Assembly: GCA_963844715.1 (NCBI GenBank)
Contig: CAWJPJ010000005.1
Location: 64,001-128,000 of the forward strand
DNA length: 64,000 nucleotides
Reading direction: 5' to 3'
Origin: an uncultured Phycisphaerales bacterium
Lineage (GTDB): Bacteria; Planctomycetota; Phycisphaerae; Tepidisphaerales; Tepidisphaeraceae
The notes under the pieces are model-generated. The model searched no databases, had not been told where the DNA came from, and worked only from the letters and a program-made list of their open reading frames with translations. Positions 1-64,000 of this stretch are shown piece after piece; the stretch's first letter is position 1; every line of letters starts with the position of its first letter. A program made the translations under genes and the position numbers.

Positions 1-1403
1 GCCAGGCTGGCCGTCGCGAGCAGGGCGTCGCCGCATCCCAGGGGATCGACCACATATCTTGAAAAGGCGGGCAGATATTCGCTGGCCAATCTTCCGGGCT
101 GGGCGCTGGGGTCTTGATGCTGTTTCCAGAACGTGACCAGGCCTTGCTTGCCTAGCGTGATGATCGCCTGCCTTGCCTCCGTGGCTTCGAGGAGGTTCCA
201 GACCACCGCGCCGAGGCCGCCGGAAAAATCGTGCAGGGTCTCGCGCACTTCGCGTTCAGTGGGGCAAAGGAGATCGACGGATTTGAATCTCAGGAGGCTT
301 GCCTGTCTTCCGCTCACGTCGGCGGTGAGGATCGGCACGTTCTTGCGCAGCTCGGGCATGATTCGGTCGAGCAGCGATTCGGTGATCAGTCCATATCCAA
401 AATCCGCGAAGATCACCGCCGCCGCGCCGCTTGCCGCGGACAGGATGGTGTCGGCCAGTTTGCTTTCCGTTTGCGAATCGATCGGGCTGATCGATCCGTC
501 GTCCACCTTGAAGAGTTTCGTTTGATCGACCAGGTACCGGTTCTTGCAGATCGTCTGCTTGCGATGGGTGGAACTCTGCACGGAGATGCCTGCCGATTTC
601 AGGCGCATAAAGGCCGCGTTCGAGGCGGCGTCTTCCGTCAAGGACGTAATGAGCGACGCTTGCGCTCCAAGAGCCGCGACGTGTGACGCGATCACGGCGG
701 CTCCTCCGTCGAAATCCTCCTGGCGAAGATGCCGCAGGGCCATCATCGGGCCTTCGCCGGCGACTCCTGTCGCATCGCAAAAATGATAGCGGTCCAGGAT
801 GTAATCGCCGACGACCACTACTTTCATTTGCGAAAATTTCGCAAGTGTGCGCTGGAGCGCCGCGCCGGTCAGGCCGAAGCGGTCGCGGAACCGCGCGACT
901 TTCTCGTCCATCAAGGCATCGCGATCGCCGAGGGTATTGATGAGGGCCGTCGACGAATAGACGACATCTCCGCTGGAGAAAACGACTTTTCCGCCGGCCT
1001 GCGTGACGGCGTCGCGCTCCGCCAAAAATCGCGGATCAAAATTTCGCTCGTATTCCTTCCCCTTGACGTATATGTCCGGCTGAAGCTGCGTAAGCAGCTC
1101 GACCGCCGTTGGTTCGGCGTTCACATGCACCCAATCCACGCACTCCAGGGCAGCCAGGCTGCCCGCCCGCAGATCATCCGGAATGAGCGGGCGATCCATC
1201 CCCTTGTTCACCTGCGAATCGGCGCTCACGGTGACGATCAGTTCGTCCCCGAGCGATCGGGCGTATTGCAGGTGTAAAATGTGCCCCGGATGCACGATAT
1301 CGAAGCACCCGTGGCAATGGACGACGATTCGCCCGGCCTTGCGCGCCGACTCCCGCACGCTCAGCAGACGCTCCAGATTGCAGACCTTCTTCCCGGGATT
1401 CAT
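1..1403 (-). CDS. HldE/RfaE-like bifunctional sugar nucleotidyltransferase + PfkB kinase (3' end runs off the window)
   Basis: Read by hand (absent from the ORF track because it has no stop in the window): ATG at 1403, MNPGKKVCNL...HGCFDIVHPGH (cytidylyltransferase HxGH), then VVVGDYILDRY...DPLGCGDALLA (PfkB signature), one open frame to position 1. Confidence 0.85.
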   Translation of the reverse strand, partial: MNPGKKVCNLERLLSVRESARKAGRIVVHCHGCFDIVHPGHILHLQYARSLGDELIVTVSADSQVNKGMDRPLIPDDLRAGSLAALECVDWVHVNAEPTAVELLTQLQPDIYVKGKEYERNFDPRFLAERDAVTQAGGKVVFSSGDVVYSSTALINTLGDRDALMDEKVARFRDRFGLTGAALQRTLAKFSQMKVVVVGDYILDRYHFCDATGVAGEGPMMALRHLRQEDFDGGAAVIASHVAALGAQASLITSLTEDAASNAAFMRLKSAGISVQSSTHRKQTICKNRYLVDQTKLFKVDDGSISPIDSQTESKLADTILSAASGAAAVIFADFGYGLITESLLDRIMPELRKNVPILTADVSGRQASLLRFKSVDLLCPTEREVRETLHDFSGGLGAVVWNLLEATEARQAIITLGKQGLVTFWKQHQDPSAQPGRLASEYLPAFSRYVVDPLGCGDALLATASL

Positions 1404-1486
1404 GGATACGCATCTCTATCGGCCGAAATGGGCCGGATGGTTGAAGAATTATCGGACGGGCCGCCGATAACGAGAGCAGCGCCGAC

Positions 1487-3660
1487 ATGCACCAAACCCT
1501 GGAATCCTTCTCCCCAGCCGCCAGGCAGATCGCGGAGCATTTGCGCCGCCGACCGCTGGCGCGAGGCGGCGGACCACCTCTCCAACCTGCCGCGGCGAAC
1601 TTCGCAGGCGCAATTCCGTCTCCATTTCGCCCGGAACATGGCCGCGACGGCCGAACATCGGCCGGAAATCCATCGCCTGCTGATCGATTCCCTTTCCAGC
1701 GCGGGGAACGAATTTCCGATCGTGCGCGGAAAATACGGGCGGTGGACCCTTGCCAATCAGCCCGACGATCCGACGTCGTCCACGATGCAGACGTTGGCCG
1801 AACTGAAGCCCGCCTGGAAATCCGGCAAGGCGCTGGCGGTCTGCGGACTCGGCGACGGGAATGTGCTTTCCGCACTGGCGAACTTTTCCCCCAAGCTGCT
1901 CCTCGGCCGCGAGCACCCCGTCTTTCTCATCGAGCCGCGCACCGACCTCGTTCTCTCCCTGCTGGCTCTGCACGATTTCGCCAACCCCGACGGCCCGATC
2001 CGACAAAAAAGATTCTTCTGGTCCATCGGGCCCGATTGGCAAAGGCAGTTCCGGCAATGTTTCCTCGACAATCCGCTAGTGATCTTCCCGGAATCCCAGA
2101 TCGGGCAAGGCCCGGACATCGCCGCCATCGATTCGCAACTGCGCAAGACGTTGGTTGAACTTGTTGAGCTTGATCGAGAGCTGGCCAAAAAAATCGACGC
2201 GATTTACGCAGACGTTACGCCCTCGAAATTAGCCGACCTTTTCGGTGCCAATCCCCCTCGCCCGCCGCGAATCCTGCTGGTCACCAGCCGGTTTACCACC
2301 GTTCTTCAATATTCCACGGCAGACGCGGCGGACGCCTTCGCGAAACTCGGCTGGGAAACCCGGACCCTCGTCGAGCCGGAGGCGTATCATTCCCTGCGTA
2401 AAAGCGCCATGCGCCACGCCATCGCGGATTTCCGGCCCGATCTCGTCCTCGTCATCGATCATCTCCGCCACGAATACGACGACGTTTTTCCGGCGAATCT
2501 GCCCTTTGCCTGCTGGATTCAGGATCACCTCCCCAATCTCTGCAACGCAAAAGCCGGCGAGTCGATCGGCACGCGCGATTTTGTTCTGACCGCCATTGGA
2601 ACCCATTTCGTGCAAAAACATCGCTACCCGGCGGGCCAGATCGTCGATCTCCCGAACCTGGCAAAAATTCCCAAGCGCCCGGCGGCGTGGAAAAGCGACG
2701 GTCTGGATCTGGTCTACATTTCCAACTGGACGCAAAGCACGGATGAGGTGATCGAAAAAATTCTACCCGCGCGGCAAATCAGCCCAACGTCCGCGCCGTT
2801 GCCGAGACGTCCATCGCGCGGATTCTGGCGGTTTACGATCGGGGAGATTGCCTGGCCACGCAGCGCGAGGTGCGATGGGTTGTCGAGGCCGCGCAAAAGA
2901 GCGCGGCCGCGCCATCGCCGACCCGGCCGTCGCTGACGACCTCGTCAATCTCTTGTGGGATCGGCTCAACAACCATCTCTATCGGCATCAGGCGTTGCAG
3001 TGGGTCGCCGACCTGGCAAAACGAAAAGACCTCTCGTTCGGTCTTTACGGCCGCGGCTGGGAAACCCATGCGCAGCTTCACGCCTTCGCCCGCGGCGTGG
3101 TCAAACCGGGTGAAGACCTCGAAAACCTGGTGCGAAAAAGCCGCATCAATCTCCAGCTTGAGCCATTCGCGTGTTTCACTCATCCGCGCTTGCTCAACGG
3201 CCTCTTCGCCGGCGGGTTCTTTCTCATCCGCGATCATCCGTTTAATCGTCTGCCGCAGCGGCTGCTGGAGTTTCTGGCCGCGAATGTTTCGGACGATGTC
3301 GAAACCGTCGCGCAAGTGCGGGACGCGATCGCGCCGGAAAATCTCGAACAATTCGAATCTCTTTTGCGCGAGTGCGCGGCGATGTCCGAACAGGCCGACC
3401 CCGTGCAGATGACGCGCAATTGGCAGCGGGCCGGGCTCATTGCAGCGCAAAATCCGCCGGGCCAATATTTGGACCCGATATTTTTTTCAAATCCCGCCGG
3501 TTTGGAGCGAAACGTTCTGCATTTTGCCGCCGATGAAGATTTGCGCCTTCGCGTCGCGGCTGATCTGCGCCGTGAGCTGGAAGGGCGTCTTAGTTACGAG
3601 TCCGGCTTTGGCCGCGCTGTGCGGCGAATCGAAGAACTCTTGCGGGCATTACGAACGTGA
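1487..3660 (+). CDS. Large glycosyltransferase-like protein (CgeB/GT1-like C-terminus, Maf-like N-terminal region), frameshifted
   Basis: Joined ORFs 1487.., 1281..2936 and 2848..3660; motifs AVCGLGDG...VFLIEP, FRPDLVLVIDH, LYGRGW...SRINL...HPRLLNGLFAGGFFLI. Confidence 0.6.
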
Positions 3661-4872
3661 AACTCAGCTACGTCATCATCTCGTACAACCGCCGCGATAC
3701 GCTTCTGCAAACGCTGGCGCGGCTGAAGAAGGTGACCCCCATCTCGCGCAACCAGTGGGAAGCGTGGGTCGTCGACAATGCCTCGACCGACGGCTCCGCC
3801 GAGGCCGTCCAGCAGCAATTCCCGCAGGTGCATCTCATCCGCAACAAAAAAAATCAGGGGATGTTCGCCCGCAATCATGCCTTTGCGCCTGCGCCGGGAA
3901 ATATATCGTGAGCCTCGATGACGACAGCTACCCCGCCGACGCCCGCGCCGTCGGTCAGATCCTGTCTCACATGGAGGCCAATTCCACGACCGGCGCGCTG
4001 GTCGGCAAGGTCGTCCTCCCCGACGGCTCGCTCGAAGGCCCGGCTCTTCCCGGCATTCTCATGGGCGGGGCAAGCTGCCTCCGGAAATCGGTGATCGACG
4101 CCACCGGCGGATTCCGGCCCGAGTTTTTCCGACAGGCCGAGGAATACGATCTCAGCTTCCGAATCTGCGCGCCGGCTGGCGCGTCGAACGCTCCGAGCAG
4201 ATCGTTTTCCGCCACGACAAAGTCCCGGGCGACGGGCGGCCCTCTGCGCTGGTTCCCAAGTTGGACCTCCGCAACAATCTCATCATCGCCCAGCGATTTC
4301 TGCCCGAAAAAATCCGCCAGACTTATTGGGACGATTGGAAAAATCGATATGCCGCGCTGGCCCGCGGGAAAACCAGCGAATTGGAAATCCAAAAAGCGAT
4401 CTGGAGCGCCCGCCTGTGGCGGCTGCGCGACTCTTTCTTCGGCCGCCAGTGCCTTGACGAATCGGCGCTGGAAACCATTTTCCAGTTCCGCCACCAATCC
4501 ACGCTTATCGGGCAGTGGGCGAGGAGAAACAGCGTGTGGCGAGTCGTCCTGGCTGACTTCAGCAAGAACATTTATTCGGCGTACAACGCCGCGAACAGTT
4601 GCGGGCTTCAGCTCCGCTGCATCGCCGATGACAACAACGCATTTAATAACTGGGAATATCGCGGCTTGCCGGTTGTTCCCACACACCAAGCCTTCGAAGG
4701 CGGCGGCATCGACGGCGTCATCCTCACCAACATCAACCCCGCGCAAATCGACGCCAGACATCAACATCTCACCAGAGTGTTCCATGGCCCCGTGCTGAAA
4801 CTCTGGCAACCGCCACGGGAAGCGACGCAATCGGAAATCCAACCCGAAGAACGCCGCGCGGATGCGGCGTGA
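3657..4872 (+). CDS. Family 2 glycosyltransferase, frameshifted
   Basis: LSYVIISYNRRD...VVDNASTDGS, then YIVSLDDDSY...GGFRPEFFRQAEEYDL, then C-terminal ORF 4261..4872. Confidence 0.85.
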
Positions 4873-4884
4873 TTCAATCTGACG

Positions 4885-4925
4885 CCTCGCCCCATGTATT
4901 CGTGGGGAGAGGATGGGTGAGGGGC
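4885..4925. repeat. REP-like palindromic element (CCTCxCCCC...GGGGAGAGG-xxGGGTGAGGGG)
   Basis: Matches the reverse complement of 8911-8950; lies just after a stop codon. Confidence 0.7.
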
Positions 4926-5428
4926 GTCTTTCGTGGTTCGACCGAGGGGTGGATTACAAAAAAGAGGTACGTCCCCTTAATTCGAATCGGGGGGGTGGAT
5001 TAGAGAAAAAGAGGTACGTCCCCTTAATTCGATTCGAATTCAATTCAATTTGCGGCAAGCTAAAATATCAAGGTCCGCCTTTGGAGCAGGTAATTTATAA
5101 TTGGCGACGCATATTCGGAAGGTTCATCGTCGGAGTCGTGATTGGCGGCTTCGGTGGGACGATACTGTTGGGTACGCTTGGCCTCCTTACCATAAATTTC
5201 ATTCCAACGATCTATTACTCCTATTCGCGCCTTCCGGCGCTTTGGGTACTTTCGCCAATTTACATCATCGCCCTTGCAAACGGATTGTATAGCGGGATCG
5301 AGCAGCGCCGCGATCAGCGACGGCGATATTGGATGCGAACCGGGTGTTGTAAGTATTGCGGTTATGATCTCCGCGGCACACCTGATCTTCGCTGTCCGGA
5401 ATGCGGACACGAATTGAAGAACCACTGA
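4913..5428 (+). CDS. Membrane protein with C-terminal zinc ribbon (true start probably later, ~5081)
   Basis: Two hydrophobic helices then [20 protein letters not shown]; locally AT-richer. Confidence 0.65.
4946..5032. repeat. Tandem direct repeat, 2 units, period ~47 bp
   Basis: AAAAAGAGGTACGTCCCCTTAATTCGA identical at 4959-4985 and 5006-5032, each preceded by GGGGTGGATTA. Confidence 0.85.
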
Positions 5429-5508
5429 TGCGAGGCCGATATTTAGCCGCCCATTACGCCGCTCTGAGATCAGCTCTGCATCGTTAAGTCGTCTCCAAGG
5501 CGCAACAG

Positions 5509-5718
5509 TCATCCGGCGATCGTCTCGCCGCGCCCCGTCCCCTCGGGAAGGTCGACGACCTTGATATGCAACCTCTCGCGCAACTTCTCCGTGGCGCGCT
5601 CAGCCTGTTCCGCCAGCTTGGCGATGTCTCCGCCGGCCTCTTGCGTCAGCCGTTCGCGAACACGCCGAACGTCATCAACAGGCGTCGGCTCGTGCGGGAT
5701 CGATGGAGCTTTATTCAT
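5509..5718 (-). CDS. Small helical protein, probable partner of the PIN toxin
   Basis: MNKAPS...PVDDVRRVRERLTQEAGGDIAKL; overlaps the PIN gene stop. Confidence 0.6.
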   Translation of the reverse strand: MNKAPSIPHEPTPVDDVRRVRERLTQEAGGDIAKLAEQAERATEKLRERLHIKVVDLPEGTGRGETIAG

Positions 5719-6191
5719 TGTCCGTCTCCTGAAGAAGGTCGGGCGTGACAAACATAGGGGCCGCCAAGCCTAGTCTCATGCAGATCACGCCCAAATGCGT
5801 TCGTTTGTTCGGATTGGCCATGTGCTGCACATTCCAGGTCAGCACGTAATCCATCCGATGCAGCGTCGCCGTCGGCCACGTGTAGCGCATCACCGCCGTC
5901 CGCCGGTCCCGGCATGATTCGCTCCTTCACGAACAGCGCGGCAAGGGCCACCACTTCGGGCGGCTGGCTCAGCGAGGGTAGGCCATCGAGCATCGCCAGT
6001 GCCTCTTTACTTCCAGGGAAATCGGGTGAACCCAACTCGTTTACCACCGTCGGTGATACGAATAACTCAAATCGCCGCGATTGCATCTGCCACCATTCTA
6101 GGCTCGACGCCCGCCACCCAACGCTTTCATCGCTCGTTCGCGTGCTCACGCAAGCGCTGAAATAACTCGTTTCGAGTTACACTTTTTGCAC
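5711..6191 (-). CDS. PIN-domain (VapC-like) protein, interrupted in this sequence
   Basis: GTG-QKV(TAA)LETSYFS...VSPTVVNEL...DALHVA / ATLHRMDYVLTWNVQHMAN; one in-frame stop near the start and one frameshift near 5875. Confidence 0.75.
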
Positions 6192-6308
6192 CGGCGGATT
6201 CTATTCCGAAAACGGCCTCGAAGCGAGTTGCTGCGAGGGCCCCGCCGCCTTCTGCCGACCGGTTCAAACCAGGCCGCTAAACCAGATTTCGACTCGTCCA
6301 CTTCCCCC

Positions 6309-6338
6309 TTGACACCGATACTATGTATAACATAGTAT
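6309..6338 (+). promoter_or_regulatory. Sigma70-type promoter with overlapping palindromic operator
   Basis: TTGACA (6309-6314)...TAGTAT; perfect inverted repeat ATACTATGT-ata-ACATAGTAT at 6318-6338 just upstream of the PadR gene. Confidence 0.75.
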
Positions 6339-6350
6339 TGAAAGTAAGGC

Positions 6351-6692
6351 ATGGAGAACAAATCCCAATTTCTCAAAGGGTGCACGCGCACGCTGGTTTT
6401 GCAACTTCTGGCGCAGCGGCCCATGTATGGGTATGAACTGGCCGCGGAACTGGATCGGCGGACCAGCGGGATTTTCGCGCTTGGGCAGGGCACTTTGTAT
6501 CCATTGCTTTATTCGCTGGAAGCCAAGGGGCAGATTCGGGTCAGCCGGGAGGAAAATTCGCCTCAGCAGGGGCGCAAGCGGCGGTACTACGCGATCACCG
6601 CCAAGGGGCGCACCGAGCTCGAGGCCAATGTCGTCACATGGCGTGAAATCGCCCGCGGCATGCGCCTGGTCCTGGAGGCTCCCCATGCGTGA
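6351..6692 (+). CDS. PadR-family transcriptional regulator
   Basis: LKGCTRTLVLQLL...PMYGYEL...GTLYPLLYSLE...RKRRYYAITAKG. Confidence 0.95.
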   Translation: MENKSQFLKGCTRTLVLQLLAQRPMYGYELAAELDRRTSGIFALGQGTLYPLLYSLEAKGQIRVSREENSPQQGRKRRYYAITAKGRTELEANVVTWREIARGMRLVLEAPHA

Positions 6693-7257
6693 CTCGTTGG
6701 ATAAATATCTCGAAAACGTCCTCTGCCACGCCGACCTCGCTCGCGGAGACGAGCGTCAGGTCCGCGCGGAATTGGCGGAGCATTTGCAATCGCTGGTTGA
6801 AAAATCGGGTCAAACCAATCCCAAGGAGATTTACACCATGCTGAGCGAACAATTCGGCTCTCCCAGGCGCATCGGCCGAGCCATCGCGGCCGCGAAGGGG
6901 CGCGTCCGGACCTATTTCAAGAAGCAGCTGAGGAAGCTTCCGCTGCGCGTCGCGATCCTGACGCTGCTGGTATTGGGGGTTCGCCACTCGATCGCCCAGG
7001 TCTTTTACGTCCCCGGCCGCGGCGTCGAGCCGGAGATTCCGCGCGGCGCCCACGTCGTCGTCTATAAACTCGCCCATGAATTCCAGCCGGGCGACATCGT
7101 CGTCTACCGAAGCGCCATCGGCGACTTTTTCATCGGAACCATCGACCACCCAACTCCCACGGGCTGGCTCGTCGCCAAATACTCCGGCGCCTGCCGCCAG
7201 GTCCATGACGTCCGCCCCGACCAAATCATCGGCCGAGTTATCCTCACCACCCGATGA
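6685..7257 (+). CDS. Permease-prefix/HAAS-like domain + TM helix + degenerate S26 signal-peptidase-like domain
   Basis: LDKYLENV...VRAELAEHL...QFGSPRRIG; then QVFYVPGRGVEPEIPRG...GDIVVYR...IIGRV; overlaps PadR stop. Confidence 0.7.
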   Translation: MRDSLDKYLENVLCHADLARGDERQVRAELAEHLQSLVEKSGQTNPKEIYTMLSEQFGSPRRIGRAIAAAKGRVRTYFKKQLRKLPLRVAILTLLVLGVRHSIAQVFYVPGRGVEPEIPRGAHVVVYKLAHEFQPGDIVVYRSAIGDFFIGTIDHPTPTGWLVAKYSGACRQVHDVRPDQIIGRVILTTR

Positions 7258-7283
7258 GGCGACCAAACCACTGACTTTTTTCT

Positions 7284-7358
7284 TTATCCGCGCCCATCCG
7301 CGAAATCCGTGATCAAAATTCTTTTTTAACCGCGGATTTCGCGGATGAGCGCGGATAA
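7284..7358. repeat. Inverted repeat of 9-bp periodic units (ATCCGCGnn)
   Basis: TTATCCGCGCCCATCCGCGAAATCCGTG ... CGCGGATTTCGCGGATGAGCGCGGATAA with AT-rich spacer. Confidence 0.85.
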
Positions 7359-7456
7359 GTTCAATACAAGAATTCTTTTCGGTTTGTCCTCTGGTTCTTC
7401 CCAGCCGTCCGCGGTGATGCTTTTGTCTTTGTCGAAAGTGCCTACACTCACGGGTC

Positions 7457-8879
7457 ATGACCGCGTCTGACCGCCTGCGGCGGCCTATTGTTGAGCTTCT
7501 CTTTCTGGCGGCGCCGACCGTGCGCGCAGATGGCGTCGTACACGGTGATGCAATTCATCGATACGTGGATTCTATCTCGCCTTAGCGGGGACGCCGCTAC
7601 GGCCGCGGCTAACAGCGGAATCCTCACTTTCTCCGGCATCAGCTTTGGCATGGGGGTTCTGGCCCTGGTCAATACCATGGTCAGCCAATCCTTTGGGCGG
7701 AAGGAATTCCTGGACTGCGGCAAATACCTTTGGCAAGGGATCTGGCTTGGGCTGTTTCTCGGGCTCGCACTCGCCTCATTCATCCCATTGGGAAATCGCG
7801 TGTTCCTAGCCTTCGGGCACGCACCGAATTTCGCCGCCGTGGAAGCCGTTTACTGGCGCATTGTGCTGCTGGCGGCGACCGTCAAACTCCTCTCCATGTC
7901 GATGGGACAGTTCCATCTCGGGATCGACCGGCCGTTCTCGCCGTTCATTGCCGCCATCATCGGCGTCACGATCAACGCCGTCGCCGCCTGGTGCATCGTG
8001 CTTGGCCGCTGCGGGTTTCATTCTTACGGCGTCGCCGGGGCGGCGTCGGCGCAGAACATCGGCGTCACCGTCGAAATGCTCGTGCTTCTCGTGTTCTGCC
8101 TGCGGCCCGATGTCAGGAAAATTTACGGCACACTCCAAATCCGCCCACGCCTCGACTATCTGCTGGCCCTCGTCCGCGTGGGCTTCCCTTCCGGATTGAA
8201 TTGGTTCAGCGATGTCCTTGCGTGGGGTTTCTTTTGCAACGGCGTTTTGGCGGTCGTCGGCATTGCTGCCATGCAGGCCAATGTCTTTATGCTCCGGTAC
8301 ATGATCGTGAGCTTCATGCCCGCCGTCGGCATCGGGGCCGCCGTCACAGCGCTGGTCGGGCGGTACATCGGCCGGGGGGAGCCGGATATCGCCTACCGCC
8401 GGGCGCATCTGGGTTTCTTCGTCTCTCTCGCCTACGTCTGCGCCTGCGGCGTCGTCTTCATTGTCTTTAGAAAACAGCTCATGAGCCTCTTCACCACCGA
8501 CCCCGAGGTCCTTCGCATCGGCGGGATGTATCTCATCTTCGCTGCCGTCTACGAAATCTTTGACGCGATGTATATCAACTACATCGCCGCCCTGCGCGGC
8601 GCGGGGGATACGTTGGTGCCGGCTGTCGTCATGGCGATCCTTTGCTGGACTATCTCGGTCTTAGGCGGCTGGGTCGTGGCCAAATATGTCCCCGGCTGGA
8701 ATCCGGCGGGGCCGTGGGTCATGGGCTGCATTTACGGCGCGGTCATCGGGATATTCATGTTCGTCCGCTTCCAAACCGGCCAGTGGCGCCGGATCAGACT
8801 CGGACCCGGAAGACGTTTACCATCTGGCGCGGAATCCTTTCCCCTCTCCCCCTCCTTCAGTTCCGGCACGGCGGGATAG
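7457..8879 (+). CDS. MATE family efflux transporter (frameshift near 7525)
   Basis: ELLFLAAPTV / QMASYTVMQFIDT...VSQSFG...LVGRYIGRG...ALRGAGDT; about 12 TM segments. Confidence 0.9.
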
Positions 8880-8950
8880 GGTGAGGGGCGAATCTCGACG
8901 GTCGAGCGCCGCCCCTCACCCTAACCTCTCCCCGGAGTACCGGGGAGAGG
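8841..8950. repeat. Pair of inverted REP-like palindromic elements
   Basis: ...GGGATAGGGTGAGGGGC...GCCCCTCACCCTAACCTCTCCCCGGAGTACCGGGGAGAGG; same family as 4885-4925. Confidence 0.75.
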
Positions 8951-9004
8951 CGTTAAATGGCCGGCCTCGAATGTCGCCACTACCTCGGCTAAACTTCAAT
9001 ATAT

Positions 9005-11888
9005 ATGACCGCCCAGGCCCCGCAAAAAAACAGTTACAAGGGGACCCTCAACCTCCCGCAGACTTCGTTCCCGATGGAGGCGAAGCTCACCACCAACGAG
9101 CCTCTGCGCCTGGCCGCCTGGACCGAAGGGCGGCTATACGAAAAACTCCTCATCCACCGTGCAAAATCCCCCAAATGGATCCTTCACGACGGCCCGCCGT
9201 TCGCCAACGGCGATATCCATATCGGGCATCTCATCAATAAAACGCTGAAGGACGTGATTCTGCGGTTCCGGACGATGCAGGGTTTTCAGACGCCTTACGT
9301 TCCGGGCTGGGACTGCCATGGATTGCCGATCGAGCACAAAATCCAGCAGGAATTGGGGCCGAAACTGCGGCAGATGGACGTCGTCGAAGTCCGCAAACTG
9401 TGCTATGCCTACGCGGAAAAATACGTGGGCATCCAGCGCGAGCAATTCCAACGCCTGGGCATCCTTGGCGAATGGAACAATCCTTACCTCACGATGAGCC
9501 CGGAATACGAGGCTCAAACGCTCGAAGTCTTCGCGCGCTTCGTCGAGGAGGGGCTGGTTTACAAGCAGCTCAAGCCGGTCCCCTGGTCGATCGAAAACCA
9601 GACGGCTTTGGCGGATGCGGAACTGGAATACGCCGATGTGAAGGACAAGAGCGTTTATGTCCTTTTCGAAATCGAAGACCCATCCATCCTTGGCTCATTG
9701 GTTCAGCTTGAGGAAGATGTGCCGCTCTGTTTGATGGTGTGGACGACGACGCCGTGGACGCTGCCGGCCAATTTGGCGGTGGCCGTAAATCCTGAATCGG
9801 ATTACGGGCTGTACACCATGACAGTGGGGGGAGAACGGGCGCGAGGTGACGGCGATCATCGCCCGCCAGCGGCCGCGGATGTTCTGGCTCTTGAATTGGG
9901 AAATCCGCCGAAGGTCCAGGCTTCCAGCATCTACTTCAAGGGGAGCGACCTTGCCGGCGTCACGTATCGGCATCCGTTTGTCGATCGGATCGGAAAAGTC
10001 GTGACGGCCGATTACGTCACCCTCGAAGACGGCACCGGTCTCGTCCATACCGCGCCCGGCCACGGCGAAGACGACTATGACACCGGCATCCGCGAAAAAC
10101 TCGAGGTCTATAGCCCCGTGCTCGCCAATGGGCGCTTCGACGACACCGTGCCAGAGTGGCTGCGCGGAAAATCCGTCTGGGAAGCCAATCCGCTCATCAC
10201 TGAGCATCTTCGCAAAGCCAAACTTCTTTATCACGAGCAGGAAATCACCCACAGCTATCCCCACGATTGGCGCAGCAAAAAGCCGATCATCTTCCGCGCG
10301 ACCGAGCAGTGGTTCATCGCGATCGAAAAGCCGTTCACGCCGGCCGGGGAAAACGACGCCCCCAGATCGCTGCGCCAGCGCTCTCTCGATTGTGCCATGA
10401 ACAAAATCGAATTCATTCCCAAGTGGGGGCAGGCGCGCCTCATCGGCATGCTCGAATCCCGCCCCGATTGGTGCGTTTCCCGCCAACGCGCTGGGGGCTG
10501 CCCATTCCCGTTTTCTATAACGAAAAGGGGGACGCGCTGCTCACGCCGGAATCTGTGCGCGCTGTCGCCAAAGTGCTCGCGGAAAAAGGCTCCAACGCGT
10601 GGTTCACCGTGCCTGCGTGGGAACTGCTCGGGAAGGATTTTAAATATCCGCCGGGGTTCTTCCCCGAGAATCTCCGCAAGGAAAAGGATATTTTCGACGT
10701 CTGGTTCGAAAGCGGCAGCAGTTGGCACGCCGTCTTGCAAAATCGGTCTTATCTGCATTTCCCCGCGGATTTGTATCTTGAAGGCTCGGATCAACATCGC
10801 GGCTGGTTCCAGCTCTCGCTGCTCCCTAGCCTCGGCGCCACCGGCAAGCCGCCATACAAGCAAGTCCTCACTCACGGGTTCGTCGTCAAGCCGGATGGCA
10901 CCAAGGTCAGCAAATCAGACAAGTCTTACGTGACGGCCACGGCCGAGGTGAACCGCCACGGGGCGGATGTCCTGCGGCTCTGGTGCTGCAGCGTCGATTA
11001 CCAGAACGACATCCCGGCCAGCCCCGATGCGATCAAGGAATTTTCCGACAAGTACCGCAAAATCCGCAACACGCTGCGGTATCTGCTGAGCAATCTTTAC
11101 GATTTCGATCCGCAGACGGACGAGCAGCCGATCCCGCAGGCGAGCCTCGACGGCTGGGCCATGCAGAACTGGATAACTTGATCGAGCAAACGACACGCGC
11201 ATACGACAAATATGAACTCCATCGCGCGTTTCGGCTGCTTCACGATTTCTGCGCCGTGCAGATCAGCGCCGTCTACGGCAACGCGATGAAGGACCGCCTT
11301 TATTGCGAATTGCCCAATTCGCCCTTGCGCCGACGCTGCCAGACCGTCATGTACAAAATGGCTTCGAGCCTGACGCGTCTGCTCGCCCCGATGCTGGTTT
11401 TCACGGCCGACGAAGTCTGGGAAAAAATCCCACACCGCTCCGGTGTCGATGCGTGCGTGCCCAGCGTCCATATGACAGATTTACCGACAAAATGCGGCCC
11501 AGAACCGAGCGATGCCGATCAAACGGCGTGGGACCTGCTCACTCGGGCCAGGGACCAGGCCACCGCGCAGCTCGACGCCCTGAAAAAATCCGTAGGCCTG
11601 AATAAGGCGCTGGATGCCGAGCTGATCTATCACGTCGACGACGCCACCCGCGCCAAACTGGAACCCTTCGGCCCCGATCTCGAAGACGTCGTCGGCGCAG
11701 GCTTCCACAGCTTTCAGGCAGAGCCCCCGAGCCAGTTCCGAGTCGAAGTGGTCGATCGCCGGCAAATGTATAAATCATGCGCGCGAAGCTGGAAGCGCCG
11801 GCCGGATGTGGGAAGCGATTCACAGTATCCCGATTTATCCGTGCGCGATGCGGCGGTTGTCAGGCGGTTAAATGAAAAAAAGAATTAG
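9005..11888 (+). CDS. ileS: Isoleucine--tRNA ligase (frameshifted in this sequence)
   Basis: YKGTLNLPQTSFPM, HDGPPFANGDIHIGH, WTTTPWTLP, GTGLVHTAPGHG, DWCVSRQR, LEGSDQHRGWF, KVSKS; ORFs 9005..10933, 10267..11181, 10983..11888. Confidence 0.97.
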
Positions 11889-11983
11889 CACAGAGGACAC
11901 AGAGCACACAGAGAGCACAGAGGAAAAAATTCTTTGTACTTAACTCTGTGCCCTCTGTGTTCTCTCTGTGCTCTCTGTGTTCG
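11885..11983. repeat. Inverted repeat of 9-bp units (CACAGAGnn)
   Basis: TTAGCACAGAGGACACAGAGCACACAGAGAGCACAGAG ... CTCTGTGCCCTCTGTGTTCTCTCTGTGCTCTCTGTG between ileS and purN. Confidence 0.9.
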
Positions 11984-12010
11984 CATTTAGTTTTTTGAGA
12001 GAGCCGAAAA

Positions 12011-12634
12011 TTGCCATCCGCGCCGATTCAACTTACAGTCCTCATCAGCGGCTCTGGCACGACGCTGCAAAATTTCATCGACTGCATCCATGCCGGGACT
12101 CTCAATGCCAGGATTAATCTAGTGATTGCGTCCAAACCGGGAATCGCGGGTATCGATCGCGCCAAATCGGCGGGGCTGCGCACGGAAATCGTTGAACGAA
12201 AGAAATTCGCCGGTGCGGCGGAATTCTCCGCTCGTATCTTCGAGCTTTGCGATGAATCGTGCGCCGATCTCGTGTGCTTGGCCGGTTGGCTTTGTCTCCT
12301 TCATCTCCCCGAGAAGTGGGGGGGGAAGGTGATGAACATTCACCCGGCGCTGCTCCCCTCCTTCGGCGGCCCGGGCCTTTACGGCCAGCGCGTCCATCAA
12401 GCCGTCCTTGACCATGGCGCAAAAGTCAGCGGGTGCACCGTCCATTTCGTCGACGCCACCTACGACACCGGGCCCGTCATTCTTCAGCGAACTTGCCCCG
12501 TTCTCGACAACGACACCCCAGAAACCCTCGCCCATCGCGTTTTCGAGGAGGAAAAAATCGCCTATCCGGAGGCAATTCGCCTCTATCAGACCGGCCGTCT
12601 GTCCCTCCGCGAAGGTCGAGTCTCTATCAAATAA
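12011..12634 (+). CDS. purN: Phosphoribosylglycinamide formyltransferase
   Basis: VLISGSGTTLQ...CLAGW...MNIHPALLPSFGG...SGCTVHFVDATYDTGPVILQ. Confidence 0.96.
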   Translation: MPSAPIQLTVLISGSGTTLQNFIDCIHAGTLNARINLVIASKPGIAGIDRAKSAGLRTEIVERKKFAGAAEFSARIFELCDESCADLVCLAGWLCLLHLPEKWGGKVMNIHPALLPSFGGPGLYGQRVHQAVLDHGAKVSGCTVHFVDATYDTGPVILQRTCPVLDNDTPETLAHRVFEEEKIAYPEAIRLYQTGRLSLREGRVSIK

Positions 12635-12759
12635 CTCTCTGCCAATACGTAACTTACGCTCAAATTTGAACCCATCGACCGTTTCCCCCATAATGGTCTC
12701 TCCCCGCGCCGGGTTTGGCCGGCGGGTTTTCTAACGAATATCAAATTAACGAGGCAGAA

Positions 12760-14033
12760 ATGAGCAGTTCACAACCGACCGTGTTGGGCTTAACGCCCAG
12801 CTTCGGATTTGGCGATCGTCTGGGTTTGGCAACTCCCGGACACGCCGCCGCGCTCAAGCGCACCGGGTCCGGAATCGCCCCCATCTTCGCCCAGCAATCC
12901 ATCCGCGAAATGGCTCGCACCAATCGTCAGCCCACGGAAGTGATGGCTGATGCGCTGGCCGGCGCCGCCGGGGCGGGTTTCACCGGCAAGCAAGGCGCGG
13001 ATGCCGATCATCTTAAGACCCCGAACGACGTCGATCGGACTTCCTCCGCCGGATTCGTTTTCTTCACGATCGATCCATCGGGAGAAGTTGACGCCGGCGC
13101 CGACGATTACAACTCCGATCAGCTCGCCGAGAAATTCAAAGCCGTCGCCGATCAGGTGAATTGGATTGGCACGTACGAGAACAAGAAAGTCAAACTAACC
13201 AGCGGCACGCAGATCGATTTTCCGCCGCGGTCTGCCGGCGCGCCGCCGTCAAGTACGGCAAGGCGATCAACATGGCGGTCAACCTCGGCAAGTACATCGC
13301 CCAGGTGCACCAGAAGCTCAACCGCGCTTTTGAGATCGAACTTAGCGTTGACGAAACGCCCAGGCCGACGACTCTTGCCGAGCATTACATCATCGCCGAC
13401 CAGTGCGCCCGCAACGGGCTCAAGCTCATCAGTCTCGCCCCGCGCTTCATCGGCGAATTCGAAAAAGGCGTCGATTACAAAGGCAACGTCGCCGAGCTGG
13501 AGAAATCCCTCAACGACCACGCCGCTATAGCCAAGCAACTCGGGCCGTACAAGCTGAGCCTCCACTCCGGCTCCGACAAACTCTCGATCTATCCCTCCCT
13601 GGCCCGGGCCACGAAGGGCTGTTTCCATGTAAAAACAGCCGGAACCAGCTATCTCGAAGCGCTTCGCGTTGTCGCCCAGGTTGATCCGGCTCTGTTCCGC
13701 GAGGTCGTGAATCTCTCGCGCAGCCGCTATGAAACCGACCGCGCGACCTATCACGTCTCGGCCACGCTGAATTCGGCCCCGGCCGCCGACGCCACGTCCG
13801 ACCCCATCGCCCTCGAAAAAGCCTACATCGGTCTCTGGAAAGACGTCCCCAAGGGCGCGGGCTTCACCGATCCCGGCCGGCAAATCGTTCACACGACTTT
13901 CGGCTCCGTACTCTGCGACGCCAATCTTGGCCCCAAGGTCAAGCAGTGCGTCAAGGCTCACCAGGCCCTCTACACCCAAATCCTGGAAGAGCATTTCGGC
14001 AGGCATCTCGACGCCCTCAAGGCGGGGATGTGA
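12760..14033 (+). CDS. uxaE: Tagaturonate/fructuronate epimerase (UxaE family), frameshift near 13225
   Basis: SFGFGDRLGLATPGH, FAQQSIREM, GADADHLK, ELSVDET, SLAPRFIGEFEKGVDY, LSLHSGSDK, HVKTAGTSYLEALR. Confidence 0.9.
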
Positions 14034-14080
14034 TTTTTATTGTTCTTCAAAAAGCAATGAAGGAAATGAGGATTTAAATC

Positions 14081-15164
14081 ATGTTGAAGATTCGTGAAGC
14101 TAAAGACACCAAGTTCGATCTGGTCTCCCTCGGCGAAAGCATGGTGCGCCTCTCCCCGCCGGGGCATGGCCGCATCGAATTCTCCCCAACTCTGGAAGTT
14201 TGGGTCGGCGGCGGAGAATACAACGTCGCTTACGCGCTGGCTCGTCTGGGCCTGCGAACCGCGTTCGCCAGCCGGATCGTCGATAACCCCGTCGGCAAGA
14301 TCATTGTGAATCACGCCCGCTCCGTAGGTATGGACATCGGGCATCTCGCCATCGCCAAGTACGACGGCGTCGGCCGCGCCGACCGGATCGGGCTCAACTT
14401 CACCGAAGTCGGCACCTCCGTCCGCGCCAGCGTCACCATGTACGACCGCGGGCACTCCGCCGCCATGAACCTCAAGCCGGGCATGATCGACTTCAAGAAA
14501 CTCTTCAAGGAACAGGGCGGCCCGCTGGATGCACACCGGCGGCATCTTCACCAGCCTTTCCGACGGGACCGCCGCCGTGTGTAAAGAGGCGATTCTCGCC
14601 GCCAAGGAATCGGGAACCATCGTCAGCTACGATTTGAATTTCCGGTCCAAGCTGTGGAAAGCCGAAAAGGCCCAGCAGGTCACCAAGGAAATCGTCCCCC
14701 ATCTCGACTGCATCATCGGCAACGAGGAAGATTTCCAGAAAGTCCTCGGCTTCGAAGTCGAAGGCGTCGATGAAAATCTCTCCGCCCTCGATACCAGCGC
14801 CTATAAGAAAATGGTCGAAAAGGTCGTCAAGGCCTACCCCAACGTCAAAGTCGTAGGGACGACGCTTCGCGAGGTAAAGAGCGGCCTGATCAACAACTGG
14901 TCGGCCATCCTCTATGTCGACGGCAAGTTTTACGAAAGCCGCCGATATGACGGCCTGGAAATCGAAGACCGCGTCGGCGGGGGCGACGGTTTCTCCAGCG
15001 GTTTTGCCTACGGTTTCCTGACCGCCAAAACCCCGCAGGAATGCGTGGACCTCGGCGCCGCCCACGGCGCGCTTCTCCAGACCACTCGCGGCGACACCAG
15101 CCAGATCGACCTGGAAGAACTCAATCACGTCTTCAAAGGCGGCAGCGCTAGAATCAAACGGTAA
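14081..15164 (+). CDS. kdgK: PfkB sugar kinase, 2-keto-3-deoxygluconate kinase-like, frameshift near 14520
   Basis: LGESMVRLSP, GGGEYNVAY, SYDLNFRSKLW, GNEEDF, DRVGGGDGF. Confidence 0.85.
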
Positions 15165-15176
15165 AAACAAAATCAA

Positions 15177-15294
15177 AAATGCAACCGCGGAGACACGGAG
15201 ACGCAGAGGAAGACGCAGAGAATTAATGGATTAAAAAACAAAAACTTCTTCTCCGCGTCTGTCTCCGCGTCTCTGCGTCTCTGCGGTTGCATTT
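15177..15294. repeat. Inverted repeat of ~9-bp units (CGCAGAGAC type)
   Basis: AAATGCAACCGCGGAGACACGGAGACGCAGAG ... CTCCGCGTCTCTGCGTCTCTGCGGTTGCATTT inside the sugar-acid operon. Confidence 0.9.
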
Positions 15295-15314
15295 AAAACT
15301 AAGCGAGAAAAAAT

Positions 15315-16286
15315 ATGCCAACGCGAATTTTGCTCACCACCACGAGTTTCCAGGACACGCCCGGCGCGCACCACGATGTGCTGAGTAAATCCGGCTTCGA
15401 AGTCGTCACCGCGCGTGGGCCGTTGAAAGAGAACGAGATGCTCGACCTCGTCAAGAAGGACGGCGGGTTCGACGGCTTCCTCAACGGCGATGATCACATC
15501 ACCGCCAAGGTCATCGACGCCTCTCTCCCGAGGCTCAAAGTCATCGCCAAGTACGGTATCGGGCTCGATTCGATTGACGTCAAATACGCGACAGCCAAGA
15601 ATCTCCCCGTACTCTTTACGCCCGGCGTCAATCACACGACCGTCGCCGAGCACACCTTCGGGCTGATGATCTGTCTGGTCAAAAACTTTTGGGTCTCCAT
15701 CAAGAGCGTCAAGGACGGCCAGTGGAAACGTCCGACCGGGCACGAACTTTTCGGGAAAACCATCGCCGTCATGGGCGTCGGTCGCATCGGCAGGGAAGTC
15801 ATCAAACGCGCCAGCGCCTTCGGCATGAAGAGCATGGGGTACGACAAGCATTGGGACGAAGGCTTCGCCCGGGAGTACGAAGTCACCCGCGCCGACACGA
15901 TGGATGACGCCTTCAGCGCCGCCGACATCATCTCCCTTCATATGGATCTCTCCCCCGAAACCCAGGGCCTGGTCAACAAGCAGCGCATCGCGCTGATGAA
16001 AAAAGGCGCGATTCTGATCAACACGGCCCGCGGGGGTCTGGTCGTTGAAAAAGACATCGCCGACGCCTGCCGGAGCGGACAACTCGGCGGCTACGGCGCT
16101 GACGTCCTCAACGTCGAGCCGATGGTAGCGCCGCATCCCTTCCAGGAGATCGACAACATCATTATCACCACGCACATCGGCAGCCGAACTTACGAAAGCG
16201 TGCAGCGGCAAGGTCTCCGCGCCGCCCACAACATCGTCAACTATCTGAATGGCGACTCCGATTTCATCCAGGCCAATAAGTTTTGA
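15315..16286 (+). CDS. D-2-hydroxyacid dehydrogenase (phosphoglycerate dehydrogenase-like)
   Basis: KYGIGLDSID, GVGRIG, LINTARGG, ADVLNVEP, HIGS. Confidence 0.9.
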   Translation: MPTRILLTTTSFQDTPGAHHDVLSKSGFEVVTARGPLKENEMLDLVKKDGGFDGFLNGDDHITAKVIDASLPRLKVIAKYGIGLDSIDVKYATAKNLPVLFTPGVNHTTVAEHTFGLMICLVKNFWVSIKSVKDGQWKRPTGHELFGKTIAVMGVGRIGREVIKRASAFGMKSMGYDKHWDEGFAREYEVTRADTMDDAFSAADIISLHMDLSPETQGLVNKQRIALMKKGAILINTARGGLVVEKDIADACRSGQLGGYGADVLNVEPMVAPHPFQEIDNIIITTHIGSRTYESVQRQGLRAAHNIVNYLNGDSDFIQANKF

Positions 16287-16308
16287 GCTATCATCCCGAA
16301 AGGCAACC

Positions 16309-17406
16309 ATGGCTACGCAATATGTAATGTCTCCCAAGGCCCACGACGACCTGGTTTCCGCGGCGTATCGCGCTCGCGGCTATCTCCCCGACGAAGCGGA
16401 TGCCGCCGCACGATTCAGCCGTCTGACGGCGCGGCACGGCATCAAGACTCACAACGCCATCAAGGCCCTGCATCTCGACGAGCACTTCGGCTCCAAAGCC
16501 GGCGGCTGCGTCCCGGGGGCTTCCATCGAAAAAATCCCATCCAAATACAAAGCCGTCGCCCGCTGGAACGCCAACAAGAAGCTCGGCCAGGCGGTCGCCT
16601 ATGCCGCGATGTCCGAGGCGATGAAGCTGGCCGATGAATTCGGCGTCGGCGTCGTCTCCGTTGACAACGCGTTTCACTATCTCTGGGGCGGCGGATACGT
16701 GATCGAAGCCGCTCAAAAGGGGTACATCGCCTACACCTGCTGCACCGCGGCTTTGGCGGAGGTTGTCCCCTTCGGCGGAAAATTCCCGACGCTCGGCACT
16801 AATCCCCATTCCTGGGCCTTCCCCACGACCGAAGCCATCGGCTTCCCCATCTGCATCGACTGGGCGACCAGCGTTGTCGCCATGGGCCGCGTTCAGCAAT
16901 TCATCCGCGAAGGAAAAATGCTCCCGCCGGGCTGCGGCGTCGATAAGGACGGCAACGAAACCACCGACCCGAAAAAGGTCGTCGCTCTGCTTCCCTTCGG
17001 CCAGCACAAAGGTTACGGCCTTTCGCTCATCGACGAACTCATGGGCGCATTCGTCGGCGGGTCGCTCGCCACGCTCCGCAGTCGGTGGGACACCGGGCCC
17101 AAGGACGAGAAGCACACGCCCAATTTTTTCTTCCAGTGCATCCGCGCCGACGCCATCAGCGGCGAGGACTTCGCGCAAAAGCGAACGCAAACGCAAAACG
17201 TCAAGGCGGTGATCGCCGACATCCTCGGTCACGGCAACGAAAAATGCCTCCTGCCCGGGCAGCCCGAAGCGCAGGCGGCGGCTCTCAGCGACAAAATGGG
17301 CGGACTTCTCTTCACTGCCGCGGAGATAGACGCGTTTGAGCAAATTGCCGCCGAGGCCAAAGTGAAACTCGATCGATCCGCTCTTCGACCCGTGGAAGGA
17401 GTCTGA
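16309..17406 (+). CDS. Ldh2 family (malate/L-lactate/diketogulonate) oxidoreductase
   Basis: HGIKTHN, VVSVDNAFHY, LGTNPHSWAFP, IDWATS, LLPFGQHKGYGL. Confidence 0.9.
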   Translation: MATQYVMSPKAHDDLVSAAYRARGYLPDEADAAARFSRLTARHGIKTHNAIKALHLDEHFGSKAGGCVPGASIEKIPSKYKAVARWNANKKLGQAVAYAAMSEAMKLADEFGVGVVSVDNAFHYLWGGGYVIEAAQKGYIAYTCCTAALAEVVPFGGKFPTLGTNPHSWAFPTTEAIGFPICIDWATSVVAMGRVQQFIREGKMLPPGCGVDKDGNETTDPKKVVALLPFGQHKGYGLSLIDELMGAFVGGSLATLRSRWDTGPKDEKHTPNFFFQCIRADAISGEDFAQKRTQTQNVKAVIADILGHGNEKCLLPGQPEAQAAALSDKMGGLLFTAAEIDAFEQIAAEAKVKLDRSALRPVEGV

Positions 17407-17411
17407 ATCTA

Positions 17412-18189
17412 ATGTCTTACAAAGGTTTTGACGTCACCGGAAAAGTCTGCATCGTCACCGGCGGCACCAGCGGCCTGGGGAAATCCATCGCTCTTGGGCT
17501 CGCCCAATCCGGCGCGAAAGTGATCGCCGGTTCCTCCAGCGCCGGCAAAGTGGACGCGGTCAAGAAAGAACTCGGCGCCGGAAACGAGGCGATTCAGATC
17601 GACGTTTCCAGCGAGGCGTCGGTCGAGGCCGCGATGAAACACGCCGTCTCCAAATTCGGACGCCTCGACGCGGTCATTAATGCCGCCGGGGTCATCGGGC
17701 GGCAGCCTTCGATCGATCTCCCGGTCGCGGAATTCGAGCGCATCGTCAAAATCAATCTGACCGGCTCGTTCATCGTCGCCAAGCATGCCGCGCATCATGC
17801 GGGACCAGGCCCCCGGCACGCGCGGAGAGCGCGGCTCGATCGTCTTCATCGCCTCTCTGAACAGCTTTATTTCTCTCAGCGAAGTGCTCGCATATGCGTG
17901 CAGCAAATCGGGCGTTCTCGGGCTTGTCCGCGGACTCTCTAACGAATCGGCGCCCCTGGGAATTCGCGTCAACGCGATCGCGCCGGGGATTTTCCCGACC
18001 GACCTCAACCGCCCATTGATCGAAAACACCCCGCGCGGCGATTGGCTCCGCAAGCATACGCCGGTCGGACGCTTTGGCGACGCCGAGGAACTTGTCGGCG
18101 CGGCCATCTATCTGGTCTCCCCCTCGGCGAGCTTCACCGCGGGTCAGACACTGATTGTGGACGGCGGATTTCTGGCCCGGGGCGTTTGA
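17412..18189 (+). CDS. SDR oxidoreductase (KduD/gluconate 5-dehydrogenase-like), frameshift near 17790
   Basis: TGGTSGLG, INAAG, YACSK, VNAIAPG, TPVGRFG, VDGGFLA. Confidence 0.88.
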
Positions 18190-19509
18190 TCGCGTCCCGC
18201 AATCGCGGCCACTGCAAACCGATCAAGAGCGCCGCCGCCGGTGTGATGTGCAGCAGCAGCCGGTCCTGCGTCACATTCATCAAGCCGCGGAAATCCCAGT
18301 TTGCCACGATCAAATAGGGCGGGAGATAAATCAGAAAGTGCGCCGTCAGCAGAATCCACACCAGCATCACGCCCCGATCCAAAAACCGCCGCCACCGCAA
18401 AATCGCGGCAATCGGCAGCAGATACCAGAACACGCTCCACAATTGCACGTCCAATGCCTTGGTCAGGAATCCCCAAAGCACGGGGCCGAGCCGCGAAAGA
18501 TTTCCCATCGCTTCCGAGAAATGCAGATGCCCCATGTAGTTCTCGTCGGTCCTGGGTATGGCTCGCGTGTATAAAAACCAGGGCAAATACGCCGCCGCGA
18601 CGACTACCCCAAACGATATCCAAGTCGCGGGCTTGCGCACCGAAAGCGCCGCGACGGCCAATACGTTCACAATCGCCAGCGGCAACCCCTCCTGTTTGCT
18701 CCACGCAAGAAGAATCGTGAACAGCGCCGTGAAAATCAGATCCGCCCGCCGGCGATCTTGCTGCCAATTCAGCAAACTCACCAGGCTGCATGCATAAAAC
18801 GCCGCCAGCGGTAAATCCGCGTCGCCCGTGCCGGCGAATTCGAGCATCTTGGGCGTGCAAAGCAGGAGCGTCGTCGCCGTGACCGCGGCGGTTCCCCCAT
18901 GCCTGCGGCGAATCGCCGCATAAACCACCGCCCCCAACCCCAGATAAAACAAAAGCTGCGGGGCCTTCTCCTTCTCATCGTCCAGGCTTCCCGCCATCGC
19001 GTGCTCGCCCGCCGAAATCATCGGCACCAAAACGGGATATTCCAGATGGCTGAAGCTCCGGCTCACGTCCGTGAAATATGCCGGCCGCGGGACCAAAGGC
19101 TCGTTTGTCAGCACCTTCGATTTCAACTGCCAGATCGCAAATGCGTCCCAATCCCCCGTCGGATACACGCACGTATCCACGGCCACGACAAATGTGCCGT
19201 ACGCCAGGGCGACAAAGCAAAAGATCAACCACCATTTCGGCGCTCGATCCTCGTCAATCGCCTTGGCCATCCGCAGTCGCCGACCCGGCGTCAGCGCCGC
19301 GACTGCCGCCACCCCGGTGATCCCAAAAATAATCGCCCGCGAAGGCTGCCACCCCATCATCGAAATCGCGATCAGCAACAGCCCCATCGCCCCCGTCCCC
19401 GCGCAAAGCGCCAGTCCAACTGCTTCGAATCGCGATCTTTCCCCCCGACTCGAACGACGATCGCCCAACCGACGACCAGCAGGCAGGCAAGATAGATCGC
19501 GCACCACAT
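18134..19509 (-). CDS. Polytopic membrane protein, GT-C/ArnT-like glycosyltransferase
   Basis: Many TM helices; WDAFAIWQLKSK, HLEYPVLVP, ADLPLA, WSKQEG; likely ATG at 19509 with a frameshift near 19440. Confidence 0.6.
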
Positions 19510-19518
19510 GGATTTGTT

Positions 19519-20016
19519 CTATCGAGTTGTAGCCCGAACCGGCCGCCCCGGCTGGTAGACGAATTGCAACTGATGAAGCTCCCGATTCGGCAGGCAAAAA
19601 ATCGTCAATATGGTCGGCGTCTGATGCTCCTTCAGCCACTGGTCATCCGGGAGAAATTGGGCGTGGGAAATTTGCGGCGCGGTGTTGATCGGAGCGGACG
19701 GATCGCCCACCAGCACGCGCTGCGGATAGAGCACATAATTCGCGCGGAAATAAAAGTTCGTGGCGTAATCTCCGAACTTCTCGAATCCCACCAAATACAT
19801 AAACAGCCCGCCCCCGTTGGCGAATTTAACGAAGTAAGGATCGACGTCCTGCGTATATCGATTCAATCCGATCTGCTGCTCCCCGAGAATGAGCCGATTG
19901 TATACGTCCACCCAGACGGACCAACCGATCCCGAAAATCGCGGCGCCGATCATCAATTTCGCGATGACGCGCACTGCCGTGCTCCCGCCGTTGGAAGGTG
20001 TCGAGTCCGTCATCAT
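19519..20016 (-). CDS. Hypothetical protein with N-terminal membrane anchor
   Basis: MMTDSTP...LMIGAAIFGIGWSVW...FRANYVLYPQRV; start overlaps upstream stop. Confidence 0.6.
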   Translation of the reverse strand: MMTDSTPSNGGSTAVRVIAKLMIGAAIFGIGWSVWVDVYNRLILGEQQIGLNRYTQDVDPYFVKFANGGGLFMYLVGFEKFGDYATNFYFRANYVLYPQRVLVGDPSAPINTAPQISHAQFLPDDQWLKEHQTPTILTIFCLPNRELHQLQFVYQPGRPVRATTR

Positions 20017-20510
20017 GAAATGGCCGAAATCTGGTCCCGCGCCGCCTCGATTTTTTCGCGCTCGTGCAAGGGTCCTCTGCCGATCCCCGGACATCTCTGT
20101 GCCGCCGCCTCCCACGCGGTGGGGCTGGAGAGAGTCGAATCCCAGAACGGCCAGGCCCGGCACTGTGCCGGCCGCGCCGAGTAAACCGAGCAGACGCGTC
20201 TTCCGTGCGCCACGCCGTCGCCCTTGGTTTCAGCCGGAATCTCCGTCAGGAAGACGCAGTCATATCCCCCATGCCGCGGATTGAAATTCTCCTTGAGGCT
20301 CCATCGCCCGCCCACCCGCCGGCAATATTTTTCGATCGTCTGATCGATCGGAAGCGTCAGCAGCTCCGCGAGCCGCCCGATCTCCTCATCGCTGATCCAG
20401 ACGAACCCCGGCCGTCCCGTGCAGCAATTTCCGCACTGCGTGCAGGAAAAGCGCAAGCCATCGGCGTACCAAGGCTCCGCCTGCCCGGTGTTCACAACCG
20501 TCAACTCCAT
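20013..20510 (-). CDS. YkgJ-family cysteine-cluster protein
   Basis: FSCTQCGNCC...DCVFL...CSVYSARPAQCRAWPFW...CPGIG. Confidence 0.9.
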   Translation of the reverse strand: MELTVVNTGQAEPWYADGLRFSCTQCGNCCTGRPGFVWISDEEIGRLAELLTLPIDQTIEKYCRRVGGRWSLKENFNPRHGGYDCVFLTEIPAETKGDGVAHGRRVCSVYSARPAQCRAWPFWDSTLSSPTAWEAAAQRCPGIGRGPLHEREKIEAARDQISAIS

Positions 20511-20538
20511 GTAAGAAGGTGATACCGCCCCCGGCGGC

Positions 20539-20946
20539 TTAAGAAAAGAGCGTGCGCCAGGCCAGCAAGACAATCGCCCCCTGCACGATCCCAAACGTCA
20601 TCCAGCCGACGGGAATCCGCGATCGTCCGCGAACCATCGTTTTCACGTCGCCGGCGGGCGATTTATCGGACAAATGGTTCTGTACCGCCGCGATGATCAG
20701 ATTCGCTTCAAAACGCCCGATCCGGCGTCGCGCGGCTTGTCTCAATATATATAGCCTGTCGCTGAACGGCAGAGCCGGCCCGACCATTCGTGCCGCCACC
20801 AGGTCCGCCAAATCCCGCGCCGCCGCCGACCGGCACCCCAATATCGCCGATTCCGACCAATCCAACCGCTCGGGCATATCAGCGCGCGCCACATCCGAGA
20901 CCGGCTGGCGCAATCGTCGCCGAAAAACTCGAACCGTCTGCGGCAT
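20539..20946 (-). CDS. Hypothetical protein with C-terminal TM helix
   Basis: ORF with IGRFEANLIIAAVQ and hydrophobic C-terminus; start uncertain. Confidence 0.55.
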   Translation of the reverse strand: MPQTVRVFRRRLRQPVSDVARADMPERLDWSESAILGCRSAAARDLADLVAARMVGPALPFSDRLYILRQAARRRIGRFEANLIIAAVQNHLSDKSPAGDVKTMVRGRSRIPVGWMTFGIVQGAIVLLAWRTLFS

Positions 20947-21107
20947 AACCCCAGTCTACCCCATGCTTCCGGATCGACGCTCAACTACCTCTGTTTTCAA
21001 CACCCGCAAAACGCCAGGCACCGCGCTCTATAGCGACCATTCCATTTATCCGGGTGGAGAATCGTTTGATTAAACCGGTTAAACTTATCGCCCGCACGAC
21101 GCAACAC

Positions 21108-21986
21108 ATGAAACTTATTCTTCGCCGCATCTTACTCGTCATCGCTATTCTTCTCTGCGTCATCTTTGTAAGCGGCGTGTTCGCCTACCACCAATACCGC
21201 GCCATCCCCGATTGGTATGTCGAGCAACCCGTCAATCCTGCCGACCAAAAAATCGCCGCCAACAGCGCCGACCAGAAACTCGCCGATATGTTCAGTTGGG
21301 CCGCCGCCGTCCAGGCGTTTAACGCCCGCCAACTCCGCGGCGATCCAGGCCAATCGCCCGGCGACTCCAAAACCATCACGCTCTCCGACCAGGAACTCAA
21401 CGCGTTCCTCAACGCCTGGAACAATCCCGGCCTGAACAGCGTCGAAGACAAGCTCAGCCACTATTTCACGGAGGGTCGACTGGCGCTGGCCGGCGGGAAA
21501 CTCATCGTCGCCGGGAAATCCCGCGACCTCGGGGTCATCATCAGCGCTGCCCTCGAGCCCTCCGTCGATTCCTCCGGACAATTCCATTTGCAATGGGATG
21601 GCCTCTCCGCCGGCGAATTGAACATCCCGCGCGCCGCCTTCAGCTCGCGCCTGCGTGATGTGAACTCCCAGCTTCAGGACCAGCTGCAGCGCTACCAGGC
21701 GAGCGCCGACGTCGACAAAACCCTCATCGGCAACACAGCAGCCGTGCAGGCCGCCTTCACGCGCTGGATGCTCGACGCGATCAACGGTCAGGCCTCCGAC
21801 TCCACGGCGTTCATCCCCTTCGACGTCGGCAATTTTCAGACCGCCGAGGCCGTCAAACTCACCGCCGTCCAGGTCCAGGGCAGCTCCATCGCCCTGACTT
21901 TCCAAACCCTCTCGCCAGCTCAGCGCGAGGCGATTCTTTCCAGCCTCAGGCAGCCATATCCGGTCGCGACGGACGGTGAACGATGA
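21108..21986 (+). CDS. Hypothetical exported or membrane-anchored protein
   Basis: MKLILRRILLVIAILLCVIFVSG signal anchor; ITLSDQELNAFL. Confidence 0.7.
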   Translation: MKLILRRILLVIAILLCVIFVSGVFAYHQYRAIPDWYVEQPVNPADQKIAANSADQKLADMFSWAAAVQAFNARQLRGDPGQSPGDSKTITLSDQELNAFLNAWNNPGLNSVEDKLSHYFTEGRLALAGGKLIVAGKSRDLGVIISAALEPSVDSSGQFHLQWDGLSAGELNIPRAAFSSRLRDVNSQLQDQLQRYQASADVDKTLIGNTAAVQAAFTRWMLDAINGQASDSTAFIPFDVGNFQTAEAVKLTAVQVQGSSIALTFQTLSPAQREAILSSLRQPYPVATDGER

Positions 21987-22037
21987 CGACGTAACCAGTT
22001 ATGGCGAATTTGGGCGGGAGAGGTAAAATTCCGAGCC

Positions 22038-22433
22038 ATGCTTAATGCGAAGGAGCTGGCTACGATTGCGCAGGCGCGCCTCGGCGATGCAAAAGCATTG
22101 TTGCGGGGGAAGCGCTTCGACGGAGCGGCCTATTTGTGCGGATATGCAGTCGAAATTGCCGTTAAGGCCAGGATCGTGAAGACTTTGAAATGGCCGGGTT
22201 TTCCAGAAAAAGGCGGGGAGTTTGAAGGCCTGGCCAGCTTCAAAACTCATGATCTTCAAATGCTGCTGACGTTGAGCGGTTGGGAAGCTACCATTAACGG
22301 TAAATACCGAGCCGAGTGGTCGAAGGTGGTCAATTGGAAACCGGAATCGCGTTACCAGCGTCCTGGAAATGTGACGCACGTCGCGGCATCTGAAATGATC
22401 GAGAGCGCGCGAGTTCTTGTTGGAGTGTTATGA
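22038..22433 (+). CDS. HEPN-domain protein
   Basis: ARLGDAKALL...AAYLCGYAVEIAVKA...KTHDL...WKPESRY. Confidence 0.8.
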   Translation: MLNAKELATIAQARLGDAKALLRGKRFDGAAYLCGYAVEIAVKARIVKTLKWPGFPEKGGEFEGLASFKTHDLQMLLTLSGWEATINGKYRAEWSKVVNWKPESRYQRPGNVTHVAASEMIESARVLVGVL

Positions 22434-22822
22434 ACGCCACGATTAAAGAAAAGCTCAGCGAGTTGGCCGAGAAAATCGCCAAGGCGAAAAGGCCGCTTCA
22501 TTTTATGGCGTTGGTTCACCGCGAGAACATGGCGGACCGCTGGGACCTGCTTATCTCCTCGGATCAGTTATCCCCCTGGAGCCTGGACGCGATCAGATAC
22601 GTCGATTCGGAACTCAAGAAAACGCTAACCTCCGAGGAGGGCCTGACGATCGCCACGATTGTCCCGTTGGCCAAAGACAACGAGATTGTCGTACAGGCGC
22701 TCAAGCATGGTAACGTCCCGCCTCCGGTCTTGGTTGATGGGCTGCATCCGAGCGATTACTACAATCAGTGGGTTCTCCTTTGGCCGAAGAAGCTCGCCAC
22801 AAATGCGGCGCGAGCGGGCTAG
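22430..22822 (+). CDS. Hypothetical protein coupled to the HEPN gene (possible degenerate nucleotidyltransferase-like partner)
   Basis: ATGA overlap with HEPN gene; RWDLLISSD. Confidence 0.55.
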   Translation: MNATIKEKLSELAEKIAKAKRPLHFMALVHRENMADRWDLLISSDQLSPWSLDAIRYVDSELKKTLTSEEGLTIATIVPLAKDNEIVVQALKHGNVPPPVLVDGLHPSDYYNQWVLLWPKKLATNAARAG

Positions 22823-22841
22823 TCAAAGGAGACCCAGTCGC

Positions 22842-23687
22842 ATGCTTCAGACTCCACCCTCAGAAGACAAATCTTTCGAGGCGGGCACAAGCTCGCTTTC
22901 CCGAAATATTTTCTTGAAGTTCGGACTATCTCTTCTTGTCCTGGCCTCTGTCGCTTCCGCGCAGACCACGGCGCCGACCACCGCGCCGACCACCGAACCC
23001 TCCCCCTACGTTCCTCCCGAGCAGTCCGCCACTCAGCCGATTATGCGCAGCCCCGGCGAACTGAAGATGCACAACCAGTTTATGCAACTCGTCGCCCAGG
23101 GGAACATCGACGTGGTTTTCCTCGGCGATTCCATCACCGATTTCTTCCGTCGCCCGGATCGCGGCAAAGCCGTCTGGGATCAATATTTTGCGCCGCTTAA
23201 AGCCGTGAATTTCGGGATCAGCGGCGACCGCATCCAAAACGTCCTCTGGCGAATCTCCCAGGGCGAACTTGACGGGTACCAGGCCAAAGTCATCGTCCTG
23301 ATGCTCGGCACCAACAATTTCTCCTCGCCGCCTAAAAGCGTCCGCAACACCAATGAAGAAACGATCGAGGGAATGAAACTCGTTGTCGCCGCGATTCGCG
23401 AGCATCAGCCGCAGGCCAAGCTCCTGCTACTGGGCATCTTCCCGCGCGGAAAAGACCCGACGAACATCTATCGTGGGGAAATCAAAGTAGTCAACGCGTT
23501 CCTCGCCACCCTCGACGACGGAAAACATATCTTCTACATGGACATCGGCGACAAATTCCTGAACCCTGACGGGTCCCTGAAAACCGAACTTTTCATCGAC
23601 AAGAATCTCCATCCGAACGCCGCGGGTTATCAGGTTTGGGCCGACGCCATCATCGGCAAGCTCAAAGACCTGCTGGCCCAGCCGTAA
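22842..23687 (+). CDS. SGNH/GDSL hydrolase (PAF-acetylhydrolase-like), probably exported
   Basis: VVFLGDSIT, NFGISGD, MLGTNN, LHPNAAGY; AAGGAG RBS. Confidence 0.9.
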   Translation: MLQTPPSEDKSFEAGTSSLSRNIFLKFGLSLLVLASVASAQTTAPTTAPTTEPSPYVPPEQSATQPIMRSPGELKMHNQFMQLVAQGNIDVVFLGDSITDFFRRPDRGKAVWDQYFAPLKAVNFGISGDRIQNVLWRISQGELDGYQAKVIVLMLGTNNFSSPPKSVRNTNEETIEGMKLVVAAIREHQPQAKLLLLGIFPRGKDPTNIYRGEIKVVNAFLATLDDGKHIFYMDIGDKFLNPDGSLKTELFIDKNLHPNAAGYQVWADAIIGKLKDLLAQP

Positions 23688-23691
23688 CGAT

Positions 23692-24591
23692 ATGCTTACC
23701 CCCGGCATTCACCTGGTTCACAAACCCGTCGGCCCGACGAGTTTTTCGGTCGTCCAGAGTTTCCTCAAGGCGCAAACTCCCCACCCCGGCCATCGCCCGA
23801 ATCGCATCTGTCATGGCGGAACGCTCGACCCCTTCGCCCACGGGCTGCTCCTCATCCTCGTCGAACCCGCCACAAAACTCTTCGACTATCTCCACGCCAT
23901 CCCCAAAACCTACATCGCCACCGTCAAGTGGGGCACAGAAACCGACAACGGCGATCCGACAGGAAAAGTCACCTTCACCGGCGACCCAGCCCAATTAACT
24001 CCTGAGCTTTTGGAAGAATCCCTGCAAGAATTCCAAGGCTGGCAAGAACAAGTCCCCCACGCCACCAGCGCCAAGCGCATAGGCGGCGAGCGAGCCTACG
24101 AAAAATCCCATCGCGGCGAAGAAGTCATTATGTCACCATCCAAAGTCTACCTCCACCAGGCCCGCTGGCTCTCCCACAATCTCCCCCAAACCAGCCAGTT
24201 GGAAATGACCGTGAGAGGCGGATACTACGTGCGAGCCCTGGCCCGAGATCTCGGCCGTCAAGTCGGGTGCGGCGCCCATCTCAGTGAATTGCATCGCACA
24301 CAAATCGGCCCCTGGACCGACCCCGGCCCGGACAAAATCGTCTCGCTTCACGGGCGCGAAATCCTTCCCTGGGCGCCCGCTCGGATTTTGACCGATCAAG
24401 AAGTCGGCGATCTCCGAAAAGATCAGCCGATCCCAATTGGAGAGATTCTCCCGCCCGATTGGGCGATTCCAGAAAACTTCCCCGACCCGCAGGCGCCCGT
24501 TCGAGGGTTTCATCTCGACAAATTCTGCTTCCTATTGAAACGCGAGGCGGAAAGCCTGCGACTGTCCGTTCCTCTTCGCGGCGGAATTTAA
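23692..24591 (+). CDS. truB: tRNA pseudouridine synthase B family protein
   Basis: KPVGPTSF...HGGTLDPFAHGLL...KTY...GTETD...GYYVRALARDLG. Confidence 0.85.
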   Translation: MLTPGIHLVHKPVGPTSFSVVQSFLKAQTPHPGHRPNRICHGGTLDPFAHGLLLILVEPATKLFDYLHAIPKTYIATVKWGTETDNGDPTGKVTFTGDPAQLTPELLEESLQEFQGWQEQVPHATSAKRIGGERAYEKSHRGEEVIMSPSKVYLHQARWLSHNLPQTSQLEMTVRGGYYVRALARDLGRQVGCGAHLSELHRTQIGPWTDPGPDKIVSLHGREILPWAPARILTDQEVGDLRKDQPIPIGEILPPDWAIPENFPDPQAPVRGFHLDKFCFLLKREAESLRLSVPLRGGI

Positions 24592-24597
24592 AGCGTA

Positions 24598-24688
24598 TTT
24601 AGCCACAGATGGAATACAGATGGACACTGATGTAAATGCAATGCATTAGTTTTTTATCTGTGTGCATCTGTCCCCCATCTGTGGCAAA
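24598..24688. repeat. Inverted repeat of 9-10-bp units (CACAGATGn)
   Basis: TTTAGCCACAGATGGAATACAGATGGACAC ... GTGTGCATCTGTCCCCCATCTGTGGCAAA between convergent genes. Confidence 0.85.
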
Positions 24689-24695
24689 GAATTCT

Positions 24696-25394
24696 TTATT
24701 TTCTCTTCCGCATCACAAACAAATAATTAAATCCGCGCAGATAGTAATTCCCTTCTTCCGCCGCCGCCCGGTAGTTCCCCATCTTCAGCGTCTTGTTATG
24801 CCGAGTGACGGCGATTACGTCGATTGGGATCAGCCGCTTGCTCAATAGGGAGAACAATTCAAACCCAATCGGGAAAAATCCCTTCCCCTTCACGAACGAA
24901 TCGCAGACGTAAAGCCCCATATATCGCCCCGGCTTGAGCACCCGCGCGATTTCCGAAATCACCTGATCCATGGCGCTATAATACGCAGGCTCGGCCGCGT
25001 CGAGTTTCCCGATGCAGCGCGGATCATCCGAGTAATGAATATGAGTCGAGTAGGGGGGATCGATGAAAACAAAATCCGCCTTCTCGCTCTCCAGCGGCAG
25101 CTTCCGCGCATCGACGCGGTAGATGTCTTTTCGCGTCGGAGCCAGATCGTAGCCCAGCGCCCGCCGATCCAGATCGCGCGCGACATCCAACGTCGTCCCG
25201 CTCCCCGCGCAAGGATCGACGACCAGATCCTTAGGCTTGGTATACCGCTGCAAAAGATTCCAGATAATATAACTCGGCGTCGCCCCCTGATACCCCGGCA
25301 CGCCCTGCTCCCCCTCCCCGTAATCCTGCGAAGGATAATCCCACAACGTCGTCGCCTGAACCCTCAACTCCGGCTTCTTAAATTTCGCGCCCAA
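24696..25394 (-). CDS. SAM-dependent amino-methyltransferase (DNA N4/N6 or Trm11-like), orphan
   Basis: VVDPCAGSGTT (motif I) then FIDPPY (motif IV). Confidence 0.85.
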   Translation of the reverse strand: MGAKFKKPELRVQATTLWDYPSQDYGEGEQGVPGYQGATPSYIIWNLLQRYTKPKDLVVDPCAGSGTTLDVARDLDRRALGYDLAPTRKDIYRVDARKLPLESEKADFVFIDPPYSTHIHYSDDPRCIGKLDAAEPAYYSAMDQVISEIARVLKPGRYMGLYVCDSFVKGKGFFPIGFELFSLLSKRLIPIDVIAVTRHNKTLKMGNYRAAAEEGNYYLRGFNYLFVMRKRK

Positions 25395-25401
25395 TTATCC
25401 G

Positions 25402-25470
25402 CTCCTAATCTTTCTCCGACTCTTACTCTTAATCCTCTTCGTAATCTTAATCATAATCTTAATCCTAATC
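25402..25470. repeat. 6-bp periodic tract (TAATCn/TACTCT)
   Basis: CTCTTACTCTTAATCC...GTAATCTTAATCATAATCTTAATCCTAATC. Confidence 0.85.
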
Positions 25471-26315
25471 TCCCCCCGTCTTCCGCGCCTCCCTAGCCCG
25501 CGCCGCCGCCCGGCAATCGTCAATCCATTTCCGCAGCGCGTCCGCCTGTTCCTCCGTGCACACGATGTCGGCGTCGACGGCACAATTGCTGCCGGGAACA
25601 AAGATTCTGAGTCGATATCGTCCCGATTTCAGCGCGTCCAACTCGGCAACACCTACTCGGCTCCAGGCGGTCGCTGGATAAAACGCCTCATTTCGATCCG
25701 TGATCGCCGAATCAGAAATCAGCGCCAATCTCCTCCGAAACCGGCGCACGCGACCCAAAACCAAATCGCCACCCCCGCGAGGATTGGGCAGAAAATCCAA
25801 ACCCACGCTGCTGCAACATGACCCAGGAAGTGAGCCAAGAACAGCAATAGCGCTGCCGCCGTCGGAATGACCCAGCCGTGCGCCCGCAAAAGTTCCATTT
25901 CGAGCCCCGGCGTCGGAAGTGTGTCATATTGAACGCATGCTGCCCCGTTCATGCGGATCTGCGACCGCCCCGGAAACAAAAGTTTCTGCCGCCGTATCAA
26001 GTGGAACAACTTCGGCCCGACCAGCATCACGAGTACGAATAGCGGTCCGAGCCCCCTGACACTACCGCGCAAAATAATTGACTGCGGCAGGAACGCGAAT
26101 AGGAAAAACGCCAGGATCACCAGCAGCCACCACATTCTCGCGCCCCTGGCATTCCCCAAATGTTCCCGATACCCCCGGCCCCACCCATAAAGGACGATCT
26201 CATCCTGATCATTCTCGCGCCCGCACTCCGGACACTTTCCCCCCTCCGGCAATCCCACCAGCGAATAACCGCAGTTCGGACAAATCGTCGTCTTGAGACA
26301 GTTCGGAACCACCAT
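25465..26315 (-). CDS. Membrane protein with N-terminal zinc ribbon (paralog 1, frameshift near 25740)
   Basis: KTTICPNCGYSLVGLPEGGKCPECGR, TM helices, AITDRNEAFYPATAW. Confidence 0.75.
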
Positions 26316-26329
26316 CGTTCTCCCCCAGG

Positions 26330-26368
26330 ATCATAATCGTAATCATAATCTTAATCGTAATCGCAATC
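26330..26368. repeat. 6-bp periodic tract
   Basis: ATCATAATCGTAATCATAATCTTAATCGTAATCGCAATC. Confidence 0.85.
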
Positions 26369-26383
26369 CCCCGGATGACGGCT

Positions 26384-27217
26384 TCAACTCCGGGCCACAG
26401 CCACCCGATACGCGAGCCAATTCTTCAACTGTTCAGCCTGTTCAGCGCTGCAAAGGATTTCCGCCTCGATCAACATTTCCTCCGACTTTCCGCGTTCATT
26501 CTCGGAGATTTGTAAATGAAACCGGTGTTCCTTGACCCGGCGGAGTTCAAAAAATGCGATCTTCCTCCATGGCGTTGCCGGGAAATACGCCGCGTTCCGG
26601 TCGGCGATGGCTCCCGGCTCGAGCCGCCGGAGCTTCTTGCGGAATCGCCGGCAGTCCAAACCCTTGGCTAAACTTGCCACCAGAAGAATCGAAAAGGTTA
26701 TCCATCCCCAGGGTCGAGGGAAGCGGCCGGCCCAGCACAACACAAATATTGCGATCGCAGGTATTAGACTAAGCAGCCACCCGTGCGATTGATACAATTC
26801 CTCGTACAAAGACGGCTGAGGCAACGAATCAAATTGGACACGACTTCGCTCGTTAAGTCTGATCTGGACGCGGCCGGGAAAAGAGGTTTCGCGGCGGGCG
26901 AAAATTTCCCAAAGTTTGGGCCCCACGATCATCAAAACAAATAGAGTCGAGAGGAAGTCGGCCGGGCCTCTCATCCACCCCATTATTTTCAAGACTTGAA
27001 AAGTTATCACGGCTATCAATGGGGTAACGAACCAGATCGCTCGCGAGCCTTTGGCGGTGAGAAAAGTCTCCCGCCGTCCGCGGCCCCAGCCGTAAAGTAC
27101 GATCTCGGTTTGATCGTATGCCCGTCCGCATTCGGGGCAGGTTCCGGCTTCGGGCAAGCCCTGCAGCGAATACCCGCAGTTCGGACAAATCGTCGTCTTG
27201 AGAGAATCCGGAATCAC
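26384..27217 (-). CDS. Membrane protein with N-terminal zinc ribbon (paralog 2)
   Basis: KTTICPNCGYSLQGLPEAGTCPECGR...AIADRNAAYFPATPW; colinear with paralog 1. Confidence 0.8.
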   Translation of the reverse strand: MIPDSLKTTICPNCGYSLQGLPEAGTCPECGRAYDQTEIVLYGWGRGRRETFLTAKGSRAIWFVTPLIAVITFQVLKIMGWMRGPADFLSTLFVLMIVGPKLWEIFARRETSFPGRVQIRLNERSRVQFDSLPQPSLYEELYQSHGWLLSLIPAIAIFVLCWAGRFPRPWGWITFSILLVASLAKGLDCRRFRKKLRRLEPGAIADRNAAYFPATPWRKIAFFELRRVKEHRFHLQISENERGKSEEMLIEAEILCSAEQAEQLKNWLAYRVAVARS

Positions 27218-27233
27218 TATCGTTCTCCGTCGG

Positions 27234-27358
27234 GTTCTTAATCATAATCGTAATCATAATCTTAATCGTAATCGCGATTTCTCCCGCGCCCTCGATTCCC
27301 GCCCCATCGGAAAGTCGCGATTAAGATTATGATTACGATTATGATTAAGATTAAGAAC
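27234..27358. repeat. Inverted pair of 6-bp periodic tracts
   Basis: GTTCTTAATCATAATCGTAATC...ATCGCGA (27234-27280) and TCGCGATTAAGATTATGATTACGATTATGATTAAGATTAAGAAC (27312-27358). Confidence 0.9.
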
Positions 27359-27369
27359 AGGAGCCAGCC

Positions 27370-28578
27370 ATGAGCAAAGTCCGAGTCCTTGTCGGCACGA
27401 AGAAGGGGGCCTTTGTCATCAACTCCGACGGCAAGCGCAAAAAATGGGAAATCAACGGCCCATTCTTCGGCGGCTGGGAGCTTTATCACCTCAAAGGGTC
27501 ACCAGCCGACCCCAATCGGATCTATGCGTCCCAATCCAGCGGCTGGTTCGGACAGCAGGTTCAGCGCTCCAGCGACGGCGGGAAAACATGGGAAGCGGTC
27601 GGAAATAAATTCGCCTATGAAGGCGCGCCCGGCTCACATCTCTGGTATGACGGAAAGCCTCATCCCTGGGAATTCAAGCGAGTCTGGCATTTCGAGCCGT
27701 CCCTGAACGATCCCGACACGGTTTACGCCGGCGTGGAAGATGCCGCCTTGTTTCGCTCGACTGACGGCGGAAAGAATTGGCACGAACTCCCGGCCCTGCG
27801 CGAGCACGCCACCGGTCCCAAGTGGCAACCCGGCGCGGGTGGCATGTGTCTGCACACCATTCTTATCGATCCGAAGAATCCCGATCGAATGTATATCGCC
27901 ATTTCCGCGGCCGGCGCCTTTCGCACCGATGATGGCGCAAAATCGTGGAAGCCGATCAATCGCGGGCTCGTGTCGAACTTTATGCCCGATCCCACCGCCG
28001 AGGTCGGGCATTGCGTCCATCACGTCGCCATGCATCACTCCAAGCCCGATGTCCTCTTCATGCAAAAGCACTGGGACGTGATGCGCAGCGACAACGCCGG
28101 GGATACTTGGAAGGAAGTCAGCGGAAATTTGCCGACCGATTTCGGCTTTGCTATCGACGTCCATGCCCACGAACCCGAGACGATTTACGTCGTCCCCATC
28201 AAGAGCGACTCCGAGCATTATCCCCCCGACGGAAAGCTGCGCGTCTACCGCAGCCGCACAGGCGGAAACGAATGGCAGCCGCTGACCCGCGGACTCCCGC
28301 AAAAAGACTGCTACGTCAACGTCCTTAGAGACGCCATGTCCGTCGATTCACTGGATCAATGCGGAATCTATTTCGGCACCACCGGCGGCCAGGTTTATGC
28401 CTCCGCCGACGCGGGAGAGACATGGAACGCCATCGCCCAAAATTTGCCGGCGGTTTTGTCGGTGGAGGTCCAAACGCTGCCTTCGAACGGCGAAAATATA
28501 AGGCGGATTAAGATTAAGAGTAGGATTAAGATTAGGAAGAAGAGTAAGAGCAAGAGAAAGAATGGGAGGGTGAGATGA
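27370..28578 (+). CDS. BNR/Asp-box beta-propeller (sialidase-like) protein
   Basis: Repeated RSxDGGxxW Asp-boxes; [10 protein letters not shown] start; conserved end LSVEVQTLP then reads into a repeat. Confidence 0.88.
28506..28558. repeat. 6-bp periodic tract upstream of the four-helix-bundle gene
   Basis: GATTAAGATTAAGAGTAGGATTAAGATTAGGAAGAAGAGTAAGAGCAAGAG. Confidence 0.85.
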
Positions 28579-28973
28579 TGGCTGACTCAGAGAGCGGGTT
28601 TGACCATGAAAGGCTCGAGGTCTATCGGGAGGCGATAGCTTTCAATGCGTGGCTTTCCAGTGTTCTGGAAGAGGCGGTGCGCGTCGGAGATGTCAAAGAC
28701 CAACTCGACCGTGCCTCCACTTCAATTCCACTCAACATCGCCGAGGGAAATGGAAAATACTCCCCCAAAGATCGGTGTCGGTTTTTCGAGATCACACATG
28801 GATCCGCGCTCGAATGCGCGGCGGGTTTGGATGTACTTGTCGCCAAGGCGAAGTTGACGCCGGAACAGATTCGACCTGGGAAGGCGGCTCTTCAGAAAAT
28901 CGTGCGAATGCTGATGGGGTTGATTAAACGGAACTCGACTCGAGATTACAAGCCGGAGGCCGAAGAGGATTAG
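28575..28973 (+). CDS. Four-helix-bundle protein (23S rRNA IVP-like family)
   Basis: [11 protein letters not shown]...[20 protein letters not shown]...[12 protein letters not shown]. Confidence 0.92.
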
Positions 28974-29027
28974 GATTAAGAGTAAGATTAAGATTATGAA
29001 GATGATTAAGAGAAAGATTATGATTAA

Positions 29028-29921
29028 GAGCCTCTAACAAAAATGCACTTCCCCATGTTTATGGTTGATCGGACAATACGGCTTGGTCTTAGCCATGGAG
29101 GGCTTTATGACCAAGCCGTTGGTGACCGACGAGCTTTGGGAGTTGATCCGACCCCTGCTTCCCAAGCACCGCAGTGGTCCAGGAAAGCGCGGCCGGCCGC
29201 CGCTGGACGATCGCGCGGCGTTGTCGGGTATTCTGTTCGTGCTCAAAACCGGCATTCCGTGGGAATACCTTCCCCAGGAGATGGGATGCGGCAGCGGCAT
29301 GAGTTGCTGGCGTCGACTGCGCGATTGGAACCATCGTGGGGTTTGGACGAAGCTGCACGGACTATTGCTGAATCGATTGCGGCGGTCGAATGCCATCGAC
29401 TGGTCGCGGGCCTTGGTGGATTCTGCTTCCGTGCGGGCCGTGCACGGGGGAAAAAAACGGGTCCGAGCCCGGTAGATCGCAGGAAAAACGGTTCCAAGCA
29501 CCATGTATTGACCGATGGCAACGGCACGCCGATGGTTGCCCTCCTGACGGCGGCCAACCGCCACGACATCACGCAACTGCTGCCGCTGATCGATGCGATT
29601 CCAAAGGTCTCGGGCAAACCGGGCCGGCCGCGCTGGCGGTTCGAGGTGGTGCAGGGAGACCGGGCGTATCACTCCGAACCGCACCGAAAGGCGTTGCGTC
29701 AGCGTGGCAGCCGCCCGTTGCTGGCCCGACGCAACCGCCCGCACGGAAGTGGTCTTGGCAAAACCCGCTGGCCGGTGGAGCGTACGCTGAGTTGGTTGCA
29801 TCAGAATCGCCGACTGCGAGTCCGTTACGAAAAACGGCCCGACATCCACGCCGCGTTCATGACCGTGGGTGAGGCAATGATCTGTTGGAACAGGCTTCAT
29901 TCGCATTTTTGTTAGAGGCTC
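29028..29921 (+). mobile_element. IS5-family insertion sequence (IS427/IS402-like), 894 bp
   Basis: 19-bp perfect terminal IRs GAGCCTCTAACAAAAATGC / GCATTTTTGTTAGAGGCTC; TAA on both sides (29025-29027, 29922-29924). Confidence 0.95.
29107..29915 (+). CDS. IS5 transposase, orfA/orfB joined by a probable -1 frameshift
   Basis: VTDELWELIRPLLP...GRPPLDDRAALSGILFVLKTGIPW; slippery GGGGGAAAAAAA 29446-29457; orfB GSKHHVLTD...GDRAY...RWPVERTLSW. Confidence 0.92.
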
Positions 29922-30074
29922 TAAGATTCGGATGACCCGACGCGTCTAACTGGCCCGCCGCCCGCACCAGCCGATCCTAATCTTTCTCTTACTCTTAATC
30001 TTACTCATCTTCATAATCTTACTCTTACTCTTACTCTTACTCTTAATCCTAATCCGACTTCTCCCCACATTCCG

Positions 30075-30438
30075 ATGATCCGCGTACTATTACCCCAACA
30101 TCTCCGCACCCTGGCCAACGCGGACGCCGAATTGAAACTCGAAGTCCCCACCCCAGTCACCCAGCGAAAAATCCTCAATGCGCTCGAAGCCAAATACCCC
30201 GTCCTCAAAGGCACAATCCGAGATCACGGTAAAACCGAACGCCGGCCTTTGGTCCGGTTCTTCGCCTGTGGCGAAGACCTCTCTAACGAATCGCCTGATG
30301 CGCTTTCTTCCCGAAGCTGTGGCCAACGGCAGGGAACCTTTCATCATCCTCGGCGCCATCGCTGGCGGAAACGCGCGGAAACCCGAAACCAGAAATCCGA
30401 ATGACGAATCAATTCCGAATGCCCGAATGCTCGAATGA
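30075..30438 (+). CDS. MoaD/ThiS-like ubiquitin-fold protein (frameshift near 30300; reads past Gly-Gly into a repeat)
   Basis: [14 protein letters not shown]...[15 protein letters not shown] / [21 protein letters not shown]. Confidence 0.8.
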
Positions 30439-30508
30439 ACGAAAAGGCATTTCGGTCATTCAGTCATTCGGGCTTGATTCGTCATTCTGGTTTCGGGTTT
30501 CGGGTTTC
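30378..30508. repeat. Inverted repeat of 7-bp units (CCGAAAC/CGAATGn)
   Basis: GAAACCCGAAACCAGAAATCCGAATGACGAATCAA ... TTGATTCGTCATTCTGGTTTCGGGTTTCGGGTTTC between convergent genes. Confidence 0.9.
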
Positions 30509-30967
30509 GGCGTGCTCTCCAACCCGATAACTTCCGGCCGGTGCTCGCATCGAAATCGCGACTCGATTCCAAGCGTTAATCGCCGCCAGGAGCCAGGTCA
30601 GATCGACAATTTCCTTTTCAGAAAAGTGCGACCGCGCCAGATCGTAAATCGCATCGGGAACATGACGATTGGTGATTTCCGTCAAGGCTTCCGTCCATTC
30701 AAACGCCGCCCGTTCCCGCTCGCTGTAGTAGGGTGATTCGCGCCACGCATCCAATCCATACAACCGCTGCTCGCTCTCTCCCGCCGCCCTGGCGTCTTTC
30801 CAGTGCATGTCGATGCAATAGGCGCATCCATTCATCTGCGAGGCCCGCAGCTTCACCATATGCATCAATCCCTTTTCGAGCCCGCACCCGGCCAGATATT
30901 GCTCCAAACTCGCCATCGCTCGATACGCATCAGGCGCGATTTTGACAAAATTCAATCGAGGATTCAT
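30482..30967 (-). CDS. Carboxymuconolactone decarboxylase/AhpD-family protein
   Basis: VKLRASQMNGCAYCIDMH...AWRESPYYSERERAA...INAWNR. Confidence 0.92.
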   Translation of the reverse strand: MNPRLNFVKIAPDAYRAMASLEQYLAGCGLEKGLMHMVKLRASQMNGCAYCIDMHWKDARAAGESEQRLYGLDAWRESPYYSERERAAFEWTEALTEITNRHVPDAIYDLARSHFSEKEIVDLTWLLAAINAWNRVAISMRAPAGSYRVGEHAETRNPKPE

Positions 30968-31030
30968 AGCAGGACCTCCAATCTGATAAACCTGCAAAGA
31001 TGGTAGGCGAATCCCGCCGCCCGCCCGGAC

Positions 31031-31917
31031 TCAATACGCAATCGAAGGCGTCCACGCCGCCCCCGACTCCGCTCCCAGCGGTTCCTCATATGTCCCATAC
31101 GCCATCAGCGACATTGGCTTCAGACACCGCATCTTCCGTTTCAAAGCTTCCCGAAAAAGTTCCCCATTGCGAATCGGCACGAACAGCCAATGCGCCGGCG
31201 GGGGAGTAGTCCTCGCGGCTTGCGTCGCGGTCGTCAGAAGATCGTCGCTCGATTCTCCCACGGAATGGCCCAAAAACCCCGGGATCACATAGCGCACAAC
31301 CTCCCCGATTTGAATCGCCCGTGCGGAACAAACCCGCTCTGATCTCCGTGTTCGATCATGAATGCCAATTCATTTTTCCGCGACACTTTCGTCACCCGAA
31401 TGCACAACTCCTCGCACGCCGGCAAATCCCCGGCGTTCAGCCGCCGCACGGTCGCATCCGATTTCTCCGCCGGGAAAATCTCCATCAAGGCCAGCGGCTC
31501 CTTTACGGTGAAACCCAAAGACGTGTACAGCGAGAGCGAAGTGAGGTTGAAACCCTCCTGGATCAGCCGGACCATCGGCCCGTGATTGGCGAGCGACCAA
31601 TCCATGATGTGCCTCATCAGTTCCCGCCCCAACCCTCGCCCCTGGTAGTTTTCATCCACCGTGATCGGCCCAACGCCCGACACCGCGTCGCTCACCAGCG
31701 TGAAATTGGACCCGACAATTTTCCCATCCATCATCGCCACCACCCCGTAACAATCCGGGCGATGGGTGAACATGCCCATAATGAGGCCGGCAATTTCAAG
31801 GTTCGGAATGTCCAGCGGAAACCGATGCCGCTCTTGAACCCCCTTGAACGCCTCAAAGACAATTCGGCTCACTTCGGGAATGTGCTCCGGCCTGGCCCGG
31901 ACGATTTGCACTGGCAT
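31031..31917 (-). CDS. GNAT N-acetyltransferase, frameshift near 31295
   Basis: VGPITVDENYQGRGLGREL...SLSLYTSLGF; C-terminal ORF 31031..31297. Confidence 0.85.
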
Positions 31918-31981
31918 GAGCTTCTTTATGGCAAACGCCGGCGGATTTTTCAATTAAAAATATCAGACTTGCGCGAAATGC

Positions 31982-32720
31982 TCACGTCGTAAATCCCCCA
32001 TCAATCTTAATCGACGCCCCGGTGATAAACGCCCCCTCCGGCCCGGCCAAAAACGAAACCAAGGCCGCGATCTCTTCAGGCTTTCCGAACCGCCCCAATG
32101 CCATGACTTGTCTCAATCCGGCCGCGTTCGGCCCACTGGCCGGATTGAGATCCGTATCGATGGGTCCCGGCTGAATATTGTTCACGGTGATCCCGCGGCC
32201 CCAAATCGCGAGCCAGGCCATGCGTAAATCCCGCAATCGCACCCTTCGTCATCGCATAAATCGAACCCCCTGGAAACGGCATCACATCGCTGTTGACGCT
32301 TCCGATATTAATAATCCGCCCGCCGTCGCGCATCTGCCGTGCCGCTTCCCGCGACGCATAAAAAACCGCCCGCACATTCACGGATAGCATGCGCTCGAAT
32401 TGTTCATCCGGAAATCGCGCGATTTCCGCCACGAACAGCATCCCCGCGTTGTTGACCAGGATGTCCAGCCCGCCAAATTCGGCGGTCGTGCGTTGGACGG
32501 CACCTTGCACGGCCGCGGGGTCCGATGAATCCGCGGCTATCGCCATCGCCCGCCCGCCCTCGGCGCGCATGGAGGCAACAATATCTTGCGCGTTTTTCGC
32601 CGACGCGCCATAGGTAATCGCCACCATCGCCCCATCCGCCGCCAATCTTCTGGCGATTGCCGCCCCGATCCCCCGCGAGCCCCCGGTCACCAACGCCGCC
32701 TTACCCTTCAGATCCGACAT
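31982..32720 (-). CDS. SDR oxidoreductase (3-oxoacyl-ACP reductase-like), frameshift near 32200
   Basis: TGGSRGIG, VNNAG, YAMTK, VNNIQPGPIDT, IDGG. Confidence 0.9.
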
Positions 32721-32863
32721 GGCCGCTCCTCTTTTGGGTCGCGATGACCCGTGCAAATATACCCACGCTTCGCGGCGCAAAGACAATGAAAAATATTTTC
32801 CTCGCCTCCCTTGCCGCGGCCGCGCCTATCATTTTCAAATTACTTTTTGCGGAAAGGACGCGC

Positions 32864-33533
32864 ATGCAAGACTGGCTGACCCCGGCTGAGATTTCGGGAA
32901 TTTTTGCCCAGGAGATCGCCGCCACCGGCGGAAAAGTGCACGAGGCGTTCCATGACGAGGCCCGCCTGTTTATGCGCTCGGTCCTCCCGCCATCCCTCGA
33001 CGTGGCTCCGGGTGACCGATTGCACGCCGGCGTGGCCCTGCGCCAACGACACGGATATCCTGATCCATCCCTACGTCTTCCGCGTGGTCTGCGGCAACGG
33101 TGCAATCATGGCGCAAGCCGTGCAGACACGGCATATCGCGCGCGACAGCGCGAGCCCGTTTAGCATTGAGGCCGAGGTCCGCCAGGCCATCCGCTGCTGC
33201 TGCGAGCCGGAGGCGTTCACCTTCGCCGCCGATCAGATGCGCACCGCCAAACAATCCCAGGCCGACATGCTGATTAACATGTCGGCTTTTTTGGGAACTC
33301 ACCGCATTCCAGGGGAGATCGCGAGCCGGATTCTTCGCCAATACTTTGAGATGGAGGAACGATCCGCCTACGGCTTCATGAACGCCGTAACCGCCGTTGC
33401 CCGCGACACCAAAGACCCCGAAACCAAATGGCGCCTGGAATCCCTCGGCGGCGCGATTCCTACCCAAGCCAATCCGCCATCATCCCCAAGACCCTCGCGT
33501 CGTGAGCGCCTGATCCCAGTCGAAGCAACGTGA
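32864..33533 (+). CDS. DUF932-like protein, frameshift near 33040
   Basis: FRVVCGNGAI and SAYGFMNAVTAVAR resemble DUF932 motifs; AAGGA RBS. Confidence 0.55.
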
Positions 33534-33713
33534 CCGAAACCGCGCCGTCTCGCCTATTGCGTCTCGTACGACTGGATCGGAATCTTAAAAGACGGCCAGC
33601 GCGTCTGGATCGATTCCAATTCTCGCAAGACATTGAGCCGCTTATCGATCGAACGCACGAAGGAAAAATCTCTTGCTCCCAGGCTGGGATCATGCGATAC
33701 TATACGGTAAGGG

Positions 33714-34013
33714 ATGAGGATTATATCGCGTAAGCGACTTCGGCAGTTTTGGCAGCGGCCCGGATACGGTGACGCCGAGCAGCCGCTTAGAGCATGGTTT
33801 CGCGAGGCCTCGAAGGCCGAATGGGACAATCCGGCGGCCATCAAGGCGATATATCGCAGTGCGAGCATCATTGGAGACAGCCGAGTGGTCTTCAACATCG
33901 CCGGAAACAAATACCGTCTGGTGGGGAAGGTGAACTATCCTTATCGAGTTATCTATATCAGGTTTGTCGGCACGCATCGGCAATACGACTCAATCGATGT
34001 GAAGGAGATTTAG
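33714..34013 (+). CDS. higB: HigB-family toxin
   Basis: MRIISRKRLRQFW...VFNIAGNKYRL...IRFVGTHRQYD. Confidence 0.92.
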   Translation: MRIISRKRLRQFWQRPGYGDAEQPLRAWFREASKAEWDNPAAIKAIYRSASIIGDSRVVFNIAGNKYRLVGKVNYPYRVIYIRFVGTHRQYDSIDVKEI

Positions 34014-34014
34014 A

Positions 34015-34390
34015 ATGAAGATAACACCCATCAAAACCGAGCGGGACTATAGCCGTGTGATGGCGGAGATTGATTCGCTGATGGACGCGAAGCCGAACAC
34101 CGTGGCTGGCGATCGACTCGATGTGCTGGTGACGCTTGTTGAAGCGTGGGAAGAAAAACATCACCCCATCGAGCCCCCTGACCCGGTCCAGGCGATCCTT
34201 TTTGCCATGGAGCAGCGCGGGTTGACCCGCCGCGACCTCGAGCCATTCATCGGAACCCGGGCCCGCGTGGCCGAAGTGCTCAACGGCAAGCGCCCCTCAC
34301 TTTGTCCATGATTCGACGATTGCACGAAGGTTTGGGAATCCCGGCCGATGTGCTGATCCGTGAGGGTCGGTACCGCCGCGCGGATGAGCC
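34015..34390 (+). CDS. higA: HigA-family HTH antitoxin (frameshift near 34300; 3' end uncertain)
   Basis: PIKTERDY...LVEAWEEKHHPI...RVAEVLNGKR / MIRRLHEGLGIPADVLI. Confidence 0.85.
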
Positions 34391-34421
34391 GCGTTTTTGC
34401 CATGCCGATGAAGTGGGAAGG

Positions 34422-35236
34422 TCAAGCGTATTCACCGGCGATGGAAACCAGTTGGCCTCGCATCGTAGTGATAGCCTTTCCCAGCAAGTGAACGCGATCG
34501 CCGTGCAATTCAAGCCGGAGTTCACCTCCTCGTGTTGAAAGCTGCCGCGCCGTGAACGCGCGCCGATTCAATTGGTCTGCCCAGTACGGCGCGAGTGTGC
34601 AGTGCGCGGATCCCGTCACCGGATCCTCCGCTATCCCAGCCGCCGGCGCAAAAATCGGCTCACGAAATCGACTCCGGGCTGGTCCCCCTCCGCTGTCACG
34701 ATCACCCCCACCGGATGCCAATTCGCCAGCGCGCCAAGGTCAGGCTTGCACGCGCGCACCTCTTCCGCGCTCGCCAGGCGCAGGGTCAAATTCATTGTCG
34801 TCTGCCCAACGCAGACAATCGGCCCCGAAACCCCAAGCACGCGCGCCGCCCCTTGGGGCAGCTCCGCCGCCCGCGGAGGCGTCGCCGGGAAATCCATCCT
34901 GATCCACTCGTTCACCCGATCACAAACCAGTTCCCCACTATCTCGCGTCACAAACCGGATCGGCTTTCGCTCCTCAACAATTTTCATTTCCCACAGCGCA
35001 TGAGCCGCCCCCAGCGTCGCATGCCCGCACAGCGGCACCTCCCGAGTCGGCGTAAACCATCTCAATTCAAATCGCCCATCATCAAGGAGGCGCGCAAACG
35101 CCGTCTCCGCAGGTTAAACTCGCCGGCGATCGCCTGCATCGTGCGCGTCATCCAATGCCGCATCCAGCGGTACGACCGCCGCGGGATTGCCCGAAAATGG
35201 TTTGGACGCGAACGCGTCCACAATCACGTAGTTCAT
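34422..35236 (-). CDS. PhzF-family isomerase, frameshifted
   Basis: VDAFASKPFSGNPAAV, RWFTPTREVPLCGHATL, FAPAAGIAEDPVTGSAHC. Confidence 0.9.
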
Positions 35237-35496
35237 AATTCAAGCCGCATAATCAATTGCCCGTTATCAACGCCGCGAGGTTCCATTTTTCGAAAACTCA
35301 TGACCACTCACCATCCCGCGAACCCTGCGGGCTATCGGCAATTCCTGCACCAGAAATCCGCCGAAAGCAAAGCCCGTCGCATTCACCAAACGTGCGGGAA
35401 ATAAAGGAATGCTAAGAGTCCAAGGCGTTATACACTAACGGCTTATAGATCATTCTCCTCGTGCGCATCATATATCGGACTTAAAATCTTACTCCC

Positions 35497-35512
35497 TGGC
35501 ACGCCCCTTGAT
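35497..35512 (+). promoter_or_regulatory. Possible sigma54 promoter of the flg operon
   Basis: TGGCACGCCCCTTGAT: -24 element perfect, -12 element GA instead of GC. Confidence 0.45.
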
Positions 35513-35551
35513 CTAGCCCCGGTTGCTCTTTGGCGCTTGCGGAGTAACTAC

Positions 35552-36307
35552 GTGCTCTACGGACTCTATCTTTCAGCGACTGGTGTGGTGACTAACAGTT
35601 ACCGCCAGGACGTCATTGCCAACAACATCGCCAACTCCGAAACCATCGGGTTCAAGCGCGATCTGGCCCTGCTCCAGGAGCGACCCACCGCCGCCCAGGA
35701 ATTCGGCGAATCCGTTCCCGATTCCATCATCGGAAACATGACCGGCGGCATGATGGCCGTCCCCACCCAGGTCGACACCAGTCAGGGCGACCTTCAGCCG
35801 ACCGGAAATCCCCTGGATGTCGCCATCCAAGGCAACGGCTATTTCGCAGTCAATGCCAACGGAAAATTCCGCCTCACGCGCAACGGGCAGTTCGTTATGG
35901 ACCACGCCGGACGCCTGGCGCTTTTCGATGACAACGGTCCCGACGTCCTCGATAACAAGCAAACCCCCATTTATCTCTCCCCCGGGGCTCCGGTTTTGAT
36001 CTCCGAAGACGGCACGATCACCCAGAAAGGCGAGGTTGTCGCCAAGATCGGCCTGTTCGACGTGCCAAACTCGACGGACCTGAAAAAAGAAGGCAACACC
36101 CTCATGTCCGTGCAGCAGGGCGCGCAGGTTTCCACTGCCTCGGCTAAGTTCCACACTTCGTTTCTCGAACGTTCCAACGTTGATCCCGCGACAGAGTTGA
36201 CGGCTCTCATGGACGCCCAGCGCCAGCTCGAAGCCAACGCCAACATGATTCAGACTCAGGACGAAACGCTCAGCAAACTCGTCAGCGACGTAGGAAAAAT
36301 TAGCTAG
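35552..36307 (+). CDS. flgF: Flagellar basal-body rod protein
   Basis: IANNIANSETIGFK, TGNPLDVAIQGNGYF, TRNGQF, LERSNVD; precedes flgG. Confidence 0.85.
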   Translation: MLYGLYLSATGVVTNSYRQDVIANNIANSETIGFKRDLALLQERPTAAQEFGESVPDSIIGNMTGGMMAVPTQVDTSQGDLQPTGNPLDVAIQGNGYFAVNANGKFRLTRNGQFVMDHAGRLALFDDNGPDVLDNKQTPIYLSPGAPVLISEDGTITQKGEVVAKIGLFDVPNSTDLKKEGNTLMSVQQGAQVSTASAKFHTSFLERSNVDPATELTALMDAQRQLEANANMIQTQDETLSKLVSDVGKIS

Positions 36308-36321
36308 GAAGACCCAACCTT

Positions 36322-37130
36322 ATGGCTATAACCGCACTTTATTCCGCTTCGACCGGCTTACGGGCCTCTCCACAGACATCGACGTCATCGCCAACAACCT
36401 ATCCAACGCCGAAACCACGGCGTTCAAAGCCAGCCGCGTCAATTTCGAGGATTTGTTCTACCAAACTATCAGGGAGCCCGGCACCACCAGCGGCAACGGC
36501 GAGATCTCTCCCGCCGGCATCTACGTCGGGCTCGGAACCAACATCGCCAATACCCAGCTCGACCTCACTCAAGGCAGCCTCGAAAACACAGGCCGTGATC
36601 TCGACGTCGGCATCCAGGGCACCGGTTTCTTCCGCGTCAAAGTCCTCTCGACTCTCGGCGACGGAACCGCCTACACCAGAAACGGGAACTTCTTTGTCAA
36701 CAATGTGGGCCAGCTGGTGGTCGGCATGGGCGACGGTTACACCCTCATCCCGCCCATCACCGTCCCGACCGGCGTGACCAACATCACGATCAGTCAGGAC
36801 GGCATCATCACCGGCCTCAAACCCAACGCCACCACGCCGTCGCAGATCGGGCAAATCACCGTCAACCAGTTCGTTAACCCGCAGGGCCTCACGCTCCTCG
36901 GCGGAAGCTTGTACCAGGAAACCCAATCCTCGGGGCCGCCAATCACCAGCAATCCGGGCGATCAAGGCTCCGGCGTCCTCCTTCAGAATTATCTCGAGTC
37001 CAGCAACGTCGATCCGGTCACCGAACTGGTGACGCTCATCCAGACTCAACGCGCGTTTGAATTGAACAGCCAGTCCATACAAACCGCCGACCAGGCGCTG
37101 CAGACCATCACCAATCTGCGGCGCGGATGA
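36322..37130 (+). CDS. flgG: Flagellar distal rod protein (frameshift near 36365)
   Basis: ALYSASTGL / FEDLFYQT...YTRNGNF...FVNPQGL...LESSNVDPVTELVTLIQTQRAFELNS. Confidence 0.93.
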
Positions 37131-37153
37131 TTTTCCCGCGACATGGAGGTCGC

Positions 37154-38502
37154 ATGAACAATGGCAGGCCGTTAGGCAAGAAAAAAACCGTGCAACTGCT
37201 GATCCTGCTGACCGTCCTAGCGTGGGCCACGCAGACCCTCATTCACCAATGGGGCTTCGGCGACGAAACCGATGCCACCCCCGACGCCGCGAACGCGCCC
37301 GCCGCGATCAACGCTCCCGCCCCCGCCCCCGCCCCCGATCCGGACGCCGTCGGGCCCGAGCAATTCGTCAGCGGCGGATCGTCCGAAGCCGTCGTGGCCG
37401 CCACCTTGGAATTGAAGTCCGAGGCCACGATCGTTGGGTCCGACGTCAAATTGAAGCAGGTCTGCCGCTGGAACACCACGGATGACACGATTCTCGCCCC
37501 CATCGCCGATCTGACAGTTTACCACATCGATGGCCCCACGCCGTTTCATTCCCTCAGTGTCGATGACATTCGCCAGACGCTTCACGACGCCGGCATCAAT
37601 CTCGCCACCATCAACTTTGTCGGCGCCGCCTCCTGCACTGTGACGCGCAGCGATGTGCAAACCGATCCGCAAAGCGCCCTCGCGATTGGATCAATTCCCG
37701 TCAATCCGCCGGTGGCGCGACGCAGCCGCTTGCCAACCCCCAAGCCACCGATTCCACTCCGGCCGCAACGCCCGCGGCCGCGATCGTTCCATCTTCCACG
37801 CCCATCGCCCCAACCGTCGATTCAACCGTAGACCGCAAACCTTTCCATACTCTGCGCGATTTGCTGACCGCCGACGCGTGCCAAACTCTCGGCGTCTCTC
37901 CCGACGCCATCCAGATGACCTTCAGCCCGCAGGACGAAAAGGTCCTCAATCTCACTGACGTCGCCTTCCAATTCGACATTCAAGCCACGCGGCTTCACAA
38001 CCTTGGGCGCGTCGCCTGGGATGTGGGGATTTTCAGCGGCCCTGAAAGCAAAAGGGTTGACATTGAAGCCCGCGCCCAGATGTGGGAAGACCAGGTCGTC
38101 GTCGCCAAGCCGCTGGCGCAAAAGGAAATCCTGCAGGATTCCGATTTCCAGACCCACCACGTGCTGGTCGATTCGCTGCCCGACGAGACGCTGCTCACCC
38201 TCGCCCAGTGTGAGGGCCAGCAAGCCGCCAGCGATTTGAAACCCGGCCAGATCATGGGCGGGCGTCTGGTCGATCCCGTGCCGCTCGTTCGCGCAGGTCA
38301 ATTGGTGACGATCACCCTGACCGAAGGCACAGTCGAAATTCGCGAAGTCGGCCGGTCCATGGAGTCCGGCGTCCTCGGCGAATCCATCAAAGTACGCAAC
38401 GAAACGACGCGCGATGTGTATGACGTCGTAGTTACCGGCGAGCAGGAGGCCCGCCTCGGATCCACGTCCGCGAGCGCCGGAAGCGTCTCGCAGGGCTATT
38501 GA
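37154..38502 (+). CDS. flgA: P-ring formation chaperone, extended (frameshift near 37690)
   Basis: C-terminal SAF-like region VVVAKPLAQKEIL...PVPLVRAGQLVTI...GESIKVRN; between flgG and flgH. Confidence 0.8.
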
Positions 38503-38516
38503 TCGGAGCAGCTTTC

Positions 38517-39315
38517 ATGCTCGAAAAATTGTTCGCGCGCTGGCGCCCGTCCTCGTCGTGACGCTCCTTGGGGGAGTTGCGGCGCTCAGACCGACTCGGC
38601 GGCCGCCGTACCGGACGGGCAGACGGACGGGCAAAACCAGACTACCTCCTCCGATCTGGCCGGCCAGTCTCTTCCCATCGGAGAACTGGTCGAGCGCAAC
38701 GGCGGCTCCCTTGCCCGCGCCACACTCGGTTCCCGCACCGACGCGGCCGGCGCCACCACGCCGATGACCGCCGCCAGCTACTTCGCCGTTCCCGAACCGC
38801 CCGCCAAACTCCTGCACAAGCACGACCTGGTCACCATCATCGTCAACGAGCAAAGCGCCTACAGCACCAACGGCGTCAACGACCTGGAAAAAGCCGCCGA
38901 TTTCGACACGCAAATCGCCGACTATCTCAACATCGATCCCTCGCGCTTGCGGGTCAGCCCCCAGCAGCCGTCCAATCCCCTCGAGTTTAAATCCGTCGCC
39001 TCGCGCGATCTAAAGGGAACCGCGCAGGTCAACCGCACCGATTCGGTGACCGCGCGCATCACCGCCACCGTCGTCGACGTGAAGCCGAACGGAACGCTCG
39101 TCCTTCAGGCTGCCGAAACCATCAAGACCGACGACGAATTGCAGATGATGAGCCTCACCGGCACCTGCCGCGTCGACGACGTTACTCCCGACAACAGCGT
39201 CCTCAGCACGCAGCTTTTCGATTTGCATTTAACGAAAGTTCACAAGGGTCAGGTTCGCGACACAACCAAGCGCGGCCTCATCCCCCGATTATTGGACTGG
39301 ATCGACCCATTCTGA
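38517..39315 (+). CDS. flgH: Flagellar L-ring protein (5' part frameshifted)
   Basis: HDLVTIIVNE...ITATVVDVKPNGTLVL...DDVTPDNSVLSTQL...DWIDPF. Confidence 0.9.
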
Positions 39316-39344
39316 CGATTGGGTTATTGGCCGTTGGATAAGTC

Positions 39345-40508
39345 ATGATGCGCTCGAGCACTACTGATCGCCCGTCACAAAATGCCGCCCCATTTAGCGG
39401 CGGTGCGCAGCGCCGAGGGACCCACTGGCTCAAGACTCGCGTCACCCTGACTCTGTTCTCCCTGATGACCCTCCTGGTTATCGGACCGACCAACGCCTTC
39501 GCCGTCAAAGTCGCCGACATCACGCGCATCGGCGGCGAACGCACCAACATCCTCACCGGTCTCGGACTTGTGTACGGACTCAAAGGCACCGGCGACGGCG
39601 GCGCCTTCGCCGCCGCCATCAATCCCCTCCGAGCCATGCTCGCCAAATTCGCCGACCCGGTCACCGTCACCCAGCTCTCCAACGCTTCCAACGTCGCGGT
39701 CGTCATAGCCACCGCCACGGTCCCTGGCGACGGTGTTCGCGACGGCGACCATCTTGACGTCTACGTCACCAGCGTCGGCGCCGCGGCCAGCCTTCGCGGC
39801 GGAAGACTCTTTGTCACGCCCATGCAAGGCCCAATTCCAGGCGGGCCGCTCCTGGCCCTGGCTGAAGGGCCCGTTAACCTCGAAGATCCCAGCACGCCCA
39901 CGGTCGGCGTCGTCAAAGGCGCCGCCGGCGGGGCGGTCATGGAGGCGGATCTTCCCGCCCACGTCATCGATTCCAGCGGCCGATTCACGCTCATTCTCGA
40001 CGATCCGTCCGCGAGCTGGGCCACCGCCAGCCGCATCGCAAAAATCATCAACGACTCCGAAGCCCTCGACGGCGAAACCCTCGCCATCGCGATCGACGCA
40101 AAAAATATCATCGTGACCATTCCCACCAACGAGCGCCAGCATCCCGACAGTTTCATCGCCAGGATTCAGCAGCTTCCCGTTCAGCTTCTGTCCACCGAAG
40201 CGCGGGTCACCATCAACGAACATACCGGCACCATCATCATGACCGGCGACGTCGAAATCAGCCCCGTGGTCATCTGCCACAACGGGCTGTCCATTTCGAC
40301 CGTCACTCCACAGCCCATTCCGACGATGCGGAATCCCCTGGTCACCGAGCACGACACCGTCGCCGTCTCCACCGACGAAACCAACGGCAATCTCCAGGAC
40401 CTCGTCAACGCCATGGAGCAATTGAAAGTCCCCGCGCAGGACCGCATCGACATCATCAAAGAGTTGTACAAAACCGGGAAACTACACGCGAAACTGATCG
40501 AGGAGTAA
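39345..40508 (+). CDS. flgI: Flagellar P-ring protein
   Basis: VKVADI...GLGLVYGLKGTGD...SLRGGRL...INEHTGTII...GKLHAKLI. Confidence 0.93.
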   Translation: MMRSSTTDRPSQNAAPFSGGAQRRGTHWLKTRVTLTLFSLMTLLVIGPTNAFAVKVADITRIGGERTNILTGLGLVYGLKGTGDGGAFAAAINPLRAMLAKFADPVTVTQLSNASNVAVVIATATVPGDGVRDGDHLDVYVTSVGAAASLRGGRLFVTPMQGPIPGGPLLALAEGPVNLEDPSTPTVGVVKGAAGGAVMEADLPAHVIDSSGRFTLILDDPSASWATASRIAKIINDSEALDGETLAIAIDAKNIIVTIPTNERQHPDSFIARIQQLPVQLLSTEARVTINEHTGTIIMTGDVEISPVVICHNGLSISTVTPQPIPTMRNPLVTEHDTVAVSTDETNGNLQDLVNAMEQLKVPAQDRIDIIKELYKTGKLHAKLIEE

Positions 40509-40511
40509 CCC

Positions 40512-40977
40512 ATGGACGTATCCACGAATCTTTGGCAAGCCCGCGAGCAGATGGAAAAATGCGCAGCCGACAAATCCTGGGGCCACAACATCGGCCAGGC
40601 GGTCGGCCGCTCCAAGCGCCATGACGCCCTCGTCAAGCAAACCCGCAAATGGGTCGCCCAGACTTTCTTCGGACCCATCCTCAAGCAAATGCGGCGAAGA
40701 CCCGTTCCACAGCGACCTACTAGACGGCGGCAGGGGAGGCCAGGCGTTTTATGAACTCTACGACCAGGAATTGACCAGCCACCTGACCCGCGGCACCGGA
40801 AGCAAGCTCATCAACGCCATCGTCAACCGCATCGAGGCCAAGAATGCTTACGCCAAACAGAGCATGAACGCGATCAATTCCGAACGCGAGGGCGCCGACC
40901 GCGTCCATGTGATCAGAAATGCTGAAGCCAATCTGTCCGTCGCCACACGGAGCAGCAATGTCCCGCCAGCTTTCTGA
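40512..40977 (+). CDS. flgJ: FlgJ-type rod-binding protein without hydrolase domain (frameshift near 40695)
   Basis: QTFFGPILKQMR / DGGRGGQAFYELYDQEL; follows flgI. Confidence 0.7.
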
Positions 40978-41450
40978 CCTCAAAACGGTCCTGGAACAAC
41001 TGATCGCCGAGCAGGGGAAATTGCTTGCGCTATTGGAGGCGCAGTACACGGCGATGAAGAAATGGGACGTCAAGGCGATCCTCGAACTGGGCCACGATCA
41101 GGAGTCGACGCGCTCTGCGCATCTTCTCCCTCGAACACCGGCGCCGCGCGATCGTCCGCCAGATCGCCGCCGGGGCCAAGCTCAACGAGGAGCCGAGCAT
41201 TTCGCGCCTCATCGAACTTTTTCCCCCGTTCGCGCCGGACCTGATTCGCCTCCGCGACCAGCTCCGCGCCGTCATCGGGAAGATTTCGCATCGCGCCTCG
41301 ATGGCCGCGAAACTATCGGCGGCGGTCCTGGGGCATCTGAACACCGCCGTTCGTCTTGTCGCCGGCGCCATCGAACGCGCCGGCGTGTATACGCGCACCG
41401 GCTCGCCCAAGGTCGCCGCACGAATCGGAAACATGGATGCAATCGGCTGA
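40958..41450 (+). CDS. flgN: Flagellar export chaperone (frameshift near 41115)
   Basis: Helical protein LEQLIAEQGKLLALLEAQ...GVYTRTG directly before flgK. Confidence 0.7.
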
Positions 41451-41462
41451 TCGGAAATTGAT

Positions 41463-43171
41463 ATGTCTCTAATTGGCGCATTGAACGTCGGACAGTCGGC
41501 CCTGGCGGTGAACTCCGCCGCGCTGCAAGTCACCGGCAACAACATCGCCAACGCCGGCAACGCCAATTACGCTCGCGAAGTCGCCGACGTCACCCCCGCC
41601 GCGGATCAGCAACTTGCCCCCGGTTTATTCGTCGGGACCGGCATCGATCTCACCGACGTCCAGCGCCAGGTCGACGAATCCCTGAATGGCCGCCTCAATT
41701 CCGCCATCAGCGACAACAACGCCGCCAACGTCAATTCCCAGTGGAGCGGGCAGATTCAATCGATATTCAACGCCCTGGGCAGCCAGAACCTCAGCACGGA
41801 CATGACCACTTTCCTGGGAAGTTGGTCCACGCTGGCCAACAATCCGCAGGATTCCGCCCAGCGGCAGGTCGTCCTGCAAGCCGGCCAGACCGTCACTCAG
41901 GACTTCAATAATCTCTCCACCCAACTCGGAACGATTCAGACCAACATCGGCCAGCAACTTACCACGCTCACCGGCCAAGCCAACCAATACGCGACTGAAA
42001 TCGCACAGCTCAACACCCAGATCGCCAATTCCCAGGGCGGCAGCGCCATCGAGCCTGGCGGCGACAACAGCCTCCTCGACCAGCGCGATCAGCTCGTCCA
42101 GCAGCTTTCGCAACTTGTCAACGTGCAGGCCGTTAATCAGGGGAACGGCACCGTCAACCTTTATGTCGGCTCCGAGCCGCTTGTCATGGCCGGAAGCACC
42201 CGCGGACTGACCGTCGTTCCGCAGCAGATGAACGGCCAGCCCAACTACCAGATCGTTTTCACTTCCGACAACAGCCCCGTTCAGGCCACCAGCGGGCAAA
42301 TCAGCGGCGCTCCTCAATTCCCAGACGCAGGCCGCCACCGTCTCGCAGCAATTGAGCAATCTCGCCGCCGGTTTCATCTCTTCGGTCAACGACATTCACG
42401 CCAGCGGGCAAGGCACGACCGGATTCACGTCCGTGACGGGAACCAATCAGGTTCTCGATCCCACCGCCGCGCTGAATAGCACCGCCGCCGGCCTCCAATT
42501 CCCGCCGAAAAACGGCAGCTTCGTTGTGAGTGTGACCGACACGTCGACCGGGCTCTCCTCCAGCACCCTCGTCCCGGTCTCACTTACGGGTAGCCCCGGC
42601 GACACAACGCTGAACAGCCTCGTCACCAGCCTCAACGCCATCTCCGGCGTCCAGGCATCCGTTGCCGGGGGACAGCTCACTATCGCCTCGACCAATCCCA
42701 ATCAAACCATTTCATTCAGCCAGGATTCCAGCAACGTCCTGGCGGCTCTGGGCATCAATACCTTTTTCCAGGGTTCCAACGGCGCAGAATATCGCCGTGA
42801 ATTCCTTCTTGCAGAGCAACCCGCAATTCGTCGCCGCCGCCCAAAACGGCAGCGCCGACGACAACAGCAACGCCCTCGCTCTGGCCAATGCCGGAAACGT
42901 CAGTCAGACCGTTTTGAACGGCCAGTCGGTCAACGACGCTTACAGTTCCATGATGAACGGCGTCGCCACCGCCGCTTCCACGGCCACCAACAACGCGTCT
43001 TCCACGCTCGACATCGTGAACACGCTGCAAGCCCAGCAGCAAGCGGTCAGCGGCGTCAGTATCGATGAGGAAACCATCAACCTTATCAAGCAGCAGCAGG
43101 CGTATGCCGGCGCCGCGCGGGTGATTTCAACCGTCGATCAAATGGTGCAGTCGCTTTTGGCCATTACTTAA
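41463..43171 (+). CDS. flgK: Hook-associated protein 1 (two frameshifts)
   Basis: LQVTGNNIANAGNANYARE...LLDQRDQL...SGVSIDEETINLIKQQQAYAGAARVI. Confidence 0.93.
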
Positions 43172-43179
43172 AGGCAAGT

Positions 43180-45102
43180 ATGTCCGTCGTACCCGTTGGT
43201 CTTGTTCGCGTCAGCAACCTGCTGCAAACCAGCCTTGCGCAGGAGTCTATCGACAGCGTACAGAGCCAGCTTCTTCAGGTTCAGAACGAACTGACGACCG
43301 GCAAGCAGGTCAACCAGCCCAGCGACAATCCCGCCGCCGCGGCGTCCATCGAGACATTGAATCAAACCCTGGCCCAGCGCCAGACCTATTCCGACAACAT
43401 CAATTCAGCCAGCGCCCAGATGAGCGAGGCCGATTCCACCCTCGGCAATCTCACCACTCTGCTCCAGCAAGCCGAGACCATCGCCTCCAGCAACGTCGGC
43501 TCCGACGTCTCCGCCTCCCAGCAGCAAAGCGCCAGCTCCGTCGTGCAGAGCCTTTTCAATCAGGCCCTGAACGTCGGAAACACCCAGTACAACAGTATGT
43601 ATCTCTTCGGCGGCGCCGACGCTCAGCAGGCTCCGTTCTCGGCCACCAACGGCGGCGTGATGTTCGTCGGCTCGACGCAAACCCTACAAAACACCGCCGA
43701 TGCCGGACTTCTCGTCCCCTTCCAGATCGATGGCGCCAGCGTCTTCGGCTCCAACACCACCGGCGTAACCGGCACCACCAATATTTCCCCGCAGCTCACC
43801 GCCTCGACGCGCCTTTCCGATATCGCCGGCACCGCCGGTGACGGGATCCGCCTCGGCACCGTTCAAATCAGCGACGGAACCGTCACTAAAACCGTCGACC
43901 TGAGCAGTGCCTCCAGCATCGGCGACGTCGTCAACCTCATCAACAACGCCGGCGTGAGTTCCATCACCGCTTCCATCTCGGGCCAGGGTCTCACCCTTAC
44001 GGGCACCTCCGGCGAAAATATATCAGTCACCGATGTCGCGGGAACCGCCGCGGCCGACCTGGGCATCGCCACTCCCACCGGAGGAATGGGCGACGGCAAT
44101 CCCGACGTCGGCTCGTCCATGAACCCGCGCGTCACCGATCTCACCGCCATCTCCGATCTCGACGACGGCTCCGGAATCGACCCCTCCGGCATGATCATCA
44201 GCAACGGCAGCACGACCAAAACCATCACCTGGTCCGCCGGTGCGACGGTGGGGGATCTTCTCAACTCCATCAACGGCGCCGGCCTCGGAGTTCAAGCCTC
44301 GATCAACTCCGCCGGAACCGGCCTCAATATCGTCAACTCCACCCAGGGAACGACTCTTTCCATCGCCGAAAACGGCGGCGACACCGCGACCGAACTTGGG
44401 CTCCGCACCTACAGCCCGACCACGCTTCTGTCATCCATGAACAACGGCCAGGGCATCACCACCGCCGGCGCCGGAACCCCCGATTTTCAAATCACTGCCG
44501 CCAATGGAACCGTCTTCCCGGTCACCCTCGGCTCGGCGACAACCATCCAGGATGTCATCAACGCGATCAATAACGCCCCTGGAAACCCCGGCGTCACCGC
44601 CAGCTTCGCCACCACCGGCAACGGAATTGTCCTCACCGATACCACCGGTGGCAGCGGCTCGCTGGCCGTCAACGCCTTGAATAACTCCAATGTCGCCGCC
44701 GAACTCGGCCTGACCAATCCCCCGACCGGCAATACCGTCAACGGGGGCGACGTTAACCTCATTCAAAGCACCGGCGTCTTCGCCGACCTCCAGCAGCTCA
44801 TCACCGGCCTCCAGACCGGGAATTCCAAGATGATTACCGCTGCCGGAACGGGAATCCAAAACGACATTAATAACGTGATATCCGTCCGCGGCCAGGCGGG
44901 CGCCGTCGCCCAGCAACTGGCCAGCCAGCAGACCCAGATCACCCAGGAGAATACCGCGACCCAGTCGCTGATATCCCAGCTCCAGGACGTGAACATCGCC
45001 GACGCGGTCACGCAGTTCCAGCAGTTGCAGACCGCCCTGCAGGCGAGCCTGCAAACGACGGCGATGTCCCTGAGCCTCACCCTTTTGGACTTTTTGACAT
45101 GA
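43180..45102 (+). CDS. flgL: Hook-associated protein 3 with insertion domains
   Basis: TTGKQVNQPSDNP...YLFGG...LQDVNIADAV...SLTLLDFL. Confidence 0.93.
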   Translation: MSVVPVGLVRVSNLLQTSLAQESIDSVQSQLLQVQNELTTGKQVNQPSDNPAAAASIETLNQTLAQRQTYSDNINSASAQMSEADSTLGNLTTLLQQAETIASSNVGSDVSASQQQSASSVVQSLFNQALNVGNTQYNSMYLFGGADAQQAPFSATNGGVMFVGSTQTLQNTADAGLLVPFQIDGASVFGSNTTGVTGTTNISPQLTASTRLSDIAGTAGDGIRLGTVQISDGTVTKTVDLSSASSIGDVVNLINNAGVSSITASISGQGLTLTGTSGENISVTDVAGTAAADLGIATPTGGMGDGNPDVGSSMNPRVTDLTAISDLDDGSGIDPSGMIISNGSTTKTITWSAGATVGDLLNSINGAGLGVQASINSAGTGLNIVNSTQGTTLSIAENGGDTATELGLRTYSPTTLLSSMNNGQGITTAGAGTPDFQITAANGTVFPVTLGSATTIQDVINAINNAPGNPGVTASFATTGNGIVLTDTTGGSGSLAVNALNNSNVAAELGLTNPPTGNTVNGGDVNLIQSTGVFADLQQLITGLQTGNSKMITAAGTGIQNDINNVISVRGQAGAVAQQLASQQTQITQENTATQSLISQLQDVNIADAVTQFQQLQTALQASLQTTAMSLSLTLLDFLT

Positions 45103-45106
45103 GGCG

Positions 45107-45122
45107 TGGCACGCGGATTGCA
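45107..45122 (+). promoter_or_regulatory. Sigma54 (-24/-12) promoter
   Basis: TGGCACGCGGATTGCA, exact TGGCAC-N5-TTGCA consensus, 5 bp after the flgL stop. Confidence 0.8.
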
Positions 45123-45132
45123 AGGAAAGTGG

Positions 45133-45478
45133 TGCGATGTAGATTGCGACAGTATTATAAGCAATCGAACGCATAGGAGCGCAGAAAATTCTGCCGGGAG
45201 AGGCGGAAATTGCCGGCCGGGGACCGTGTGAAAAAACGCGGCCGGTCGGATGAATGAAAGGGACCGCGGAGACGGTCCCCGGCGCGGCGGAGCCGCGCCA
45301 CGACGCCTTTGGGGCCTTGGAGGCCCGGGCGAACCTCCGTTCTGCGGAGGGGTGAATGGATTCACGCGCGGCGGACGCCGCGCAGCAAGCCGACGGTGTG
45401 TCGCCGGCGGCGAAGGAGTCGCAAACCGGACGGTCCTCCCGTTATGGAGACGCCGGTCCATGCTGCATAGGAGCACTC
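45133..45478 (+). ncRNA. Putative CsrA-binding RNA (CsrB/RsmZ-like GGA hairpin array) forming the fliW-csrA leader
   Basis: About 11 stem-loops with GGA in the loop, e.g. GGGACCG-cggaga-CGGTCCC, GGCGCGGC-gga-GCCGCGCC, GTGAA-tgga-TTCAC, GCGCGGC-ggac-GCCGCGC; 5' end inferred from the promoter. Confidence 0.65.
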
Positions 45479-45929
45479 ATGGAAATCGAAACTTCCCGTT
45501 TCGGAGTACTGTCGATTGACGACCAGCGAATCATGACTTTCCCAAAGGGACTCCTCGGATTCCCGGGTCAGTCCAGATTCGCACTGATCAAGGCCGGCCA
45601 GAACAATTACTTCTTCTGGCTGCAAAGTGTTGACGATCCCCACCTCGCCTTCGTGGTGACGGATCCGAGCACTTTCTTCAAGGACTACGACGTCGCCCTT
45701 GCGCGATGAAACGATCGCGGACCTCGAGTTGGTCGACCCCGCCGCCATGCAGGTCTTCGTGATCTGCAACAAAGTCGGCGAATGGCTGACCGGAAATCTG
45801 CTCGGCCCGATCGTCGTCAACACCGCCAGCCGACTTGCCCAGCAAATCGTGCTGACGGAAAAGAAGTGGACGACCCGGCAGCCCCTGCTGCGGCTGCAAG
45901 CCGAGGTGCAACTGGCCAAATCGGCGTGA
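45479..45929 (+). CDS. fliW: Flagellar assembly factor and CsrA antagonist (frameshift near 45700)
   Basis: MEIETSRFG...FPKGLLGF...[18 protein letters not shown] / [11 protein letters not shown]...QQIVL. Confidence 0.93.
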
Positions 45930-46053
45930 GGGTGTTCAGGGGGCACGCCGGACGGTTGCGATTGCGCAACCGCGAGGCTTCGTGACAGGGATGTCATGCG
46001 ACATCGCCCGCGCCTGTTCAACAGGTCCGCGGGCTGACAGGAAGGAGCCTGAA

Positions 46054-46305
46054 ATGTTGGTTCTGTCCCGGCAGCGCGACGAAACGATCATGATCGGCGA
46101 CGACATCGAAGTGACCGTCGTCGACATCCGCGGCGATAAGGTTCGCCTCGGAATTAACGCACCAAAGGAAATCAGCGTCCACCGCAAAGAGGTCTATGAC
46201 GCTATCCGCCGCGAAAACAAAGCGGCGGCTCAAGTGAAACCCGAGGATCTTTCGGGATTAGGAAAGATCGGTTCCAAGAACCCTGACCAGGAACCTAAAC
46301 CGTAG
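46054..46305 (+). CDS. csrA: Carbon storage regulator with C-terminal extension
   Basis: [18 protein letters not shown]...[30 protein letters not shown]. Confidence 0.97.
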
Positions 46306-46372
46306 GCGGCAAAGGCTATGTTGATGTCCCGCCCAAATCGTCTATCGCCAGACACAATCATGGAGGATTGAC

Positions 46373-47806
46373 GTGTCCGTTATTAACACAAATGTCGCGG
46401 CCCTTATCGCGCAAAACGGCCTGGCAAATTCAGAGACTTCTCTAAATCAGGCGTTGCAACGCCTCAGCACCGGTCTACGCATTAACAGCGGCGCGGATGA
46501 TCCCGCCGGGTTGATCGCAAGCCAGTCGCTTCAAAGCGAGATGGCCGGTTTACAGGCGGCGATCAGCAACAGCGCCACCGCCACCAACGTGATCTCGACG
46601 GCCGATGCCGCCCTTTCCGAGGTATCGTCCCTTCTGCAAAACGTAAAGGGTCTGGTTGTCGCGTCCGCCAACTCCGGCGCTTTGTCTCCGCAGGAACTCC
46701 AGGCGAACCAGCTCCAGGTCGATTCCGCGGTGCAGAGCATCACGCGAATCGCCTCGACCACCAGTTTCGCCGGTCTCAACCTGCTCGACGGCAGTCTCGA
46801 TTACATCACCAGCGGCGTGCACAGCAGCGCCATCGCGGCGCTGAGCATCTCCCAGGCCAATCTCGGCACCGCCGTCAGCATGCCCGTCAATATCAACGTC
46901 ATCAGCAGCGCCAAGCTCGCCGATCTTCGGTTTGTGGGCAGCTCCATCGGCACCAGCACCACGCTCTCCATCGGCGGAACCGAAGGCGTTCAGACTCTCT
47001 CCTTCGTCAGCGGAACCACCGCTTCGGCGATCGCCTTTGCCGTCAACAACATCTCCGACAGCACCGGCGTCTCCGCCAATTTGATTAATAGCGCCAGTCC
47101 GACTTCCGGCGTTAATTTCACCAGCACGACCTACGGATCCAAGTCGTTCGTCTCGATCCAGGCCCAGACCGGAACCTTCACGACCGAGGACCTCACCGGC
47201 GCCGTCAAGGCCCGCAGCACCGGCGCGGACGCCGTCGCCACCATCAATGGCGCCGTCACCGTCGGATCGGGTCAGGACCTCACTCTCAATACCTCGACCC
47301 TCGATCTGAATCTAACCCTGAACAACTCCTTTGGCATTGGCCAAACGAGCTTCGCCATCACCGGAGGCGGCGCCAACTTCCAGCTCGGCTCGCAGGTCGC
47401 CAGCGACCAGCAAGTCAGCATCGGAATTGGTTCCGTTGCCGCCAGCCAGCTCGGCAATAACGCCGACGGCTTCCTGAACGATATCGCAACCGGCGGCAGC
47501 GCCACCTTGGTCGGCGGGCAAGCCGAAACGGCCAGCACAATCATCGACGACGCCATCAACCAGGTCGCCGTTCTGCGTGGAAGACTCGGCGCTTTTGAAG
47601 CCAATACGCTGGAAACCAACTCCAGCGCCTTGCAGGTAGCGCTTCAGAACGTCACCAGCAGCGAAAGTGACATCACCGACGCGAATTTCGCCCAGGAAAC
47701 CAGCAATTTGACGCGCGCTCAGATTCTGGTCCAGGCCGGAACCAGCGTCCTGGCCACCGCAAATACCATCCCGCAGACCGCTCTGACGCTGCTCACCGGC
47801 CATTAA
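46373..47806 (+). CDS. fliC: Flagellin 1
   Basis: INTNVAAL...[18 protein letters not shown]...RGRLGAF...[19 protein letters not shown]. Confidence 0.96.
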   Translation: MSVINTNVAALIAQNGLANSETSLNQALQRLSTGLRINSGADDPAGLIASQSLQSEMAGLQAAISNSATATNVISTADAALSEVSSLLQNVKGLVVASANSGALSPQELQANQLQVDSAVQSITRIASTTSFAGLNLLDGSLDYITSGVHSSAIAALSISQANLGTAVSMPVNINVISSAKLADLRFVGSSIGTSTTLSIGGTEGVQTLSFVSGTTASAIAFAVNNISDSTGVSANLINSASPTSGVNFTSTTYGSKSFVSIQAQTGTFTTEDLTGAVKARSTGADAVATINGAVTVGSGQDLTLNTSTLDLNLTLNNSFGIGQTSFAITGGGANFQLGSQVASDQQVSIGIGSVAASQLGNNADGFLNDIATGGSATLVGGQAETASTIIDDAINQVAVLRGRLGAFEANTLETNSSALQVALQNVTSSESDITDANFAQETSNLTRAQILVQAGTSVLATANTIPQTALTLLTGH

Positions 47807-47838
47807 TCGCCGGCTGAAGGAAAAATTTTTTCCGCGCT

Positions 47839-47872
47839 AAGGCGGCCCGATTTCGGGTCGCCTTTTTCTTTT
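47839..47872 (+). terminator. Intrinsic terminator
   Basis: AAGGCGGCCCGA-tt-TCGGGTCGCCTT followed by a T tract. Confidence 0.85.
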
Positions 47873-47987
47873 GTGCCAATAAATCTCCCGCCGGCGCGGC
47901 TGATCGCCGCGACTCCGCCCTTCTCATCCGCGAACTCTGCCGCCACGTTTGGGTTGCTCTGAAAAAATTCACGCCATCCCTCACATC

Positions 47988-48015
47988 TAAAGTGCCCCTA
48001 TCTCGCCGTCGATAC
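47988..48015 (+). promoter_or_regulatory. Sigma28-type promoter of flagellin 2
   Basis: TAAA-N16-GTCGATAC. Confidence 0.65.
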
Positions 48016-48212
48016 GCGGAGTGAAGCCCAGTGCTGCTGAACAGGCTGTCAAGCACTTGGCCGACTTGCACGGTAGGGGGCGAGCTTTTGTGAAGTGGGA
48101 CCGCTTAGCCGGGTGGGTCCCATGCGGCGGCCTGATGACTGTCCGGTTTCCCCTGACCTGACAGCGTCCGCCAGAACAGGGAAGGCGTACATCGCCATGG
48201 AGCAAGTGTCTT

Positions 48213-49625
48213 ATGAGCGTCATTAATACAAACGTCAGTTCGTTGATCGCGCAAAACGCTCTTCAACAGAACAACCAGGCGCTGTCGACCAGCCTTGAAC
48301 GGCTTAGCACCGGTCTCCGCATCAACAGCGGTGCCGATGACCCGTCAGGTCTGATCGCCAGCCAATCGTTGCAGCAGGAACAGACCGGCATTCAAACCGC
48401 CATCAGCAACGCCAGCCTCGCTGGCAACGTCATTGGTACGGCTGAAGGTGGTCTGAATGAAGTCAGCAGCCTGCTGCTTCAGCTTCAAGGTCTCGTCGGC
48501 CAGGCAGCCAATACCGGCGGCCTCAGCTCCGACGAAGTCCAGGCCGACCAGTTGCAGGTGGACTCCATTCTCTCCACCATCAACCGCATTGCCGGCTCGA
48601 CGACTTTCGAAGGCCAGCAGCTCCTAAACGGCAATCTCGACTACACCACCAGCGGCGTCACCGCCTCGGCGGTCACCGCTCTTGAGGTGAACAGCGCCCT
48701 CGTGCCCGACGGCGGGACCGTCGGCGTCGCCGTGCAGGTCGTCAGCTCCGGCAAGACCGGAACCGTCACCTACACCGGCGGCACCGTCACCGGCAGCACC
48801 GTCACCCTCCAGGTCTCCGGCAACGCCGGTACGACCCAGTTGTCATTCGCGTCGGGAACCACGATCTCCTCGATCGTGACCGCCATCAACGGCGTCAAGA
48901 CCTCCACGGGTCTTTCCGCCCAGGTCAGCGGCACCGACATCCGAATCAACTCCACTGAGTTTGGTTCAACCCAGTTCGTCAGCGTCCAGGCGATTGAGGG
49001 CACCGTCAGCGGCCTCAGTTCGACGAACAAGCAGTTCGGAAGTGACGCCGACGTGACCGTCAACGGCGCCGCCGCCAACGTCAGCGGTCTGGCCGTCAGC
49101 TATCGTAACTCGAACCTCGACGTCAGCTTCGACGTGGCTCAGAAGTATGACAAGCCCGGTTCGCAGACCTTCTACATTACCGGCGGCGGAGCGACCTTCG
49201 CCCTCGGTTCCTCGGTCACCGCGACCAACAATGCCTCCATCGGTATTGCTTCGGTCTCCACCAGCAGCCTGGGTAACGTCAATGACGGATTCCTCAGCTC
49301 GCTGGGAAGCGGCGGAACCAACAGCCTCTCCAGCGGGAACCTGACCACCGCTCAGAATATTTTGAGCGATTCGATCAATCAGGTTAGTAACCTCCGCGGT
49401 CGTCTCGGTGCGTTCCAATCGTTGACCATCGGGTCGACGGTGAACAGCCTGGGCGTCGCGTACGAAAACGTGTCGGCCGCCGAATCGGCGATTACCGATA
49501 CCGACTTCGCTTCGGAAACCAGTAACCTGACCCGCGATCAGATCCTGTCTCAGGCGGCCACCACCGTCCTGGCTCAGGCGAACGCGGTTCCTCAGGAGGC
49601 CTTGACGCTCCTTCAAGGCCACTAA
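48213..49625 (+). CDS. fliC: Flagellin 2
   Basis: Flagellin N- and C-terminal signatures, 470 aa. Confidence 0.96.
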   Translation: MSVINTNVSSLIAQNALQQNNQALSTSLERLSTGLRINSGADDPSGLIASQSLQQEQTGIQTAISNASLAGNVIGTAEGGLNEVSSLLLQLQGLVGQAANTGGLSSDEVQADQLQVDSILSTINRIAGSTTFEGQQLLNGNLDYTTSGVTASAVTALEVNSALVPDGGTVGVAVQVVSSGKTGTVTYTGGTVTGSTVTLQVSGNAGTTQLSFASGTTISSIVTAINGVKTSTGLSAQVSGTDIRINSTEFGSTQFVSVQAIEGTVSGLSSTNKQFGSDADVTVNGAAANVSGLAVSYRNSNLDVSFDVAQKYDKPGSQTFYITGGGATFALGSSVTATNNASIGIASVSTSSLGNVNDGFLSSLGSGGTNSLSSGNLTTAQNILSDSINQVSNLRGRLGAFQSLTIGSTVNSLGVAYENVSAAESAITDTDFASETSNLTRDQILSQAATTVLAQANAVPQEALTLLQGH

Positions 49626-49667
49626 GCTTGGTCTGGTAAGCTATCAGCTTAGTCCAGAACGCTCATT

Positions 49668-49698
49668 GCCCCCGGTTCTCGCGAACCGGGGGCTTTTT
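49668..49698 (+). terminator. Intrinsic terminator
   Basis: GCCCCCGGTT-ctcgcg-AACCGGGGGC-TTTTT. Confidence 0.88.
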
Positions 49699-49837
49699 CG
49701 TTTCCCACTACCTTCCCGCCGATAAAAATTCCATTCCTCCCGTTTGACTCGCCCACTTCGCAAATTTCGGGTTCTTCTGCACCGCCGTATTTTCCCCCGC
49801 CCTATAACACACCGCGCCCAGCCGCGTCGTTTTGGCA

Positions 49838-49865
49838 AAAGATTCTTTGCTCACTCCGTCGATTC
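49838..49865 (+). promoter_or_regulatory. Possible sigma28 promoter of flagellin 3
   Basis: AAAG-N16-GTCGATTC, weaker match. Confidence 0.4.
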
Positions 49866-50198
49866 AGGGACGCAGCGGATTCGTTCCCGGCGGCGGCACG
49901 GCGCTGTCTGACCGCTCCTCCGCAGGAACAGGACCGCCTCGTGAGAAAGGAGTCGTCCTTCCACCATGAGGGAGCCACGGGCTCCCAATTCTCATCGCTC
50001 CGCTTCGGCGGCGGCGGTTGTTAACTGGAGCCCCTACATGGCCTCCAGCAGGCGATCGGTGAATGGAACCCTGACTTCCCGATCGTTTCGTATTCAGGGG
50101 ATGGAATCGCACGCCGCTCAAATTAGTTTCGAGCGGCTCATGTAAAAGGGATCGCAGCTCCCTCTTACGCGAGAAAACGTCATGGAGAGACAAATTTT

Positions 50199-51610
50199 AT
50201 GAGCGTAATAAACACCAACGTCAGCTCGTTGATTGCGCAGCGATCGCTGCAGCAAAACAACGAGGCGCTGTCCACCAGTCTTGAACGGCTCAGCACCGGT
50301 CTCCGCATCAACAGCGGCGCCGACGATCCGGCAGGTCTGATTGCCAGCCAACAGTTACAACAGGAACAAACCGGCATTCAGCAAGCCATCAGCAACGCCA
50401 GCCTCGCTGGCAACGTCATTGGCACCGCTGAAGGCGGTCTGAACGAAGTCAGCAGTCTGCTGCTTCAGCTCCAAGGTCTGATCGGCCAGGCCGCCAACTC
50501 CGGCGGCCTCAGCTCCGACCAGGTCTCCGCTGACCAGTTGCAGGTTGACTCGATCCTCACCACCATCAACAGAATTGCCGGCTCGACCACCTTCGAAGGC
50601 CAGCAACTTCTTAACGGCAACCTCGACTACACCACCAGCGGTGTCGTTGCCTCCTCGATCTCGGCGCTACAGGTCAACAGCGCCCTGGTCCCCGACGGAG
50701 GCACCGTCGGCGTCGCGGTTCAGGTCGTCACCTCCGGTAAGACCGGCACCGTCACCTACACCGGCGGCACCGTCACCGGCAGCACCGTGACCCTTCAGAT
50801 CGCCGGCAACACCGGGACTACCCAGTTGTCGTTCGCTTCTGGATCGACCATTTCCTCGATCGCCACCGCCATCAACGGCGTCAAAAATTCCACGGGTCTA
50901 TCCGCCCAGGTAAGCGGCACAGACCTGCGCATCAACTCCACGGAATTCGGATCGACCCAGTTCGTCAGCGTCGCTGCGCTGGCGGGAACTTTCTCCGGCC
51001 TCAGCTCCAGCAACAAGCAGTTTGGAGCCGACGCCGACATCACCGTCAACGGCGCGGCCGCTAACGTCGCGGGTCTGGCTGTCAGCTACCGCAACTCCAG
51101 CCTCGACGTCAGCTTCAACCTTGCCCAGAAGTATGACAAGCCGGGTTCGCAGACCTTCTACATCACCGGCGGCGGGGCGACCTTTGCCCTCGGTTCCCAG
51201 GTTACTGAAACCAACAAGGCCTCCATCGGAATCGCTTCCGTATCCACCGGCGATCTCGGAAATTCCGTCGATGGATACCTCAGCTCGCTCGGCAGCGGCG
51301 GCACCAACAGCCTCTCCAGCGGGAATCTGACCGTCGCTCAGACCATTCTGAACGACGCCGTCGATCAGGTCAGCAGTCTCCGAGGCCGTTTGGTGCGTTC
51401 CAATCGTTGACCATCGGGTCCACGGTGAACAGCCTGGGCGTCGCGTACGAAAACGTGTCGGCCGCCGAATCGGCGATCACCGATACCGACTTCGCGCAGG
51501 AAACCAGCAACCTGACGCGCGATCAGATCCTGTCGCAGGCGGCTACCACCGTCCTGGCCCAGGCAAACGCGACCCCTCAAGAGGCCTTGACCCTGCTGCA
51601 AGGCCACTAA
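50199..51610 (+). CDS. fliC: Flagellin 3 (frameshift near 51390)
   Basis: Close paralog of flagellin 2; ORFs 50199..51410 and 51407..51610. Confidence 0.94.
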
Positions 51611-51653
51611 GACTTAGGCTGGTCTGGTAACGCACAACTTCTCACGAGACTCT

Positions 51654-51693
51654 AAGACGCCCCCGGCTCTCACGCCGGGGGTGTCTTTTTTTT
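51654..51693 (+). terminator. Intrinsic terminator
   Basis: AAGACGCCCCCGGC-tctcac-GCCGGGGGTGTCTT followed by a T tract. Confidence 0.88.
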
Positions 51694-51863
51694 ATCCCTC
51701 GATCCGAACCACGATTCCTCCGCACGACGCCTGTTTTTCTCCTTATCGGGCCAAATTTTTATTCTCCCATGCCCCAAAATCCCCAACTCCGTTTCACCCA
51801 AGGTCGATAATCCATTTGGCGTCGCCGTCACATCGTCCGGCTAATGTGACCCGCCCTCATTTT

Positions 51864-53480
51864 ATGGACGTGCTCGATTCCAAAGGCCGAATCGTCGGAA
51901 CTTCCTCCGACTCCACCCAAGCCGAAAAAACCCCCGGCCTATTCGCCTGGTTGCGCGCCGTTTTCACGCGTCTAACTGCCGACCAATCCGATATCTCACC
52001 GCCCGCGCGCACCGCCCACCGCGCCGAATCCGCCGATTTCGTCATCGCTCCGGGCGGCTATCGAGTTCGCGTTCCCACCAAAAACGCCGACAACTCCGCC
52101 GAGCAGGCCATCCCTGCAATCCAAGATGCCCTCGCATCCGTTCCACCGCTCCCTCACGCCGCCCTTGCCCTCATCCGCGAAGTGCAAAAGCCCGCCAGCA
52201 GCGCCGCCAGCGTCGCCGATCTCGCCTCCACTGACCCCGCGATTTCGGCCGCTCTACTTCGCACCGTAAACAGCGCCGCCTGCGCTCTGATGCGGAAGGT
52301 CACCAGCGTAACCGACGCCGTCAGCTATCTCGGCTTCGCCACGGTCCGCTCAATCGTCGTCAAGGCCAATCTCGCCCACGCGCTCCCCGCCTCCAAAAGC
52401 GGAAGCGCCTCTGAGTCCGCCGACGCCCGCGATCTCTGGATCCACAGCCTGGCCGTCTCCTATATCGCCGACGTTCTAAGCCAGCGCATCGGCGGCGTCG
52501 ACCGCGGGTTCGCCTCGACTCTCGGCCTGCTGCATGACATCGGCAAGCTTGCCGTCATCGCGCACCTCGGTTCCAGCTCAATAGCGCCCGACTCTCCTGG
52601 CGAGCCGCTCGCCGCGCGCGAAGTCCGCGCCTGGGGCATCGATCACGCCGGCATCGGCGCCACGCTCGCTCATCATTGGGCACTCCCCGCCGATCTCGTC
52701 CAGGCCATTCGCTGGCACCATTTTCCCCAGCGCGCCTTCGAGCCGAGCGATCCGGCCCCGCTCCGAAAAGCCGCCTATGTCGTGCAGGTCGCCAACGAGT
52801 TGGCCAAATATGCCTATCCCTACGCGGACGAGATTGAACTCGACCCTGCCGCGCAATCCGCTTGTTCCGTTTTGGGATTGGATACGCCCATCGCCACTCT
52901 CATGGACGCCCCGGTCCGGGCGGCTGTTACGCACGCCATTCTATTCGGGTTCGAAGAATCTCACGGTGCGCTCCCCCACAGATTCATCCGCCTGCGCCGG
53001 CGATCTGACTCAAGCGCCTCGACCCAATCCGACGGCCACGCCCTCGGCCGCATCCGCGTCGATCAGGAACAACTCGCTTCCTTCTTCGACTCTGCCGACC
53101 CAAAGGACAAATTCTCCGCTTCCGCAACGCCCCAGGGCGTTTCCACTTTGCTCGCCTCCATGGAGCAACACCACGAATCGCTCGCCAGCCCCGTCGCCTC
53201 GCGCCCCGTAGTCCTTTTCACGGTAGGAGCCCTGCTAAGCAATCTCATCGAGTCCGGCGAACACCCGCCAAAAATCGAGATCGTCCAACGCATGCAGAAC
53301 CGCAAACTGGCCACCGCGATTCGCGCCGAAGGCTTGTCTTTTTCCGCGCGTCTTCCCAATCAAGCCGATTCAGGCCCGCGCATATTGGAAACCGAACTCA
53401 TCAGCGTGTTGAACCTGAACTGGTTTGACAGCATCACGGTCACCCCCGACGGCAAATCGATCCTCTTCATCGCCCGCTAA
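51864..53480 (+). CDS. HDOD-domain signalling protein with C-terminal degenerate HATPase-like domain
   Basis: VPPLPH...DPAISAALLRTVNSA...LWIHSLAV...GLLHDIGK...DHAGIG...WALP...IRWHH. Confidence 0.85.
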   Translation: MDVLDSKGRIVGTSSDSTQAEKTPGLFAWLRAVFTRLTADQSDISPPARTAHRAESADFVIAPGGYRVRVPTKNADNSAEQAIPAIQDALASVPPLPHAALALIREVQKPASSAASVADLASTDPAISAALLRTVNSAACALMRKVTSVTDAVSYLGFATVRSIVVKANLAHALPASKSGSASESADARDLWIHSLAVSYIADVLSQRIGGVDRGFASTLGLLHDIGKLAVIAHLGSSSIAPDSPGEPLAAREVRAWGIDHAGIGATLAHHWALPADLVQAIRWHHFPQRAFEPSDPAPLRKAAYVVQVANELAKYAYPYADEIELDPAAQSACSVLGLDTPIATLMDAPVRAAVTHAILFGFEESHGALPHRFIRLRRRSDSSASTQSDGHALGRIRVDQEQLASFFDSADPKDKFSASATPQGVSTLLASMEQHHESLASPVASRPVVLFTVGALLSNLIESGEHPPKIEIVQRMQNRKLATAIRAEGLSFSARLPNQADSGPRILETELISVLNLNWFDSITVTPDGKSILFIAR

Positions 53481-53669
53481 TTCGCATTTTGCTATTTGGG
53501 GATGACGCACCCGCGCCCGGGTTCCGCATTTCCCCCGCCCCCGGTGCGCCGGGGGAGCGATCCCTGTCCCCTTCCGCTGGTTTCGGCACGATGGGAGCGG
53601 GCGATCCGCGACGGTCGAGTGCGGTCGTAACGACGCGGCTCTGAACAGCGCGCCGCACAACTCTCAACT

Positions 53670-54929
53670 TTACGCCGCCCTCAACCCGCCGTTGTGCTTG
53701 CCCGTGCGCGTGCGATTCTGCCTCTTCGCCGCCGCCGCCGCCTTTGCCGCGGCGCGTTCCGCGGCCTTCGCCGCCGCTCGCGCCGCCGCCGCCGCGGCTT
53801 CCGCGGCTTCCGCCGCCGCGCGCTGTTCTTCCGCCGCCATCCGCATGCGCAGCGACTCGATCGACTCCTGCATCGCCATCAATTCGTCGCGTAATGCCGC
53901 GTTGGCGACCAGCTTGTTCTCGTCCCATTGCTTGCGAAGCCGGTTGAAAAACGCGGCCTGTGCCTTGATTGTCCGATCCATGCGCCGAACCTCCTGGGCT
54001 GTTAAATCCGTGGACTGAACCGGCGCAATCTTCAGCGCCGCGGGCTTGATACTGGGCGGCGCCGGCGTCTCGTGCCTCACCTCCGCCGGCGCCGCCTTGA
54101 TCGCCTCAATGACTGGTGCCTCGACCTTGGCCGGGGCTTGCCCGGGCAAGCTTGCCGAAACCGCCTGGGTGGCCGGGACCGCAGGCGGCTCGGCCGCTTT
54201 TTGTTCCGTCTTCAGTGGTTCCATCGGAACCTCTGTCCAGACCGGCGCGGCCGCCTCCTTCGTGGGCTGAGTGGCTGCCTTCGCGGGTTTGGCCACTTCT
54301 TCCTCCGGCTCCTCCGTCAAGCTCACGACCGCCTCGGTCTCTTCCGTCTTCTCATCCTTCTTTTCCTCTTCGGGCGTCGCAGCAAACAATGTCGAACCCG
54401 GCCTCGGATGCGGCGCGCTTTCCCCTGCCGACCGCGCATCTCCCTCCATCAATCGCGCCGCTTCCTCCTCCGTCAGCGCATCCTGCGGCAGGGCAGGCGG
54501 CGCGCCCTCGACGAACGTGCCGGTCGCAACGTACGCCGATTCCTCAAACCCGCCCGTTTCGCACGCCAAAACCAGGCACCAGATCGCAACGTGGTCCGAT
54601 TCGTCGTTCGCCTTGGGAATGTAAAGCCAGAATTGTTCCCCGCTCGGCAGCGGCCCGTCCACCAGCATCTCCACGCCCAGCGACGAAATCTGCCTCAGCA
54701 GCACCGGCACCTGAGGCGAGTCCGGTAACGCGGCTCGAATCGTCGCCCGAATCCCAATGCAGATCGGCGCCGTATGATCCGCCGCTTCCGTCGTCGCCCC
54801 GGGCGCTTCATGTTTGCCCGTGATTTCCGTGAGTAATTCCGGAGACAGAGAGCGCGCGGCAGGCGTCGTCGGACCGCCTCGCCCGCGCTGAAGTCCCACC
54901 ACTTTTTGTAGCAATCCGATTACTGACAT
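53670..54929 (-). CDS. Hypothetical protein: PilZ-like region, Ala/Pro/Glu linker, C-terminal coiled coil
   Basis: VLLRQISSLGVEMLVDGPLPSGEQFWL; low-complexity middle; helical end. Confidence 0.65.
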   Translation of the reverse strand: MSVIGLLQKVVGLQRGRGGPTTPAARSLSPELLTEITGKHEAPGATTEAADHTAPICIGIRATIRAALPDSPQVPVLLRQISSLGVEMLVDGPLPSGEQFWLYIPKANDESDHVAIWCLVLACETGGFEESAYVATGTFVEGAPPALPQDALTEEEAARLMEGDARSAGESAPHPRPGSTLFAATPEEEKKDEKTEETEAVVSLTEEPEEEVAKPAKAATQPTKEAAAPVWTEVPMEPLKTEQKAAEPPAVPATQAVSASLPGQAPAKVEAPVIEAIKAAPAEVRHETPAPPSIKPAALKIAPVQSTDLTAQEVRRMDRTIKAQAAFFNRLRKQWDENKLVANAALRDELMAMQESIESLRMRMAAEEQRAAAEAAEAAAAAARAAAKAAERAAAKAAAAAKRQNRTRTGKHNGGLRAA

Positions 54930-55115
54930 AACTCAGCCTTCCACACGGCCATCCCCTCACTGCGCAACCGGCCGATGCTGAGAAATCGAATACATCAAAC
55001 CCAACGTCAAACTCCCAAACCCGTCTTTTCTCACCTTGCCCCCATTTTCCCCCGGTTATGGGACTCAAATTTTGTGCGATTGTGCGCGCCCCGTCATCAC
55101 CCTAATATTTCCCCA

Positions 55116-55499
55116 ATGGAATCGACCCAAATCGATGCTTGGCTGGCCCCATTCGCCCTCGACAAGGGTATCCACGCCCACGTCGCCGCCGTGCTGGGGC
55201 GACTGCCCGAGGATGTCCGTACCGACCTGATGGGCGATCCCTCGTTCACCGTATGCGATTATGCGCCCGGTCCAAACGTGACCCTTCATGTCCCCATGCG
55301 CCTCGAGACCCCCGGTCGCCCCGGGCGATCGGTGGTCCTAAAACGTACACTTTTATCGCGCCCAACTCCGTTCGCCCATTGGGTCATCGCCCACGAACTC
55401 GCCCACGCCTATCTCCGCCACGGCTCGCGCCATCCCCAGGAAAACCCCGAACAATCCGCCGACTTTCTGGCCGCCCAATGGGGATTCCCCAAGCCGTAA
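55116..55499 (+). CDS. Small HExxH metallopeptidase-like protein
   Basis: VIAHELAHAYL...EQSADFLAAQWGF. Confidence 0.7.
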   Translation: MESTQIDAWLAPFALDKGIHAHVAAVLGRLPEDVRTDLMGDPSFTVCDYAPGPNVTLHVPMRLETPGRPGRSVVLKRTLLSRPTPFAHWVIAHELAHAYLRHGSRHPQENPEQSADFLAAQWGFPKP

Positions 55500-55510
55500 T
55501 CGGACGCCGC

Positions 55511-56437
55511 CTATTGCTTCTTCGACTTCGCAGGCGCCTTCGTCCAGTAATGCACAAAAAATACCCCCATGCGCTTCACCCAACTCCAATCCCAAGCTAA
55601 AACCCGCGCCATTGGCCAAAGCGCCGCGCCTTCCTCCAATCCCGCCCCCAGCGCAAATGCACAAAATCGTCCAGCATCTCCCCAAACAAATCCCACCCGC
55701 AAATCGTCCAACAAGTCAGATATGCACGGTGCCTCAGCTCGCGCCGCCGCCCCGGCTCGACAAATTCCAATTGCGCCTCAACCACCCGGCAAAGATTCGG
55801 CGCCCATCTCAATTTATCCCTCGACGCATTGCTCTGGTGCTCCCGGTAATACAGCGACAACCGATCATGCAGCTCAACCTTCCCCACTCGGCTCAGCCTG
55901 AACAGCAAATCCCAGTCATCCGTTGCCCAAAGTTTCTCATCCAAACCTCCGATGGCCCGCAGCGTTTCCGCGCACACCAGCGTCTGCCCCGGCGAAGTGA
56001 TCGGGCACCGCTCAAATAACTTCTCGTGTGTGATCTCGGAAACACCTGCGCCAAACGCGCGCTCTTTTCTGCCGATATATTCCACTTTCCCGCTCACCAT
56101 CACCACATCCGGATGTCCCTCCAGCCATTCCACCTGCCACTGGAGCTTGTCCGCCGGCCACAAATCATCGTCGTCCAGCATCGCGATATATTTCCCTCGC
56201 GCCATGCGCGATCCCCGCGTTCCGCGCCGAAGCCTGCCCTCCATTCTCCTTGCGAAGAAAACGAATCCGCCCCGCATCCGTCAGCGGCTTAAGAATTCCC
56301 TCCGTCCCATCCGGCGACCCGTCGTCAATCACAATGACTTCAAAATCCCGATAAGTCTGAGCAAACACCGATTCCAGCGCAGCCAGAACAAATTGGCCAT
56401 GATTGTAAGTCGGAATGACAACACTCACGGTCGGCAA
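55511..56437 (-). CDS. Family 2 glycosyltransferase, multiple frameshifts
   Basis: VSVVIPTYN...IDDGSPD...ARGKYIAMLDDDDLW...TDDWDL. Confidence 0.85.
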
Positions 56438-56507
56438 ATGGATTTAGTCTAATCGACCCCCAGTACTCACGCGATTTCTGCGACCCTCCCTCATCGAATC
56501 CCAAAAT

Positions 56508-56660
56508 CTAAAAATCCACCCCCACCCGAATCGTCCCCACCAGCGCATTGGATATCCCGGTGCCCCCGGATTCATGATGTATTGCAAATCCGAGTGCACA
56601 AACAATCCGTTCACGATCCGCAACCAATAAAACCCTTCGATCGTGACATCCTTTCCATGC
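56508..56660 (-). pseudogene. Remnant C-terminus of an OprB-like carbohydrate porin
   Basis: TIEGFY...DLQYIMNPG / NALVGTIRVGVDF with terminal Phe; no upstream gene body. Confidence 0.6.
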
Positions 56661-56740
56661 GCTGAAAACGAACCATTTGCGGCGACCCATCGCCGCAACC
56701 CCTTTTACTTTCAAGCTTTTAGCTCTACGGCTGTGTCATC

Positions 56741-56768
56741 TTAACGATGCCGCCATTCGCGCCGATAA
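56741..56768 (+). promoter_or_regulatory. Sigma28-type promoter
   Basis: TTAA-N16-GCCGATAA, 22 bp before an ATG with GGAGG RBS. Confidence 0.6.
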
Positions 56769-56790
56769 TAGATCCGGAGGGAGACCTACC

Positions 56791-57018
56791 ATGCGGTTCT
56801 TTCTTGCAATCATCGGAAGTACGCTGATCTTCGTTTCGGTTCTGATTATTTCCACGCTGCTAACGCCGATCCTTTGCGAACAGCTAACGCAAACCTTCCA
56901 CCTCGGCCCCATCTACACCAACAACGTCTCCGGCGTCCTCCTCGCCCTGGTCTGCGCCGCCGCCGCCTTCCGCGATTCCCTCATGCGCAGAAAAACGCCG
57001 CCTGACCAAGCTCAATAA
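56791..57018 (+). CDS. Small two-TM membrane protein
   Basis: MRFFLAIIGSTLIFVSVLII...VSGVLLALVCAAAAF; GGAGG RBS. Confidence 0.65.
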   Translation: MRFFLAIIGSTLIFVSVLIISTLLTPILCEQLTQTFHLGPIYTNNVSGVLLALVCAAAAFRDSLMRRKTPPDQAQ

Positions 57019-57078
57019 ACTCCTGGCCAACTAATCCCCCGCGCCCGACGCCGCCTCAGCCCCCTCGTTTTCGCTCCC

Positions 57079-57107
57079 AATCATAATCTTAATCCTAATC
57101 CTAATCC
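57079..57107. repeat. Short 6-bp periodic tract
   Basis: AATCATAATCTTAATCCTAATCCTAATCC. Confidence 0.75.
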
Positions 57108-57160
57108 GTCCCTGACCTTCAATTTGAATAACCCCACCCTTCCCCCGATGATTCCCCCCA

Positions 57161-58429
57161 ATGTGCGCCCGAACTCCCTCCGCCAGGACCGCCCGCCTCT
57201 CCCTCATTCTCCTGCTGGCGATTAATCTCTTTAATTACGTCGACCGCTACGTCCTGGCCGCAGTCGTTCCCAAAATCCGTGAAACCTTCTTCCCCGGCAA
57301 CGGCCCCAACGAACTCGGCCTCACCGGCACACTCGCCACCGCCTTCATCGTCTCCTACATGCTCGCGGCCCCGATTCTCGGGTGGCTCGCCGATCGAATG
57401 TCCCGCTGGCTCCTCGTCGGCATCAGCGTCATTATCTGGAGTCTCCTCACCGGCGGCTCAGGTCTGGCCCCAACTTTCGCCATCCTCCTCATCACAAGAC
57501 TATTCGTGGGCATAGGCGAAGCCGGCTACGGACCCGCCGCGCCCACCATCATCGCCGATCTCTACCCCGTCGAACGCCGCGGCCAGGTCCTCGCCTGGTT
57601 CTACATGGCCATCCCCGTAGGCAGCGCCCTGGGCTACGCCCTGGGCGGTCTCATCGGCGGCCACTTCGGCTGGTGCGCCGCCTTCTTCGCCGTCACCGCC
57701 CCAGGACTCCTATTAGGAATCCTCTGTTTCCTACAAAAAGACCCCCCGCGCGGACATCACCGCGAAGCCGGGGGAGCTAGCTCCCCCGGATCCCACACCG
57801 CAAAACTCGACGACTATTTCTCCCTCCTGAAAAATCCCTCCTATCTCTTCGACACCCTGGGCATGATGGCCATGACCTTCGCGGTAGGGGGGATCTCCTT
57901 CTGGATGCCAACTTACTTCCACGATTTCCGCCACGCCGGCTCCCTTGCCAACGTCAATCTCATCTTCGGCGCCATCACCGTCGTTTCAGGTTTCTCCGCC
58001 ACATTCGCCGGCGGCTGGCTCGGCGACAAACTCCGTCCACGCTTTCCCGGCTCCTACTTCACCGTCTCCGGAATCAGCATTCTCGCCTGCTGTCCCATGA
58101 TTCTCCTGATGGTTTATCTCCCCTTCCCCTGGGCCTGGGTCGCCTGCTTCGTGGCCGAATTCTGTCTCTTCTTCAACACCGGCCCCTCCAACACCATTCT
58201 CGCCAACGTCACCCACCCCAACATCCGCGCCACCGCCTTCGCCCTCAACATCTTTCTCATTCACGCCTTGGGCGATGCCCCCTCGCCCCCCTTGCTAGGC
58301 CACATCGCCGACCTCTTCGGCTGGAACGCCTCCTTCGGCCTTGTGACTGCAACAACCGCCGCCGGCGGAATCTTCTGGCTCCTCGGCGCACGCCACCTCC
58401 AGCGCGACACCGCTGCCGTCTCCGATTGA
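57161..58429 (+). CDS. MFS transporter (Spinster-like)
   Basis: INLFNYVDRY, GWLADRMSR, RLFVGIGEAGY, IADLYPVERRG, IHALGDAPSP. Confidence 0.9.
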   Translation: MCARTPSARTARLSLILLLAINLFNYVDRYVLAAVVPKIRETFFPGNGPNELGLTGTLATAFIVSYMLAAPILGWLADRMSRWLLVGISVIIWSLLTGGSGLAPTFAILLITRLFVGIGEAGYGPAAPTIIADLYPVERRGQVLAWFYMAIPVGSALGYALGGLIGGHFGWCAAFFAVTAPGLLLGILCFLQKDPPRGHHREAGGASSPGSHTAKLDDYFSLLKNPSYLFDTLGMMAMTFAVGGISFWMPTYFHDFRHAGSLANVNLIFGAITVVSGFSATFAGGWLGDKLRPRFPGSYFTVSGISILACCPMILLMVYLPFPWAWVACFVAEFCLFFNTGPSNTILANVTHPNIRATAFALNIFLIHALGDAPSPPLLGHIADLFGWNASFGLVTATTAAGGIFWLLGARHLQRDTAAVSD

Positions 58430-58454
58430 TCGCTCGACTAAATTGCCAAACGGC

Positions 58455-58564
58455 ATTAGCACAGAGCACACAGAGAGCACAGAGAGCACGGAGAAGACAA
58501 ATCAAAAAAACTGAATTTGAATTTTCTCCGTGTCCTCTGTGTGCTCTGTGGTCTCTGTGCTAAT
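58455..58564. repeat. Inverted repeat of 9-bp units (CACAGAGnn)
   Basis: ATTAGCACAGAGCACACAGAGAGCACAGAGAGCACGGAG ... CTCCGTGTCCTCTGTGTGCTCTGTGGTCTCTGTGCTAAT. Confidence 0.9.
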
Positions 58565-58601
58565 TCTTTTGAGTTCCGACGTGGGACAAACAATCAATCG
58601 A

Positions 58602-59881
58602 CTACCGAAGTAGCGAGCTAACCGGCGTAGCCGGATCGCGAACTTTTCTTCAATCCCCTCGACAGGCAATCGCCGCTTAACCAGTTCCACCAATTCCGCC
58701 CGGCTGTCGCAATGCCCAACCGCGATCGTCTGCGCCATCCGCCCATCCGCGGCCACGCCGATCTCCACAAAACTGGGCGAATCCGCCGCCGCACCGATCG
58801 ACTCCCGATTGATCCGCCGATCCACCAGCTTTCCCTCGCCCCAAACATCCGTGCGCAGACCGAGCACATGCGTATGAAAATGGCTGACCGAATCGTAGAC
58901 CGCCGAGCCGCCGGCCATGTTGATTCCCGCGATCGCGCCGGTTTCCGCCGCGCTCTCCCAGTGATTCAGCAGCCGATGCTTCCCGAAGAGCGGATCGAAT
59001 AGCGCCGCGCAATCTCCCGCCGCGAAAATCGACGGTACATTCGTCTCGCACCGCTGGTCCACCAGCACCGCCTTCTCCGCCACGATCGGCGTTCCGCGCA
59101 AAAGTTCGCGATGCGGATCCAATCCCACCGCCGCCACCGCGAAATCCGCGTCGATCGAATCCCCGCCGGCCAGTACCACGCGCTGCACGCGCCCGTCGCC
59201 TTCGAGGTGCGCCACGCGATCCGCCGCGTGCACCGTGATCCCGTGCCGCTCGAGGAATCGCGCCATCCATTTCCCCGTCGCCTCACCCGCGAAATAGCTC
59301 CATGGATAATTCCCCGCCATCACCAGCGCAACGTGCAATCCAGCTTCAGAGAGCGTCCCCGCCAGCTCCACGCCCAGCAGCCCGCCGCCGATCACAACGG
59401 ATCGTCCGCGCCCGCGATGATGGGTCCGGCCCTCGCGTTTTGCCTTATCGATCGCGTGAACGAGCCGATCCGCGTCCTCGAGAGTTCTCAAATAAAAGAG
59501 GTTCGGCAAATCCGCCCCCGGCACGCGCAGCGCCCGCGGCGAACCGCCCGTAGCTATCAGCAACTGATCGAATGAGATCTCTTCCCCGCTCCCCAGCACA
59601 ACCGCATGACGATGCGCATCCAAATATGTTGCGTACTGCCCAGTGCGCAACTGAACATTGTGTTCGACAAACCACTCGGCCGGCAAAGTGAACACCTCGC
59701 CATGTCCGCGCTGTCCAAGCAAAAATTGCCGGCTCAGCGGCGGCCGATGGTAGGGCCGGTTGATCTCCTGACCCACCAGGAGCAAATCCCCGCGCGGATC
59801 GAGCTTGCGGATTTCGACCGCGGCGTGGCTTGACGCAACGCCACCGCCCACCAATAGATATTTCACGTGTAGCCGACTCAT
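58602..59881 (-). CDS. FAD-dependent NAD(P) oxidoreductase (ferredoxin reductase-like)
   Basis: LVGGGVA, PYHRPPLS, LIATGG, VIGGGLLGVE, IFAAGD; probable frameshift near the 3' end. Confidence 0.88.
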
Positions 59882-60029
59882 AACGGCGACTCCTACTACA
59901 TAAAGACGCTTACCAAACGTCCATGTTCGCGCGTCTCTGCCGCCGCTTTGAGCGGAAAGACATCCCTAAATACTCCAGGTGCCTATAAAACGGCAATCCG
60001 TGTGCCGCACAATTTCACAATAAGAATAT

Positions 60030-60080
60030 TTGCATTCCCCTCGATCCTGAACTATCATTCCATGCGGATAGACGGATGGA
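60030..60080 (+). promoter_or_regulatory. Sigma70 promoter plus candidate operator
   Basis: TTGCAT-N17-TATCAT (60030-60058) followed by imperfect palindrome TCCATGCG-gataga-CGGATGGA (60059-60080). Confidence 0.55.
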
Positions 60081-61029
60081 TAAGCCCGCCCAAACCGAGG
60101 ATGTCGTCGAGCTGATGGGATCGCTCTCCGATCCTAAGCGCCTGCGCATCATGCACTTGCTTGAGGGGCAGGAACTGGGCGTGGTCGAACTCTGCGATGT
60201 GCTTCAATCCCCGCAGTCCACCATCAGCCGTCAATTGAAGGTTCTGGCTGATGCCGGCTGGGTGCGCAGCCGCCGCCAGGGCACCGCCCATTTATATCGC
60301 ACTATCCTCGACGAACTCGAACCGGCTGCCCGCAGCCTATGGCTGGTCGCGCGCCGTCAAACTCAGCAATCTCCCTCTGTCTTACAGGACCAGCTCCGCC
60401 TCCGCCGCCGGCTCGACGAGCGCACGCGCGACAGCCAATCCTTCTTCGCAGGCGCCGCCGCCGAGTGGGACAAATTACGCGCCGATCTTTACGGCCAAAC
60501 TTTTTCTTCCTCCGCCGCCCTCGCTCTCTTACCCAACACCGCCGTAGTGGCCGATCTAGGCTGTGGCACCGGCCAGATCGCCGGCTCCATCGCCCCCTAT
60601 GTACGGCAGGTCGTCGGGGTCGATAACTCACAAGCCATGCTTAAAGCCGCCGCCCGCCGATTAACCGGAGTAGAAAACGTGGATCTCCGCCGAGGCGACC
60701 TGACCGCGCTCCCCATCGACTCCGCCACCTGCGACGCCGCCTTGATGGTCCTGGCCCTCACTTATCTACCCGACCCCAAACAAGCCATCGCCGAAATGGC
60801 CAGAATCCTAAAACCCCAAGGCAAAGCCGTCATCGTCGATCTACTCCCCCACGATCGCGAAGACTTCCGCCGCCAACTAGGCCAGCGCCACGCAGGCTTC
60901 GCCCCCGAACAACTAAAAACCTGGCTCGCCGAATCAAACTTCGACGAGCAATCGTTTCGCCCGCTGCCAACGGAATCCGAAGCCAAAGGCCCGGCGCTAT
61001 TTCTGGCTTTCGGGATTTGTGGAAGATAA
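60076..61029 (+). CDS. ArsR HTH + SAM-methyltransferase fusion regulator (SahR-like)
   Basis: LSDPKRLRIM...QSTISRQLKVL; VADLGCGTG...GVDNSQAML; upstream of ahcY. Confidence 0.88.
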   Translation: MDKPAQTEDVVELMGSLSDPKRLRIMHLLEGQELGVVELCDVLQSPQSTISRQLKVLADAGWVRSRRQGTAHLYRTILDELEPAARSLWLVARRQTQQSPSVLQDQLRLRRRLDERTRDSQSFFAGAAAEWDKLRADLYGQTFSSSAALALLPNTAVVADLGCGTGQIAGSIAPYVRQVVGVDNSQAMLKAAARRLTGVENVDLRRGDLTALPIDSATCDAALMVLALTYLPDPKQAIAEMARILKPQGKAVIVDLLPHDREDFRRQLGQRHAGFAPEQLKTWLAESNFDEQSFRPLPTESEAKGPALFLAFGICGR

Positions 61030-61034
61030 AAGAA

Positions 61035-61172
61035 TTAGCACAGAGGGCACAGAGGGCACAGAGCACACAGAGAAGAAAGATGAGCAGTAAAAGAAAGCAA
61101 AAAATGAAGATCTCCATTACAAAAAAAGCATTTTCTCTGTGCCCTCTGTGGTCTCTGTGTCCTCTGTGCCAA
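61035..61172. repeat. 9-bp-unit inverted repeat, left flank of the GxxExxY gene
   Basis: TTAGCACAGAGGGCACAGAGGGCACAGAGCACACAGAG ... CTCTGTGCCCTCTGTGGTCTCTGTGTCCTCTGTGCCAA. Confidence 0.92.
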
Positions 61173-61214
61173 CGCTGTTTCTCCTGTATTTTGGCGTTGC
61201 CCTAGGAAAGATCT

Positions 61215-61628
61215 ATGACGCAATCGCCCGAATATATCGATGACGAGATGGAGCCAGATCCGGAATTAAACCGCATCACCAACGCCGTCATCGGCGCAGC
61301 GATCGACGTGCACAAAGCCCTCGGCCCCGGATTTTACGAGTCGGTATACGAGGAGGCCCTCACAATTGCCCTGCATAAACGCGGGCTTCGATTCTCGCGC
61401 CAGCACTCATTTTCGATAATGTTTGAAGGCCAAGTCGTCGGAACCGGTCGTGTTGATTTTGTCATCGAAGAAAAAGTGGTTGTAGAAATCAAGGCGATCG
61501 AAGCGTTCAGTCCCGTGCACACAGCCCAGGCGATCTCGTACATGCGCGCCACGCACCTGAAATTAGCGATACTGATCAACTTCAACGTGAAGCGCCTGGT
61601 CGATGGAATCAAAAGAGTCGCGCTGTAA
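61215..61628 (+). CDS. GxxExxY protein (PD-(D/E)XK-like fold)
   Basis: VHKALGPGFYESVY...RVDFVIEEKVVVEIKA...QAISYM...LINFN. Confidence 0.93.
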   Translation: MTQSPEYIDDEMEPDPELNRITNAVIGAAIDVHKALGPGFYESVYEEALTIALHKRGLRFSRQHSFSIMFEGQVVGTGRVDFVIEEKVVVEIKAIEAFSPVHTAQAISYMRATHLKLAILINFNVKRLVDGIKRVAL

Positions 61629-61636
61629 AAAAAGCA

Positions 61637-61748
61637 TTAGCACAGAGGACACAGAGAAGAAAAATGAGGAGCTAAAAAAATCCGAAGTTGATTTTAAAAA
61701 AAAAGCATTTCTCTGTGCCCTCTGTGTTCTCTGTGCCCTCTGTGCCAA
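61637..61748. repeat. 9-bp-unit inverted repeat, right flank of the GxxExxY gene
   Basis: TTAGCACAGAGGACACAGAG ... CTCTGTGCCCTCTGTGTTCTCTGTGCCCTCTGTGCCAA. Confidence 0.92.
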
Positions 61749-61793
61749 CGCTGTTGCTGTTGCCGTTTCTTAAAAATTTATAAGGAGCCACCC

Positions 61794-63272
<1,479 letters not shown>

Positions 63273-63287
63273 GAGGAAGTTGGGGCG

Positions 63288-63572
63288 ATGGACCGAATTG
63301 ACAAAGCGATTCGGCAGGCTGTGTCCGATGGTCGGTGGCTATTTACGGATCATGCGGACGAGCAGCTTGCCAATCGCGGAGTTGAAGGATGGCAGGTTGT
63401 CGCAGGAGTGGGTGACGGTGAGACCGTGGAAAGTCATCCCAAGGCCAAGCCGAATCCGAAGGTCCTCATTCGCCAAACGCTTCCCGATGGAACTTCCATT
63501 ATCGCGGTCTGGGGATTCATAAAATCCATCCGCTCCGCGACTCTAATTACGGTATACTTTGAGTTGCCATGA
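63288..63572 (+). CDS. DUF4258-domain protein (putative toxin)
   Basis: WLFTDHADEQLANRGV...IIAVW...LITVY. Confidence 0.7.
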   Translation: MDRIDKAIRQAVSDGRWLFTDHADEQLANRGVEGWQVVAGVGDGETVESHPKAKPNPKVLIRQTLPDGTSIIAVWGFIKSIRSATLITVYFELP

Positions 63573-63814
63573 AAAAGCGAATTGACAAACCGAAGACTCG
63601 CCGCGGCACGATTCGAAAGACCATCGAAACGCCCCAAATGGTCGCCGTTCTCGAGGTGCCCGTGATCTACACGGCTGAGATGCCGCAGGAGCCGCTTTTG
63701 GACGCCAAAATCGTAAAATTTCTCGACGAGGCGCGCCGCCGAACCAAGGCCGGCGACAAGCGTTGGCTCAAAAAGCACGGCGCCGAAGTATTTGTCAGCT
63801 CGCCGGCCGCTTGA
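63569..63814 (+). CDS. Small protein coupled to the DUF4258 gene (putative antitoxin)
   Basis: ATGA overlap; VAVLEVPVIY...KFLDEARR...GDKRWLKK. Confidence 0.55.
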   Translation: MKKRIDKPKTRRGTIRKTIETPQMVAVLEVPVIYTAEMPQEPLLDAKIVKFLDEARRRTKAGDKRWLKKHGAEVFVSSPAA

Positions 63815-63848
63815 GTCGTATGAGCGCCATCGATTCGGTTTGATTCGA

Positions 63849-63866
63849 TGTACAGAATGATGTACA
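63849..63866. promoter_or_regulatory. YefM-type operator
   Basis: Two TGTACA palindromes (63849-63854, 63861-63866) 12 bp apart, upstream of a Phd/YefM gene. Confidence 0.65.
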
Positions 63867-63885
63867 ATCAGCCGATAAGGGCTCT

Positions 63886-64000
63886 ATGACACGCAGTTCG
63901 GATATCACCAGTTTTACGGATTTCCGCACCCGTCTTCGCGACCATCTCGACGAGCGGAAGTCCACTAGCCGGCCCCTGTTTGTGACCAGCAACGGTCAAA
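63886..64000 (+). CDS. Phd/YefM-family antitoxin (partial)
   Basis: MTRSSDITSFTDFRTRLRDHLDERKSTSRPLFVTSNGQ, read by hand; runs off the window. Confidence 0.75.
   Translation, partial: MTRSSDITSFTDFRTRLRDHLDERKSTSRPLFVTSNGQ

What the first reader, a model, noticed from the sequence alone, without database searches (positions are those of the whole stretch)
45107..45478. Sigma54-driven CsrB/RsmZ-like GGA-hairpin array directly upstream of fliW-csrA: candidate cis-encoded RNA sponge in a FliW-type system
Seen: an exact sigma54 consensus (45107-45122), then ~345 nt with no credible ORF holding about 11 short stems with GGA in the loop: 45170-45181, 45189-45208, 45260-45279, 45281-45299, 45312-45326, 45352-45365, 45366-45383, 45410-45422, 45425-45434, 45440-45452 and 45464-45475 (the fliW SD). 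Known: this is the architecture of CsrB/RsmY/RsmZ sponges of gammaproteobacteria, whereas CsrAs with the C-terminal extension seen here (RENKAAA) are antagonised by FliW in the flagellin-FliW-CsrA switch, and the two modes are generally regarded as alternatives. Inference: this locus combines both, with the leader (or a processed sRNA) titrating CsrA and autoregulating fliW-csrA. I know of no description of this in planctomycetes but cannot search the literature here.
Basis: partly seen in the sequence, partly recalled or inferred. Interest (0 to 1): 0.88.

Follow-up and report, generated by a model that had tools for sequence, protein, structure and literature searches.

The report
GGA-hairpin leader of fliW-csrA-flagellin mRNA
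In one family of soil and freshwater planctomycetes, the mRNA that encodes the flagellin repressor CsrA, its inhibitor FliW and a flagellin begins with a long, expandable row of small hairpins that look like docking sites for CsrA, so the repressor may control and partly soak up itself through its own message.

Summary
There is a sigma54 motif at 45107-45122, and all 11 listed stems are at the stated positions. Seven GGA loops form in the best fold, against 0.9 in shuffles.

The feature is family-wide in Tepidisphaeraceae. The promoter is in 30 of 33 relatives. In 70 non-redundant leaders, 215 of 457 core hairpin loops carry GGA (shuffles 56, reverse strand 7).

Three corrections:
(1) No terminator occurs until after flagellin 1. 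It is the 5' leader of a fliW-csrA-flagellin mRNA, not a CsrB-like gene.
(2) Two thirds of the loops lack the A of the canonical A(N)GGA site, and the median leader has only 3 loops. Canonical sites precede csrA and flagellin.
(3) The first ~85 nt hold a phased box with no conserved RNA fold, probably a protein site on DNA.

Best reading: a multi-site CsrA operator that autoregulates fliW-csrA and may buffer CsrA. An mRNA sponge beside FliW is known (C. jejuni flaA), so the idea has precedent. An array on csrA's own mRNA was not found in 8 literature searches. The scan noted related CsrA decoys or leaders on other DNA. Binding and transcription are untested.

The parts
43180..45102 (+). flgL (hook-associated protein 3), last gene of the flgF-flgL block; no terminator-like site between it and the promoter
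45107..45122 (+). sigma54 (-24/-12) promoter motif; start inferred near 45133
   Evidence: present in 30 of 33 family loci
45150..45169 (.). AT-rich spacer of conserved length between promoter and box; possible DNA-bending (IHF-type) site; consensus recalled, not tested
45179..45216 (.). conserved phased box, GCGCA-N8-TGCC followed by a second GCR-N5/6-GC half; probable protein-binding site on DNA downstream of the promoter
   Evidence: no consensus RNA fold; best match at 70-73 nt from the promoter in 35 of 41 leaders not used to build the matrix
45170..45452 (+). GGA-loop hairpin array of the 5' leader: 10 stems; open A-type sites at 45176 and 45358, partly open at 45415; strong stems without the 5' A at 45197, 45268, 45289, 45319, 45373
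45464..45475 (+). small hairpin with the fliW Shine-Dalgarno (AUAGGAG) in its loop; family consensus GAA-AUGGAG-UUC
   Evidence: no covariation above shuffles
45479..45929 (+). fliW, split over two frames near 45695-45705 in this assembly; a single open frame of 149-154 codons in all 47 other loci examined
45983..45997 (+). canonical CsrA-type hairpin (ACAGGGAUGU) in the fliW-csrA spacer
46038..46051 (+). hairpin holding the csrA Shine-Dalgarno (AAGGAG loop)
46054..46305 (+). csrA, 83 aa, FliW-type C-terminal extension with Asn55
46355..46370 (+). flagellin 1 Shine-Dalgarno hairpin CAAUC-A(U/C)GGAG-GAUUG, same 16-mer in 31 of 31 family loci that reach the flagellin
46373..47806 (+). flagellin 1
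47839..47872 (+). first intrinsic-terminator-like site on the + strand after the promoter

Best explanation
The region is the ~345-nt 5' leader of a sigma54-dependent mRNA that runs leader-fliW-csrA-flagellin 1 to a terminator at 47839. Shown from sequence: promoter motif, phased box, GGA-loop array, a GGA-loop hairpin over or beside each of the three ribosome-binding sites, gene order, and the absence of an earlier terminator-like site. Inferred: (a) an activator binds the DNA box about 45-85 nt downstream of the start and opens the sigma54 promoter. (b) Free CsrA dimers bind the loops, and upstream loops recruit dimers that bridge to the weak fliW Shine-Dalgarno hairpin and repress fliW, while separate canonical sites repress csrA and flagellin. 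(c) This feedback keeps FliW, CsrA and flagellin in step, taking the place of the fliW-csrA translational coupling of B. subtilis, since the genes here lie 115-450 nt apart. (d) The extra, mostly lower-affinity loops give every transcript spare CsrA capacity, which would set a threshold so that a new burst of mRNA is translated before CsrA catches up. My odds: leader rather than sRNA 0.8; CsrA represses at the three start sites 0.85; the array itself binds CsrA 0.65; titration strong enough to affect other mRNAs 0.35.
For: GGA is the top loop triplet of 64 in 29 leaders (140 of 284 loops vs 36). In 70 non-redundant leaders with box and SD hairpin removed: 215 of 457 vs 56+-7, reverse strand 7 of 450. 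A-type loops are 70 vs 12.6 and non-A loops 145 vs 44. Among perfect 5-bp hairpins, GGA is 28 of 75 triloops on 19 different stems (shuffles 0.7), and is in 41 of 81 tetraloops (1.8). The genome background is 22 of 851 and 33 of 913. So the loop is kept while stems change. Loop number scales with leader length (rho 0.72, n=70, kin not independent). Canonical A(N)GGA sites lie before csrA (49 of 56 loops) and flagellin (30 of 31). Flagellin follows csrA in 31 of 34 family loci, with no terminator-like site between them. The same C-GGA-G triloop type sits 23 nt before a canonical ACGGAU hairpin upstream of flgF in 6 of 24 loci, with 9 of 12 pairs changed on both sides. Upstream sites recruiting a dimer to a weak RBS site is described in PMC4005645. 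FliW-type CsrAs can tolerate altered loop size (PMC13443453).
Against: 145 of 215 loops lack the 5' A that PMC4005645 calls irreplaceable in the A(N)GGAX core, and in this window the strongest stems are the ones without it. Per leader the array is modest: median 3, range 0-10 loops in the best fold, and 5 of 70 cores have none. It was significant alone (0-2 of 40 shuffles) in 20 of the 34 family rows. The SD hairpin shows no covariation and is weak in this genus. The array cannot be aligned, so no covariation test was possible on it. The flgF alignment was picked by loop motif and the structure drawn from it, and most of those six lie inside a small ORF. The box was not found at the flgB or flgF promoters, so its ligand is unknown. 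Three of 33 family loci lack the promoter motif. No transcript or binding data exist.
Confidence: 0.6

Rival explanations
1. A discrete CsrB/RsmZ-like small RNA is made from this region, by processing or factor-dependent termination, and acts in trans as a CsrA sponge in parallel with FliW.
For: Own sigma54 promoter; 143-564 nt of structured RNA whose loop number grows with length; tandem repeats of one hairpin unit in the closest genus; top-ranked upstream region of the genome.
Against: No terminator-like site in the window leader, and weak candidates in only 2 of 34 family leaders. No Rfam Csr/Rsm match even at E 10. The array runs straight into the fliW SD hairpin. Most loops are non-canonical.
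Confidence: 0.12
2. CsrA acts only at the SD-proximal canonical sites. The non-A GGA hairpins bind another factor (the second CsrA paralogue, FliW or another RNA-binding protein) or serve as stable structure that protects the leader, which has to be long because the DNA box lies downstream of the start.
For: Motif class differs between the leader and the two spacers (96 of 151 vs 7 of 56 and 1 of 31 loops without A). The genome has a second csrA. B. subtilis FliW binds the hag leader weakly (PMC6529632). The leader cores fold far better than shuffles.
Against: Stability alone does not explain why GGA, and not GAA or GCA, fills the loops; tetraloop bonuses were switched off. A-type loops are also about 5-fold enriched. 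Families with one csrA match still have arrays (rho 0.33, p 0.09, n=28).
Confidence: 0.22
3. The hairpins are a by-product of GC-rich palindromic or REP-like sequence and have no function.
For: Coding windows elsewhere in the genome reach equal counts under loose metrics. GC is about 65%, and local duplications inflate counts.
Against: Strand-specific (215 vs 7), kept across 70 diverged leaders on many different stems, and first of 1958 upstream regions. The core unit occurs only 22 times in the genome, scattered, twice here.
Confidence: 0.04

Closest known systems
Campylobacter jejuni flaA mRNA leader in the CsrA-FliW network (Dugar 2016, PMC4894983; passages and Discussion read)
   Same: FliW-type system in which an mRNA leader with GGA-loop hairpins is both a CsrA target and a CsrA titrator.
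   Different: flaA has two canonical hexaloop sites and binds probably one dimer. Here the leader is 143-564 nt with up to about 10 loops, mostly non-canonical, sigma54-driven, and sits on the mRNA that encodes FliW and CsrA themselves.
Salmonella fimAICDHF 5' UTR sponge (Sterzenbach 2013; seen only as described in PMC13501541 and PMC4894983)
   Same: A 5' UTR with multiple CsrA motifs resembling CsrB/C that sequesters CsrA.
   Different: Gammaproteobacterial, no FliW, and not itself a CsrA target according to PMC4894983. It does not lead csrA.
CsrB/CsrC, RsmX/Y/Z sRNAs (PMC7652899, PMC4005645, PMC4682653; passages)
   Same: A row of short stems with GGA in the loops, on one strand, behind a dedicated promoter.
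   Different: Those are free RNAs with a terminator, A(N)GGA loops and BarA-UvrY control. Here there is no terminator, two thirds of loops lack the A, and there is no Rfam match.
E. coli csrA leader autoregulation (four sites, one over the SD; PMC7652899 passage)
   Same: CsrA sites in the leader of its own mRNA.
   Different: Monocistronic and without FliW. Here each of three cistrons carries a site and the 5' array varies in size.
Bacillus subtilis Hag-FliW-CsrA switch (Oshiro 2019, PMC6529632; passages)
   Same: flgL-fliW-csrA-flagellin gene order, CsrA with Asn55 extension, GGA hairpin over the flagellin SD.
   Different: B. subtilis fliW overlaps csrA and is translationally coupled. Here a 115-450 nt spacer with CsrA-type sites separates them, and a long leader precedes fliW.

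Membership tests
CsrB/RsmZ-family sRNA | multiple GGA motifs in hairpin loops above chance | tested here: met
CsrB/RsmZ-family sRNA | loops mostly of the A(N)GGA type | tested here: not met
   70 of 215; PMC4005645
CsrB/RsmZ-family sRNA | free RNA closed by its own intrinsic terminator | tested here: not met
CsrB/RsmZ-family sRNA | match to an Rfam Csr/Rsm model | tested here: not met
   8 matches at E<=10, all far below gathering score, none Csr/Rsm
CsrB/RsmZ-family sRNA | transcription by a BarA-UvrY/GacS-GacA system | not tested
   a sigma54 motif is present instead
CsrB/RsmZ-family sRNA | binds several CsrA dimers and relieves repression in trans | not testable with these tools
   needs EMSA and reporter
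Flagellin-FliW-CsrA switch | fliW and csrA adjacent within the flagellar cluster next to flagellin | tested here: met
   fliW is split in this assembly and open in 47 other loci
Flagellin-FliW-CsrA switch | CsrA with C-terminal extension and Asn55 | tested here: met
   (best PDB match 5dmb_D over residues 2-69)
Flagellin-FliW-CsrA switch | GGA-loop hairpin over the flagellin Shine-Dalgarno | tested here: met
   31 of 31 family loci
Flagellin-FliW-CsrA switch | FliW binds CsrA and flagellin | not tested
   no complex prediction or assay run
CsrA-regulated / CsrA-titrating mRNA leader (flaA, fimA, csrA type) | continuous with a coding mRNA, with a GGA site over the SD plus upstream sites | tested here: met
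   (sequence level only)
CsrA-regulated / CsrA-titrating mRNA leader (flaA, fimA, csrA type) | CsrA binding, repression or titration | not testable with these tools
   no RNA holder listed
sigma54 promoter with downstream enhancer | conserved -24/-12 motif and rpoN in the genome | tested here: met
sigma54 promoter with downstream enhancer | activator site shared with co-regulated promoters | tested here: inconclusive
   box phased at fliW but not found at flgB or flgF promoters
REP / repeated palindrome | many copies across intergenic regions on both strands | tested here: not met

The most novel reading that the evidence does not exclude
Tepidisphaeraceae have built an expandable CsrA sponge into the 5' end of the fliW-csrA-flagellin mRNA. 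It uses a second class of site, C-GGA-G tri- and tetraloops without the 5' A, that their FliW-type CsrA reads in tandem with canonical sites. Every transcript that makes CsrA would then also carry the means to titrate several dimers, giving a FliW system a multi-site RNA antagonist under sigma54 control. This could be a step towards free CsrB-type RNAs.
Probability: 0.33. Interest if true: 0.82.

Novelty: new variant of a known kind. Interest (0 to 1): 0.62.

Why it matters
Whether FliW and RNA antagonists control CsrA in the same species was called undetermined for sRNAs in a 2020 review (PMC7652899). It has been shown only for the two-site flaA leader (PMC4894983), and a 2026 paper still describes FliW species as lacking such sRNAs (PMC13407953). 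This leader is a concrete, family-wide candidate with natural variants from 0 to 10 loops, which can be tested by EMSA and reporters. It also suggests a different way to keep FliW:CsrA:flagellin in balance (a site at each cistron instead of translational coupling), and asks whether CsrA reads GGA loops without the 5' A. Motile cultured members of the family exist (PMC13514998); I did not see their loci.

Tried and rejected
Rfam scan: no meaningful match.

Sequencing runs: no RNA holder was listed, so transcription and the fliW frameshift could not be checked with reads.

Leader peptide or N-terminal FliW extension: rejected. Length mod 3 is even and stops are scattered. Of 170 cross-locus blastp pairs I viewed 40, which joined close relatives in several frames on both strands.

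RNA structure for the 5' box: RNAalifold found only 3 pairs, all inside the promoter motif. A pair count on a named structure failed on string length and was not repeated.

Covariation of the SD hairpin: none above shuffles.

Box as a shared flagellar enhancer: not found at 17 other candidate sigma54 promoters of this genome at a comparable score and place, nor upstream of flgF in 24 loci.

Genome-wide window counts do not single out the locus.

A broken fliW replaced by RNA: rejected. Relatives with open fliW have the same arrays, and flgK, flagellin 3 and several activators are also split in this assembly, which points to assembly indels.

Array size against number of csrA matches: weak (rho 0.33, p 0.09).

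The duplicate filter failed, so its pooled counts overlap the first set; replace them.

Outside the family no long array was found upstream of fliW in the 60 loci examined (14, 26, 20; 0-4 loops). Start sites for distant loci were assigned crudely.

Literature searches listed no paper on a fliW or csrA leader array in planctomycetes. The library lacks most subscription papers, and I opened no supplements.

Full report
OBSERVATION. The window holds flgF to flgL, then fliW, csrA and three flagellins. Four bases after the flgL stop lies TGGCAC-N5-TTGCA at 45107-45122, one of four strict matches in the genome; rpoN is present. The 346 nt to the fliW start fold with z = -5.3. GGA lies in 7 loops of the best fold against 0.9 in 300 shuffles, none reaching it, and in none on the reverse strand. 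Five are strong and six are weak, and in the ensemble 45428 and 45446 are buried. Rfam gives nothing. Over all genome windows the locus is high but not unique. Among 1958 crudely called upstream regions it ranks first, 6 of 11 loops against 7.6%.

DISTRIBUTION. Record titles of close FliW relatives name the family Tepidisphaeraceae, class Phycisphaerae. Of 33 family loci fetched, 30 carry the promoter motif just behind flgL. I pooled 70 leaders that share under 25% of 12-mers; they are 143-564 nt long. With the 5' box and the SD hairpin cut away and tetraloop bonuses off, 215 of 457 loops hold GGA, against 56+-7 in 20 shuffle sets and 7 of 450 on the other strand. In perfect 5-bp hairpins GGA is 28 of 75 triloops on 19 different stems (0.7 expected) and is in 41 of 81 tetraloops (1.8 expected); the genome background is 2.6% and 3.6%. 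GGA was the top triplet of 64 in the first 29 leaders. Loop number follows length (rho 0.72; kin are not independent). The typical leader is modest, median 3 loops and range 0-10, so this window is at the rich end. In 60 fliW loci outside the family no long array was seen. Other Phycisphaerae have 44-294 nt spacers with 0-4 loops and no promoter motif there.

IT IS A LEADER. The first terminator-like site on the + strand is at 47839, after flagellin 1. Only 2 of 34 family leaders have even a weak candidate, and flagellin follows csrA in 31 of 34 with none between them. No conserved reading frame exists. The array ends in the fliW Shine-Dalgarno: GGAG in 68 of 70, and the GAA-A(U/C)GGAG-UU(C/U) form in 50 of 70. 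Its 3-bp stem is nearly invariant, so it shows no covariation. The same mRNA has canonical CsrA-type hairpins before csrA (45983-45997, 46038-46051) and over the flagellin SD (46355-46370, the same 16-mer in 31 of 31 loci). CsrA carries the extension and Asn55 of FliW-controlled proteins. fliW is split over two frames here but open in all 47 other loci. Several other genes of this assembly are split too, so an assembly indel is likely; no reads were available to check.

TWO CLASSES OF LOOP. In the spacers before csrA and flagellin, 49 of 56 and 30 of 31 GGA loops have an A at -1 or -2. In leader cores only 70 of 215 do, and the commonest units are GGCGGAGCC and GGCGGAUGC. Both classes exceed shuffles (about 5.5-fold and 3.3-fold). 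Duss et al. state that the bases of the A(N)GGAX core cannot be replaced (PMC4005645, first part of the Discussion and passages), so most array loops should bind weakly if this CsrA behaves like RsmE. Two points keep them in play. CsrAs from H. pylori and another species tolerate changed loop size or position (PMC13443453, passages). And upstream of flgF, 6 of 24 loci have this triloop type exactly 23 nt before a canonical hairpin, with 69 of 72 cells paired and 9 of 12 pairs changed on both sides. That spacing is near the 18-21 nt given for one dimer (PMC4894983). Those six were chosen by loop motif and mostly lie in a small ORF, so this is support, not proof.

THE 5' BOX. The best-conserved part of the leader is not the array but GCGCA-N8-TGCC with a second half-site 22 nt on (45179-45216). 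Its best match lay 70-73 nt from the promoter in 35 of 41 leaders not used to build the matrix (where a locus had several promoter matches, chose by box score). The spacer between promoter and box varies in sequence but not in length, and no consensus RNA fold appears. I read it as a protein site on DNA, such as a downstream enhancer. Downstream enhancers at flagellar sigma54 promoters (FlrC, FleQ, FlbD) are recalled, not read here. A Fis-type sigma54 activator is encoded before flgB, but the box was not found at flgB or flgF. Sigma54 promoters for csrA have been predicted in Planctomycetia (PMC12316311, passages).

MECHANISM. Most likely (0.6): a sigma54 transcript leader-fliW-csrA-flagellin on which CsrA represses each cistron, with the array recruiting dimers to the weak fliW SD site and adding spare capacity. 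In B. subtilis the FliW:CsrA ratio is fixed by overlapping genes (PMC6529632, passages); here the genes are 115-450 nt apart, and feedback at each start could do that job. Spare capacity on each new transcript would let an operon burst be translated until CsrA exceeds the sites. All binding steps are inferred. Rivals: another ligand or pure structure for the non-A hairpins (0.22), a processed free sRNA (0.12), chance (0.04).

COMPARISON AND NOVELTY. It works like the C. jejuni flaA leader, which is target and titrator beside FliW (PMC4894983), like the Salmonella fimA UTR (seen second-hand in PMC13501541), and like E. coli csrA autoregulation (PMC7652899). It fails the CsrB family tests of terminator, loop type and Rfam match. 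FliW is anti-correlated with BarA-UvrY, and Planctomycetes were placed on the FliW side (PMC4682653, passages). Eight searches listed no description of such a leader in planctomycetes; subscription papers and supplements were not seen. Earlier notes of this scan report related CsrA-type leaders or decoys on other DNA, but none look-alike to this stretch; I did not test them. The tallies include one unpublished genome (G004); the main pooled statistics do not rest on it.

VERDICT. A real, family-wide, apparently undescribed multi-hairpin leader on the fliW-csrA-flagellin mRNA: a new variant of a known kind. Interest 0.62. The sponge reading with a second site class has probability about 0.33 and would deserve 0.82.

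Noticed in passing
L154-L175, between the sigma54 motif and flgF: A small ORF with a conserved N-terminal helix (LGERI..AARLA) lies upstream of flgF in most of the 24 loci examined but not in this genome, whose flgF leader is about 28 nt. No family search was run on it.
   Followed up: no
L156, L157, L158, L160, L174, L175 upstream of flgF: Tandem hairpins, a GGA triloop 23 nt before a canonical ACGGAU loop, with compensatory stem changes.
   Followed up: partly
window 35497-35513: Sigma54-like motif upstream of flgF; another precedes flgB on contig C6, so hook and basal-body operons appear sigma54-driven.
   Followed up: partly
window 47988-48014 and 49836-49865: Sigma28-like motifs (consensus recalled) before flagellins 2 and 3, each after a terminator-like site. 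Both SDs read AUGGAG; the 330-nt leader of flagellin 3 has 11 GGAs but only 1 in a loop.
   Followed up: partly
L177:406-809 (G000 C8:625205-625608): The region upstream of flgM has 4 GGA loops of 9, among the top 17 upstream regions; a possible further CsrA target.
   Followed up: no
L178:359-565 (G000 C7:112258-112464, - strand): A second csrA, 67% identical and with the extension, outside the flagellar cluster, with A-type GGA motifs upstream. Family genomes show 1-5 CsrA matches.
   Followed up: partly
window 40512-43171, 45479-45929, 50199-51610: flgK, fliW, flagellin 3 and probably flgJ and flgN are split over frames, as are several sigma54 activators elsewhere; consistent with indel errors in the assembly.
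   Followed up: partly
window 59992-60007, - strand: Another sigma54-like motif, 127 nt upstream of an FAD-dependent oxidoreductase-like ORF (58502-59881; label by eye).
   Followed up: no
L034 (csrA-flagellin spacer) and L046 (fliW-csrA spacer): In another Phycisphaerae family the long GGA-rich stretch lies elsewhere in the operon: 495 nt with 17 GGA and a terminator-like site before flagellin, and 648 nt with 21 GGA before csrA.
   Followed up: no
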